In this document: positions 1 through 64,000 of the stretch, one piece after another | How positions within the stretch are numbered: position 1 is the first letter of the stretch | How the letters are laid out: each line of letters begins with the position of its first letter | Origin: Neodothiora populina | Lineage: Eukaryota | DNA length: 64,000 nucleotides | Direction: 5' to 3' | Assembly: GCF_041146345.1 (NCBI RefSeq) | Contig: NW_027191411.1 | Span: 1,426,001 to 1,490,000, forward strand | Notes under the pieces: model-generated | The model's database searches: none | Told to the model about the DNA's origin: nothing | Seen by the model: the letters and a program-made list of their open reading frames with translations, nothing else | Translations under genes and position numbers: made by a program

Positions 1-133
1 AGTCTGTCTTCTCCAATGCACACGGCTCGCCTTTTCCACAGCACAACCTCGATCCTGCCATCCAGTCTTACCCTTCTCCGCTGCCGCCCTCTCAGCATTC
101 CCAGCAACAGGATCAGCGCCAGGACCACAACCA

Positions 134-179
<46 letters not shown>

Positions 180-2117
180 CAGCAACACCAGCGGCAATTT
201 GGAGAGACAGATGCCGCCTTTGATGCTTTTCCCTCCACCACGGACACGCAGCAGCAGTTCATGAATCCCTGGGGTATGCCACCGCAACAGCCTAATCGTC
301 CCTACCAGGCTTCACCGGACCACTTCTACCATCAGAGTAGTGAGTGTGCACCCATGGCCAATCAACCTCACTATCCCGGCTCTCTCTCCGCTCAAGATTG
401 GACACAGCCTTCGTATGGCTATACTGGCGGCACCGAGCATTGGAACTATCAGACCGACGAGCCCACCATCTATGGCGAGGATGCCACTCTACATCTGAAG
501 ATCCAGAGCATCCCTACCCTTGACAATCTGTCAACCCAAATCATCATGAATCTCGCCAAGGGTTCGCTGCCTGATATACTACTCCTCACCGCTGGCCGTA
601 ATTACGAAGAGAGTCAGGCGTACTTCACCCGAAGGACGCTCTTCGACCAGACTCGTAAAGTCTTCACCCGCGCTTCCGTCTTCATCGACCTCGATCCCGC
701 AGCCCATCTGTTCACGGCCTCGCAGCAGGAAGTGATTCGCAAAGCCAACCGCGCCACCTTCATCTCTAGCATCCTCGAGGGTCACGACATAAGCTTCTAC
801 GATCTCGACGCCCGCTTTCTCGACACATTTGTGCCCGCGGGACAACGTCTTTCCACGTGGCAAGGCGCCATCTACCTCGAGCTCAAGACTCAGGCATACA
901 TTGCTGCGCTCATGAACAACGACGGTCCGGCCGACATTTTGCTCGACGAGCTCTTTCCGCACGACATAGAGCAGAGAATTCAAGCCCGACATCCAGACGC
1001 ACCGAATATTGCGCCCAGCGAGCAGGACTTCCTCGATCGCGCGAGGGCTCGAAAGCAGTATCTTCTCCAAGAGCCTCCGTCCTACGAGTCTTTGAACACA
1101 CTGCGTCACAAATACGGGTGGCAGGAGTTCTTGCGCGAGTTCGCTAGCAGCATCAACAGGAATGTCGAGTCCATTGTCAACAATCCGGTATGACAGTCTT
1201 CTGACAACGTGCGCATGCTTGTTGTAATGTGTATTTATTGACCATCTTCGCAGGCTCGGACACCGTCAAGTGCATCCTTTTCACCACAGGTCCCTCGCCT
1301 ATCTCAATCACCAGCCACGCGACACCCCTATTACGGAGAGCACCTGACGCAACAGCGAGCTCAGTATATTGCGAATCAAGGCCTTGCTCCGTTGCCGCCA
1401 CCTCCGCCACAGACACCCCAGGCACCTGCAAATAACCACCAGGTACAGAACTTGCGACAGCTGGACGAGCCAGGGAGCGTCTCCGCCACTCCTGACCCTG
1501 TAGAAGGCGAACCCCCAGCGCAGCCGAAAGGCAAGCCTGGCAAGGCAAACAAGAGCGGAAGCAGCACAGGCACACCGCGCCAGCCATGGAAACAAGAGGA
1601 AGAGGACGCGCTGCTGGCGGGCCTTTCCGAAGTCAACGGACCGCACTGGTCTCAGATCCTGAGTCTCTACGGACGCGGCGGCAGCATCAACGAGGTGCTC
1701 AAGGACCGAAACCAAATCCAACTAAAGGACAAAGCGCGCAATCTGAAGCTGTGGTACTTGAAAATGGGCAACGAGGTGCCGCAGTGCTTGCGCGGAGTGA
1801 CGGGCGAGTTGCGCAAACGAGGAGGAGCCAGAGTCAGAGCAGCGCTCGGCCTCACAGACGACGACGACGAGGGCCCACCGAACAAGAAGAAAAAGGCCAC
1901 CGCTGTGGGCGCGTCGCCGTTGTCCAAAGGCAAGGGAAACGGACAACCGAAAGCTGGACAAGCGACGGCACCACAAGAAGGCGGAGACGGCGAGGGATCT
2001 AATGCAGCGGCGGCGGCGGCGGCCGCCGCGGTGGCTGCCGCAGCAACAGCAGCAGCTGCGAACGCGACTAGTTCAGCGCCTGACCCGGCGATCGATCCAA
2101 TGTTGAGTAACGAGTAA
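1..2117 (+). CDS. TBF1: Telomere repeat-binding factor Tbf1/TRF-like protein (TRF homology region + C-terminal Myb/telobox); 5'-partial
   Basis: Frame 3 is open from the window start through a Q18 tract into ORF 261-1187. Motifs LKIQSIPTLDNLSTQI, IRKANRATF, QGAIYLELKTQAYI. Intron 1188-1253 (GTATGA...TTGAC...CAG) joins in frame to the Myb repeat PWKQEEEDALLAGL...WSQIL...LKDRNQIQLKDKARNLK. Stop at 2117. Confidence 0.88.
132..185 (+). repeat. CAG/CAA trinucleotide repeat encoding Q18 in the Tbf1-like protein
   Basis: (CAG)11 core at 138-170 flanked by CAA/CAG codons, in the same frame as ATG 261. Confidence 0.95.
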
Positions 2118-2752
2118 AGAAAGGAAGAAAAAGAAAACGACGAAGGGGAGAGATCAGGAACGAAACAAAGACGAAACAAGAGAGAAAGAGATGCAGGCGA
2201 AGGCATATCATACATACGATTGCAATGACCGAAGTTAATTAATGGACTGAACCCCCCAGTTTCCATCTGACCGCTTACCTTCTCTCATTCCCCCCAAAGC
2301 CAGAGGGAAAAGCTAAAGAGGGAGAGGAGACAGGCTGGGGGTTCGTTCTTGTCACTATTATCAATAATTCCTTGTACAGCTTGTGAGAGAGCGAAGAACA
2401 AAAGTCGGGCAAAAGGCAAGGCTAAGAGAACAAAAAGACTCCGGAGTACATAATACAAGATCCAAGAAAGATCAGAATTCGCATGTGCACATGTCACATG
2501 CAGGTGTCGTGTCCGCTTTACTTCCATATTAGATGATTGTAGTGATTGTTGTGAAAGAGTTTTGATTATCAACTAAAAATCCCATCTAGCATACACAGAA
2601 GAAGATGATAAGATCAAAACCCGGAAGAAAATGATTGCCTTTCTCTCGCTTCCCTCCCTCAAGAACCATCTTCCCTTTCACACGGCGCCTGGTCTGAAAA
2701 GATAACTAAGTTTGCATCTCGCATTGCGTTACATTGCATGTAAATCAATCAA

Positions 2753-4430
2753 TCAGAGGGCGGAGAAGAACGTGCTCATCACTACTGGTAGCATGGCTCT
2801 GTTTTGGCTGTTAGAAATTTCCTTCTCGATAAGACGGGAAAGAGGGTCATGATGGAAAGACGGAAGATAAAGGAAGAAAAAACATACCCGACTGCCAGGC
2901 TGGCTGCGATTCCAAGAGTGGCTCTTCGTTTGATCTTTTCCTTGCGCAACTCCGTCTCGGTGCGGCGCAGCCTCTTGTTCGGCTGGTCCTCCGCCGGCCG
3001 CGAGCTGGTGGTGGCCGCGGCGGCGGCGGCGTCATTCGTCGAGGCAGCGGCCGCCGAGTCGTCTGAATCGTCCTCGAGCATCTCCAGGGCCTTTCGCTTC
3101 TTGCCTGCTGCGCGACCGGCCGTCAGCCTGTTGGCTTCGGCGATGGCGGCTTTGGCCTGGTCGAGGTAGGCTTGCGGGTCCGTGGGAAAGTCGAGCTGCG
3201 GGTGCGAGGGAGGGGTCTCGATGGTGAGACGGGTGGTTGTCAAAGGCTCTTGGCCGTCGACGGCTTCTTCGGTCGTGGTCTTGACGTCGATCTTGACGAC
3301 TTCGCCGATGCCGGAATCGGCTGGGTTGATGATGCCGCCCGGCGTGGTTATCGCAATGGCATCGCCATTGATTGACTCTGGCTCCACGGAATCTTCGGCC
3401 GGCTGTGACGATTCTCGTGCGCTTTCCATCGAGGTCGCGAGGATGCTGGAGGTGGTGGAGGTGCCGGCTGCTGGACGAGTGCGGCGGGCGCGCTTGGGCG
3501 TGGCAATCTTGCGGGGGGCTGGGGCAAGCGGCATGGATTTCGTCGGTGAGGCTGAGCGCAGACTTCGCTTGCGCGTCGACATGGCCTCGACCGGAGGAAG
3601 CAGTGATGGTGGATCGGGAGAGGCAGCGACTCGCGAGGTGTTGAAACGGGGAGGAGTGGAGATTCTCTTGCTGGGATCGTGGGTCCCCTTTGGAATAGGC
3701 GAAGGGTCAAGGAGGGCATCTATCCAGGCACGCATGTCGTATTCGTCGGCGAGCTCAAGGGCTGTGTGGCGAGAGTATGGTGTCAGAAGATGGTGACAAG
3801 AAAGCGAATGGAGGAGGTGAAAGTGAAGACTTACCAGACTCGGGAGAAATCCACACGTTGCCGGCGACCTCTTCCTCGCCCGTCTGGGGAAGAGACTTGA
3901 TGTATTTCTTCTCCATCTCTTCCTGCTCTGTCGAGGCCCAGGGAAAGGCGGCCTTGAACATACCGGTGGCGCTGATGAATCCGTCACTTGAGCGCCTCTG
4001 GACGGAAGGAGTGGTCAGTCAATGCTCGATATCGCCGTCTCGCTCTCCGCCTTTTTCTCACCATCAGGAAATATGACTCGGGATAGCTGTGATTCCGCTG
4101 GATGGTGAAGATGCCGCTGCCCTGGAGATCTTTCGGCAAGGGCACGCGCAAGTGGGCGTAGTCGAACATGCCGAGATTGTCGGGTTTGGTGGCATTGGAG
4201 GTTCCGATCTGGCCGGGCTTGACGCTGAGTTCTGTCTGACCCAATCGACGTCTCTCGATCAGGAGGTTCACTGGCAAAGCTCGTCAGTCTCGACGTTGTC
4301 TCTTTCGTCCCTCTTTTCGTCCTTCTCTCACAGGTGCGCCGAGTCTGAGGCGGGCGAGCTCACTTTGTGGAGTATGCTTGGGCGCGACAAGCGGATTGCG
4401 CCTCTCGGGCAGCGAGCGTGGCGTCGTCAT
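2753..4430 (-). CDS. bqt4: Bqt4-like KilA-N/APSES inner nuclear membrane protein, 5 exons
   Basis: Exons 4430-4364, 4270-4062, 3997-3835, 3761-2888, 2798-2753, all GT-AG. Protein [14 protein letters not shown]...RRRLGQTEL...[10 protein letters not shown]...[25 protein letters not shown]...[17 protein letters not shown] (KilA-N). C-terminal TM anchor [26 protein letters not shown]. Confidence 0.85.
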
Positions 4431-4637
4431 TCTTCCTGCTCTTGCTATTTCTCTGTTGGTTGTCTGTACAATCGCGCGCGATACGTCCAAGCGAGTCGCG
4501 TCTGGTTCGGTGTGGCCGCAGTGATTAGAGTATGCGAGGGCGCGTCGCGTAATGACACGAGGAAATCAATGGTCTGGGGAGCGAAACACTGCTGCTCCGG
4601 ACAGATGAGAATAACTTGGGTCTGTGGGGTGTGGACA

Positions 4638-4643
4638 ACGCGT
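4638..4643. promoter_or_regulatory. MCB-like element ACGCGT upstream of the bqt4-like gene
   Basis: Exact ACGCGT about 210 bp upstream of ATG 4430, with further CGCG cores at about 4473-4550. Function is inferred from the MBF consensus. Confidence 0.35.
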
Positions 4644-5925
4644 TGGTGGGAGAATTCTGGAAGGACAATGGAAGGAAGAGCAAGAGTAGAAAAAGGGTAA
4701 AGGTATAGATGAACAGATGGACAGACAGACGACGACGGAGAGGCGCGATTTACTGTTCCTTCCGTTGCAGATGTGGATGTGACCGAAGCCAAGCTTTGGC
4801 CGGTGCGCGATCGACTCTCTCCCTCACTCTCTCGTTCTCTCTCACACTTGTTCCATTACCTATCCACATTCCACTGTACCTTACCTCACTTCACCTTCTT
4901 CTTACTCACTCACAATGCGCTGAACGCTACTTACCGTAGCTTGTACTCACCTGGGACTTGATCTCATCATAGCCAAGACAGAATTACGCAAATAGTGAAC
5001 ATTGATACAGCAGTCCCTTAGGCAGGTATATGATAGTATCTACCGTGCCCCTGCCCTACTACTGCTCTGTCTCTCTCTCACGATCATCGTGCACATGACT
5101 GCTTCCATCGCCCTATCCTACAGTACCTTGCGCAATGCCTGATATTGGATTGTGCTCACCGTGCCTGTACCGCGAAAGAACTCCTTACTACTACAAGAAC
5201 AGAGTAGGGCCGGCACCTCCTCCACACCGAGCAACGGGCTGCCCGTCCCCCACCCATTGCTCGGCTCTCGAAGCGGGGCTCGCTGCATTGTGATGCACTG
5301 CTGCTGTCATGTCATGTACAAGTGCTGTGCCTCGCCACTCTGTGCTGCATGTAAGCCTCAATAATGAGGGTGACCCTGTGGGCATCTCTTCCGATCGACC
5401 TACTTGTACTGTACCTTGTGCTATTAAACGTCCACAATGTTATGTAGTGCTGCATCGCTATCAGATTGCGGAAACTGACCATTCTCGCACATGTCTCAGC
5501 TAGAACCACCAGCTGGGGTTATGGCTCTCTGTTCACCAAAAGGCCCAATTCTAGCACCATAGACTAGGTTCGGCGCAAGCACAGCTGCTCTTCTACAAGT
5601 ATCTGTCTAGTATATTATCCCTCGACAGCCTTATTCCCCTCAGTCTCACTCCATCCACCTCTCGTCGACCAACGTCGAGGGGGAACTTCTGGGCCACGTG
5701 CAGTCGTTTCCCTCGATCGATCGATATCAGTGCGTTTCGGCCACTCCTATTTCCATACTCCACTTGTAGCACAGTACTTCGTATCAACACTGCACTTGTA
5801 CCACTCCCGTGTTATTATCTGCGACGTGATGCACAATTTAATGCAACGAGCACGGACCTCGCCCACCGCCCCTGGCGGTGAGGACTGCCTCACTACTCTG
5901 TCTGCCATTGCGCTATCTTCACAGA

Positions 5926-5926
<1 letters not shown>

Positions 5927-5956
<30 letters not shown>
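5927..5956. repeat. (CA)15 microsatellite upstream of Rho-GDI
   Basis: Perfect CA run followed by a degenerate AACAC tail. Confidence 0.95.
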
Positions 5957-5962
<6 letters not shown>

Positions 5963-6094
5963 AACACACGACAGACATCTCTTGAATAGGTGCCTGTCGT
6001 TCTGATTCTTTGCCTCTTCTTGCTCCACACCGTCTTCCGTACTCGCTTGCACACCAGAATCCTTTTGTTCCTGTCCCGATAGCACACACACATC

Positions 6095-7370
6095 ATGTCT
6101 GCCGATCACCATGATGACGAGCTCGTCCCTGAGCAGACCGAGGGGTTCAAGGTTGGAGAGAAGAAGACCATCGACGAGTACCAGCAATTGGGTAAGCTGC
6201 CATTCTCTCTGATTTCTAGTTGTTGCTTGTACATGATTTGTCTGTCGACCTTGACTTCTCGCTTCTATTATTCTGGCCCAACCCCACCATCCGCTTGCCA
6301 AATACGAGAGAGAGAGCGTAGCTTCGAGACACCCTCGAGGGGCCTTGTGTTGTGTCTCGCGATAAGGGATGCTAAGGGATGCTGGCTACTCGCAATGCAC
6401 GTGCACCACATCTCTCTATCATCAGATCCGCTTGGCGGAAGTGTGGTCATCCTCTAGAAACATGCTAGAATGTCCTTGACTATCAGGGCATTATGCATTG
6501 TTTCTTGGCCGTGGATTTTGATCTACCACCACTTCCAGAGTCACAATCTAGATGCTTTATCATGCTTCGTTGTGCAGATCTATACCACCGTGTATCAGTA
6601 GCATGCTGGACCATCTGGGATACATCTACTATTCTCCATCATGCAAACATGGCCCTGCTATCATAGTGACTTACGCACCCATTCATGTTCACAAGCTGAC
6701 CGTCAATGAACAGACCAGAATGACGAGAGTCTACGAAAGTGGAAAGAGTCTTTGGGAATCGGCTCGGGATCCACCATCAGCGATCCCAACGACCCGAGGA
6801 AGGTCATCATCTTCTCTCTCGGTCTTGAGGTACGTCTGAGTCCAGTGATCAGAAGTTCCTAATGCTAATCCCCAAACCAGATTGAAGGACGATCAGATGT
6901 CATCATCGATCTGACGACTCCCAACTCCCTTGAAGAACTCAAGTCCAAGCCCTTCACCATCAAGGAGGGCGCAACCTTCCGCATGAAGGCTCGCTTCAGA
7001 GTCCAGCATCAGATTCTTTCGGGTCTCAAGTACGTGCAGGTTGTCAAGCGCATGGGCGTCAGCAACAAGATGCAGGAGATGATTGTAAGTCCAAACAGCA
7101 GCAGTGCCATGACTTCTACTAATGCCTCGATCTAGGGCTCCTACTCCCCAAACACATCAGATAAGCCTGAGTACGAAAAGAAGTGTAGGTCAAACTGCCA
7201 CCCGTCTCATTGATCGTGTTATTGACAAGAACTCAACAGTCGAGTCCGAGACTGCACCCACTGGCATGCTCGCTCGTGGTCACTACACTGCCGTGTCCAA
7301 GTTCATCGATGATGACAACGTCACTCACCTCAAGTTCGAGTGGGCCTTCGACATCAAGAAGGACTGGTAA
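6095..7370 (+). CDS. RDI1: Rho GDP-dissociation inhibitor, 5 exons
   Basis: Exons 6095-6191, 6714-6829, 6881-7084, 7136-7184, 7240-7370. Protein MSADHHDDELVPEQTEGFKVGEKKTIDEYQQLDQNDESLRKWKESLG...PFTIKEG...GSYSPN...APTGMLARGHY...FEWAFDIKKDW. Confidence 0.96.
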
Positions 7371-8039
7371 AGTGTCAATTACAGCAAAATCTAAACCTAG
7401 CACGAAAAAACACAACAAATTCATGACATGATTCATTTTCAAACATCACGGCCGCATCCACCACTACCTTTATGCACTGCCGTTTACTGCACCGACCATG
7501 TTACTCATGTCCCCTCTCACCTTTCTCATCCTCTTCATTCTCATCTCTCTCCTCGGCAACAAATCAGTTCGAGATCTTTCGCGAAAACATGTTTCGTTTC
7601 TTTCTCTCGATCAAAGTGTGTAGAAACCTTGCTACTTTCCGCTGGCGATAGTTTACGGTGCGCAGACAATTCGAGCGATGAAGAGAAAACACACGACAAG
7701 AAATATAGATTACCTGAATGGTAGATATCGTGATCTTCGTTTTTTGATCGTTCTTCCATTTGAGTTGGCGAGAGACAGTGATGTTGCTACCGGGCATAGC
7801 TTCTCGAGTATCAGTGTGCAGAAGGCGGACTTCTTCAGTCTCCACTACGAGAGAATTTGACACGGTCGCATGTAGAAGTGTAAGATAAAAAACATGTCGT
7901 TGTGGATTTGCTCTTTCATTCTACTATGGCATGAACGGAACGGGGAGATTCATTCTCCCGAGAGAACCAACGCTAATCCAGACCGCATCCATCCTTCGTC
8001 CTTCATTCTTTCATATTTCCATTTTGCTCTGAAAGAAAT

Positions 8040-8842
8040 CTAAAGGTTCTGCTGAATAGCAGCCTCGAGAGCCTTGGGGTTGGCACCGACAATCTCGCCG
8101 ACCTTCTCGCCGTTCTTGAACAGGATGAAAGTGGGCATGGCGCGAATGGCAAGCTCTTGGGCGACGTCAGGGACCTCGTCGACGTCGATCTTGTAGAAGC
8201 GGGCGTTGGGGTAGACGTCGGAGAACCTTGTTGTTGTTAGTCTTTTCTTGGGACTCGGTTTGAAGAGGGATGATGAGAGAGGAAAGAAAACGTACTTGAC
8301 GACTTGAGGAGCAATGACCTTGCAGGGTCCGCACCAGGTTGCGAAGCAGTCGAGGACCATCAGAGAGTCCTTCTCCGAGAGGGCGGTGTCGAAGTCGCCC
8401 TTGCTGTGAAAGGAACTCAAGTCAGCGTTTCATTTCTTGTCTGTTATGTGATCCGCCCGGTCGTGGTTGCTGCTTGACTGATTGGTTGTGCTCCTCTTCT
8501 TCTTGCCCCTCCTTCCGCCTCTCTGTCTATGCTACCCCTCCGACAGAAACACAACCGTCATTGACCCACCCCCAAATGCCCCGGCACATTCGCGCGCATA
8601 CCCTCTTTGTAGAATCACAACTACGAGAGAGAAAAAAAAGGCGCAACTTACTTCTGAAGGTTGTGAACACCCATTGCAGCGGCTGTGTTTGAAAAGTGAC
8701 GAGAGACGGCGGCGGAGTTGTTTGCGAAGAAGAGGGGCTGATAAAGCGGTTGTCGCTGCTGTCGTAGTCCTGCTGATCTAAGAACCGAAGTCGATGTGTG
8801 GTTAAATATGCTTCTTCTGCAAAGTCCTGCGGCAAGGGACAT
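8040..8842 (-). CDS. TRX1: Thioredoxin (WCGPC), 3 exons; short form starts at ATG 8674, N-terminally extended form at ATG 8842
   Basis: Exons (8842/8674)-8652, 8403-8296, 8226-8040. Protein MGVHNLQNKGDFD...[15 protein letters not shown]...KIDVDE...IRAMPTF...VGANP. Confidence 0.95.
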
Positions 8843-10039
8843 AAGGGTGTTTGTGTTTTATATGTATGTATGGATGGTAAGTGGACTAAGGTTGAGTAAT
8901 GTGGCGGGCTTTCTACAAGGGAAGAGAGAGGTTGACGCCTTATGCACGACGCCAATCATCCAATCCAAAAGCAAGGTCCCTCTTTTTTTTGCTTACCTGA
9001 GCAGTTTAACAACCTGAACAGCACAAAGCCACCCCTCCGAAGCCGAGCCTTTTTTTGTCACCTCCGGCTGCGGCGAGCACATCATCGCCGCCGCGTGCGG
9101 GCAGGCTTGCTTATCAAATGCTACCTGTACTAAGGTTACTCTACAGCATTTATTGCATGTGATATATATTCATCATCATGATTGATCATGTCCGGGAGAG
9201 ACAACAGCACTCACCGGCTCTATATTGTCATCCAGCATGCCATGCCATGCTTGATCATCGCAGATTAGTGATGAGGCGGCGTGGTCGTGCATGTCTTATG
9301 CGGCCGCATCATGCCTCGACCGAATCCCTTTCGCTCTGTGTCGCTGTCTTGCGCTCGTTCACGTCCCACTACTACACCCTCAGACAACTGTAATCCGCCG
9401 CCACTTTCGTCGTTTGTTCCGATGCATGTGAAGGTGTTCCGCAAGTACAGCACGGTATAGCACAGTAATAACATACAGTAATCTATCTGACAATATCAGA
9501 AATCATATTGTCAACTATGAAATCGTACATCAGATCTGCCCTCTCGGCCAATACCTTACTTGTATGGACTTTTGCCAATCAGCAGTGACAAAACCTTGTC
9601 ATTTTTCCTGTTGTCCTATTGACATGATCACTGCACATGCAGCTGTCAATCCCCAAAGTGGAATTTGCTCTGAGCAAATCGAACATTCGATGTTGTGAAT
9701 ACATTTTTTCCTGCCTCCAATCCCCCATCTCCTTGACCTCCTCCAAATTAGCGTTTACTCGCTCTCTGCCGACGAATGGGTATCAAACTATATAGATTCA
9801 TGACGAGGTTTTTTGACAAAAAGAAATCTTCGTGGAAGAAAGAAAAAAATAAAGCAAAAACAAAGATAACGTTAGTCTCATGACAAATGACACTTGAAGA
9901 TGCCTCGACATGATCCATGGTAGGCGTAAAAAATCAACAAAGGAGACGATATAGGTAATGAGCGACAAGATGTGGAGTGTGCAACCGGACATGTCAGTAT
10001 ATCTGCACCTAGCCAGGACAGATCTGTCCATCACTGAGA

Positions 10040-12832
10040 TTAGGATCGATCACTGAACCCCGATTGCTGCAGAGCAGGTGATCCAGACGCGTGGCTGGTT
10101 CTCCTGCTTCCACTTCTGCTTATATTTAACAACCTAGCGCTGCCAGCGCTCATCGACTTTGCGTGACCGAACCCGTGACCGTAGCTGACACTGGTAGCTT
10201 TCTGTAAAGTGCCTTGCTCCACCGGAGATTGATTCGAAGAGTCTTCGCTACTCGTCCGGGATGCAGCTGTAAGAGGGCCAGCCGCATATTCAGCAACTAA
10301 ACCCTCACGCGACTTGTGTCGTGGCTCGCTGTGTACAACCGTTGGGCGACGATGCGCGGTTCCATGTCTCATGGGTGTTCCGTCATTGGGCATGACAACC
10401 TCTGTCAAGCTTTCTCTGCCGGCTGGGTCTGGAGTTGAGTGTGTCTCAGCAGATGTCCTACGACTCACGGCATCAGGCGTGAGCGAAGCGAAAAACTCAT
10501 GATCAGGTACAGGCAATCGCTCGTAGCTGCCAGTAAAGTCTCCTGTCGACCTAGCTGCAGAAACTCCAGATCCAGCACTGTCTCGCTGTAGGCGCCGCGT
10601 CGACAACCGCTGAGGGCGCCCACTGATCCAAGACCCTTCCGAGTCGACGGATGCTAGAGATTGTGACAAGGGTAATTCGGGTTCATGGCTATCGAGGCTA
10701 TCGAGAACGACAGGCGAGTCTGTTCGACCAGTGTGCGGAATGTCGGCCGGCACACTAGGCGAAGCAGACTCTGTGCGCTGCGTAGGACGTTTACCCCGTC
10801 GAGCGGCCGCGGCATTGGCGGCAGCAATAGTCAATTCGGGCGACTGCACCCTAGAATCAGGTGGGGAGATGGGCGCGTCCGGGAGATCCTCATGAAACCT
10901 ACTCTGGGTCCTAGTTGGTACACCTGAGCGGCGTCCAGTCTGTTGTATTAGGTGTGCGGGGATTGCTTGACGAGACATGGACTCCCTAGACACATTGGCG
11001 AACGAGCTTTCCGATGGAGTCGATCTGCCTGCGTTATCGACAGAGACGCGGCTTGTGCTTGGGCCCCGTCGGAAGATTGCAGCCCATGTAGAAGGACGAC
11101 GAGGGCTTCCTTCAGACGGTCGGCGCTGTTCAGGTCGTTGCGGCGCTCTTGAGATGCTGGGAGTACGTTGCGTTTGCAGATCGGACAATTCAGATAGGCT
11201 TCCGGCAGCTATGGGATTCGCAAACGGTGATCTTGGTGGAGAAAGAGGCTCATGCGAAGGCTGCTTAGTTTGGGCCAGATCAAGTACAGGCTCCTCAAGC
11301 GGTGTCGGAAGAGGTGACCAGTCGTCACTCTGTTGACGTCCCGGATCTGCGAATGGACCGGCACTCGACTCGACATCATCGAACGGATTCTGCGGTATAT
11401 CTTGCTGGGCAGGATACTTTAGATAAGTTCCCTTTCTGGACGGGCTTCCCTCAACATCTCGACCATGTGTCATGTCTGCTTCCGCTGGCGGTGGTGTCAG
11501 AAGTCCAGCAGCGACATCTCTGTCCTGCTCAGGCCCTTGTTGGCGGAAAGCAGGATGAATGGCGGTAGGCACAGAACGCTCGATCAGCTTACGTTCCACT
11601 TCCCGAGCCCTCTCCGCCTCCGCTTCATCATTCCTCTTGGGCTCAATTTCCACCCTCTTTTCTTGGTCACGAACATCAGCCCCTTGTCTGTCTTCCTCAG
11701 TACGCTGGCTTTCGCTTGCCACCCTCTTCCTTAGTTTACGTTCGAGGCGATCGCGCTGCTCGACCTCCTTCCTTTCCTTTCTGCGTGCATCTCTCTCCAG
11801 TAAAGTACGCAGATCGGTAGAGTCCAGTTCGTCCGCGAGATCTGCAATCTTGCGGTGATCCTTTCGTGACGATCCTTGAGCGATGGCAGGCAGTCGACCC
11901 CTTTTCGACTCTTTCCTCGGCGTCTCTGAATTGCTGTTCGGCTGCGTACTGAAACTGGGCAAGGAGAGGCGGACCGTGGGCCTGGGACTGAGAACATTGA
12001 TGCCGCTTACCTGCCAGCCACGCTGCTCAGACCTGGCGGACATGGATGACGGTACGGAGATGGGAAGGGACACATTGGAGCCGCGGTGGTCGTCAGGGCG
12101 TGCTTTGGAAGACAGCGTCCTTCGTGCTTTTTTGCTGTCCCTTCGCAGTAAGTCATTCGTCATTCCGGCGGGTCTCTTTGAAATCTGCAATGGAGAATCC
12201 AATGAACGAATGTAATCCTCCCTCGAAGCTAGCTGTTCCGAATGTCTGTGAGACGGCTTCCTCTGCGAATCAACGGCGTGCATACTTCGGCCCAGACCGT
12301 TAGTTCTCGATGAATATGGTTCCTGAGTGGATCTAGGTGAGCCAGAATCCAGGTTATAGGGAATGAGAAAGTCGTGGTGCTTCACCGGCCGCAGGTGTGG
12401 ACTTGACTCGAACTGGCGTATACCGGGTAGAGCGGTGATGTCTTGCACGCTGGTTTGACGGACAGGCCGACCCACCGGACTCTCTCGGTTTGGAGTGAGG
12501 GGAGTTGCCGTCGATGTCGCCTCGATCGATGGTAGAGTCTCATCGACATTACGGGTAGCGAATGACCGTGGAGTATCTGTGACGGTGACAGGGAAATCGT
12601 CGGCGCCAGGGCCAGAGCCAGTGCCAGTGCCAGTGTCAGGGCCGGCCGCGAGCTTGCGTTTGCGCATACTCTCGCGCCTGCCTGAAGGCCGTGGTGGGGA
12701 TTGTGTCGGTGCTGCCATGTGCCGACGGGGCTCTGAAACAGTCGACTTTTCATTGCTGACATGGGTTGTTCCGACGGCTTGTGTGTTGCTGCTGGTTCGC
12801 CTCTTCTTCCTCCCAAATGGCCACAATGGCAT
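10040..12832 (-). CDS. Uncharacterised fungal Ser/Arg/Pro-rich, largely disordered protein (~930 aa) with a central coiled coil
   Basis: Single long ORF. Probable start MPLWPFGRKKRR at 12832 (ATG 12841 also possible). Charged helix ADELDSTDLRTLLERDARRKERKE; motif SLASVDSEGSWISGRP. Confidence 0.75.
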   Translation of the reverse strand: MPLWPFGRKKRRTSSNTQAVGTTHVSNEKSTVSEPRRHMAAPTQSPPRPSGRRESMRKRKLAAGPDTGTGTGSGPGADDFPVTVTDTPRSFATRNVDETLPSIEATSTATPLTPNRESPVGRPVRQTSVQDITALPGIRQFESSPHLRPVKHHDFLIPYNLDSGSPRSTQEPYSSRTNGLGRSMHAVDSQRKPSHRHSEQLASREDYIRSLDSPLQISKRPAGMTNDLLRRDSKKARRTLSSKARPDDHRGSNVSLPISVPSSMSARSEQRGWQVSGINVLSPRPTVRLSLPSFSTQPNSNSETPRKESKRGRLPAIAQGSSRKDHRKIADLADELDSTDLRTLLERDARRKERKEVEQRDRLERKLRKRVASESQRTEEDRQGADVRDQEKRVEIEPKRNDEAEAERAREVERKLIERSVPTAIHPAFRQQGPEQDRDVAAGLLTPPPAEADMTHGRDVEGSPSRKGTYLKYPAQQDIPQNPFDDVESSAGPFADPGRQQSDDWSPLPTPLEEPVLDLAQTKQPSHEPLSPPRSPFANPIAAGSLSELSDLQTQRTPSISRAPQRPEQRRPSEGSPRRPSTWAAIFRRGPSTSRVSVDNAGRSTPSESSFANVSRESMSRQAIPAHLIQQTGRRSGVPTRTQSRFHEDLPDAPISPPDSRVQSPELTIAAANAAAARRGKRPTQRTESASPSVPADIPHTGRTDSPVVLDSLDSHEPELPLSQSLASVDSEGSWISGRPQRLSTRRLQRDSAGSGVSAARSTGDFTGSYERLPVPDHEFFASLTPDAVSRRTSAETHSTPDPAGRESLTEVVMPNDGTPMRHGTAHRRPTVVHSEPRHKSREGLVAEYAAGPLTAASRTSSEDSSNQSPVEQGTLQKATSVSYGHGFGHAKSMSAGSARLLNISRSGSRRTSHASGSPALQQSGFSDRS

Positions 12833-15483
12833 ACTGATCATGGAAGAGCGTCCTGCCTTCCTTCGACCCACTCAGAATGTGTCAGATATCGAGAATGCAT
12901 ATGACTGAAGAAGAGATTGAGTAGTTGACAAGAGATGTCGCAATATTTTAGTCGGGAGCAGGGAACACGTCGTCCGGAAATTGCACCACGCCTGTGTGGC
13001 GTCGTCGTCGATGACTTGTACGGGGGGTGACGGGTCGTATGGTTACAGTGCGGTCCTTGCGCCACCTTTGAACGAGGGTGCGATGACTCAAGTGCTAAGG
13101 AACTGTGGAGAAAGGGACCAAGAGACGGAGAAGAGAGAAAAAAGGGAAGCGTGATGTCAGAATGGGTGTAGTAGTACTGTGATACCTTTCAGCTGGTTGG
13201 CCTGATGCTGTCGCCAACTTGGTTGCTGCAAGAGGCTGTAGGTAGGCTAGGAAGCACTGCCAAATAACAAACGCACTGACGACAGAAAAGCGCGCGCACG
13301 AGATGATAATAATGATGCGAGCGAAGGAGCGTGATCCGTTTTGAGCCAGATATTGCAGGTCCCAGTGACGGCAGGTTCAGATGGAGCTAATGAAGCGAAC
13401 CACAAAGGGAACGACGTACAAGTAGCAGGGGGATACAAGCACCAAAGACGAGGACTGAGCCAGTATGCGAGGGAGCGACAGTGGAATTGGCTTGGACTAA
13501 CACAATGTGGCGCTGCTTGGTCATTTAGCGGATCAAGGTCTAGACGAGAGTCAAATCTCTGATCTTAGCACTTTCTCGGAGCTGCAACCATCGTTGCCCA
13601 ATTCCCTTTTTCCCAGCTATAATACATCATAGTTCCAATGCGCGCAAAGCAAACAAGCAAACAAAAAGAGAACTTCATGCAAATGGGCGATTTATAGAGG
13701 TGATCTATTCACCGGTGAACACTTGACGTGTTGGACGGTCATGAGGTAGACAGACACAGACACAGACGCTGAACATGCGTTTGCTAAGCTACGATTTGTC
13801 TCTCCAATCTCATCGCTTACTCCGATTCAGTGTAATTCGTCGCGGCCAACCCATAGCATCGTCACAACAGACCCCTATGATCGCCGACTACCTCTGATCA
13901 GCGGTGGTCCAAAGCATGTGCATCCACGACCACTGCACCTTTGTTGGCTAGCGTGAGCACTACTGCCGATAAATGATTTCACCCACGCGACCTGCAGGTC
14001 ACATTTCGCAACGTGTAATATCCGTCACATTTTGCTCTCGTGGTACACACAGCAATAGCACTGTCACGGTACTAAGTGTGAAGAGATTAGAGAGTAATGA
14101 GACGCGTCGCTCTTTGTGAAATCATTCAACGGCTAGCGACACACCCCAGATATTGTTTTGCTTCGCTACCCTTTGAGCCCTTCAAGCCGAAGTCTATTGG
14201 TAACCTTTGACCTGGAGGCTTGCGCCATTGCAGCTATGCTTATCGTAACTTCGCGCCGTTATGGGCATGCCGTACAGCTCCCCGCCATGTAATTGACCTA
14301 CTTTGGCGTGTGCCTCGTATGAAAGGTGGCATTGTTCCTGATACACTTTCATGGCCAGACTTCATCCAGCCTTATGCAAGGGAAAAGATCTCGTCGAGCT
14401 GGCCCAATCGACGTTCGTAATTGCTTTGGATCCACAATTGTGCATCAGCCATGTGCAATGGGGGCAGTCCCACGCGAGTTCGAGTCAGTCGTTGAAACGG
14501 ACAATTCATCATGGTTCAGTATACTGTATATATTTTAGCGCAGGCACGCAGCACACTACCGCTCGTTGTTTATGGATAGATTAATATTTTGCACGTGTCG
14601 CTTCATCAATTTCCGCTGTGCAAATATTTGACGAGCTCATCCCGAAACCTCGGGTCTGAAAAGGCTGTAGATCATTCGTGTCAAGGCCATACTCTAGCCA
14701 CACCATCTAAGCATGTGGTCGGCGCCATGGAGCTACGAGGCATTGGTCGGATGCAGAACACAGCATTATACACATACGATGCCCCTGCTCCATAACACAG
14801 CGCCCAGTGCGCCGTTGGCAGCGTGCAGCAATGTGCTGCATGCAGTGTCCGCATTAAATGTAGACCAGAATAGTAGAGTTTGCAGCGCGCTCGTCTCTGC
14901 GTTGCAGTAGTAAAGTAAGATACGTTGGCCTTGGTGAAGGGCCATTTCATTCGAGCTGCGCTGTCAAGTGTAAAGTACCTCGAGCAGATACGCAAGTTTG
15001 GTCAGAGTATTGCACGAAGAGAATAGCATATCATGGGTGATCATCTCAGGTGAAACAATACTCTACAGCAAAGTCGTTCGCGTTGATGGAATAGCACTAG
15101 CATTAATGTCATGGTCAGTACCTTTACTATAGCCATGTCTTCACAGAGCGTAGAGATTGCATCAAGGATGTTTCCTCATATTGTGGTTACCTGAAATTCA
15201 TTCTCTGGCGAACAAGTCAACTAACAATGCCTGGGATCCACCGCTTTTGCCAAGACACCTACCGTCCTCAAATAGGAAGGTCTGATACGATCTCAGATCC
15301 AGGTCAAAAGCCTCTGCCTTTGACGCCTCTACCGCATATAATCATGTAGTCATCGTTGGTACTGTAAATATTCACCCACAAGGTGTTGCCTAGTGTGCTT
15401 CGGGATTGACCTCGCATTCTTTTCGATTCTTTCCATCTTTTGGGCTTTTATCGTGCCTTATTCTAACTTGACTGCTTCGAAAG

Positions 15484-17403
15484 ATGAGTCGAGAGCGAGA
15501 AGGAAGTCTAGTGATTGAGACCGAACAGGGTCGGTCTTCAGACCCTCTGACTTCACCATTGGGACCTGATGAACATGTGCCTCTGGAGGCTCTCGAACAA
15601 GAGCCGATCCAAGATATACCACAACGCAGCAAGTTAAGACTTGTTGCTGTTCTTGTGGCCCTTAATGTAAGTAGCATTGACGACTACTGCCACGCTCATG
15701 TGGGTCTACTCACCACTTTTAGCTTGCCCTATTCGTAGCAGCATTAGACCAGACAATTACTGCAACAGCCATTCCCACCATCAGTGCTCAGCTTCACTCT
15801 GCCTCGGGATACACTTGGATCGGAGGAGCTTACTTATTGGCAAATGCAGCGGCTTCCCCCATCCTGGCTAAATTGTCTGACATTTGGGGGAGGAAACCCA
15901 TGCTTCTCTTAGCTGTAGCATGGTTCTTTGTCAGCTCTATCATCTGTGCCACTGCTAAGGACATGGCCACATTGATTGCCGGACGAGCTCTCCAGGGAAT
16001 TGCTGGTGGAGGTCTGATACAGTTGACCAATATCACGATATCGGACTTGTTCTCGGTAAGAGAGCGTAGCTTATACCTAGGTCTTCTTGAATTCATCTGG
16101 GCTCTTTCTGGCGGCGTAGGTCCCATCATTGGAGGTGCCTTCACTGAATTCGTATCATGGCGCTGGATCTTCTGGGTCAACCTCCCGTTGCAGGTACTGT
16201 GATCATGTTGAACTAGAATTGACTCTGCCTCTTACTAACAGCTGTATTCGTCAGGGAATGACGTTCGCTCTTCTCTTCATCTGCCTGGACGTTCATAATC
16301 CAAGAACAAGAGCTTTCGATGGTGTTAAAGCCATCGATTGGCTGGGAACTTTTTCTATCCTTGGCTTGACACTTATGCTCCTCCTCGGACTCGATTTCGG
16401 AGGTGTCATCTTCCCATGGAACTCGCCCAAGGTTATCTGTCTGATAGTATTCGGTTGTTTGATGAGTGTCTTCTTCGTTGTGAGCGAGAGAAGATTTGCC
16501 CGCTACCCTTTGATGCCCATGAGAATATTCCGTAACGTGTCCAATGCGGCATGCCTTCTTGTCGTCTTCTGCCACGGCTTCGTAAGATTCAATGTATGAC
16601 GATGACGGGCTGATCACTGACTGTTCGCTAGGTCTTTATCGCGGGCGAGTACTACCTTCCTCTTTACTTCCAATCCGTGATGCAAGCTTCGCCATTGCAT
16701 TCAGGTTTGTACATATTACCCCTTACAGTAACAGAGGCTCTTGGAGGCATTTTCTGTGCTTTCACAATTCATCGGACTGGACGGTATCAAGAGCTTATCT
16801 GGGCAGGCCTTGTACTTCTGGTGATTGGAAATGGTCTCTATCTCATGATAGATGAAAACTCATCCCTTGGAATGGTACTTGGCTTTGAGGTGGTCGCCGG
16901 AGTAGGAGGTATGTTGATGTTGTTTTTTCTTGCAGGAACGTTTCAGCTTACGATGGATAGCTGGACTCCTTTTCGAGCCACCCATGATAGCTCTACACGC
17001 ATCTGTCAAGCAAGAAGATGTCGCAACAGCCACATCGACTTTCGGATTCGTAAGAAATCTTGCCACTGCCATGTCAATCGTGATAGCTGGTGTTGTGGTA
17101 CAGAACGGCATGGCCTCGCAAAAGCCTCGATTGGTAGATGCAGGCTTATCAACGAGTCTCATTGAGGACTTCACCGGAGGTGATGCATCCGCCAACGTCG
17201 AGATTATCAAGACAATCACCGACCCGCTCCAGCAACAGGCCGTGAAGGCGGCATTTGCACACAGTCTACGAGATATGTGGATACTAATGACGGCTGTTGC
17301 AGGCGTAGGAATTGTGATGAGCATCTTTATTGCGAGGAAGCACTTGAGTCAGGAGCACGTGGAGACGAAGACAGGACTCAAGGAAAAGGATACATCAATC
17401 TAA
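15484..17403 (+). CDS. MFS drug:H+ antiporter (DHA2, 14-TM type), 5 exons
   Basis: Spliced motifs ALDQTITATAIPTI, WIGGAYLL, KLSDIWGRK, GRALQGIAGGG, GPIIGGAFTEFVSWRWIFWVNLP, IDWLG. Introns at about 15667-15722, 16194-16254, 16582-16631 and 16908-16960. Confidence 0.9.
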
Positions 17404-17860
17404 ATGGTCGTCCATGAGAGACAGTCCTAAATTGGATGGCGGTTCGGAAGGTGACACAGCGGCCTGGCGGATCCTCGAAAAGAGATGCAACCTCATCGAC
17501 CGATCGAATCCTGACGACATTACATAGCCATAGAAATCGCTCCGTCTGTCAGCCACGGTACCTTGCAATATATTTATTCTTGGCTGCAGACACTTATGTG
17601 GTACAAATATAGGACTGCGCTGCGATGCATGTTTGCAGAAGAGGCGTGCTAGATGGGGTAACTTCGGCATGGTCCGCAACATGAGGTTGTCGACCACCTT
17701 TCTGAGCCGCGACCCTAAGGCTGCGTCCATTGCGGGCCACGCCAAGACATAACAGTTACTGAGGTATACGATCAACTGTTGTTCTACTCCATCATATATC
17801 TCTTACTGCTAAGGGGATCATCAATCTGCGCACAGTGCACCTTTCATTGAACCAGGCGAC

Positions 17861-18698
17861 ATGGCTGACAACCATGAAACCGAGCATGCGCTCGCGTCAA
17901 GCGAACAGGACGTGAAAGTGGAGGCTACGCAAGATGATGCTCCAGCATCAACTGAGGCCAATGAAATGAATACAGCCGAGGACGTCCATGATACTGTGAA
18001 GAAAGACGACGAGGATAAGGACCCGGAAGTCAACGATGCTGTTGTTGATGATGTCGATGAGGATGCTTCTGCGCCCCAAGGAATGAACCTAGATGGCGCC
18101 AACGATATGATGCCAGATCAAGAAGTGCCAACATTAGAGACACGTTTGCCAGCAAAGAAAGATGTTGCTTTGCGCGACTTCTTGAGTAAAATGGACGACT
18201 ATGCGCCGATTGTATGCTGCTCCTGTCCAGATTTAGTGATGGTGTAGGAGCTTCAGACACTAACACCAGATCCAGATACCAGACGCAGTCACCAACTACT
18301 ATCTCACCTTGGCAGGCCTACCACCGCCACCGCAGACATCACCACATCTAGCGCGAATGCTCGCATTGGCGACGCAAAAGTTCATCGCAGACATCGCTGC
18401 TGATGCCTATCAATATTCTCGCATCCGTTCGACCAACACGACGTCCAACAATCCCCTCACTGGACTCGGTGGTGCAGCTGGATTTGGCATGATGCCAACG
18501 ACGGGGGGAGACGAGGGCGCTGGCAAAGGAAAGGGTAAAGACGCCTCAAAAGGAGCGCAACTTGGCGGACCGAGACCAGGATATGGTGGCGGTGGCGGAG
18601 GTGCATCCGGTGGACGTACGGTCTTGACCATGGAAGATCTGGGCATGGCTGTTGGCGAATATGGTGTGAACGTCAAGCGAGGGGAGTTCTATCGGTAG
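17861..18698 (+). CDS. TAF10: TFIID/SAGA subunit Taf10, 2 exons
   Basis: [24 protein letters not shown]...[25 protein letters not shown]...[25 protein letters not shown]. Intron 18212-18275. Confidence 0.95.
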
Positions 18699-19003
18699 AA
18701 AATTGGTTAAGAGGAATACCCTGGTGCACACGGCGTTCTATGGTGGTTCTGCGGTGGTGGCAATGACATGATGGCCGGCGAGCTGTCCTTCTGGCGTTGG
18801 GGTTTTGCGGATAGAACGAAGAGAGAATCACGACAATACATACTACCGAGAAATAGGAAATAAAAGCCGGAGCCAAAGCAAGCCCGATATTGACGATATG
18901 GTATGAGACAAGATGTGTTACAACCATATAAGTCATGGTAAACCTTTCACAACGCCGCCCAATGCATTCAATCCAGCGCAACACCCTATATTCCAACACC
19001 TCT

Positions 19004-19551
19004 CTACTTGTTCTTCGAGTGCTTGTACGTGAATCGTTTCCTTGTCCTGTGCGGTGGAGAGATCTCGTCAGTACCACTACCGTGCCAGGCCTGGGTCCAA
19101 AAATAAGATGGCACTCACGGCGAGAACTCTCCTAGCTTGTGTCCCACCATATCTTCAGTGATGCGCACATCGTTGTAGATCTTGCCATTGTACACCTGGA
19201 AGATGAGGCCGACAAAGTTGGGTAGGATGGTAGCGCTGCGTGCCTGGGTCTTGACTGGCGGTGCGCGCTCGCCTTGCTTCGGACGGATGATCGGGAGACT
19301 GTCGCGAGCGCCCTAAGTTAGATGACTCGTTTCATTTCCACGGTGGGGTTTCTGGTCGAGATAGTGACTATCCTCGCCTCTGGTAACTCTCTGTGCCACC
19401 TCTTTCGCGTGGGATAAAAAGTTCCAACTTACGGGACGATATGAGGTCCTAGAGATGTGGTCAGTCAAAGGTGATGAGGTGTGATTGACTATGCCGGCTA
19501 CTGACCTTTCCACACCGACCGAGCGCCTTGTAACAGGGATGTTGGACGCAT
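19004..19551 (-). CDS. RSM19: Mitochondrial small-subunit ribosomal protein uS19m, 4 exons (not in the ORF track)
   Basis: Exons 19551-19506, 19448-19433, ~19298-19118, ~19046-19004. Protein [25 protein letters not shown]...[58 protein letters not shown], a classic S19 signature. Confidence 0.93.
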
Positions 19552-19786
19552 CGTGTTCTGTTCTGTACTGGATACCTGTGCTGGTCAAGTCGCATCTACA
19601 TTCGCATTGTCTATCAACCCTGTGACGGGGAAGAAGACCGCCAAGCCCGCATGGTAGAGGGTGTCGTGGTGAGAAATCCTGACTCGAGGTCTCTCTCACT
19701 TGCGTCTAAACACTGGTCATGCAATGCATCCACCGCACATCCTCAAAGAGTGATCCAGTAGATGAGAGCACAGACCCAACCTCTCT

Positions 19787-19792
19787 ACGCGT
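19787..19792. promoter_or_regulatory. MCB-like element ACGCGT in the RSM19/MRE11 divergent promoter
   Basis: Exact ACGCGT 220 bp upstream of the MRE11 ATG. DNA-repair genes are typical MBF targets (inference). Confidence 0.35.
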
Positions 19793-20006
19793 TACACGTC
19801 TTCCTAGAAAAGACACTCGGTAGACAGGTAGGCAGCCACTGTGTATTGTGCAATAATGGTGATACGGTGCCTCTGATCAGATTGTGATCCCGTAAACGAC
19901 CTAATTGCTCCAGCATCGCAAGAGGAGCTCATGTGGCGACACACTTCCAGGACCTTTTGGAGTTTTACTCAGTACACATAATACTGCAATACCACACTGC
20001 AGCAAG

Positions 20007-22505
20007 ATGCCCCCGCTTAGCAATGCGTCAGGTTGGACTGCTTTATGACCCAATTTATACATGCTCAAACTCTGACCATCTCAGCGGCCGACACTATTCG
20101 TATCCTAGTTGCAACAGACAGCCATGTCGGCTACAATGAGCGAGATCCCATCCGTGGCGATGATAGCTGGAAGTCGTTTCATGAGGTTATGTGTCTAGCC
20201 AAGGAGCGCGATGTGGACATGGTCTTGCTGGCTGGTGACCTCTTTCATGAGAACAAACCTTCTCGGAAGTCCATGTATCAGGTCATGCGTTCTTTGCGGA
20301 TGAATTGCTACGGGGAAAAGCCATGTGAATTGGAAATGCTGAGTGATGCATCTGAGAACTTTCAAGGGTTTGTGCTTTGATGTCTAGATCTTATCCGTTC
20401 GCAAATCATATTTACATGGATGTCTAGTGCCTTTAATCATGTCAATTACGAGGATCCCGACATAAATGTGGCAATACCGGTCTTCTCGATCCACGGAAAC
20501 CATGATGATCCGTCAGGGGTACGTTCGAGTCACTGCTAAGCCGTCATTACATACCGCTGAGGTTAGCTAGGAAGGCCATCTTGCTGCGCTCGATCTACTT
20601 CAGATCGCAGGCCTGGTCAACTACTACGGCCGAACGCCGGAATCAGACAACATTCTGATCAAGCCTGTACTTCTCCAAAAAGGTCGGACGAAACTCGCAT
20701 TGTATGGCATGAGCAATGTCCGCGATGAGAGGCTATTTCGTACTTTCCGGGATGGAAGAGTCAAGTTCTTTCAGCCGAGTGCTCAGAAGTCAGATTGGTT
20801 CAATCTCATGAGCGTTCATCAAAACCAGTAAGTTTATACCCGAGAGTAGTGCCACCTGAGTGAGCCTCACTGACATTCCCAGTCATGCATACACGGAGAC
20901 AGGCTACCTGCCTGAGAATTTCCTGCCTGAGTTTCTCGATCTTGTCGTTTGGGGCCATGAACACGAATGTCTCATCGAACCAAGATACAATCCCGAAATG
21001 AACTTTCACGTCATGCAGCCTGGTTCGTCTGTTGCGACATCTCTTATGCCCGGAGAAGCTGTGCCAAAGCGTGTAGCTATCGTCAGCATTACTGGCAAAC
21101 AGTTCAAATCGGAGCCTATTCGACTGAAGAGCATCCGACCATTCGTCATGAAGGAAATTGTACTCCAGGAAGACAGTAGCATGAAGCGTATCGCAATGAA
21201 AGATGAAAATCGACCAGAAATTACAAGGCACCTCATAGCCATCGTAGAGGATCTTATCAAGGAAGCACAAAGAAATTGGCGAGAGGCTCAAGATGATGAG
21301 GAAGATGACGACTCGGAGCCGCCTTTACCGTTGGTTCGACTACGGGTCGAGTACACTGCGCCCGAGGGCGGAAGATTCGACTGTGAAAATCCACAGCGCT
21401 TCTCAAACAGGTTTGTCGACAAGGTGGCTAATGTCAACGACGTCGTTCAGTTTTATCGCAAGAAAACCAGCACGAAAAAGACTAAAGCTGAACCAGAGAT
21501 GCCTGAAGAGTCAGTCATGGCCCAAATGAGCATCGACTCTGTCAAGGTGGAGAAGCTTGTACGTGAGTTCCTCACAGCTCAGTCACTTACTATTCTCCCA
21601 CAAAACTCCTTCGGAGATGCTGTCAGTCAATTCGTGGACAAGGATGATAAGCATGCAATGGAAATGTTCGTCAATGAGAGTCTTGCCAATCAGGTCAGAC
21701 ACTTGAAGACGCTGGACAACGAGGATGAGACTGAAATCACCGCGGCCATGGAAGAATACAAATCCAAGCTCGAAGACCTCTTCGCTAGCGGCCATCTGAA
21801 ACGAGTTCACAAGGGGAAGCTCAAGCCTAAGCCTGACGGTTGGGATAGCGACTTCGACGGAGAGTGGACTAACCAGCCTGGCGCCCTCATACGATCTGAC
21901 AACGAGGAGGCAGATGAACAGGGTGATGATACAGTAGCGGTCGCATCGACAAAAAAGACTACTTCCGCCCGAGGTAGGGGTCGTGGAAGAGCGTCGAAGG
22001 CTACGAGTACGACGCGCAAAACAGCAGCTGCCAAGTCAAAGGCGCAGCCAGCCAAGAAGACCACTGCTAGGAATAGACGCAAGGATAGCGATGAAGATGA
22101 AGATGAAGAAGACGAGGATGTGATCATGATTGACGATGACGATGATGATGATGATGATGATGATGGAGAGGACGACGCGGACGATGGACTGTTCGTCAAA
22201 CAAACCACTAGTAGGGCTTCCACGAGGGCAGCACCAACTCGAAAGACTCCAGCGCGCACAACTGCGACCAAAGCGTCCTCTGGGAAGCAAACTATTTTGT
22301 CATTCTCTCAGTCGGCCAGTTCGAAACCGCCTCGTACAGCTACTGGAGGTCGTGGCCGCCGACAAGAGCCTGTAAGTCTACCTGCGGTCTATATAATTGA
22401 CTTTCTCAGACTAATTTTGTGTAGAGCGACGATGAGATCTCTGATGATGACGATGCCTTCGAGCCCGCACCATCAACAGCGCGCGCCACCAGAGCTCGCC
22501 GGTAG
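20007..22505 (+). CDS. MRE11: Double-strand break repair nuclease Mre11, 6 exons
   Basis: Phosphoesterase motifs [51 protein letters not shown]. Introns at 20032-20084, ~20369-20427, ~20519-20570, ~20828-20882 and 22372-22424. Stop TAG 22503-22505. Confidence 0.96.
22132..22164 (+). repeat. GAY/GAT repeat encoding D11 in the Mre11 acidic tail
   Basis: (GAT)8 at 22141-22164 preceded by GAC GAT GAC. Confidence 0.9.
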
Positions 22506-23420
22506 AGTCAAGGTAGTTGAGGTTCTGCAGCTAAGATGGCCACGAAGAGTGCAGAGGCCTTCAGCTCGACAACATTTCTCGACTGAGCTCATAAACCCTA
22601 CACTGAGGTAGCAAGAAGTCTTCACAGCTCTGTATGAAATCATTCAATCTCTCAAGCATTGGCTGTGTATCCACACGTGCGATCTTGCACACATAGGTAG
22701 TGGGAGCGTTCGGGTTGCGCCGCCTCTCCCATGTACCTTACTCAAGGCACTTCCTGGCATGAACATTACCTAGTCGAACTCCCGAACATGGTCCGTGTAA
22801 CGTTGCCTCTATTGTTACTCCATGGTCACAGAACATGGCAGTTGCAATGGGAACCGACGCAAGCACCGTGCCTGCTTCATTTCTGCCATCTGTGCACCAA
22901 GCTGAGCACTGCATGTCAAATAATTGAAGGCAGTAACCTGAAAACTGCTGTCACCTTCTCCTTCCATCAGAAAAGCATAGTATTTTGTTCAGTAACGACG
23001 TCTACAACAGGAAAGTGCTACCCGCTCACGACGGACTACAGTCCGGCCATGACTACAATCAACTTCTGGAAACCATCTCCTGGTCACCTCTATATGCACA
23101 TGCGACGCAGCAGACTCTTGGAAATCATCGTAATCTGTCTTCATTGAATCATTGCTCTACTTCTGCCAACACTCGCTTTTTGGAAACTCTTATTAGTCTA
23201 CCAGAACTGCATACAGAACAACTTCGTTCATAGAAAGCCTCTTCTCCTCGTAAGAGTGGTGAACCTTCTACCACTCGGGCTTAGAGCTGCTTTTCTCGAC
23301 TGACTTTGTCCACCGGGACGAGGAAGTAGGATCCTTGATGAACACACAGCACTCATCTTGCCATCTGTTCATCATCTGCTTGGAATTAACCGGACCTGGG
23401 TAGTTCCGATCCATCTCGTC

Positions 23421-26400
23421 ATGACGCAGAACTCTGCACGCCGAGCCTACTCGGCAGAGCAGTTGCTTGCGTTACGTGATTCTGCGTCTAATGAGCCTGC
23501 TCAGAAAATCGAAACAGGGGCTGGATACGGGGCCATCAAAGGTGTGTAATTGTTTACAACAAGTCTTCAGGGTTGCCGAGCCGAGAACATACAGGGAAGC
23601 TCTCTCATCACTACCCTGGCCCCTCGTGTACGCATCTCTTCTTGTTCCTTTAGCATGGCTTGTGAAGTGATGCGAGCCGCGTGGTTAACTCTATCATCGT
23701 CACAATGCTCGCCTCGTCAACTCATCGCACATCAGACGTGACACAAGATGTGTCCTTTGCTCACCATGAAGCATCCGCGTTGCATCTTGTGGAGGATTCG
23801 CCTCCTCCAGAAAAGATGCTAGTTGGAGATGCTGCAAGATACCTAGCTGATGTAGAACCAGACCATGTTCTTCGCAACGCTCACTCGTTCGCCGCACGAT
23901 CGACTCGCTCCTTCGCGGCGTCCGACTCTCTGCATCCTCCTGCTGGGCCTCGTCGAAGCAGTGGTCCGGTCCTGGCAGAAATAGATCCCAACAATCAATT
24001 GCTGCGTTCGGGTCTCAATCGCTATGGCCCTTCACCTACCCCGTCACTCGAAAAGACAAAGGCCGAGCAGATTCTCAAGGACCATGGCTCGCCACCTGGT
24101 CTCCGGGTCACTGCTGGCGGAAGAATCGTTCCAAGCGATCAGTCTCCTCTTTGCAGTCCCCGATTCGGATATAGTGCAATTCAGAGGAACGGAGGACTAA
24201 TTCGATTTGCTCCAAATTACCCTCCACCACCTGGTGCTGCTGCCTTGCAAGAGACATCGAAGAATCTTCCAAACGGCTTTGTTGCACAAGATCCAGGCGG
24301 CAGATTGCTTCAGGTGGTAGATGGCCAATTCCTGCCGGTCAACGAGATTAATGGGCTTCCGCAGTTGTATATTGCAGCGCCAAATCTGAGCAGCTTTCTA
24401 CCAGGCAAGGTTGAAGGTAGTGCAGGTCAGGGGCAGGGCGATCAACGCCATAGCGGGACCTCGGCGCCTCCAAGGATGCGACAACCCACTTTGACGACTT
24501 CGATTCAGCTTCAAGCGTTGGATAAACAATACGCCAAACTTGAACAGGAATCAAGAGAGCTTGACAAGCTCGAGGTGTTGCAACGGAGCAATATGTCCTC
24601 CAAGGCATACCAACAACTCGTCCAGACCCGTCGTGAGCTGGTGACTCGTCTTAATGACATTCGAATCAGCTCGAAGGCATTGAGAGACCAACAAAAGAAC
24701 AGCCCGGAGCATAGCTCGTTGCGAGGCGACGAGCAACCTTCACCACAACAGCAAAGTGGAGCCCCCTTTGTTGGGCTGCCCATGTTCAAGCATGATGACC
24801 AGCTTCCCGTCTCCCACTGGACATATGATGGACTCGTCCCTGAGGCGCAGGCGATGATGCAGTGTGCTGGAAATGCAGTAATTCCCATGCCCATTCAGAT
24901 GGAAATGGGATTCTTCGTACCTCACAACGGTGCTTTACCAGGTCAGCTCCCCACATATGCTGCAAAGGCAAGCAACGGAGGAACATTACCACCTCTATTC
25001 AATATGATGGGTGTCCCACCAACTGATATGGGCATTCCATTTGTTGGCGCGGTTCCTGGTGGTCCATCAGCCACTCAGAATCAGGTGCCTTTCATGGCAA
25101 CGGTCCCCAGGACTCAGGCTGCCGCAGAGGTGGGTCACAGTCTACACGAGACCGCGCGGGATTTTGTGACTTCCGAGAAGGGGTCCCCTCGTCGTTCTCA
25201 TGCTCTTGAGATAAGGTATCCAGACATCAAGTCAGAAGCTGCCCAAAGCAATAAGTCTTCACTCAATCCAATGAGCCCCAGCTATCAGCCCGCATCCATC
25301 GGCACCAGACCTTACGTGCCACAGGCCAAGCCAAGCCATGCTCATTCGAATTCGCCGTCACCTGCACTGGCCGAGGCTGTAAGGGCGCACAATGCATGGG
25401 TGGGCGAGACAAGAGCTGCCGCGACTGTTGGGCACTCGAAGCGAACCTATGGCTACGAGTCAAGCAATGCAAGTTTTACTACTGCTGACTTCTTTCCCAC
25501 CAATCCACGAGACCATTCGGCGAACAAGCAGGCCTATCCCGCCACCCGAAAGCGTTCATCGAATAGCTCCAAACAAAGAGAAGACGCGTGCCTATCGACA
25601 CCGGATGGCACCCTAGGCACACCAGAGAAAGAGCGTCACAACCCAAATTGGAATCCTACTATCCCAGATACTACTTTCGATACAACCATCACGTCCACTA
25701 TCGAGCAGCAAGGTACATCTGATAAACCAGTAGAGGATGACAGTGCAATATCCGCGAATGAACCCATCGACCGCCGCTCGCAGCATAACATGAGTCCAAA
25801 AAGTCGCCGCCCTGATCTCCTGCTCCGAGCTAGTGATGGGTCAACCGAAGAGAATCCAACCGCTGGTGGCAAGTCCGTTCCTCAGACAACTGTGCGCCCA
25901 CGTCAGGAACGGAACACCTCAACATCTTCAACTCGTTTGCCAGTGTCGAATGCCGGTTCTGCTTACATGGACGGTTTCAGGGCTGGCGAAAGTCGTATGC
26001 CAATCGGACCACAGTCGAGTAGCGTTTGGCTTGACGGCTACTGTGCCGGACTTCGAGCATCAATGAACGCGCAGATTGACGACGCAAGACCTTCCTCGAA
26101 TGAGATGCCGACCAAAGACAAGGCCAGCGGCAAGCAATTCGCCGTCGACGTGATGCCCCAAGGAAGTGATCAGCAGACAGCAACTCGACGTCCACCGCTT
26201 GAATTGAATGTTGCATCCTTGGACACGCTCAAAGAAGCCATCTTCTGCCCACAGAATGAGAATGTGCTCCTGAGTCTGGATTCGAGTGGGGGGGTGACCG
26301 ACGACACGGCCTGGGCTGCGCTTGGCGGATGTGCGAAACAACATGAAGCATCCTCGTCCAAAGAATCTGTCCTCATCCAGATACGCAATGGAGAAGCAGC

Positions 26401-27025
26401 TTTTCCCGAAAGAACAGCCTCTATGGTTCAGAGGCAGCTCTCGCCAGTGAACGTGAGCATAAATGATGGTAAACGCCCAGCGAGCCAGACTGCTAGCGAA
26501 CCAAAGGATGGTGGCCGTAGCTTTTCGGTCAGGAGCCAGCCAGACAGTAGTTCGAAGTCATCTTATTTCAAGGCCGTCTATCCCGGTCAACGTGTGTTGA
26601 GCTCCCAACTGGAGTGGAAGCCAGGAACATCAATCGCACAGGTCGCAGGTCTGGCTCAAGGATATGTCTCTCAATATGACGGTACGCTGAACGATCTAGC
26701 AGCTCTCGGTGACATGCCTTTGCTGACACGTAAGTCCGGCAACGCAGGCGCGAACGTTGGAGATGCAAGACTGTCGCCCACCAAGAACGTTTCAGCGGCA
26801 CCCTCATCACCGTCATCCCCACCAGGAACTCCTCGGTTCGTTGAGGGATCTATGGGGGCAAGCTCGACATCCTCACCTAGTAAGAAGTCACCCACCAAAG
26901 CCAAGTTTGCGCACATAGCAGGCAAAGCTGGAATCAAGGTTCGCATTGAGGAGCAAAGCGAACAGGAACGTGTCAGCACCAGGGACAAGGGTCGTTGGAG
27001 GGACGTATGGAGGAAGGGACACTGA
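23421..27025 (+). CDS. Uncharacterised disordered protein (~1,100 aa) with N-terminal eIF4E-binding-like motif, coiled coil and PABP-binding-like motifs; 2 exons
   Basis: Exon 1 is 23421-23541 (MTQNSARRAYSAEQLLALRDS...), with donor GTGTGT at 23542. Candidate acceptors ending at 23735, 23846 or 23855 all join in frame to ORF 23681-27025. Motif LKDHGSPPGLRVTAGGRIVP and coiled coil QLQALDKQYAKLEQE... Confidence 0.75.
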
Positions 27026-27820
27026 GAGGTCTAATGCTTTTTCAGAAGCACGGATTGACCTCTCGGTGTCGTCACATGAGTGTTATGGGATACAAAGAGT
27101 ATCACACAGTCAGCAGTAAGACCTAGGTTTCTTTACATTGCAACCATCAGCCAGCTTTGGATCAGCACAGCGCACCGAGACGAAGCTGGATCCGAGTCTC
27201 GCCGTTATCCTCGATTGGACCAGCATGCTATTTTAGTATCGACTTGCTTCTTTGTTTCTTTGTTGACTCGATGCCTTGATCATCGGCATCTGCATGATTA
27301 TGGTAGCACTGTGGAGGAAATCGGCACCACAGTTGTCATAGTACAGTATCGTTGACGCAAAGAATGTTTAGATAGCTAGTCTCAAGAACACATATTTTAC
27401 ATTATGATTGTCTGCCCGGCCATCTTGACTGACTGCTTATGATGAACTTGGTGGAGTGAATGGGATACAAGTATGAAAGTCTTGGCAAAGAGACAGAGCT
27501 CGGAGGTCGGTGTCGTCAACGCTGCAGCTGCCTACAGCAAGCAACACATTAAGGTGTATCCATCACCTGTCGACTATCTTCCCTGTATCATCTCAATAGA
27601 CTATTGCATCCCACTTTTCTCTCTGCATCCTGCTTCCATCAGTTTCACACCCTCGATAACATCCAAATTTAAAGAACTGAAATTTGATACCACCGTCAAC
27701 ACACTTCACAACCGCCACAATGGTATGTCCCTCTCCTCGTGCACCTTGAATACAGACATCGGCTGCTCCATCACAACACACGACGAACAAACCGAGAGAC
27801 AACACAAAGACTGACACACC

Positions 27821-28297
27821 ATGCCAAAGTCTCTCCGCATCGTACCCGCAGCGACCCACCCGAGCCAAACCACACTCAAGCCGTCCGCGCCCTCAGCCCC
27901 GGGAGTCCACGATACGCTGCGCTCGAACCTATCCCTCAACCCGACCACCCAATCAACAGACCACTCCGTGCCGCAACTATCCTCGGCACACCCTCTCGAG
28001 TCGCGCCTAGCCAACTGGCGCGCGGTGCAAGAATCACACAAGATGGAGCTTCTGCGCCGCGAATTCGGCCTCGCCGAGCCCGTCAAGCGCGGCATGGAGA
28101 TGAAGATTGTGCGCGCCGGCGAGTGGAGGCCTGCGGTCCTGTCGGCTGGTGCGGGCGCCGTCGGCGAGGTTCATGCTGATGTGCTTGCTGGGCGCGAGAC
28201 GGAGATCCAGTGGGAGGATGTCTATACTGGTATGGAGGCCCGGGAGGTGCCTGATTTCCACAGTGAGATGGAGGCGAGGTTGAGGATGAACTGGTGA
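27821..28297 (+). CDS. UMP1: Proteasome maturation factor Ump1
   Basis: HPLESRLANW...LRREFGLAEPVKRGME...VHADVLAGRETEIQWEDVY...FHSEMEARL. Confidence 0.93.
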   Translation: MPKSLRIVPAATHPSQTTLKPSAPSAPGVHDTLRSNLSLNPTTQSTDHSVPQLSSAHPLESRLANWRAVQESHKMELLRREFGLAEPVKRGMEMKIVRAGEWRPAVLSAGAGAVGEVHADVLAGRETEIQWEDVYTGMEAREVPDFHSEMEARLRMNW

Positions 28298-29415
28298 TTT
28301 TGCGTTTTGTTTCGCTGTTGTGTTGGGGGTTGGGAGAAGGACTTGGTGCGATTGTGGTGATGGGTAGACCATTTCACGAATTCGGAGGGCGTTCCTTGCC
28401 TAGCCATCACACTCTTCAAAGCAATCACCGAGGAAGGGAAGATCTGGAAACAGCGCCGCGAGATGCCTGCCATCAGAGCAGACCAAGCGAGCGAGAAAGG
28501 TTTACTGATGAGAAACCAAGAAGACTAGCGTTTCCCCCGAGCCAAGTTGGTTGATTACAAAAATAATAACGTATATCGACATCTCCCCACATTCACCTGA
28601 ACAAGTCCATAGCTTGCAACGTCCGACAGACTTCGGGCATGCTGGCCGTGAGCACAGATTTCTCCGTCTTTGGTTTCTTTGCATCTGTCCACTTCTCCTG
28701 CCCTTGTATGGTGTGTATATATGCCTCATCAACGACCGCCATCGCTCCCTGCGTTCTTCATCAGGAAAAATGAATCTGTGCCAAAACGAACATCTGGCTT
28801 TCGATGAAGAAGAACAAGAGATGAGAAAGCAATAGAACCCCGCCCCTGAACGCCCGCAATTTGAAACTGATGAAGCAGAAAGGAAAATCAGAAGGAAAAA
28901 GTCCAAACGAGATCAAAATCAAGTGACCGCTAGCATGTCGTCGCTGTTTGTAACAGGAGGGTATACATCGTGATATCTGGAAGTTTGTTCCAGTACGTGG
29001 AGTACCCATGTGGGCGGTGAAGTGTATATGCACGCTGTTGGGACGAGGTCGTCGCTTGTGCATCACGACTTACCCCATGGTATTATTGTGTTCGTGAGGG
29101 GTGTTTCGGTATGCATCCGCAGCCAGGCGGAGCATTCTACTCCCTCAAAAGGGTGTTTGTTGAGTGGCGTTTGGGCCGGAATGGGAATCGACAACTATCT
29201 GTGCATCGATAGAATGACTGCGAGTCGATCGCCCGCATGAGAGCCTGTTTTCCGCCGATGGACGTTGTTGGGCGGTGTATATGGAAGTCGTACATAGTTG
29301 ACAGCATCGCCATGCAGTCAAACCCGACAACATCTCGATGAGATCCCACTAATCGGACGCGGAAAGTGACTAGGCCACAGTTGAGGCAGGCATCAGAGAC
29401 CATGTCACTAGGCGT

Positions 29416-30209
29416 TCAGAAGATGACGCAGCGACATCCAACTTCGCTTTCTTCACTATCACGACCGCGTCTGATGCTACTCTTGCTGGCGGCTTTGGCA
29501 TTGTCTTCGTCATCGACAATATCCTGGGGCTTGAGACTCATATGTACAACGTTAGGCGCATGCTCGCTGAATCGACAATCTGTGAGGGATTTGGTAAGCG
29601 CAAGTCGACATGTAGGTCTGGGATATGGGATGCTCAAATACCTTTTAGAGGAAGCTTGTCGTCGAGCAGTCGACCAAAATGTATCAATCGGATGGCTGAC
29701 GGTGATGATGGTCTGGGTTCCCATTCTGTAATAGAAGCACGACTGTTAGCAATGCGAGCTTAGCCAGTGAAACCAGATTCGAGCGTGTGTACCTTCTCGC
29801 CAGTCCCTCCAGATGAGCTCCTTCAGAGTATAGACGCTGATGACAAACGGATCGAAAGTGCCATCAGGGGCCTGGGCTGTGACGCCTCTCTTGGAAAGGT
29901 ATTTCTCGTCGATCTTGTAAGGATGTCTGGTACCAGTAGATGTGAGCAGCAGGTTGATGATGATGACATGACCATCTTTGGCAGCCAGGTCTCCAGTGGG
30001 CAGAAGTGGGGTTGGGAGGTCGGTGGAAGGTCCGATAGCTTCGACGGTATCTTGCCTCACAAGGGCAGGCTGTGGCATGGCGATGGATGGAAATTCGGAA
30101 CTTTCTGATGCTGATATCGGACCCACTGTGGGCTCTAAAGGAGTATGTGAGGAGGCTGAAGGAGGCAGTCCAGAGGATCCTTGACTGGGATTTGACGACG
30201 TTGAGTCCA
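29416..30209 (-). CDS. Membrane-anchored ubiquitin-fold protein (UBL3/MUB-like) with C-terminal CaaX box
   Basis: Exons 30209-29793, 29725-29642, 29579-29416. Protein DPFVISVYTLKELIWRDWREEWEPRPSSPSAIRLIHFGRLLDD...NVVHMSLKP...GCRCVIF*. The 5' end needs an upstream exon (acceptor CAG ends at 30210). Confidence 0.85.
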
Positions 30210-31643
30210 CTGCAGCCCATGTCAGTCGCTCTGGTATCTGTAATCAATGTCGCTTGTTGGGATATCTGTACTTCTTGCAACGTGTGATGGTTTCACGATC
30301 GCCTTCAAAGGGAAGACTGTGTTTTGGATTGACCTTGTGCCAGTGACAACAGTTTTGATTAAGACACGCGACGACAGGAATCCCAGATCACTGTGCGCAA
30401 ATGAAGAAGGTAGGAGTAGACTGGCGGACAGGCGGTATCGGAGTAAAAGGTCGGTCAAGCGAACGAAAAGTAGACGAAGACTTTGTGCGATTGACGAATA
30501 GCGCACTGCGAAATGTCGAGTCTACAATCCAGGTCACGATGATATACGATGATGATGATGATGATATGTGACGACGCACGTTGGCAAAGCGGAGAGATGG
30601 CAGCCGAATATGGAGTACAGGTAGGAGTGTACGACGAACGAGAGGACGATGTTTGTATTCAAACAGACGGTATGGCTAATTGCAGAATATGAAAAGCGCA
30701 GTAGTGACAACAAATATGGCAATCATGACCAAACAACAGTGTTTAGGTTGTTGAAGGGCAGATGATCACGTTGTCGTTGTCTCATCACCTCCTCGCCGTG
30801 GCAAGATAAAGCAAGGCAATACAAGGCAAGGCCCAAGCAAGACAAGACAAGTGTGGTACGGTAGGGCTACTAGAAGCGCTCCTACATGCACCTTGACAAG
30901 CACTCTCCGCCCCCTCTCAGCCTATAAGGAAACACAAATCTCCGGCTATCGGGTGTGGTTGAGGAAACCCCCACAGAAAGGAGAGTCTAGGGACGGGGGG
31001 AACTGCTTGGACACCGAATAAATGGACAAGCCACACACCAGACCAGACCACGGGCAGATCACTGCCGAGAAGAGCCTAATATTCTTCCCTGAGCCTCCAG
31101 AGAGACCCGCTCGAGTTCCCTGTTGTGGCACTGTTACCCTACCTTAATTGCACCTCCATCATGTCATTCTTTGCTCCAGTGCCCGGCACGTATTGAACCT
31201 TATCACCACTTGCTTGTATGAAGTGGGTCTATCTTGTGCCTCAACAGCTTGTGAGTGCCTCGCAGAAAAGTCTGGTCAGCCACGCTTGTGTGTTATACCA
31301 TATTCTCGGGGAACCATAGAGCGGGCGAACGTCTCTTCATCACGACCGAAGATCAAAGAGCAATCGAAGCAAGTTATTCTTGTACATTCAATACACGATA
31401 TTGCCCCACATTGAGAATATCTGAATATCACCCAAGGTCATTGCGGTAAATTTGCTGTGCTCTACCACTCCTTGACCACCAGCCGCTCATAAGGGATAAA
31501 GTGTTGCACGCTCGCCAGGGTCTATCATCTCTTGTAAAAACACAGACATTGACGACCATCTCCTTCTCATCTTTTGGGATCTGAGATCAACAAGACCGAC
31601 ATTGCTGCACTCTAGCTAGAAACGCTACGGCCTATCTACAGTC

Positions 31644-32114
31644 ATGACTCTGCTTTCGCGTCTGAAAACGCCTGTCTACAAAAATACAGGCTCTGTAGCC
31701 CGTGATCATCTTGCTGCCGAGCGTACTTTCCTTGCCTGGATCCGTACAGGCTTGGGCCTTGTAGCTCTGGGCACTGCCATTGAGCGCTTCAGCCGCATCG
31801 ATCTTGAAGCGCTCATGCAATCAAGTCGTCCGCCACCAACCGTCACCCGCCGACTTGAAGAATCGTCCGAGTCTAAGTCATCAGCGGAACACGACGATAA
31901 GCAACAAGAACATCTACTCGCTGCGTCACTGCTCGGCACGGGTGCTGGATGCATTGCATACGGCGTCGGCAGATACTTTTCCAATATGCGAATGTTGGAG
32001 AAAGGTCTCTTCAAGCCAAGCTACTATGGCGCCGGTGCCCTTGGTTTGACAGTGGCGGGCGTCGCCTCGGCGGTATACTGGACGGGATTCAGAAAGCACA
32101 AAGCAGCCATGTAG
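31644..32114 (+). CDS. DUF202 (YidH-like) small membrane protein
   Basis: NTGSVARDHLAAERTFLAWIRTGL signature plus three hydrophobic segments. Confidence 0.9.
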   Translation: MTLLSRLKTPVYKNTGSVARDHLAAERTFLAWIRTGLGLVALGTAIERFSRIDLEALMQSSRPPPTVTRRLEESSESKSSAEHDDKQQEHLLAASLLGTGAGCIAYGVGRYFSNMRMLEKGLFKPSYYGAGALGLTVAGVASAVYWTGFRKHKAAM

Positions 32115-32223
32115 AGCACTCTTCTCATTACTATCATGTTCCAAGGCCTTGCATCAGGAGTGCTGAGGTTCTTGTCCTCTCGTTACCCACCATTCCGTTT
32201 TTTCTTTCTCGTCACCCTAGGTC

Positions 32224-33833
32224 TCATTCCCACTCTTTGTACACCTTGGCGTCCTCTAGCCTGATACCTTCCATTTCTTGTTTCACCCGGAGCATGCTGA
32301 CTTTTCCAACGCTGCCCTCTGCACTATCCTTCCCCTTGACTTTCCACTTCTGCAGTAGCTGCTGCAGCCCAGCAACAACGTCCTCCTGATCTTCAATCAA
32401 CAAGGCAATGGCATCATAGCCACCGGCTCCAGGCACGACGCCGCCAATGACTCCCGGGACTTTTGTGCACGCATCCAGCAATTGCGTCTGCGCCGGAGGT
32501 TCGATTGGCACGTCACTCTCGGAGCTCATGTTCCTGATACGCTTGCGGATCTCTTCGATCTTGTCTTTCAGTGAGCTGTAGTCGTGATCGTCGGACTCAG
32601 TGAGCCTGACGAGCTCCTGTGATAGACCTTCATTTGCCTCCTGTAATCCCTGCCATATGCTCTCGGCTGCATCACCAGCGTCCGCTCGCCAGGATAGGAC
32701 CTTCTTGACCATTCCCGGGGTTTGACTGCCACAGGCCACATCGCACATGACGAGTCTGATGCCCTTTGGTACCTTCACACGATCCTTGAGCACTTCAGTG
32801 TCCCATTTGCCGACGCTACCGGTCTCCTCGATGATGTTCTGCAACTGAGATGCAAAATGCGGCGAACCTGGCTCGTCATGATCTGCCAACAGAGAAGGTG
32901 AGAATCGTCTGTAGAGGCAACTACCATAGACAGCCGATGCAACATCGAAGCCTGATCCGACTTTGCCTTGAGCTGCGCAGTGAGAAGCTTGCGCCAGGTT
33001 GTGGAGTGTTCGTTTTCCCTTCTCCGAAGAAAGATCAAACACGTCAGACGGTAGATAGTAAGTCAAGAGGGCGGCTGTGAATGCTGTGACTAGAGCCGCA
33101 GAAGATCCAAGGCCGGTCTTATTAGCTTGTGCAAGGGGCACGCCGAAGTCGTGGAAGCGAGCTCCAGTCAAAGTGGCTGAAGAGGTCGAATAGTAATCAT
33201 TGTCGGCCAGAATGGTGACGGACGTCGGCGGTATGTTCGAAGAGGTAAGAGTCGCAATGTATGTCAGGGCGTAGCCGAGAGCAGTCTCGATGAAGGGGTT
33301 GCGATTGAGCTTGAGATCGGCATCTCTACACGCAGCAAAACAGTGAGTATGAACGAACGGACTTGTACTAGGTTTTCAATTCCAATGAAACAATTCGGGG
33401 GCTACAAATTCATGCACCACACAGATACCGAGGGAAAGATTTTTCAATGCCAACTTATGGATCAAGGGGCGAAAATGAACTATAGTCCGAGCATAGAAAG
33501 GCTGGAAGGAAAGACCGACGAACAGAATGAAAGAGAAAACAATTGCAATAGAAGACGGTCAAACACTCACGCCGTTAACTGCGTCACCTGCATACCCCCG
33601 TCCTGTTCTGCATGTCTATAGCCGTATTCCCAAACGGCATTTTGGAACTGAGGTGACTTGACAATGATTTCGGAAAAGACTACACCAGAGAGCGATTTGA
33701 AGGGCTTGACACAGACGTGAATGCGCGCATTTAGACCAAAGACGAGGCCGTTGTATGTCCTATCGAGGACCAAGTACCCACCAGCCAGCAATACCTTGCC
33801 TGGTGCGGACACGGCAACAGATTTTTCACTCAT
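32224..33833 (-). CDS. ERG8: Phosphomevalonate kinase, 2 exons
   Basis: SAPGKVLLAGGYLVLD; intron 33570-33326; NPFIETAL, KTGLGSSAALVT, HCAAQGKVGSGFDVASAVYG, GVVPGAGGYDAI (GHMP kinase motifs). Confidence 0.96.
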
Positions 33834-35144
33834 CCCACAGGACTGCAGAGTAGACGCAACAACACGACTATGGAATCGCAGACGGCTTCAGATGGGCCGC
33901 TATGAACAGGAATAATACCTGGCACGGTCGAGCGATGCTGGAGTGAGGGGTTGGGTTGTGCTGCAAATGTAGCGTCAGTAGTGGGCGGCCTCAGCTGTGG
34001 TGGGTGCTGTCCACTGGCTATCGAGTCGGCGACTCGACGAGGCTGCAGAATCCCGTCGGCCGAGAGAGAGAGGCTTAACGCCGCGCAGCCAAGAAAGGAC
34101 GACAGGAGGAAGCGGGCGAAACAGGGTGCTGTAGCGGGCGGGGCGGGGGCTTATTGGCGGTCAAACTGGGTTCAGAATCCTGTCGAAGAATCTCACGGGC
34201 GTTTCAAGAACAAGATCGACCAGATTTCTGGTCAGCGGGCTGTCCGGAGACAATAGGACGAGCTTGATACGGAATGCTATCTGGCTCGAGGCAGACTGCG
34301 CCCTATGAGAGACGGCGTATGGTCTGTGCATCAAGGAACATAAGCCCGGGAGACACTCTAGTGCTCGCGGGAAAGCGGGATTGCAGGATTAGCGTTCAGA
34401 CTAATGCCACGGCCTAGCTCAAAGCCCGACGACCGACGGAAAATGAATCGCATCGAAGGCGCGAAATGCCAGTCGTGTCCAATCGCATCTCGCAAGCTGT
34501 CGTACCTTACTCTACTAGGCATCGCGGAAGGCAGCAGTCATAATGATAAAAAATTGGAGTGCGTCAGGACCAGTGTCTCTGTTCGTCATACATTATCTTT
34601 TTTCCTCCCAGCGTTCGTGACCATGTGCATTCTGATTCATCTCGACATACCTAGATCACTTCTCTAGATCGACTTTCCCACTATAGCATACACACAGCGC
34701 ACCATCCGGTGGCTTCCATCCCTCGCCACACTCCACCTGCATTCCATCCCCACTTCTCACCATCCATTGACAGGCAGTATACCCGTGTTAGGAGCCAATT
34801 GGTCCTTTGCGCAACACCCGTCTGGACGGAGCTACACTTTACGGAAACAAGTCTTTTCAACGAACCTCTTTGATATTAACATTTCTAAATCATTCAATTC
34901 GCCTTGCCCGACTTTCTGCGACAAGTTCACCTGGTTTGATCTACATCTGTCTTTTCTACATTTGGCAATAGCTGTCCAATGAACACTCATTCGTAGTGCG
35001 TCTAAGCTTCTACTGTCACCGACTGGCTCGCACTTTTCTGGATTTGGAAACACTGGATTTTTGTTGGCGAACAATTCACAGCTTCTGCTCTTCCTTTAGC
35101 TTCCGCGCGACACCTCTAGCAAGTGCTTCCGCAACATCGGCTAG

Positions 35145-38100
35145 ATGGTGTTCGTCAAGCCAACCGTCGGTCTCCATCGTCTCGCGGTCACTGCCTTCAA
35201 GTCGTTCAACCATGGTGTTGCTGGCGCACTTGTAGCCGCCTCGCAGTCGTCCAACGCCTCACAAAACACAGCTACCCATCCTAAGGCCTATCTTAATCGA
35301 CTTGGCAAGGGCGACAAGGGCAGTCAGAATGGCCTTCATGCTACCCACTCTGCTCTTACGGGGAGAGTAGAGTCCGCAGATCATGATTCGAGTCTGGCAC
35401 AGTACTACGATGCATGGCAGAAGCATCAGAAGAACGGCGAAGTCCGCGACTTACAGCAGTTCCACTTTCAGAAACGACTACAGGATTCGTCGGCTGCCGA
35501 TGCCGATGCCCAGGAACGTGCTGATGTTGAAGGCGCCGTGCTGGATGACGGCTTGGAAGAAGTTGAATTGCTGCAAGAGAGGGGCGCATTGAAGAGATCT
35601 TACACGACTTCCGCAGTCGACAACTTCAGCAAGGCAATCGACAATGATGCCGTTGAGGCTTTGGCATTCGCCCAAGTCAACGAGGCAATCGCTGAGGAAG
35701 TCTCAAAGTCGAAACAGGAAGCCGAGGCTGCCGCGGGGATCGAGCTCTCGGATGTTAGAGAAGAAGACGACGCTGCTTCCGAGAAGACGGTGACGCTACA
35801 TGATGCCTCGTCAAATCAGAGGGAAGCCGTTGATGCTACACGCTCTCGTGCTAGCCGGGCCGTGTCTGCTCATGCCGAATTGTATGCAGAGCAGCTTTAC
35901 GATCTCATCAGGACTGGCCAACATGCTAAGGTGCCTGGGTACTTCGAGGCTATGCTGCGCTCCGGAGTTACGCAGCCCTCCCCTCTAGCATATCGCGCGC
36001 TCATGTCTTCGGCGATTGAACTTACCACTGGCAAGCACCAGAAGGTCCCCCGAGTATTGGAAGTCTTCTCAGACATGCTCCGCCGCAGCGTTGTCCCTGA
36101 TGCCGAAACATATGCTATGCTCGTCGACTCCTTGGCGGTCAGAGCACTAGATGCATCTGCCACCAAGCAAACTCTGGAAGAAAGGGCGAGCCGCTATGGT
36201 CCTCAAGGCTCTGGTGATAGCTTCCTCTTTCGCTCAGACGCGCTGGAATATGCCATCTTTTCTGAAGACCAATCGCTCAGCATTGCATTGTCCGCCTATA
36301 ACTCCGCCAATTCCTCTGTCCGCTTCTCTGGTCAGTCTTACACTCTTCTTATCACTGCTTGCGCCAAGCAGCGTCGCCTTTCAGACATGATCCGACTCTA
36401 CGAGCACATGTCAGGCGATGAGGTGGTGCCTTCCAGTGATGTCTTCCCGGCCATGATCAAGGCCTTCGGTTCCGTTGGTGATCTTCGCAATGCTGTCGAG
36501 GCGTACGATGAATACAAAGCTCTTGCTATTGCCAACAATTCTGGACTGAACAACATTGAACGTATGGATGACCAAGTTTATGCCGCTCTGATACATGCCT
36601 ACGCCTCGTCACAGGACTTGGTTGGGGCAAAGAAATTCATGTCACAAATTGAGGCTGCAGAAGGGAACGATCTTAAGCGTGAAGCTGTTCGCGACACACT
36701 TATCGCCGAGGCTTTCCTCCCTGCCGTTCTCAAAGCTGGCGATTTTGATGTCGCCTTTGAGATGACTGCGCAGCTATCACGGAAAAGCTCGGCTCTTGCC
36801 CTGACTCGCATGACTTTGACAACTGCAGATGGCAACAACCGAGCGATCAGCACAAAGGCCTTCAACGCCTTGGCGAAGAACGATGTCGACCTTGCGCCTG
36901 CTGCCATGGCCATGCTTGCCATGCATCTTCGCAACGCCAGCTTGGACGCAGCCGAGCCCTTCTGGCGTGTTCTTGAGAACTCAACCGCAACCTACTCGTT
37001 CATCGAACCTTCAACTATGCTGGCACTTGCCTTTATCAGCATTGGCCATGCAGAGAGAGGCCTATACCAGACCCGACAAATGTGGTCAAAGGTCCGACAG
37101 GGTCAATCTTCTGAGTCTACTGAAGCGGAGATCTCTGAAAGAATTGAAGAAGCCATCGAGCTTCTTGGACAGTCAGCTATCGAGTCAGGAAAGCCACTGA
37201 GAGTGGAAGCAAGTCTGGAGCTCCTACGCATGATGGTCGAAAATGGCGGCCTCGTGCATGGCCTTGCTGAGCATCTGGTGGCGTCGTTGGGCCCAGAGCA
37301 CATCTCAAGGCTGTTACCCGCTGACATATGTTTGCTCACCAAAATCCAATCCCGACTCATTCTCGACGAGTCCGCTCCCGAGATTGCCGGTCCTGCTAGG
37401 TTCGCTTGCCTCTTGGAAACGATCGTATCTAGGTCCATCCTTCCGGATGTCTCTACTGAAGACTTGATTGAGAAGACATTGATCAACATCGACCACAGCG
37501 ATCTTAGTCGCATTTGGAACAGCTACCGCTACCCGGTCTCGCACCCGGCATCTGCTCTTGGATTTTCTCCTCTCGCACCTTTTGCTCCTTATCAGGCTCC
37601 TCCCCCACCCGCACCAGTCCAGCCGGTCTACGACGACACTTTCGACCCATATGCCGGACAAACTGACAACAAGGGCTCTGTTGCCATTACTGATTTGCTC
37701 GAGAAATCACAAGGAAAGTCTGCGGCCACGTTGACGGAGGCTTTGACTAAGTTCCGCAACATTCGTCGCGCTGGTCGTCATCCCCGGTTCTTCGCTTATG
37801 CAAAGCTCATTACTGCTTCTGCCAAAGAAAACCAGCTCGACCTTGCTCACGACATTCTTGAGATGGCTAAGCGAGACGTTCCCTATGTTCCGCAATATCG
37901 CGTTGTGAGACATGGCTGGGTTACCATACTTGACTCAATGCTTGCTGCATGTCTGGTGGCTGGTCGTCGTGATTTGGCTGCAAGATATCATCAGGACCTG
38001 CTTGATATGGGAGCTGCTCCTTGTGCAAACACATACGGCCTCTACATTACCACTCTCAAGGAAAGCACTAAGACCTTCGACGAAGCTTCCGAAGCAGTTA

Positions 38101-39038
38101 AGATCTTCTTGCGTGCCAAGTCAGAGGGAGTTGAGCCATCATCATTCTTGTACAACGCGCTCATCGGCAAGCTTGGCAAGGCTCGACGCATTGACGACTG
38201 TCTTTTCTACTTTGCGGAGATGCGCCACCTTGGTGTGCGCCCTACATCTGTTACTTACGGCACTATTGTGAATGCGCTGTGCCGCGTGAGTGATGACAAG
38301 TTCGCCGAAGAAATATTCGAGGAGATGGAAAGCTGCGCCAACTACAAGCCTCGCCCGGCTCCTTACCACAGCTTGATGCAGTATTTTCTCACTACCAAGC
38401 GCGACCGAAGCAAGGTTTTGAGCTACTACGAGCGCATGCTTTCCAAGGGTATACGACCTACCATGCATACCTACAAGCTCCTCATTGATGCTCATGCCAC
38501 TCTTGAGCCTATCAACATGGCTGCAGGCGAGCAGGTACTGGAACAAATGCGCGCGGCCGGCGATTATCCCGAGGCGGTACATTTCGCATCCTTGATTCAC
38601 GCCAAGGGCTGTGTCCAGCACGATATGGAAGGCGCTCGCGCTCTCTTTGATTCCGTACTTGCTGACACCCGCATTCGTCTTCAGCCGTGCTTATACCAGG
38701 CACTGTTTGAGTCGCTTGTTGCGAACCATCAAGTCGGCGACGCTGGACGTTACCTTGCTGACATGGCAAAGCGCAGGGTTGAGATGACCCCTTATATCGC
38801 CAACGCGTTGATCCATGGCTGGACGCTCGAGAAGGACATCTCGCGGGCCGAGCAAGCATATGCACGTGTCTCTCTTGTGCATCGCGAGCCGAGCACATAT
38901 GAAGCAATGATTCGAGCTTACCTGGCAGTGCAGGATCGAGATGGTGCGGCTCAGGTAGCAAAGGAGGCTCTGAGCCGTGGCTACCCTGCCGCCGTTTCAA
39001 CCAAGATTGCCGAACTTCTTGGTGGTGGAAGAGTCTGA
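35145..39038 (+). CDS. Mitochondrial pentatricopeptide-repeat protein, Ppr5-like (1297 aa, single exon)
   Basis: Tandem 35-aa PPR motifs in the C-terminal third (e.g. LYNALIGKLGKARRIDDCLFYFAEMRHLGVRPTSV, TYGTIVNALCRV...) and a presequence-like N-terminus. Assignment to the S. pombe Ppr5 clade is inferred. Confidence 0.85.
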   Translation: MVFVKPTVGLHRLAVTAFKSFNHGVAGALVAASQSSNASQNTATHPKAYLNRLGKGDKGSQNGLHATHSALTGRVESADHDSSLAQYYDAWQKHQKNGEVRDLQQFHFQKRLQDSSAADADAQERADVEGAVLDDGLEEVELLQERGALKRSYTTSAVDNFSKAIDNDAVEALAFAQVNEAIAEEVSKSKQEAEAAAGIELSDVREEDDAASEKTVTLHDASSNQREAVDATRSRASRAVSAHAELYAEQLYDLIRTGQHAKVPGYFEAMLRSGVTQPSPLAYRALMSSAIELTTGKHQKVPRVLEVFSDMLRRSVVPDAETYAMLVDSLAVRALDASATKQTLEERASRYGPQGSGDSFLFRSDALEYAIFSEDQSLSIALSAYNSANSSVRFSGQSYTLLITACAKQRRLSDMIRLYEHMSGDEVVPSSDVFPAMIKAFGSVGDLRNAVEAYDEYKALAIANNSGLNNIERMDDQVYAALIHAYASSQDLVGAKKFMSQIEAAEGNDLKREAVRDTLIAEAFLPAVLKAGDFDVAFEMTAQLSRKSSALALTRMTLTTADGNNRAISTKAFNALAKNDVDLAPAAMAMLAMHLRNASLDAAEPFWRVLENSTATYSFIEPSTMLALAFISIGHAERGLYQTRQMWSKVRQGQSSESTEAEISERIEEAIELLGQSAIESGKPLRVEASLELLRMMVENGGLVHGLAEHLVASLGPEHISRLLPADICLLTKIQSRLILDESAPEIAGPARFACLLETIVSRSILPDVSTEDLIEKTLINIDHSDLSRIWNSYRYPVSHPASALGFSPLAPFAPYQAPPPPAPVQPVYDDTFDPYAGQTDNKGSVAITDLLEKSQGKSAATLTEALTKFRNIRRAGRHPRFFAYAKLITASAKENQLDLAHDILEMAKRDVPYVPQYRVVRHGWVTILDSMLAACLVAGRRDLAARYHQDLLDMGAAPCANTYGLYITTLKESTKTFDEASEAVKIFLRAKSEGVEPSSFLYNALIGKLGKARRIDDCLFYFAEMRHLGVRPTSVTYGTIVNALCRVSDDKFAEEIFEEMESCANYKPRPAPYHSLMQYFLTTKRDRSKVLSYYERMLSKGIRPTMHTYKLLIDAHATLEPINMAAGEQVLEQMRAAGDYPEAVHFASLIHAKGCVQHDMEGARALFDSVLADTRIRLQPCLYQALFESLVANHQVGDAGRYLADMAKRRVEMTPYIANALIHGWTLEKDISRAEQAYARVSLVHREPSTYEAMIRAYLAVQDRDGAAQVAKEALSRGYPAAVSTKIAELLGGGRV

Positions 39039-39392
39039 GACCATATTCCTTGATCGCAAGTTCGCACTTTTATGTTATACAAAGGGGTCAGCGCCGGCTT
39101 ATGGCGCGGCTGAATGGCGTTTTTGGCTGAGTCTCGGCGTAGAACTGTGAGCTCACAAACATAGTGAGAGACTCGCGAAATGGGAAAGTCTATGTCGTTT
39201 TAGCGAGCGTTGCTGTTTTTCCTGTAAGATATCCCGGACGATTCGACGAATCTGTTCATGAAACCTCCACTCTGCTGGCCTCGTGGCCGTCGAAATTCGA
39301 CATAATTAGATATTTTGAGAAATCGAACAAGTCCAAAACTTCATACGTCTGAAATATCTGCATATCGTCAATCATGATGCAATTACCGACTA

Positions 39393-41248
39393 TCAGTCAA
39401 GGGCGTCCACCCCGTGTCTTGCTCGGTTTTTCGCCACCCGTCTAGCATAAGACTCATGCCACGCCTTTGTATGACCCTCTGTTAAAGGTCTCCCGTCTAA
39501 CACTGCGCGCTGATTAACAATATCCATCAATTCATTGACGTATTTAATCTCTTCGCCTTCCCCACGTAACGAATGGAAACTCCGCCCAGCAGACTTTTCG
39601 GCGGTCTTCGCCACGTACTCTCTCCTCATCTCGACCTCACTCGGCAGCGACGAGCGCCCACTATACACGGCCGCGACCGCCATACCCTGAAAGTCGAAGC
39701 AAGAGAAAGTCGCCACGTGATAGGGCACGCCGATGAACGCCAGCGTCGGATCAGGTATGTAAAAGATATCCTTGTGCAGATTATGCGTCCGCTGGCCTTC
39801 GCGGGTGACCAGCACCGTGTCGTTCGCGTCTTCGGGGCTGAGGCTGTCATCGTGGAACGCGCGCAGGAACGGATACGACATGTGATAGCCGGTGCAAAGA
39901 ATGACTTTGTGGATCCCCGTGAGCGTCTCGCCGGACTTGAGGTGGACGCCCAGGGGAATGGAGCTGTCGGCGGCGAGTGAGACGTTGTCAGCAACATCGT
40001 CGTTGTTGTTCTTGACGATCTCTTGGAATCCGGCGATGTCGCCGACTCGGATCGTGGGAAACATGGACGCTGCCAAGTCATACGCGCCTCCTCTGCTGAC
40101 TTGGTAGATGTTTGCCGCGCTGGGGGCCAGTTCTCGGGATATGTCCCATGCGGAAACGCCAGAGCCGATGATGAGGATGTTCTGGTTCTCGAAGCCGCTG
40201 GCGTTGCGATAGCTTTTCGAGTGAAAGACTCGATCCGGCCAGTGGGCTTTCCATTCCTTGAGACCGCGGATGTCGGGGATGTTGCAGGCGTGGTAATGGC
40301 CGCTGGCGACCACTACGGCGTCGAAGTCCTGACGAGCAAAGGTCGCGTTAGCAAGAACAGACATGCAGACTGGCTTACACCATGTCAAATGTTGGTTTAC
40401 CTCAGTAGACTCGCACACTCGAGATGGTTCGTCTTCGTTGCTGATCAGTTCAGAGGTTCGCACGCTCCATTTCGCGCCTTCCTTTTGAATTTCTTCGACC
40501 CGGGTGTTGAATCGAAGAACGGGGTCCAGACCTGTCTTCCTAGCTGTATCCTGGATGTACTCTGCGATGACAGTGTGAGGGACGTATTCCTCTGTTCCAC
40601 TCGGCCAGCTATTCGTTCTGAGTTCCATCTCGATGGTCGAGACATTGTTCTTCAATCCGACGTAGCAGGGTCTTTTTGAAACGTGGTCAGCTTATGTTGA
40701 TCTTTTCTCCCTGAAACATCTCTGAGTTCAGGTTCAAATTCCCTTACCCAGGCGGAGCGTGAAGCAAGACGAGGTCAGCTGCAGATACTGATTGGCCTTC
40801 CTCATCCTCTTCCATAGGACTGTCCGCCTTGTCCGACCGAGCAGGTTTTCGGTCCCTCAATGGCTCCTCTTCCACCACTTTTCGAGAGGCAAGGATGCGC
40901 TCGTACCCAGGAGAATCTCCTAATGAGGGCAACGTAGAAGGGTATGCTGGCTCTCGCGGAAGGCGCTCATTATACACCCTGTCAACATTCAAACAGAAAC
41001 GTCCGCAAGTCAGTCATACTACTCACGCAAACGCTGAAGTTTGTAGATCTCGATAATGTACATCTGTCTATGCGGAGTAGAAAGGGAAGGGAAGGGAAGT
41101 GGATGAGGAAATGCACTCACCAAACGCCTCCGGCTTGCGGGCTCCGTTCGAAGACTGTCACATCGAGCCCTTCTCGCTTTAGGTGAGCGGCGGTCGAGAC
41201 TCCACTTACTCCTGCTCCAATGACAGCTACCTTTTTGACGCTGTTCAT
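39393..41248 (-). CDS. Flavin-containing monooxygenase (Fmo1/thiol-specific type), 4 exons
   Basis: KKVAVIGAGVSG (FAD site), VFER...GGVW, PCYVGLKNNV, DAVVVASGHY, FHSKSYR (FMO motif), IIGSGVSAWDI (NADPH site), LCTGY. Introns at ~41120-40980, ~40747-40672 and 40400-40329. Confidence 0.92.
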
Positions 41249-42452
41249 CGTGGTGTGTTCCCGTACTAGGGTTGGGTAGGTTAGAGGAAGAAGCTCTCGA
41301 CCCTTTCTCTTTCTTTCTGAATCCTTTACTTGCAGATGCACACAAGAGACACGAAAGTAGAAGCAAAAACCAAAGACAGTGACAGAATAAGAAACCTGAC
41401 CTGTAAAACGTAAACCAACAACCTCTATATCAAGAATATCAGTCACTCTATTTCCCACAGACGATATGCAAAAGATATCAGAAGCCAGTAGACCATAGAT
41501 TAATCACTGCTAATGCTTTGTCATTCACAAGCAATGCAACCACCAAATCCAGCTACCGAGAGCGAGAGTAAGGAGCAGGCAGAGGGGCAAAAAGGAAAGG
41601 AATATGCGATAGTGGAGACATAGCACGCAAAATACAACCGCTATATGCACGTATGACATGACAGCGATCTATCAAACGCAACTCCCAAGTCCCCAACAAC
41701 GGAGCGACACCCAGCAGCGAGAGCCTTGCGAGAGCCTCGCGAGAGCCACATTGCATACTCCATAAAACGATAGAGCCATCGGGTGGGGATGGTTGGTTCG
41801 TAGGTGACCGACAAGATCACTATACAGTAAAGTTGGGAACCAAGCCCCATGCTGCTGCGACGCTAAGCTTCTAACGCGAGAGCACGCCATAGCTCCTCTC
41901 ACTTGCCTCTTCTCTCTCGAGACTTGAACGTCGTTTCTGGGGTCACTGCCGAGCGCGAACGCGCATATCGCTCCCTGTGGAGACATGGATCTCGGTCCTC
42001 CATGGTTTTCCGGTGCGGCGGACAGCGGTTCCTTCGGGTTTAGATAAGAGAGGTGTTTGTGTTGTTGGAGCATGAGCGAAGGGGTTTGACGTGGCTTGAT
42101 CAGGGTTTGAGGAATGGACTTTCCACTTGTGTACAGTAATCATATGCAATAGTATAATCGAACGTGATGTGCTTTCAAAAACTAGCGATTGAGGCGCTGT
42201 ATATGGTTATACATCTCTAGGTACGTTTGCAATGCAAGTGCCAAATCATGGAATTCGAAAAGGTAAACCATAATCATCAACCAACATACCGCCAATGTAT
42301 ATACTTTTTCTGTACAGCCCGATTCCTATCTATCTTGGACATGATATGCGTGTTCCACTGCACTGGCTCGGTGCAAAAACCAAATTCGCGACATCAAAAC
42401 ATTTGTACTAATTGAGTCATATCCTCTATCAATCATGGGAGCCATGTGTCCA

Positions 42453-44582
42453 TCATAGCTTTGGGTTGAAGTTGACCTCTTCTCGCTGGGCTAGATTGCC
42501 TTCGTCGGAGGAGTCTTCGCTCTGCCCTTCATTGACCAGGTATGCTGGGCGTCTGCGTTGCGTAGTGTCAGTCGGACGATCATCTGTCTAGTAATTGCAC
42601 TCGAGGATGCATGTTCGTTACTCACCTGGCAAGTTCTCTCTTATGCAGAATCCGTGTTAAAAAGGCGGTAGCGATCATAAGTGCAGAAACGCAGGTTGCC
42701 ATAATGTATCCCTTTCGATATCGTGGAGCATCCACTTGTTTCCAAACAAGCAACGGAAGCCAGGCTTGGAAGACGTAGGCCATCTCGTTCATCACTCCTA
42801 TCACGAGTGCTCGCTCTTCGTTGTCTTCGGTACAAATCTCATGTGCCCATCTGTAGAAAATCGTGTGTCAGCTCAGATACGATCGCACTCTGTAGGATGA
42901 ATTACTCACGCCATCATCAAACCAGAAAGGCCATTACCGCAGCCCATAAGTACAAGACATGCCCACTTCCACTTTAATGCAATGTTCCATGCTGCCAGTG
43001 ATGAATAGCACACGATGTTCATGATCTAGATATGGCTGTGTCAGCATAGGGTTTTGTGCTCAAAAGAATGCTCGTTCACTTACTCCACCAAAAACAATGC
43101 CTGGCCATCTGGCACCCTTGAATAACCCATCAGAAGTCCATGCATATATTAGTGTAGTGACAATCTGCACTGCGTTTGTTGTGGTTGGGTATACATTGAT
43201 CTGAGAGACAGTGTACTTGGGATCCTTGGACGCTTTCAAGAATTGTGAGAAGACTGGGGCGGCCGCAGCGTTGCCATTGTTGAAGGTTCTAGGCGAGTCA
43301 GATTTGCGAACAAATAAGAGGGCAGTGTTATGCATACATGTACAGGACAGGCAGGACGTAGATATGCCAGGAGCTGAAGATCTTGAGCAGCTTCGCTTTT
43401 GTGTATGGTGCTCGATTCTTGCGGCCTTCGAGTGACATGCGTTTTTGTCCAAATGCACGCTCCTTGTCTAGTGTCAGTTTATTGTGTTTTATGGAGGATT
43501 TCTTTCTGTCTCACCTCCGGCGTAAGGTATGGCGCTCTGCAAATCTCCGGTACATCTGGAAGTAGCCAATAGCCGGCGAGTGCGATTGGCATGGAAATAC
43601 AGCCATCAATGATGAAAAGCCATTGCCATCCCTTGTAACCAGATACACCGTCAAGATTGTACACGGCAGCCATAAGATAACCCGAGAACATTGACGCGAT
43701 GGCAGAGCTTGTATGGAAAATACACGACCGCTTAGCAAGCTCTTCGCGTCTGTACCAGGAGCCGATGATGTATCTATGGAGATATGCGGTTAGTTATCTA
43801 TGTCATAGAAAGTATGCGTTTCGCACTTACTGCATGCCAGGGTAGAAAGCACTTTCTGCAAGACCTTTGTTCATCTGTCAATCGTGATGGTCTTCATGCT
43901 TTGACGGTCTGAAAGCTTACCAACGAAGAACCTAACCGCATATATCTGCTTTGCAGAATTGCATCGAGACAGGCAAAAAGTGCATATAGTCCATACCACC
44001 TAACATGACATATCAGTATAAAAGTCGTTTAGACGATGAGGGAGTGACCAACTTCAACTGTAGGAATCCAGATCGAAGGTCGGACTCGCGTCAGGATCAA
44101 GTTGCCTGCCTTGTCAGATTGAATGCCACGATATAGATCGATCAATGACACTCACTAGGGATTTGTCCAATCACATAACCCACCGTCCACAGCGTTTGCA
44201 TATAATTCAATTCGTCACCATAAAGATTCAAGTCCTCTTTCCTGTGCTCATGTCAGCGAAAGAGACAATCAAGAAGATTTTGATCGTCAAGACTCACATG
44301 CCAGAGACAAAAGCATTGTTGATGTTGCTCTGATCCAGGTTTTTGATGAAGTAACCTTTCCCCTAGTCAATAATGTATCTTCAGAGTATGTCTTTATCAG
44401 ATCTCACCAAGCGAGGCGAACGTAAGCAGAGCTGCATCGAGCTTGAACAAGAACTTGCGCTCCTCTGGAGTCTTGTCTAAGGAATCCCAGACGTAGCTCT
44501 GCCATTTCCTTTTTGGCTCCTTCTGCACAGCCCTCTCAGCTATCTCGTCCACTGGGTACTCAGGTTGCTTGGTATGACCCAT
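42453..44582 (-). CDS. MFS allantoate-family permease (Seo1/Fen2/Liz1 type), about 12 exons
   Basis: Spliced protein ERKFLFKLD...[24 protein letters not shown]...[14 protein letters not shown]...[14 protein letters not shown]...[12 protein letters not shown]...[10 protein letters not shown]...[15 protein letters not shown]. About 11 short introns. Confidence 0.9.
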
Positions 44583-45815
44583 CCTTGTCTGAGTTAAGAT
44601 ACGATCCAGGAGAGGAAGGAGTGTAGGAAAGAGTGACTTGATAAAGCAAATAGGACGATCAACACAATACTACCTTTTATTACAATGTGCGACAGCGACA
44701 GTCCTTGTAAGATCGCTTTACCAGAGGCTGGACACATCCGGCTATACAGCGAGCAGATGGCAAAAGCGCTTGTCTCAACGTACAGTCGAGTGTAGCTGCG
44801 AGCGGATGTCGCGCCCCTGCCCGGAAGATAGTCCCACCTGATAGACACGATAAATCAATTGCGTGCTTCCTTCCACATGCCGTTGCCATTACTCTGACTC
44901 CGCTGATCTCGAAAAGCAGGATTCAATTGGTCCCGCAGAATGTTGCCATATGTACGTGCAACATCTGAGGGTGACCTAACCAGCATATTGCGTGCGGTCG
45001 AGGCTTGCGTGCGTGCTCGTGTGGCAGTCGATGCGGCGCCGATGCGGATCACCTACTGTGTCTTGCTCGGATAACATTCCTGGTCGTATACAATGTTCTT
45101 CGATGTGGACTCACTCTGGGAGTTCACAGACGTATTATCCGTTCGTCGAAGCCTGATATGCGATGTTGTCAGAGCAATCAAGGATGTGGGGAAAGTTCAT
45201 TACATCAAGTGGTGCTCTGGCCTACCACTAATTAATCAACACCAAGCTTCCTACTACAAACTGACAAGCATGCATCAAAGCGGGGTATGCTCAATGCTTG
45301 TGATAGAAACAACATGGGTAGAATAAGTCAAGGAGAGATGTCGTGATGTTGCGAAATCTTGCTGAATAAGCATTCCTTCCAATCAACATCCACTGCTGGT
45401 CATCCTACCATACCATGGTCGACACAATGTTCATTAGCTAGCGTCGATCATTTTGGAATGCTGCGTGCTGTGTGAAATGCCATTGACATCCGCAGCAAGG
45501 TTGCTATGATCGGCAATTATTCATGTTCTTCTGGTTGAGGAGTACATCATTTCAGATATTGTGTCGACATGACAGTGGCTCACACAGGTCCAATGGCTAG
45601 CTCTGCCGGATCAGGACCGCCCCGATTACATGCATCTGGCCGTTCTACGGCCTGCTATCTAGTGATTGTGGTGGGGTTGATTGTAGTGGGGAGGATGAGA
45701 AGGATGAGGAGCCCGGGTCGATATATATTCACCCTCTCAGACGTAATCATGAACTCAGTCGCTCTTCATCACTTCTGCATTCATCACTAGTTTATATAAG
45801 AGCATAAAAACGATC

Positions 45816-47081
45816 ATGGCCCCTTCAGCTATCGATCCCGAGATCAAGGATGTCATACAACCAAAGAAAGATACCCTAGGACTCCCCAAGGCTGCTCGAG
45901 CACGTCTCGAGAAAGCGAATGTCGATCTATCGGAAGGCTACCCGTACCGCCCAGCAAGGCCAGTGTACCTCCAAGACGCTTTCAACGTCCGCAACAAGCC
46001 CTGGGAGCACGTCGATGCCGGGGCGAGGGCTGATAAGTCCAAGAAAGCCTTGCTGAGTGCAGCTACGAAGGTGACTGATCTGACAGCGCACATTGGAACT
46101 GAGATTGTTGGTCTGCAACTCAAGGACCTGACAGACCAACAGCGAGATGAGCTCGCTCTCTTGATTGCTGAACGCAGTGTTGTGTTCTTCCGTGACCAAG
46201 ATCTCTCCCCCCAACAGCAGAAAGAGCTTGGCGAATACTACGGCAAGATCGAGGTCCACCCTCAAGTACCTCACGTACCCGGCGTTGAAGGTGTCACGGT
46301 CATGTGGCCTGCTCTCGCAGCTCAGGAGCGAGCAGCCAACTTCAGAAACCCAGGTGGAGCGTCTAGATGGCACACTGACCTGACCCACGAGTTGCAGCCT
46401 GCTGCAATTACGCATTTACACAATGACACTGTTCCATCGGTCGGTGGTGACACACTTTGGGCATCCGGCTACTCGGCCTATGAAAAACTCTCGCCAGAGT
46501 TTCGTAAGATCATTGACGGACGCGAGGCTGTGTACAGATCCGCACACTCGTACTTGGATCGTGATGACCCTAATGCAGGCCCTAAATATATCGAGCGTGT
46601 GCACCCGATCGTTAGAGTCCATCCTGCTACTGGTTGGAAGAGTTTGTTCGTCAACCGAGCATACACGAAGAAGATCGTAGGACTTGATAAGGCAGAGAGT
46701 GACGTGATTCTCGGCTATCTGTTCGACGTCTACGAGCGTGTAAGCAAACTCCACGATTAGTCACTCGGTAGATCAGTGCTAACATATCCTCAGAATGTCG
46801 ATATCCAATTGCGCTGGAAGTGGACGCCAGGCTCGAGTGCGCTATGGGACAACAGGTACTTGCCAAGTTCTCACAAATACTTGTCGCTATGCAATGTCAG
46901 CTAATCATATTTATCCAGAGTTACCATCCATAACGCCAGTTGGGATTATGAGGGCAATGAGCCGAGACACGGTACTAGAGTTACTTCTCTAGGCGAGAAG
47001 CCGTTCTTCGATGCCAATGCACCAACGAGAAGACATGCATTGGGCATTGATACTAATGACGAGAGTGTCAAGCGTGACTAG
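45816..47081 (+). CDS. Fe(II)/alpha-ketoglutarate sulfonate dioxygenase (TauD/Jlp1 family), 3 exons
   Basis: IGTEIVG, LIAERSVVFFRDQ, WHTD (HxD), GGDTLWASGY, HPIVRVHPATGWKSLFVN, LWDNRVTIHNA...RHG. Introns at ~46739-46793 and ~46856-46918. Stop at 47081. Confidence 0.93.
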
Positions 47082-47522
47082 AAAGCAGCGGATGGATTCT
47101 TTAATCTGTCGCACGGCAAGTGAGGCCAGGTAGATTTAGCAGTAACGAAGAATATGAGGCGGCATCGTCTTCGAACCATAAGTACATTTCCCAACAAATG
47201 TGATTGTTCAGCATGTACAGTAAATCTCGCCGCTGCAACGCAATCTGATAGTAGCTTCCGTTGACTCTCTCATATCGGTGCACAAGTTGGGCAATCCAGG
47301 AAGTAAGGCAATAGATCAGTAAAAATCTAGTCAAACCCTCTGGAGCATTACAACGTGGACCAAAACATTTGGGTGAAAGGTTGGACGAGCTACTTGGCGT
47401 ATCCCATTAATGCAGAAACTATGAGTCAAAGCACATAGCATCAAGAGATCACCTCAAACTTCAGATGTTTAGCGCGAGATATTGAAGGGCCAAAAACAAG
47501 AATGCAAAAGTTACAAGTGCAA

Positions 47523-47616
47523 TACCCACTGCGAGATTCGAACTCGCGACTTTCGCATATCCTGTTCCGTGGAGCAGATATAAGAACGACACGCTAAGCC
47601 ACTGCGTCAAGCGGGT
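47523..47616 (-). tRNA. tRNA-Ile (anticodon UAU) with a 20-nt intron
   Basis: Minus strand reads ACCCGCT-TG-ACGC-AGTGGCTTA-GCGT-G-TCGTT-CT-TAT-A-[tctgctccacggaacaggat]-A-TGCGA-AAGTC-GCGAG-TTCGAAT-CTCGC-AGTGGGT-A. Complete cloverleaf with A and B boxes; TATATATA about 40 bp upstream. Confidence 0.9.
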
Positions 47617-48040
47617 TCATTCACTTGCGTTCGGGGAATTCCGCTTGACAAGTAGATATATATACTTCCATCTAACAGAATCTTGGACCCACGCATGCTG
47701 TGGCTTGCCAGCCACTTATCCAAGGCGGAAGTAATTGGAGCTTTCATGTGGTTTGCAGATTATCAGATTGCATACTGCGACATCTTGAAGTGTACCAGGT
47801 TGGTTGTCAATCGAAACCAGAGACAATGATTTGTAAAAGGCTCAATTGATTACGTATCTTCTAAAATACATATGTTGAGCGCCTGTAACCTCCATCATTA
47901 CCCTCAAGGATAGCTCATACAAATGCAAAAGATGAAGGACCCGCCGGTTGATGTGAAGTATTACTAAGGCTGTTGCGTGTCGTGGCATCATTAATATAAA
48001 TTACATGTGTTTCTGAACTGAAGTTCATGTGTACCTTTCC

Positions 48041-51000
48041 TCACTTGGCGGCAAGACATCTGGAAATGCTATCGCGCAGGATAGACGCTTCTGGAGCAGC
48101 TTGAATCGCCCGTCGGAAGCCAAATATACCACCGGAACGCTGACAAGTGTCGTAAGCCTCGGATGCGACAGATGCAATAAGGCTCTCGAGCGCATTGCCC
48201 ACGATCTTCTTACTCTCTAGCTGGAGCTCAGACAAACCTGATCCGCAGATCGAGTTGCTTCGGGAGTTTGTGCGGCTGTGGGAGCGCTCGTGCACAGAAC
48301 TGGCGCGAGATGGTGCGCTCGATCGAGTGTCGTTGGCTGAAAGCATTTGATCGGTGATGTTGACAATAGTCTGCTCTGGTTTGCTAATGATCTCCTCGAC
48401 ATAACGCTCTTCTAGAACGTAGCCATACACAGCAGGTTGGCGTTTTCCCCGCCTCTGATCAACGAAACCAGTCGGTAGATCATTGAGACCAGCATCTGCC
48501 ACCTCGGTCTCGTCTACTTCTTGCCATCCAGTCATCTTGCCCTCCGCGTTGCGCTTGGGAACGCGCCTCGTTGTAGTCGAAGGGGGTGGTGTTTTCTTAG
48601 TACGGAACGGCTTAGTTCTTTCATCGATAAAAGCTGTGAGGTCATCCCCAATTTGCTCCGTTGGAGGAGTTTGCGCATTGCCTTGCCGGGAGAGGACGGA
48701 GATTGCCGGTGCAATTGGTTGCTTTTTCGGACTGCTCGAAGTGCTGACTTTCGCGGCGAAGTTCTCGTAACTGCTTGTAAGGGAGCGGTCTCCACTGTCG
48801 TGCGACTCGCTGGGATCTGAGGACACTACACGCTTGTCTTTCCAGTCGACCTTGCTGCCAGCATCGTCTCTTCTGTATGTCCTCTTGACTGTGTCCATCT
48901 CGTCTGACCTGGTCACTTTGATGGCATTGATAGCAGCGCCACTGGCTGGGTGAGGCAGATCTTGGTCGCGCGAAAGCAGACTGTAACGGAGGTTGCGATG
49001 CAAAGTTATCCGCCTCACCGTCTGCGTGTCAGCATCAATCACGACCGTTGAGCAAACATCAACCCAACATTCCAACGGAAAGGAACGGGGATCTGTAGAG
49101 GAAAAGTCCGGCCAAGGAGATCGCTCGCCCTGCATTGCCAACTTGATGTCTTCTTCGATCTTTGCATATGGCTTTAGAGCTTGTAAAGCGTAGTCAGGAT
49201 GTAATTGCTCCAGACATCCGGCAACGCTGTCATGATCAGCATCGTCGCTCACAGCACCGACATGAACATTGCTCTGCGAGACCTGCTTGTCAGACGCGAG
49301 TGGAAACAGGCTGGCGCCCGTCCTAGGAACTTCGAAGCTTGTCCTACGTGAAGGGCCATCCCCAAGCACATGTACGTCAACTATGCTATTCTCGGCATCG
49401 TAGGTGTATCCCAGAGTCTGAGGTAACGCAGCGGGGTCCCGTCTCATAGTTGCCGGTACGTGGGCAGTTGGGGTGGGAACGCCGGAGTCCTTACGATCCG
49501 CCGCATCGCTACAAGGCACACGTAGCTGTGAAGCTTCCTCCACCATTCTTACAAGCTTTTTGCCACTGCTGCGGCTGAAGGACGTCTTAGCTGTCTTGAG
49601 TATGCCTGTATGAGGGTCTCCACGTAGAGACAGACTGTTCCCAGCGCCACCATCACTGCTGCTGGCATTAGTAGCACCCGATCCTCGTCGAATACCCCAG
49701 TTCCACGAAGTGCTGCGTAGAGAGCTCCAGAAGCTGCCGGATTCGGCACTCGTTTCACTCAAGGCACTATTGTTACGCTGCAGGTGCCGTAGCAGATCTC
49801 CCTGTGCGCTTGCACTACTGCCAGGTCTCGCATCAGGAGAGGCAGCTGGCGTAGTGTACGATGAAGAAGGTGCGCTCGCAATAGGCATCGCAGGAGTACA
49901 TTTTCCGCCAACATCTATCCGACTTTTCATACGCTGGATGGAGGTACCGTTTTGCGGCGCCGCAAGAGAGCCATTGACACTCTTGACAGGTGAAGTGCTT
50001 GTTGGAGGGGCGAAGGGAATGTTGAACGACGGTGGGTCAAGAATCATCCTTGCGGCTCTCATGGATACCTGCTCAACCTCAACATCTCCCAATCGCTGGC
50101 CGACTGCTCGAAGGCCTTGAGTCAACGCGGAGACGTGTTGCCCACGGGACAGGTTCGGTGAACGAACAAATTGCGAGGAGGAAGGTGAAGGACGTGTGAA
50201 AAATCTGGACAGGACATAGACTATTTGCCGTGCTCTGTTGTCGTCTGCAGACATGATGACCACTCTATTCTGTGCTCCAGTGGAGCGCCTCGATTCGCGT
50301 TGCAGGCGCGCTTGTAAGTGAATCGGGGCGAACAATCCTATCCACGTCGATTGAGAGGTCAAGGCAGCCGTCATTGCTACCTGAATGAAATTGATCCTCG
50401 CATTATCAGATCCCTTGCCAGAGCGGGTGATATCACGGAGCTCATCGCGCCAAATATTCCATTCATCCCGAGGCAAGGCTGGAACAACGTGGAAAGCTCT
50501 GCTTATGCGCTCAGAGGTCGATACCGCAGCGCTGACAATTGGTTCACGGCCATTTAGAGCGGCAGGCTTCAGTCTGAGTAAGTTTGATGTCGTAGGGATT
50601 CCATATAGATGACGTTTCGGTAGCACGTCGACTTCTTCCTGGAGCAATTGGTGTATGTGCGCAATGGCCACAGCCTCAAAAGCGTCTAAAGCTCGCACAA
50701 TCGTACGCCAATGATTAAGAACAGGCTGCACGTCAGGTTGAGCCTGTAAGTCTACAGATCTCGGTTGGGCAAGTGGTAGCAATACTGCAACGGCGAACGT
50801 AGGCGTAGTGTAGCGAGAATTGGCTGATGGCTTTGTGCCAGACCGATCAGACTCGAGTTCGCGCGAAGCTGTAGGCTTTGCAGGCACAGACTCTTGATCT
50901 TGCATAGGCACAACGAATGTTCTCGAGACCAAAAGAGCGGTCTTGATATGTTCTGAAGATGTTGATGTGGCCTCAGGTCCGTGTACTCCTGGCGACGTTA

Positions 51001-51718
51001 TGTGAGCCTGACGTTGCAAGAAATGTAACTTTGTGTTTTCGCCTTTGTATCTCATCTGGCCCTTGCCAAAGACACAATCCAGACATGAGTCCATCTCTTC
51101 TTTACTTTCTTCAATCGGCAATTGCGATTCGATCCTGGCGTCGGCCAATGAAACATTGTGGGACGGACGGCGGAGGGCACCAGAGCGTTGGCCAAAGATA
51201 GATTCCTGGGAAGATGATACTTGGGACATAGTCGCATGGTGCCCCTTCTGGGTCCGAACAGGGGACAAGGTAGTGTCAGAGCCATTGGAGTGGGAAATCT
51301 CAGACTGCGCAGAGATGCCCCGGAAGCGATTAGCAGGAGTGGATGCGGTGCCCCGAGGCTTGTTGTTTTGGCTCGCAGGACTGGTAGATATGGATGCCCG
51401 CACTGAGTCTTGTGCAGAGCGCTGGAATTGGGCATCCGAGTCGAAAAGTAGTCTATTCAAAGATACTCCGGTGTCATCCTGAGCGATAATGACGCGGATC
51501 CGTTCGCCGGCAGCGAAAGGCGAGTCTCGGTCTTCGTCTTCGTCGAACATGGGAGGGATAGAGAGCGGCAATGTCGTATCTTCATTGCCATGCCGGCGGA
51601 TGCGTTCAAGCACATCTTTCCACGGATAAAGTAAAGCTACATTACGGAAGAGCAAGGGAGATCCGCTCATCTTTTCTTGCTCGCGTAAAGTGAAGCTTGA
51701 GCGAGACAAGGCGTTCAT
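48041..51718 (-). CDS. Folliculin-interacting protein (FNIP/Lst4-like), single exon, 1225 aa
   Basis: N-terminal longin-like FNIP_N motifs IRVIIAQD...LLFDS...CLDCVFGK...NTKLH...LLVSRTF; later RVVIMS...ARQIVYVLSRF and HPDYALQA. Family assignment is from motif memory. Start could be 51670. Confidence 0.7.
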   Translation of the reverse strand: MNALSRSSFTLREQEKMSGSPLLFRNVALLYPWKDVLERIRRHGNEDTTLPLSIPPMFDEDEDRDSPFAAGERIRVIIAQDDTGVSLNRLLFDSDAQFQRSAQDSVRASISTSPASQNNKPRGTASTPANRFRGISAQSEISHSNGSDTTLSPVRTQKGHHATMSQVSSSQESIFGQRSGALRRPSHNVSLADARIESQLPIEESKEEMDSCLDCVFGKGQMRYKGENTKLHFLQRQAHITSPGVHGPEATSTSSEHIKTALLVSRTFVVPMQDQESVPAKPTASRELESDRSGTKPSANSRYTTPTFAVAVLLPLAQPRSVDLQAQPDVQPVLNHWRTIVRALDAFEAVAIAHIHQLLQEEVDVLPKRHLYGIPTTSNLLRLKPAALNGREPIVSAAVSTSERISRAFHVVPALPRDEWNIWRDELRDITRSGKGSDNARINFIQVAMTAALTSQSTWIGLFAPIHLQARLQRESRRSTGAQNRVVIMSADDNRARQIVYVLSRFFTRPSPSSSQFVRSPNLSRGQHVSALTQGLRAVGQRLGDVEVEQVSMRAARMILDPPSFNIPFAPPTSTSPVKSVNGSLAAPQNGTSIQRMKSRIDVGGKCTPAMPIASAPSSSYTTPAASPDARPGSSASAQGDLLRHLQRNNSALSETSAESGSFWSSLRSTSWNWGIRRGSGATNASSSDGGAGNSLSLRGDPHTGILKTAKTSFSRSSGKKLVRMVEEASQLRVPCSDAADRKDSGVPTPTAHVPATMRRDPAALPQTLGYTYDAENSIVDVHVLGDGPSRRTSFEVPRTGASLFPLASDKQVSQSNVHVGAVSDDADHDSVAGCLEQLHPDYALQALKPYAKIEEDIKLAMQGERSPWPDFSSTDPRSFPLECWVDVCSTVVIDADTQTVRRITLHRNLRYSLLSRDQDLPHPASGAAINAIKVTRSDEMDTVKRTYRRDDAGSKVDWKDKRVVSSDPSESHDSGDRSLTSSYENFAAKVSTSSSPKKQPIAPAISVLSRQGNAQTPPTEQIGDDLTAFIDERTKPFRTKKTPPPSTTTRRVPKRNAEGKMTGWQEVDETEVADAGLNDLPTGFVDQRRGKRQPAVYGYVLEERYVEEIISKPEQTIVNITDQMLSANDTRSSAPSRASSVHERSHSRTNSRSNSICGSGLSELQLESKKIVGNALESLIASVASEAYDTCQRSGGIFGFRRAIQAAPEASILRDSISRCLAAK

Positions 51719-52256
51719 CTCGCTGATTTTGGAGGTTGGATTCGTTGTGAGAGCAAGGCCTTTGGACAGACCTCAATTGCAATCGAACGCCCTGCACAAC
51801 AGTAAAGGCAGGATGCTTGTGGTCATTGAGACGATGGCGCTGTGAAGCAGACGCATATTCGCGTCAATTGACGAGGAAGCAATGGCCGGGATTTGTAGTA
51901 GGGAGGTGAACAAGGCAGGATGTATGTTTTTGAGTTAAGGTATTGAGTTAGGGTACGGTTGTTTTGCTGGAATAGTAAAAGTAAAGAAAGCAGCCTCAAC
52001 AAGAACTCGGCAGTTGAGGAGCGAGATGCTGTTGATGATCATGTGCTCTTCACCTGGTTGCAAATCGGTGCTCGCGTGCTCACACGTTTGGGAAGAGAGC
52101 GAGAGGTGAAGTAAAGTAGGTAACGAAAATCAATGGATCAAACAGATCAGGAGATGGCGGCTCTGCCTGTCTTTCCAAGGAAACGGTTACAGTGCGGGTT
52201 AGCAATTCAAACAACTGCGAGTGGTTCGCAGACAAGGTGGGTCTTTCCCCTGGTCA

Positions 52257-52281
52257 CTAAAGGTTCCTAAAGGTTCCTAAA
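52257..52281. repeat. Short tandem repeat (CTAAAGGTTC)x2.5
   Basis: ctaaaggttc-ctaaaggttc-ctaaa. Confidence 0.8.
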
Positions 52282-55222
52282 AGTCCACAGGAGTGCTTTG
52301 ACAGGCGACGGTAATGCGCGGGTCAGCAAGACGATTGCCGCATTGGACGATAGCCTGTGGGGGATATTGATCCGAGACGTGCTAGACGGTGACTAGAAAT
52401 TTATTATTCCACCATCTGTTCAGGCTAAGGTATCTTTCTGTGAAGGCGTTTCAGCACCGGGGAAGCCTGCGATCGCACCAAAGCCCAGGCTTGCGGGAAT
52501 GGCGGTCAACAACGTAATAGGCCCACCGAGTATGGAGTCTACACCCCAGGCACACGGCGTGTGCAGTTTACACAACCGGTGAGAGTTTATATAGACCTGT
52601 CAGTCACGCAGACTCGACCGTCTTGTACTCGTATTGGATTTGCAATTCAGCCAACTGCAGTAGTTCGCATATCGGCTCTGATATCATGCTTTGCGCGACT
52701 CAGGTTTGTGGTTTAGGGCGAAAAGGTGATACGAAGGCTTATTTCTAGATCAGGACAGAATGCTGGGCCGCTGGGGAGGTCGTCAGTGCATGTACCTGCG
52801 ATACATGCACTGTAGATCACTTGGCATGAGTGTTTGCTTATCATTCCCCCGTCATTCTTGCTTATCTACAGCATCATACGCGCTGTGCTTGTACTGGCCA
52901 ATGGTCCTGGTGCTGCCGCTGCTGTACTGCACAGTACAATGCTGTACCTTCACGTGCGTTCATTATTGATCGCTCCTCCGCATACGGAGAACAGCACTTG
53001 CACTCATAACGATCTGCCATCAGATGCCGCCCCGACCTAGCCCTTAAGAGCCTCGCGTCCGTCATGGACACTTCGGGATCCATCATGGTCTCGGTACTCT
53101 ATCACGTCTACCGGGCTGGCGGTTTATTCTCTTATCTGTGTCAAGGAAGCCCCCTTTGGTCCTTCTGTATTTGTATTATAGTTACATGATTCCTCGTCAG
53201 TCACACCAGCAAGGACCAACACATGCATATATCCGGAGTCGATAAAACATGTTGCTTCCCTCGCCCGTATGACTAATTCTGGATGTTGTTCATTGATTGG
53301 GCGTGTTGATATGTTCTTCGCAAGTACTGCTCCTTTCGCGAATGACGCGATCACTGTCACGCAGCCATTCTATGCAGCCAATGCGAGTTTTCGATCGCAC
53401 GCGTCTCACATGAATGGTGTCTTCTTGCCATTCGTGTATCACCTGACATTGTGCTGACCTGTATGGCTGAGTCGAGTCGTGGTCCAGTTTTCACCATTCC
53501 CTTGTCCGCTGCTATATTCATGGAATGAAACGAGCGCGACCAATTGGAGATTATTCGCTATCTTCCCTCGATCATCTGCCACGTCATGCGCATCCCATTA
53601 TTTACTATAATCTATCTTTATACGCTACATGAACGGGAAGAACCCCTTCCAGTTCTACCGAGTGCCGTTCTCGCAGATTGTCAATTCCAGAAGAACGCAT
53701 CATCCATACTCCAAGATTGCCGTTCCATCCTTCTCGAATATGACGATCGCTGATTCTAGTTTCCCATGATGCTGAAATCCACGCTACACTACTACCGCAT
53801 TGCCGTCGGTTGCAACCCCAGCACAGACAGTAAGATGCACCCACATGAAACATACAAGACAAGTAGCTTGCCGAGAGAGCTGCTGCCCTTTGGACCTTCA
53901 AGCCTCCCTTGTCTATACAACTGCCGGTATCAAAGACTATCCGGAAATATGATTGGGACAGCCACCTACTGTAGGTCGACATCGCGCCACCCATGCTGAC
54001 ATGCAAATCAATCAAATCAAGCATCTCAACACCTCAATCTTATCATGGCTGCAGATTACGCGCGCACGGCATCGCACGCGCATGTAAGGTAGGTAAGGCA
54101 GTAAACACGCATGTGTAATTCCGACATCTTTTCGCCGCGTCGCCCAAGTGGCAGGCAAAAAGGGGGTCCCCTCTATACACACCCACAAAGCCAATACCCG
54201 TAAGTCACTAATTAGACAGACTGCAAGCCTTACCCGCCGCGATGCATATTCGTAGGTATCCGTCCGTCTGTCGGCACTTTTTATTGCGGCGCTTTCCTGC
54301 CGGATGCACCAAGCGAATTAAATTGAGCCCTTCTTTGTCTGCACTTCATTAAAGACACGTGCTTGGGTCCTGCTGCATGTTGTTAGTAGCAGAGGGGCTC
54401 GCGCGAGCCGAGGTCGGGTGGTTCGTTTCACTGGAGTATTCGTTTTATACAGTACTACTGCTGTGTCTTCTACTTCACCTTCTCTTTACAGATATGCGGG
54501 ATCAGTCAGATTGGTGCCGGGGTTTGTTAGTCGTTCGTGGCGTCCATAGTGCCGGCACGAGCATCTACTTTAGCTTTTGCTTATGGGTTGCGGCGAGTGT
54601 TAGCTTGATTGAATGAACTATCAAGTTGCCTATAGTGGTTACTAACTCCTCGTGTAATAGAGGCACAGTGTGTATCAACGTGAGCACTGTGCTTTGCAAA
54701 CACTACCTCATAGTAATCATCAAACACAAGCTCATCTCTACGTACCGCTCTCCTCACCGGGTGAGCAAACGCTACTTTCCGGCAACACGGCGTTGACCAA
54801 TGCTGCCGACGTCTACCGCACCTGGTCAAATACCACTGTACTGTCGACGTCCTCTCTGGTCAAGACGGATAGAAACATAGTGCAGGTACGCGCCGAACCT
54901 ATATAACGACGATCTCAACGACTTTTCATTACTACATGTGACTACGTGACTTGCTTCGTGAAACGACATACTGGACTCCATAATAATCGAGATCAAACAT
55001 CTTTCATCAAGGTAGGGGGAAGAAATAGATTTGAACACTTGAGATTGTATATCATCTGCTTCAAGTCGTCGATTGAGTAAACGTCGTGGTGTGGGAAGAT
55101 GATTTGAAAGGTGCTGTATACTACATTACAATTCTATATTTGACTCTCTCAACACTTCCGTGATTTATTCTTGATGGCTTTATCGGCTTGAAAGCTCATG
55201 ACTGTTTTGGCGTCTCTGTCCA

Positions 55223-58200
55223 TCATTCCGAGCTCTTTGGCATCCCCTGGGTGCTAGCTCTCCTACTCGTCGGCCCCGGACCTCTAGGGCTGTCGAGAAA
55301 AGATATGCTTCTCAGCGTGATGGCTGGCGGCAGACCCAGCGACGGAATGAGCTCATCTGACACCGGAGCGTTTCGTGGGCTAGGACTAGGTGTTCCCGTC
55401 TCCTTGCTGAACGCCTGGTCATAAAACTCCTGCAGTCTCTGAGGATTGTGACACAGCTTTTCCAGGAGGTCTTTGATGTGCTCAGGGTCTGTGTTGGATT
55501 CTGCCGAGCCGTCGAGCCGTGTTTTCTTCCCGTTCCTTGCGGGTGTGTCTGAGACGGGGCGGATGTGAGGGGAAGTAAATGGCGACAGTGGTACTTGGCC
55601 TCGTCGCTGTTCGGAACGCTCGCTCCGCTCCGCTTTGTCGTACTTACCTACGTCTCTTGCCGCTGAGGAGCGATCTACACATAAGCGATTGGCGCAGAGC
55701 ATGAAGTCTCCGTCATCGCTGATTTGTATGAGCAGTGCCCCCGACTTGTGAATGAATTGCGTGTATCTGTAGTCGGGCTTGCCCCATGAGAACGTGACTT
55801 CGACACCCTGGTCAAAACTACTGGCAGCTTCCAGGTCCAGCACAAAGTCATATTTTCGCAGGATGGCTCTTGAGTACGGGTGTGTCTCCTTTGACTCATC
55901 TTGCGTATGCTGCGAGGTTACGGAATCCGTGTCGTAAGTCGGCCGAGTCTTCGGAGGTGGAATACAAAGTTTGATGATGTACGGCCTTCGAAACGGATGC
56001 TGGCTGAGCAACTCATACCCTTCAGCGATAGGCACTTCCACCAACCTAAGACCATATCGCTCCACACAGCTAGCCCATGAACTGATAGCATCCTCAATCA
56101 GCTTTGGAGTGGCGTTCATCCAGTCCAGTCGGAGATGGTAACAGTTCTCTGGGTTGTGAATGCGATCATAATGCAGGTTAATGATCTCGGGGCGATAAGA
56201 GCGTTTGCGATGATCGACATCATATCTGAGCACCCTGCTGAGGACGAGTTTTGGTTTCTTGCCAAATGTCTTTGACGAGCTGTCCACGCTTAGCGTTTCC
56301 ATGCTCGATCCTGTTCCGGACCTCTCCGCGGGGTGAGAACGAGACGTATCCCACGGCCTCAATCTAGGCGAGTCTGACGGTCGTAATTTGGGTGACGCCC
56401 ATGGTCGCAAGCTTGGTGAATCCCTCGGTCTGAGCATTGGTGAGCCTTTGGGCCCTTCGAACATCGGTGTCGATGGTACAGAACGACCTGAGCCGAACCA
56501 ACTTTGTCGCATATCTGACGCTGGCAAGGTGCTGTATTCTCCAGCGATCTGATAGAAGTAGTTGCCATCGCGGAAGTGATGCTTCTGCATGACATGCGTG
56601 AATAAGCCCCTCTCCATCAAAGCGTCACCAAGCTTGACAGCTTCTTCTCTGGTCTGAATGTCTTTGAAGTTGGAGAGCAGCCAGCTTGTCAAATGGTCTC
56701 CTCGAAAACATCTGTGATGATTTCTGAAATGCCATCTGCGATCAGCCAGGGGAACTCCTCTTGGAGGATCAGCTTGCAGATGCTGAGCAAGCTTCTGCAT
56801 GTCGAAGTCACTGGTATGATATTGTTCGGGGTCGTTCAATGCTTGGTGTGCTGGCTCCCCTGCAAGGAGTGTGTCTGCCAAGCCAACGTGGTTCCGCACC
56901 ATCTGCGAGGGATCTCTTGTGTGATACTCGATTGCAAGCGGATTCGGGTCCTTCTTCTTCTGCTGGAGGGACTGCTGGAAACGCCGTTCTTCCGGCGGAA
57001 CGTATCGATTCTTCTGCCAAAGCTGCGTGAGCTTTTGTATACCCTCCAATCGAATCTCTTCATCGGAGTTCTCAGAAACGAAACCCAGTTGTCCACCGCG
57101 AATCGTCGGGTTTACGGGGATGAGTACGAATCGTGCCCGAGAGTAGCGAAGTACAGGCGAGAACTCCTCTTCGTACCCAGCAAGGTGTTGGTCGATCGCA
57201 TTCCAGTAGTATGTAGGTCGAGGGTTCTTGAATATGATCGGCTGCAAGACATACCCGTGCGCAAGATACGTTCGAATATATGGCTTGTATGGCACAGAAG
57301 GGTCGACGGCCCCCACAGACTCAACAGCTGCCACGGGTTTGCGTATATACCGTCTGATCTCTATTTCTCCGTCATCAGTACAGAGGAGTTGATGCAAATG
57401 GTTCCCGATAGTCATCAATACAGTGGCGCCATCTTCCGTCATATAGTTCTTGTTGAAGACTTCGACAAGTGAAGCAGCGTCCGAGCCGACAAACTCATCT
57501 GCTGCTGAGCCGACGACAATCTGAAAGCCATGTGACAATCGACACGAAACGAGTTCTCTCATCAGAGCCTCTCGCGTGTGGGGAGCTTCTGACATCTCGT
57601 CGTCGTCAATGGGCATGATCTTATAGGTGTATTCGTGATAGTCGTTCTTGAGCTGTTCCGCACTGGGAAAGTACTCGTTCGTCAAGGGCAATGCAGCAGG
57701 ACAGCATAAAGACTTCCATTTTATTGCTGATGTGGGGATTGCTCTCGGAAAGACATGCTGCCAGCGTCTGAACTGGCTAGCGATGTTCATGTTGTGTTTC
57801 TTTGGGTTGGATGGATTTAACATGGTAAGCCATGGTGACATAGCACTTAATGGAGACAATGTTCGGTGAAGATCAAAATTGTTACCGGTCGGGCCTGACC
57901 CAGAAGCAGCCCGTGGGCCACTCTGACGACCGATCATCGACGCATCTCTAAGCACTATGTCGTCAACCTTAGGCATTGAAGCATCACGAACTGTGATCAT
58001 CTGTGACTCGTCATCTTTATCTCCGGTCTGGTCCTTGATAGTTATAGGTATGCTTCTGTAAGCTTGAGATGACGTCGTTATGCTGTCGCTTTCGCTGCCT
58101 TGGTCACTTCTCACTGTCTGTGCTAGACTAGCTTGAGATGGTTTGCGTGTGAGTGTGTTCAGGAGCTGCTGCGTCAAGCTGGAGAATCTGCTGGACGCCG

Positions 58201-60764
58201 GCTGGTGCTGAGCTGGTGCTGGTGAAGGTGGTGACAAGGGTGGAGCGGTCTCGGCAACAGGAGTGACCCCAGCACTCTCCGTACTGACGCTTGTACTTGC
58301 GACGCTCTTCGCAGTGCCCAACCCACGCGGACCCAGACTTATCTGGCGTGGCATGGGCGCTCGCTTCCTGACTGCGGGTGTGGCTTGATTTGAGATACGA
58401 TCATGGGATTCCCGCACAGCTCGATCGCGCTTGTGAGGTGATGTGCCGGCTTTCCAGCCGCCGCCGCCACCGCCTCCATCACCACGAGGAGTGGTGTCAG
58501 AAGCGAAGGAACTTGATATCTCCTTTTGTCGTGTCTTGTTCGGAGACAGCCCCAGACTCGTCATGTTGTTCTGCGCAGCGTCGTGGTTCACATGTTCTAG
58601 GATAGTCTTCGTGGAAGTCTCTGGTTCATCAAACACATCTCGATCGTACTGGTTCATTGAATCTAGCAGATCCTTCGTATCATTTATGGCGGGGAGAGTG
58701 GCACCCTTTCGCCTAATGAGTTGCATGTGCGAATCGAGGTATGACTTTGAAGAACCGACGCTATCCGAGATCCGTGTCTCTTTCGGATGCGACCCAATCG
58801 TAGCGAGGCCTTTCGGTACCTCGTGCAATCTGTCAGGCAAGAGGGCGATTGCAATGTCGCTCATCTCGTTTTCCATCAATCCCATCATCTGAAGCTCATA
58901 CATACGACAGCTAGTCGTGAAAGGGCGCTTGATCTTTCTATCGGAGCCTTTTCGCCCATCAGCCAGGCCGTGCTGCGCTCGCACTTGGGCCTCATCAGCG
59001 TGTCCTGTCCAGAACGACACATCGATCCAGTGAGGTAGTGCATAGCTCCATTCAACACCAGACTCTACTTGTGTGCCAAAAGCAGGTTCTGCTCCGTTTT
59101 TTGATGGAAATTGTCCACCTTGCCGAAACGTAGCACCTGCGGCAGAATTGCGTGGGAGCACAGATTGTCTTGGTGTGCTTCCAGCGTGGAATGACATGGG
59201 ACCGTGATGGAAACCTGGTGGCGCATGAGGTACGCGAGGACTACGATACCTGAAGAGAGGAACTGAGTGCAAAGGCATACGCGCCAGGGAAACAAGATCA
59301 ACTCCGATGCCACTGCCAACAAGAACGTCTGTCGTGAGCTTGAGCATATTATAGTCGACCTCAAATACACCAGTGCCCGCGGTTATGATCGCGAGCGAGA
59401 TGCCTGTACGCACAAGGTCGCGGTCGATATAGTCTCTTGCAAACTGGGAAGAAGCTAGGTTGATGGCCTCCAATATATTGCCTCTTGCCGCCGTCGTCGG
59501 TTGACCTGCTATGACCGACTCCATCGTTGTTGTTGCTTTCACCCCGGCTATTGTTTCAGGCGGCCTGCCGTAGGTGTCATTGCCACCGACTATAGATACG
59601 TCGCGCAGGAATAGCAAGAATTCTCTCCTCAGCCTATAGAGGATATCGACCCATTTGCCGCTGTTCGCTTCAGTGGTGACCACACGGTAGTAGTCACGAA
59701 AATCCACGTCTTTGCCATGTATCCCATCCTCGTCATAGGTGTATTCCTCGTCATCGTGGTGGATCAAGGTTCCCTTGTCGTACTCCATTCTAGTGAAAAG
59801 TACAATACTCACCAGGTGGCGGACGCTCATTCTCTGCCATCTTTTGAAGAGGTCGGGTAGAAAACCGTTGATGACTTTGCTGAACATGATCTCGCCAGAG
59901 CCTTCGGCATCAAAATCCCACATTTCTCGGGACATTTGTATGTAGATAACGTACTTGGCCGACTCACTTCGAAAAATGGGCTTCGTATCCGAGGAGAAGT
60001 AAGCGGAGGAGATCCTTCTACCTGAGCTATAGATGTTCTTGATGGTAGCCTTGATAGATCCCATAAAGTGAATCCTCTGGCCTTTGAAAATTGACCTCTG
60101 GTTGAGCTCGGATACGGTCAAGCGCCACATATCTGCTCTCGAAAGATATTGGTCGCGAAAGACAATCTCCACATGAGAAGCCGTATGTAAGTCTTGTTCG
60201 ACCTAGATGCGGGAAACTGTTAGTTTGTAGACATAGGTATACTCAGTCTTTACCGAGTGGCAATACTCACTGGAACGACGACCACCTGCATATTATTACG
60301 GAAACCAAAAACCGATGCGGCTGACGAATTCACGGATATCTGGTTCTGATCAGCCCATATCCACATTATAACATCATAAAATATATCATTACCTGCACGC
60401 CACGCGACTTCCGTTTCGAATCAGTGCTTGGTTGCAATGGCTGAGCCACAAAAACCATAGACTTTGAGGTATCCGCATGAGAGTCAAGTCCTGACGGCTT
60501 CCTTGTATCATACTGCCGTTTCCGGCTCGATGACTTCGCGATATCATTTTCCCTGGACGACGGATTTGCAGTACTCGATGATATGTTTTGAAAGTCTTGT
60601 ACTGCGCTCGACGCCAGACGAGCTGCGAGCAGGTACAAAGAGCCTTGTTTCAGAGGAAGTTCTTCCGGGTCGTAAATCACTATGCCCTCGGGATGCTCGT
60701 CATCGTTGTGGACTGACAAAGTGCAATACAGTTGCGCTGGCTGGTCTTGCCCCTCATCTGGCAT
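55223..60764 (-). CDS. IML1: Vacuolar membrane protein Iml1/Sea1 (DEPDC5; SEACIT/GATOR1 GAP subunit), 3 exons
   Basis: Exons 60764-60393, 60339-60271, 60202-55223. Motifs ASHVEIVFRDQYLSRADMWR, IFRSESAKY...QMSREMWDFD, GNILEAINLA...RDLVRTG, KWKSLCCPAALPLT; DEP domain DRRWH...F.G...W...HHFRDGNYFYQ; LHYDRIHNPENCYH. Confidence 0.95.
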
Positions 60765-61500
60765 GATGGACAGATTGTGCCGTTACTGGCATCACTCAGC
60801 AACGTATAGGTAGCAATGATGGGATCATATATTCAAGTCAGACTCAACGTCCTGAATGATTGTCTAGGTAAAGTATACTGATATAAGCAGAAGCGTATTG
60901 TACCTGGTGCAGCGAATCTGCATGAGCACGCTGAGGTCCTTGCTCGCCTAAAGTGTGGTTCAGATTGTCCGGGGAAGCCATACGTCTTGGCATTTTGAGT
61001 TACGCAGGTGGGCCAGCGTCCCATCAATTCGCATCTAGAAGAACAGTGACTAAAGGTGAAGTGCCATCACTATGAACCTTGCTCTCGATGCCATTTGAGG
61101 CAGATATTAGTTCACGGATAAGACTTGTCTGAGGACTAGAGTAGACATCACGCCTATGTCGAGGCGTAATAGCATCTGCTTGCATTTACTGACTACATAC
61201 ATGACAGCAGCTATTCGCCGAGAAGTGCAAGCTATATTGTTTTCTTTCGAGATTGCATATTTGATTATCGTGCTCATGGAACGTATTTGATTAAGAACTT
61301 GCATCTACCTAAACAATTTGTTCGGTCTTGAAGGCTATGAAAAGGATCCGGTAAGATGCGTACGAAGAATAAGAGGGCAATTGCCCTGGGTATAATGCAT
61401 GATTGAATGAACGTGCAATGCGTCAAGCGAAAAATGAAGGACCGGTCTTGGTCTGCAGGCTGGTATCCTGAAGGTCGTAATAGGATGCAAGCAGATCGTA

Positions 61501-63322
61501 CTATTTGCTGCCGGAAAGCTCATGGTGGGTGGTACCTGTTGTCTCCTCTGTTGGTTCCCCTTCGATAGTCTGGCGCCAATGCTGCGGTAAGCAGACGCAG
61601 ACAAGTGGGAAGGCCTTGACCTCTCCATACTCCTCTGGACTGTTGGTGCGACTACTACTCATGCCGCTATCACGTTGTGATTTGTCGTCCCCTCGCCAAT
61701 CCTCGGCTTGGAGGCGCACTCTGACGCCAGTCGCCCAACCGTCATCCCAGATTCCCAACACTTTGAGCATGTCGCCACGCTCGAGCTCGAATTCATCTCT
61801 AGCGCGCGGTTGGTAAGCCCAAAGCGTAGAGACAAGATCGTGGGGGCGGATCTCGTCTTGCGAGTAGTAGTCTTTGAAGAAGTCGAGCTGCTCAGACTGT
61901 GTAGTTTCGGGGGACGATAGCGCATCGCCAGGAGATGAGTCGCCGCCTCCGCCCATTGCGAGCATCGAGTTACTAGACAGCGAGCCACTTCGTCCTCTCG
62001 GAGGAGGCTCAACTGCAAGGTATGAACGGGGTGACGCTTCGTCGGATGACGAATTTGCCTCGGACAATTGTCTACGGCTATAGTCCGTTGCACCTTCCAG
62101 AGCAGACATTCGCGTGACGCGGCCTCCAGGAAGAACGTTGAGTTGGTCATTCTGGCTCCAAGCCCCATCGTTCCGCGAAGCCATTTCTGGCGGGCCTGGT
62201 TGACGAGCTTGAGATGGCTGATTGAAGACGCTGTTTGCTGGGCTTCTCTCTTGGCGTTTACGGAAGAAAACGCATCCAACGATCAACATGGCAAGAAGAA
62301 GAGAGGCACCAAGTATCGAGCCAACGACGATGCCCGCTATTTGACCACCAGTAAGGCCTCGGTTACGATTGACGGGTCCTGGACCAGTCGATGTTGCCGA
62401 CGAGGAAGACGAAGGTGGAGATGTAGACGACGTGAATAGAGGTACCAATGTCGATGTTGCGACGACAGGCAACACAACATTGTCGCAACGGGTCTCGGTG
62501 TTGGAGAAGACACAACAAGAGTCGGTGGCGTTCGGGGAGCTGGCAGCGCAGTAGGAGCATAGGGCTCCCATGTTCGAAGAGAAGCCGCAATTGTCCTGTT
62601 GATTTTCGAATCCATCGATACAGCTACCGCTCAGGGAGTCCGCAGGGAGAGCACAATTGGTGAAGTCCGCTCGTATCTGGCCAATGGCATTCTGGCCTGG
62701 GCGGCCGCAATAATTACTGGCGGAGATGCTTTCCTCACTTTCTGCATATTGAGCCTGTCAAACCATTAGCACCTACAGAATCGAGACAGAATCGTGAGAG
62801 CCTACGCAAGTATCTGCACACAACGGCCGCGTCGCGGAACCAGTCAGGCGGCACGGATCAATCGAGTTCTGCACAATAGCATTGCACAAGACGCTGGTCG
62901 TGTATCTTGCATAGTAATTGGTGGTATTCGAACCATCGTATGCGGAACAGCCGATGAGATTCCGATACCGGACTTGGGAATAGTCATTGGCTATGTATGT
63001 CTGTATTTGCTCGTCGAAAGACGCCGTATCTGTCACATTTGAGAGGAAGGGGCTGCACATGAGATTATCAGCTTCAAGGCCTTTGCGATATGGATTCTGG
63101 AAAGACGCACAATAGACCGGTCAACGTGCTGTCTGTGGAGATTGACGAAGCGTTGAACGCAGGACACTGAGAAGAGCCTGCTAACGATACGCAATTCTGG
63201 GCCATAGCAGTTGGTATAGCGGTCATAGCGAGTAAGGTTGTCCAACGGCGACGATTGCTACCCGTCCGGGTGGTCCTTTTGTTTGATGGACGAGACACCC
63301 TTGAGCTTGGCCAATGCCGCAT
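61501..63322 (-). CDS. Single-pass membrane protein: signal peptide, 16-Cys ectodomain, S/T stalk, TM, cytosolic SH3; 3 exons
   Basis: Exons ~63322-63111, ~63053-62806, ~62754-61501. WTTLLAMTAIPTAMAQNCVSL... signal; TM GQIAGIVVGSILGASLLLAMLIVGCVFFRKR; SH3 LWAYQPRARDEFELERGDMLKVLGIWDDGWATG...AFPLVCV. Confidence 0.88.
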
Positions 63323-64000
63323 TTGTCGGTCTCCATGCTCTTGACTACAAGGGTTGCGTAGATGTGTGATGTGTTCGCGCATTAATTGACCACAGAGCTC
63401 TGTGTCATTTCTAAGCGTATCCATGTGTGATGGAGCCAACACCACATCAAGCGATCTAGTGGACTCGGCGATAGTGGATTGAGTCCTTGGATATGTCTTC
63501 GTTTAATATACAAAATCGAATTATCGGGTCGTCCGGGTGTAGTTTATGCGATGTTGTGCGCCGTCCAATTTTCGAGGGAGCAGGCAGATTATGCGGTTAT
63601 TATTAGGTCAAGATAAAAGCATCAAAACGAAAAGAAGATCAGAAACAGGCAAGCAAGGCAAAGGAGCGTAAAGCAAGTGAGCCTTTCAATTGCCAGACAC
63701 CAACGAAATGGCGCACAGAATATGATTAAAAACAGTAGGCGCAAGGCACCGTCAAAAACTCAGACAACAATCGCGGTGAAGGATGAAGGCACGACCGGAT
63801 GGATTCCAATAGTACAGTACCTGACCTCAGACAGCCCATGCCATGCCATTCCATTGCTGGCTCATCTTTCTGGTACCAAGTCGAAAGGTAAATTTAGGGG
63901 TACTCTAAGCGAAGCCCGAACCCCGGCAGCAATCAAGAAGGATCAGTTATCAACTACAGTAGATCGACCTCTTTCGACTCTCTACCAGATATATGCATAC

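Follow-up and report, generated by a model that had tools for sequence, protein, structure and literature searches.

Proteins of the 4E-BP type are known from yeast and from metazoans. Yeast p20/Caf20, a small protein for which eIF4E binding has been shown, carries its motif (MIKYTIDELFQLKPSLTL; PMC5928113) at the extreme N-terminus (PMC6061780) and has conserved hydrophobic residues beyond a linker. Eap1 is a large, disordered yeast protein with an internal Y-x4-L-Phi motif (YSMNELY; PMC5928113; fragment K80-G150; PMC6061780), and has been reported to connect eIF4E with Dhh1 and decapping (PMC7139794). Among the metazoan proteins, 4E-BP1-3/Thor are small (about 12 kDa), the motif of 4E-BP1 reading 50-TRIIYDRKFLMECRNSPV-67 (PMC12102759, Table 1), and 4E-T/Cup are large and mostly disordered, with an N-terminal eIF4E-binding region. 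Residues 1-58 suffice for binding by Drosophila 4E-T, which has a non-canonical motif in residues 32-43, and non-canonical motifs occur 15-29 residues downstream of the canonical one (PMC4164784). The extended 4E-binding consensus is given as YX(R/K)X2L-Phi-X2(R/K); the same source points out that Chaetomium eIF4G has neither of the R/K residues and that the acidic residue with which position 2 would pair is absent from fungal eIF4E (PMC6061780). The only fungal 4E-BPs named in those parts of the literature that our search covered are p20/Caf20 and Eap1, both of which are reported from Saccharomycotina only in the relevant passages of a 2020 review, where Pezizomycotina were not analysed (PMC7139794). 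The same search returned no paper on the protein family described below or on any Dothideomycetes 4E-BP, and a query by locus tag retrieved nothing.

Here we describe a candidate module of this kind in the Dothideomycete Neodothiora populina, encoded in a 64,000-nucleotide stretch of contig NW_027191411.1 that is referred to as the window. The module is the product of a short exon (exon 1; 23421..23541, + strand), whose peptide, MTQNSARRAYSAEQLLALRDSASNEPAQKIETGAGYGAIK, opens with MTQNSARRAYSAEQLLALR... and contains the segment YSAEQLLALR (Y10-R19; 23448..23477, + strand). As the initial annotation had read it, YSAEQLL (residues 10-16; 23448-23468) conforms to the canonical Y-x4-L-Phi motif, with basic residues (R7 and R8) before it and an arginine (R19) three residues past L16 that extends it to position 9. 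It is followed (23478..23540, + strand) by a Ser-rich linker, including S21 and S23, and then by conserved hydrophobic positions, and this stretch possibly constitutes a non-canonical or regulatory segment.

Comparison with the known 4E-binding proteins reveals that the module (...AYSAEQLLALRDSAS), p20 and 4E-BP1 have in common the spacing of Y0, L5, L6, L8, R9 and S11, with a hydrophobic residue at position 6 and K/R at position 9 in the p20 comparison. Residues 54-65 of 4E-BP1 match the module's Y-x4-L-Phi-x2-R-x-S spacing (PMC12102759, Table 1), and the module serine at +11 falls where 4E-BP1 also has a serine, two residues past the arginine. The resemblance to p20/Caf20 extends to the location of the motif at the extreme N-terminus and to the presence of conserved hydrophobic residues beyond a linker; in contrast, the window protein is far larger, at about 1095 aa, Pfam and profile searches found no similarity to p20, and its binding to eIF4E is a prediction. 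With 4E-T/Cup it shares its large size, its mostly disordered character and the N-terminal location of the (candidate) eIF4E-binding region, but the DDX6-binding region and shuttling signals of those proteins were not identified in it. Sequence kinship with 4E-BP1-3/Thor is limited to the motif, and Eap1, which is likewise large and disordered, shows no detectable sequence similarity to the window protein and differs in the internal location of its motif.

The deposited protein for this locus (P0001; N. populina AAFC00_006952; 1088 aa, 100% identical) starts at 23705, a position that falls within the long open reading frame 23666-27025, and for this reason lacks exon 1. The exon spans 121 nt, made up of 40 codons, the ATG included, plus the single base (G) that opens codon 41; it begins at the sole in-frame ATG downstream of the upstream stop (23421) and ends in phase 1 at the donor AAAG|GTGTGT (23542). 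Orthologous exons were found across the Dothideomycetes, including 18 metagenomic loci, and their variable sites per codon position (4/4/16 of 38 and 2/2/15 of 42) are biased to third positions, which shows that exon 1 is coding. Furthermore, in the window, as in 13 metagenomic loci, its conservation stops exactly at the phase-1 GT donor. Very probably, then, the coding sequence of this protein of about 1095 aa truly begins with exon 1, spliced to 23862, which corrects the N. populina gene model whatever the function of the product. The earlier suggestion that the gene model had missed an exon is therefore borne out, as is the expectation that a downstream start would lose the motif, since translation from the annotated ATG at 23705 does remove it.

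The intron that follows (intron 1; 23542..23861, + strand; 320 nt, phase 1) presents signals that are conserved in related loci: the donor GTGTGT (23542-23547), a branch-like CTGAT (23847-23851) and the acceptor CAG (23859-23861). The initial annotation had placed the last intron base at 23735, 23846 or 23855; all three are in phase, but the conserved acceptor is CAG|AC at 23861|23862, yielding the junction ...GAIK-DHVLRN.... In the 13 loci and the window (14/14), HV[LIV]R is preceded by a D/E codon whose second base directly follows an in-phase YAG, and CTGAC, CTAAC, CTAAT or CTGAT lies at most 25 bases upstream of the acceptor. The length of the intron in these 14 sequences ranges from 132 to 365 nt, with all three classes modulo 3 represented. 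The codon preceding D ends in A in all seven distinct Dothideomycetidae entries (one of the loci, L002, repeats L001 and was not counted), even though the encoded amino acid differs (P, A, A, T, V, S, S), and the residue before H is encoded by a G-initial codon in 95 of the 96 collected proteins with the HV[LIV]R anchor. Exon 1 is spliced in 68 of the collected gene models, 48 of which have a junction of the 23861|23862 type. The direct join is also carried by P0142 and P0311, two Logan-derived proteins of 979 aa on contigs of about 3.5 kb that belong to a 90%-identity cluster including Plenodomus lingam (Leptosphaeria maculans) proteins; the contigs are presumed to be transcripts, which suggests that this join reflects spliced RNA.

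In Dothideomycetidae, intron 1 also contains an open reading frame (23705..23860, + strand) in the frame of exon 2. It has an ATG of its own, the one chosen as start in the annotation (MLASSTHRTSDVTQDVSFAHHEASALHLVEDSPPP...). Across 21 aligned Dothideomycetidae sequences the encoded peptide is conserved. Variable sites per codon position number 5/7/24 of 49, with no indels, compared to 28/24/23 of about 48 and indels of lengths not divisible by 3 in the part of the intron that lies upstream. Judged by this substitution pattern, the intronic open reading frame is coding, and it probably serves as an alternative first coding exon, giving rise to an isoform without the motif. The presence of a conserved in-frame reading frame with its own ATG makes it likely that Dothideomycetidae use two alternative N-termini, the motif being present on one alone. 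Regardless of function, intron 1 in this subclass doubles as coding sequence for a conserved peptide, whose 'LT(D/E)' residues overlap the branch site and whose final codon overlaps the AG acceptor. Pleosporales lack the intronic peptide, and their frame opens just 18 nt before H (L016-L018). Comparison of the intronic peptide with exon 1 as a possible diverged duplicate yielded an hhalign probability of 0.2%, and this origin was rejected.

Two other readings of the gene structure bear on these results. Exon 1 might instead join an acceptor located further upstream (23735|23736 or 23747|23748), so that a single protein with a single N-terminus would contain both the module and SFAHHE...LVEDSPPP. 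Such an arrangement would accommodate the coding nature of the intronic reading frame; both acceptors are in phase, and both peptides are present in Zasmidium P0041 and Aureobasidium pullulans P0010 (a cluster with 77 member sequences). However, L004 has no in-phase acceptor upstream of the peptide, the first one lying 281 nt into the intron, L006 has a single in-phase acceptor upstream of the peptide, 53 nt past the donor, and elsewhere the positions are not conserved, in contrast with the acceptor preceding (D/E)HV in 14/14. The intronic reading frame, moreover, keeps its own ATG in 21/21 aligned sequences, a count that is biased because gene models must start with Met, and the intronic peptide is missing altogether from Pleosporales. 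We consider joining to an upstream acceptor improbable. The remaining reading, that exon 1 is a conserved-peptide uORF of 42 codons (stop at 23547-23549) regulating the annotated frame from 23705, appears more improbable still. The unspliced reading does stop two codons past the donor, the annotated frame does start downstream, and variation biased to third positions fits a conserved peptide too, but conservation halts at the GT donor and the read-through tails, of 1 to more than 30 residues, are unconserved, so that we observed no unspliced peptide ending at a conserved stop. Donor phase and in-phase acceptor are also maintained in 14/14 despite intron lengths of all classes modulo 3, and Pleosporales lack the downstream start, their models joining the exon to EHVLR.

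In the spliced 1095-aa product, the pattern Y-x4-L-[LMFIVW] is found only once, at residue 10. Shuffling its composition 5000 times gave a mean of 0.29 motifs per protein, with 0.5% of the shuffles presenting one in the first 30 residues. Given this frequency, the bare motif is weak evidence, and it is its conservation and N-terminal position that count. The window and 17 of 18 related loci have the motif 2-12 codons past a conserved ATG. The conservation of the Tyr and Leu-Leu residues in orthologues, which the initial annotation had singled out for comparison, holds for most of the 129 collected proteins with the module core, 126 of which retain Tyr and 123 Leu-Leu. It does not hold in three orders, in which the rest of the module is intact: Botryosphaeriales have Ser in place of Tyr (3 of the 129, and also P0227), and position 6 is changed to His in Mycosphaerellales (6 of the 129) and to Arg in Trypetheliales (P0323 and P0226).

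An alignment of 20 module sequences (A2) shows L15, R19 and S23 to be invariant (20/20), Y10 and L16 each being kept in 18/20 and the serine at +11 in 19/20. The columns that never vary are therefore L5, R9 and S13 of the motif numbering, and not the defining Tyr or the position-6 hydrophobic residue. With regard to the extended consensus, position 9 is Arg in 20/20, whereas at position 2 R/K is replaced by A or V in 18/20 and by Leu in one sequence, Lys being present in one. The columns at +18, +22 and +33 past the Tyr are hydrophobic in 19-20 of the 20 sequences, and hydrophobic columns of the module fall within the 15-29-residue window of non-canonical motifs.

We searched for relatives of the module and of the whole protein. 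A PDB profile search with the module (E<=10) returned no 4E-BP, 4E-T, p20 or eIF4G chain; its two matches, a designed repeat protein and a Harakiri peptide, were dismissed as chance. Pfam searches with 20 module sequences (E<=10) likewise yielded chance matches only and no 4E-BP family, and the exon peptide had no Caf20/p20 or 4E-T match. The kinship with 4E-T or Caf20 that had been proposed earlier thus finds no counterpart in the Pfam and PDB profile searches, which detect nothing beyond the short motif and do not place the protein in the Caf20/p20 or 4E-T families. For the 1119-aa open reading frame and seven full-length orthologues (the latter at E<=1), no Pfam domain exceeded the threshold, in agreement with the earlier remark that no MIF4G domain is recognisable, and the sub-threshold matches were to coiled-coil entries, none of them eIF4E-related. 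A profile of the whole family identified no relative in the PDB, and matches in the ESM Atlas were to unnamed Ascomycota clusters only. A Pfam scan of 49 long open reading frames found no eIF4E gene within the window.

In a search of a representative library (E<=1e-3), the best 150 of 346 matches all belong to the protein family, which among the matches listed occurs in Dothideomycetes and in one Arthoniomycete MAG. The listed matches do not extend the family to filamentous fungi generally, as the initial proposal of a filamentous-fungal regulator would have it. The Dothideomycetes include many plant pathogens and extremotolerant fungi, and a class-wide, N-terminal p20-like motif provides a concrete candidate for cap-dependent translational control in them.

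By analogy with p20/Caf20 and the metazoan 4E-BPs, it is plausible, if short of probable, that the N-terminal module binds eIF4E. The module would consist of the amphipathic helix YSAEQLLALR, the Ser-rich linker and the conserved hydrophobic positions. Tyr10, Leu15 and Leu16 would be placed on the dorsal surface of eIF4E, in competition with eIF4G, with Arg19 taking position 9 of the extended motif, and the downstream hydrophobic residues might contact the lateral surface. Ser21 and Ser23 could act as a phospho-switch, and the long disordered remainder may act on the mRNA bound by eIF4E. In Dothideomycetidae, the second start at 23705, within the intron, would produce an isoform without the module.

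A competing explanation that we take just as seriously, and that likewise falls somewhat short of being probable, accepts the exon and its splicing but holds that the helix binds another partner, the Y-x4-L-L pattern being coincidental, or that the conserved feature is a phospho-element at L-R-x-S-x-S. The pattern of constraint would fit this explanation, because L5, R9 and S13 are invariant and Tyr or position 6 is altered in three orders without other changes to the module; Y-x4-L-Phi is, in addition, a low-information motif, and no profile links the module to any 4E-BP. The residues surrounding S23, with L(-5), R(-4), S(0) and a hydrophobic residue at +4, also resemble an AMPK/Snf1-type site. 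On the other hand, no alternative partner can be named, six positions match p20 and 4E-BP1 at equal spacing, and the module combines the extreme N-terminal location seen in p20 with hydrophobic positions at the expected distance, all of which are in line with eIF4E binding.

From exon 2 to the stop (23862..27025, + strand), the reading frame encodes the rest of the approximately 1095-aa, mostly low-complexity protein. An alignment of 85 family sequences delimits conserved blocks in this region: DHVLR..RSFAARS, HGSPPGLRVTAGGRIVP, a coiled-coil-like stretch and TADFFP. A further short motif, LNPMSPSYQP (25262..25291, + strand), is PAM2-like and nearly family-wide, the pattern L.P..P.[YFW].P being present in 196 of 209 collected family proteins of at least 700 aa, and is presented here as a lead. 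The consensus of PAM2, which binds PABP, is LNxxAxEFxP, in which position 7 is Ala and position 10 is Phe/Trp (PMC7356810). LNPMSPSYQP departs from it, with Ser in place of A7 and Tyr in place of F10, and a Pfam scan of four segments of this type (E<=10) gave no match.

These elements could conceivably be joined in a two-ended coupling of mRNA, a reading that, taken as a whole, we regard as unlikely. In this family of the Dothideomycetes and a sister class, the N-terminal p20-like helix would hold eIF4E, the near-universal LNPxSPxYxP would hold the MLLE domain of poly(A)-binding protein, and the alternative first exons of Dothideomycetidae would toggle the cap-binding module. If true, Pezizomycotina would thereby gain their first described 4E-BP-type regulator. 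As a separate observation, the names 'meiotic recombination' and 'mus-23' attached to family members derive from fusions with the adjoining Mre11 gene.

The open reading frame at 23666-27025 (+) matches, at 100% identity, the model already deposited for Neodothiora populina (Dothideales, Dothideomycetes; P0001, hypothetical protein AAFC00_006952, 1088 aa), whose translation starts at 23705. Upstream of that start, exon 1 (23421-23541, +) spans 121 nt from the ATG at 23421, the sole in-frame ATG after the upstream stop, and encodes MTQNSARRAYSAEQLLALRDSASNEPAQKIETGAGYGAIK plus one base before a GTGTGT donor at 23542 (+). The YSAEQLL motif highlighted in the initial annotation lies within this exon, precisely at 23448-23468. 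Among 87 relatives found with the reading frame, the peptide encoded by exon 1 (the module, numbered from the motif Tyr as position 0) is present at the start or near the N-terminus in canonical form in 23 and as a variant in 5 more, taking the form M..(R/K)AYSAEQLLALR.SASDE in Dothideales and Myriangiales and MSLAYKVEELLALRDSVSES in Pleosporales. A profile built from an alignment of 20 module peptides (A2) matched 222 proteins at E<=10, and all named proteins among the best 120 are Dothideomycete.

Searching metagenome contigs with the module pattern returned 62 pattern matches and 18 confirmed loci (L001-L018), all of them genomic DNA. Variable sites in exon 1 at first, second and third codon positions numbered 4/4/16 of 38 (L005, L007 and L011) and 2/2/15 of 42 (L001 and L004), and this concentration at the third position is the signature of translated sequence. 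An in-frame ATG lies 2-12 codons upstream of the Tyr in the window and in 17 of the 18 loci, and 29 codons upstream in L015. On this comparative evidence, exon 1 is a real, coding exon; since many public orthologue models already include it, its omission is an annotation error of the N. populina genome.

The splice junction of intron 1 was analyzed in 13 loci and the window (n=14), leaving out L003, L010 and L015, whose contigs stop short of the (D/E)HV[LIV]R anchor at the start of exon 2, and L008 and L009, which duplicate L007 across the stretch. In all 14 sequences, conservation breaks off one base into the codon following (I/V)(K/R), where a GT donor begins, an in-phase YAG stands immediately 5' of the second base of the D/E codon before HV[LIV]R, and a CTGAC, CTAAC, CTAAT or CTGAT element occurs at most 25 bases 5' of the conserved YAG. 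Such elements resemble fungal branch sites, and GTRNGT resembles fungal donors. The implied introns range from 132 to 365 nt and fall into all three classes modulo 3, with the spliced frame kept every time. The codon preceding D ends in A in the 7 distinct Dothideomycetidae entries (L002 being a repeat of L001) and encodes P, A, A, T, V, S and S, as predicted by selection on AG and not on the residue. Of 96 stored anchor proteins, 95 carry before H a residue whose codon starts with G (60 E, 32 D, 2 V and 1 G); the single exception carries Q.

In the window, intron 1 is thereby placed at 23542-23861 (+), with donor and acceptor conserved across the 13 loci and the window, and exon 2 begins at 23862 (+), the junction reading ...GAIK-DHVLRNAHSFAARS... 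The predicted acceptor is hence corrected to 23861|23862. The acceptors initially proposed (23735, 23846 and 23855) are in phase, yet none is the conserved one: 23846 falls 5' of the putative branch, and 23855, only 5 nt past the putative branch A, is left as a lesser alternative, whose use would lengthen the product by two residues. At the end of exon 1, 69 of 142 stored module-core proteins read through the donor, 48 join to (D/E)HV[LIV][RK], 12 join further downstream, 8 show other junctions and 5 are unresolvable. The direct join also occurs in two 979-aa Logan-derived proteins (contigs of ~3.5 kb), taken to be presumed transcript assemblies, whose 90%-identity cluster includes Plenodomus lingam (Leptosphaeria maculans) proteins. 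The 12 public models with downstream joins include the Pleosporales models P0082, P0083, P0087, P0124, P0145 and P0156, and in five of eight examples exon 1 is joined directly to AE(K/R)LLKEHGSPPG, skipping the EHVLR region. In 5 Pleosporales loci the bases before the Ala codon of that segment read AAG or AAA, followed by GC., with no acceptor in the exon-1 donor phase; on this ground the joins appear to be artefacts of prediction or to rely on another donor.

In the Dothideomycetidae, the 3' part of intron 1 forms an open reading frame in the exon-2 frame that has an ATG of its own and encodes a conserved peptide (21 sequences aligned), which starts at 23705 (+) in the window and reads MLASSTHRTSDVTQDVSFAHHEASALHLVEDSPPP. 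Across L005, L007 and L011, the variable sites at first, second and third codon positions come to 5/7/24 of 49 in this frame, which has no indels, and to 28/24/23 of ~48 in the intron stretch 5' of it, where indels of lengths not divisible by 3 occur. The signal is weaker in the Aureobasidium pair L001/L004 (13/13/21 of 52, one 3-nt indel). L004 lacks an in-phase acceptor able to join exon 1 5' of the intronic peptide, and in the Pleosporales loci L016-L018 the exon-2 frame opens just 18 nt upstream of H. These patterns are most simply explained if the gene has two alternative N-termini, produced by splicing exon 1 to 23862 or by a read-through start at 23705, the latter being the form deposited as P0001. 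No kinship between the intronic and exon-1 peptides was detected by hhalign. At 23837-23861, and at the same place in L001-L018, the intronic residues L-T-(D/E) overlap a branch-like CTRAY element and the codon preceding (D/E)HVLR overlaps the AG acceptor; the same bases seem to be constrained as both coding sequence and splice signals.

The spliced product of the window contains just one Y-x4-L-Phi motif. Composition shuffles yield 0.29 such motifs per protein, and one within the first 30 residues in 0.5%, so that the bare motif is weak evidence and the case depends on conservation and context. PMC6061780 gives the extended canonical consensus as YX(R/K)X2L-Phi-X2(R/K), and describes the yeast eIF4E-binding protein p20 (Caf20) as carrying its motif at the extreme N-terminus, with K13 at position 9, followed by a flexible linker and a hydrophobic helix (F27, I31, V34). 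When the N. populina segment AYSAEQLLALRDSAS is compared with the p20 N-terminus, MIKYTIDELFQLKPSLTL (PMC5928113), and with residues 50-67 of 4E-BP1, TRIIYDRKFLMECRNSPV (PMC12102759, Table 1), Y0, L5, the hydrophobic residue at 6, R/K9 and S11 match both proteins and L8 matches p20; position 2 of the module is non-basic, which counts against eIF4E binding. In A2, L5, R9 and S13 are invariant, position 8 is L or M, S11 is found in 19 of 20 peptides, and hydrophobic columns stand at +18, +22 and +33. These columns fall in the range of 15-29 residues that PMC4164784 gives for non-canonical motifs, which may speak for eIF4E binding.

The Tyr and Leu-Leu, whose conservation among orthologues the initial annotation had proposed as a check, are widely kept, but they change in three orders: Ser replaces Tyr in Botryosphaeriales (3 of 129 module-core proteins, and also P0227), and at position 6 Mycosphaerellales have His (6 of 129) and Trypetheliales have Arg. 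As these orders keep the remainder of the module intact, the strongest constraint lies off the two motif-defining residues, and the proposal of an eIF4E-binding protein (4E-BP) is weakened because the lineage-specific changes hit precisely those residues. The module profile matched no 4E-BP chain in the PDB and no Pfam family. We give eIF4E binding somewhat less than an even chance, and it is the single likeliest specific mechanism; about level with it stands binding of the conserved N-terminal module to some other partner.

A 4E-BP role for the protein is plausible, and the proposal is new. In its accessible text, one review reports p20 and Eap1, both yeast eIF4E-binding proteins, from Saccharomycotina only, and expressly omitted Pezizomycotina (PMC7139794), and the 4E-BPs named in the accessible part of a Magnaporthe eIF4E paper are yeast and mammalian only (PMC8244596). 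Literature searches by orthologue locus tags, by Dothideomycetes with eIF4E and by Pezizomycotina with eIF4E or 4E-BP, with subscription journals and supplements outside their scope, found no description of the family.

Outside the module, no Pfam family scored above threshold in the N. populina reading frame or in 7 orthologues. A whole-family profile retrieved 346 representatives at E<=1e-3 and no PDB relatives; the named representatives among the matches listed are Dothideomycetes and one Chrysothrix MAG (Arthoniomycete), and an Atlas search returned unnamed Ascomycota clusters. One member, P0228 (Baudoinia panamericana), is named "Enkurin domain-containing protein" in UniRef; the Pfam scans of the N. 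populina reading frame and 7 orthologues gave no Enkurin match, and only sub-threshold coiled-coil matches at about residues 225-348. The conserved peptide LNPMSPSYQP (25262-25291) recurs in 196 of the 209 long members of the family. It is similar to the PAM2 consensus LNxxAxEFxP (PMC7356810), but has Ser and Tyr at the key Ala and Phe positions, and a Pfam scan of the block did not match PAM2. The likeness is only a lead; binding of PABP by this peptide would raise the odds of an mRNP protein.

Directly upstream of the gene, on the same strand, lies Mre11 (20860-22611, +), which is also immediately 5' in 11 of the 18 loci (L001, L002, L005, L007-L010, L012-L014 and L017), the other 7 having upstream flanks of <1.5 kb; the adjacency is thus retained from Dothideales to Pleosporales. 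Gene models fused with Mre11 account for family-member names such as "meiotic recombination", "DNA repair exonuclease" and "mus-23". The window also holds two genes related to TORC1 regulators, FNIP-like (48044-51772, -) and Iml1/DEPDC5 (SEACIT; 55226-60202, -), with no connection to exon 1 seen within it. Finally, P0001 contains a 54-nt GT...AG "intron" at 26649-26702 that deletes 18 residues, GLAQGYVSQYDGTLNDLA; as 83 of 85 aligned orthologues share a D-G pair that lies among these residues, the intron is probably mis-annotated.
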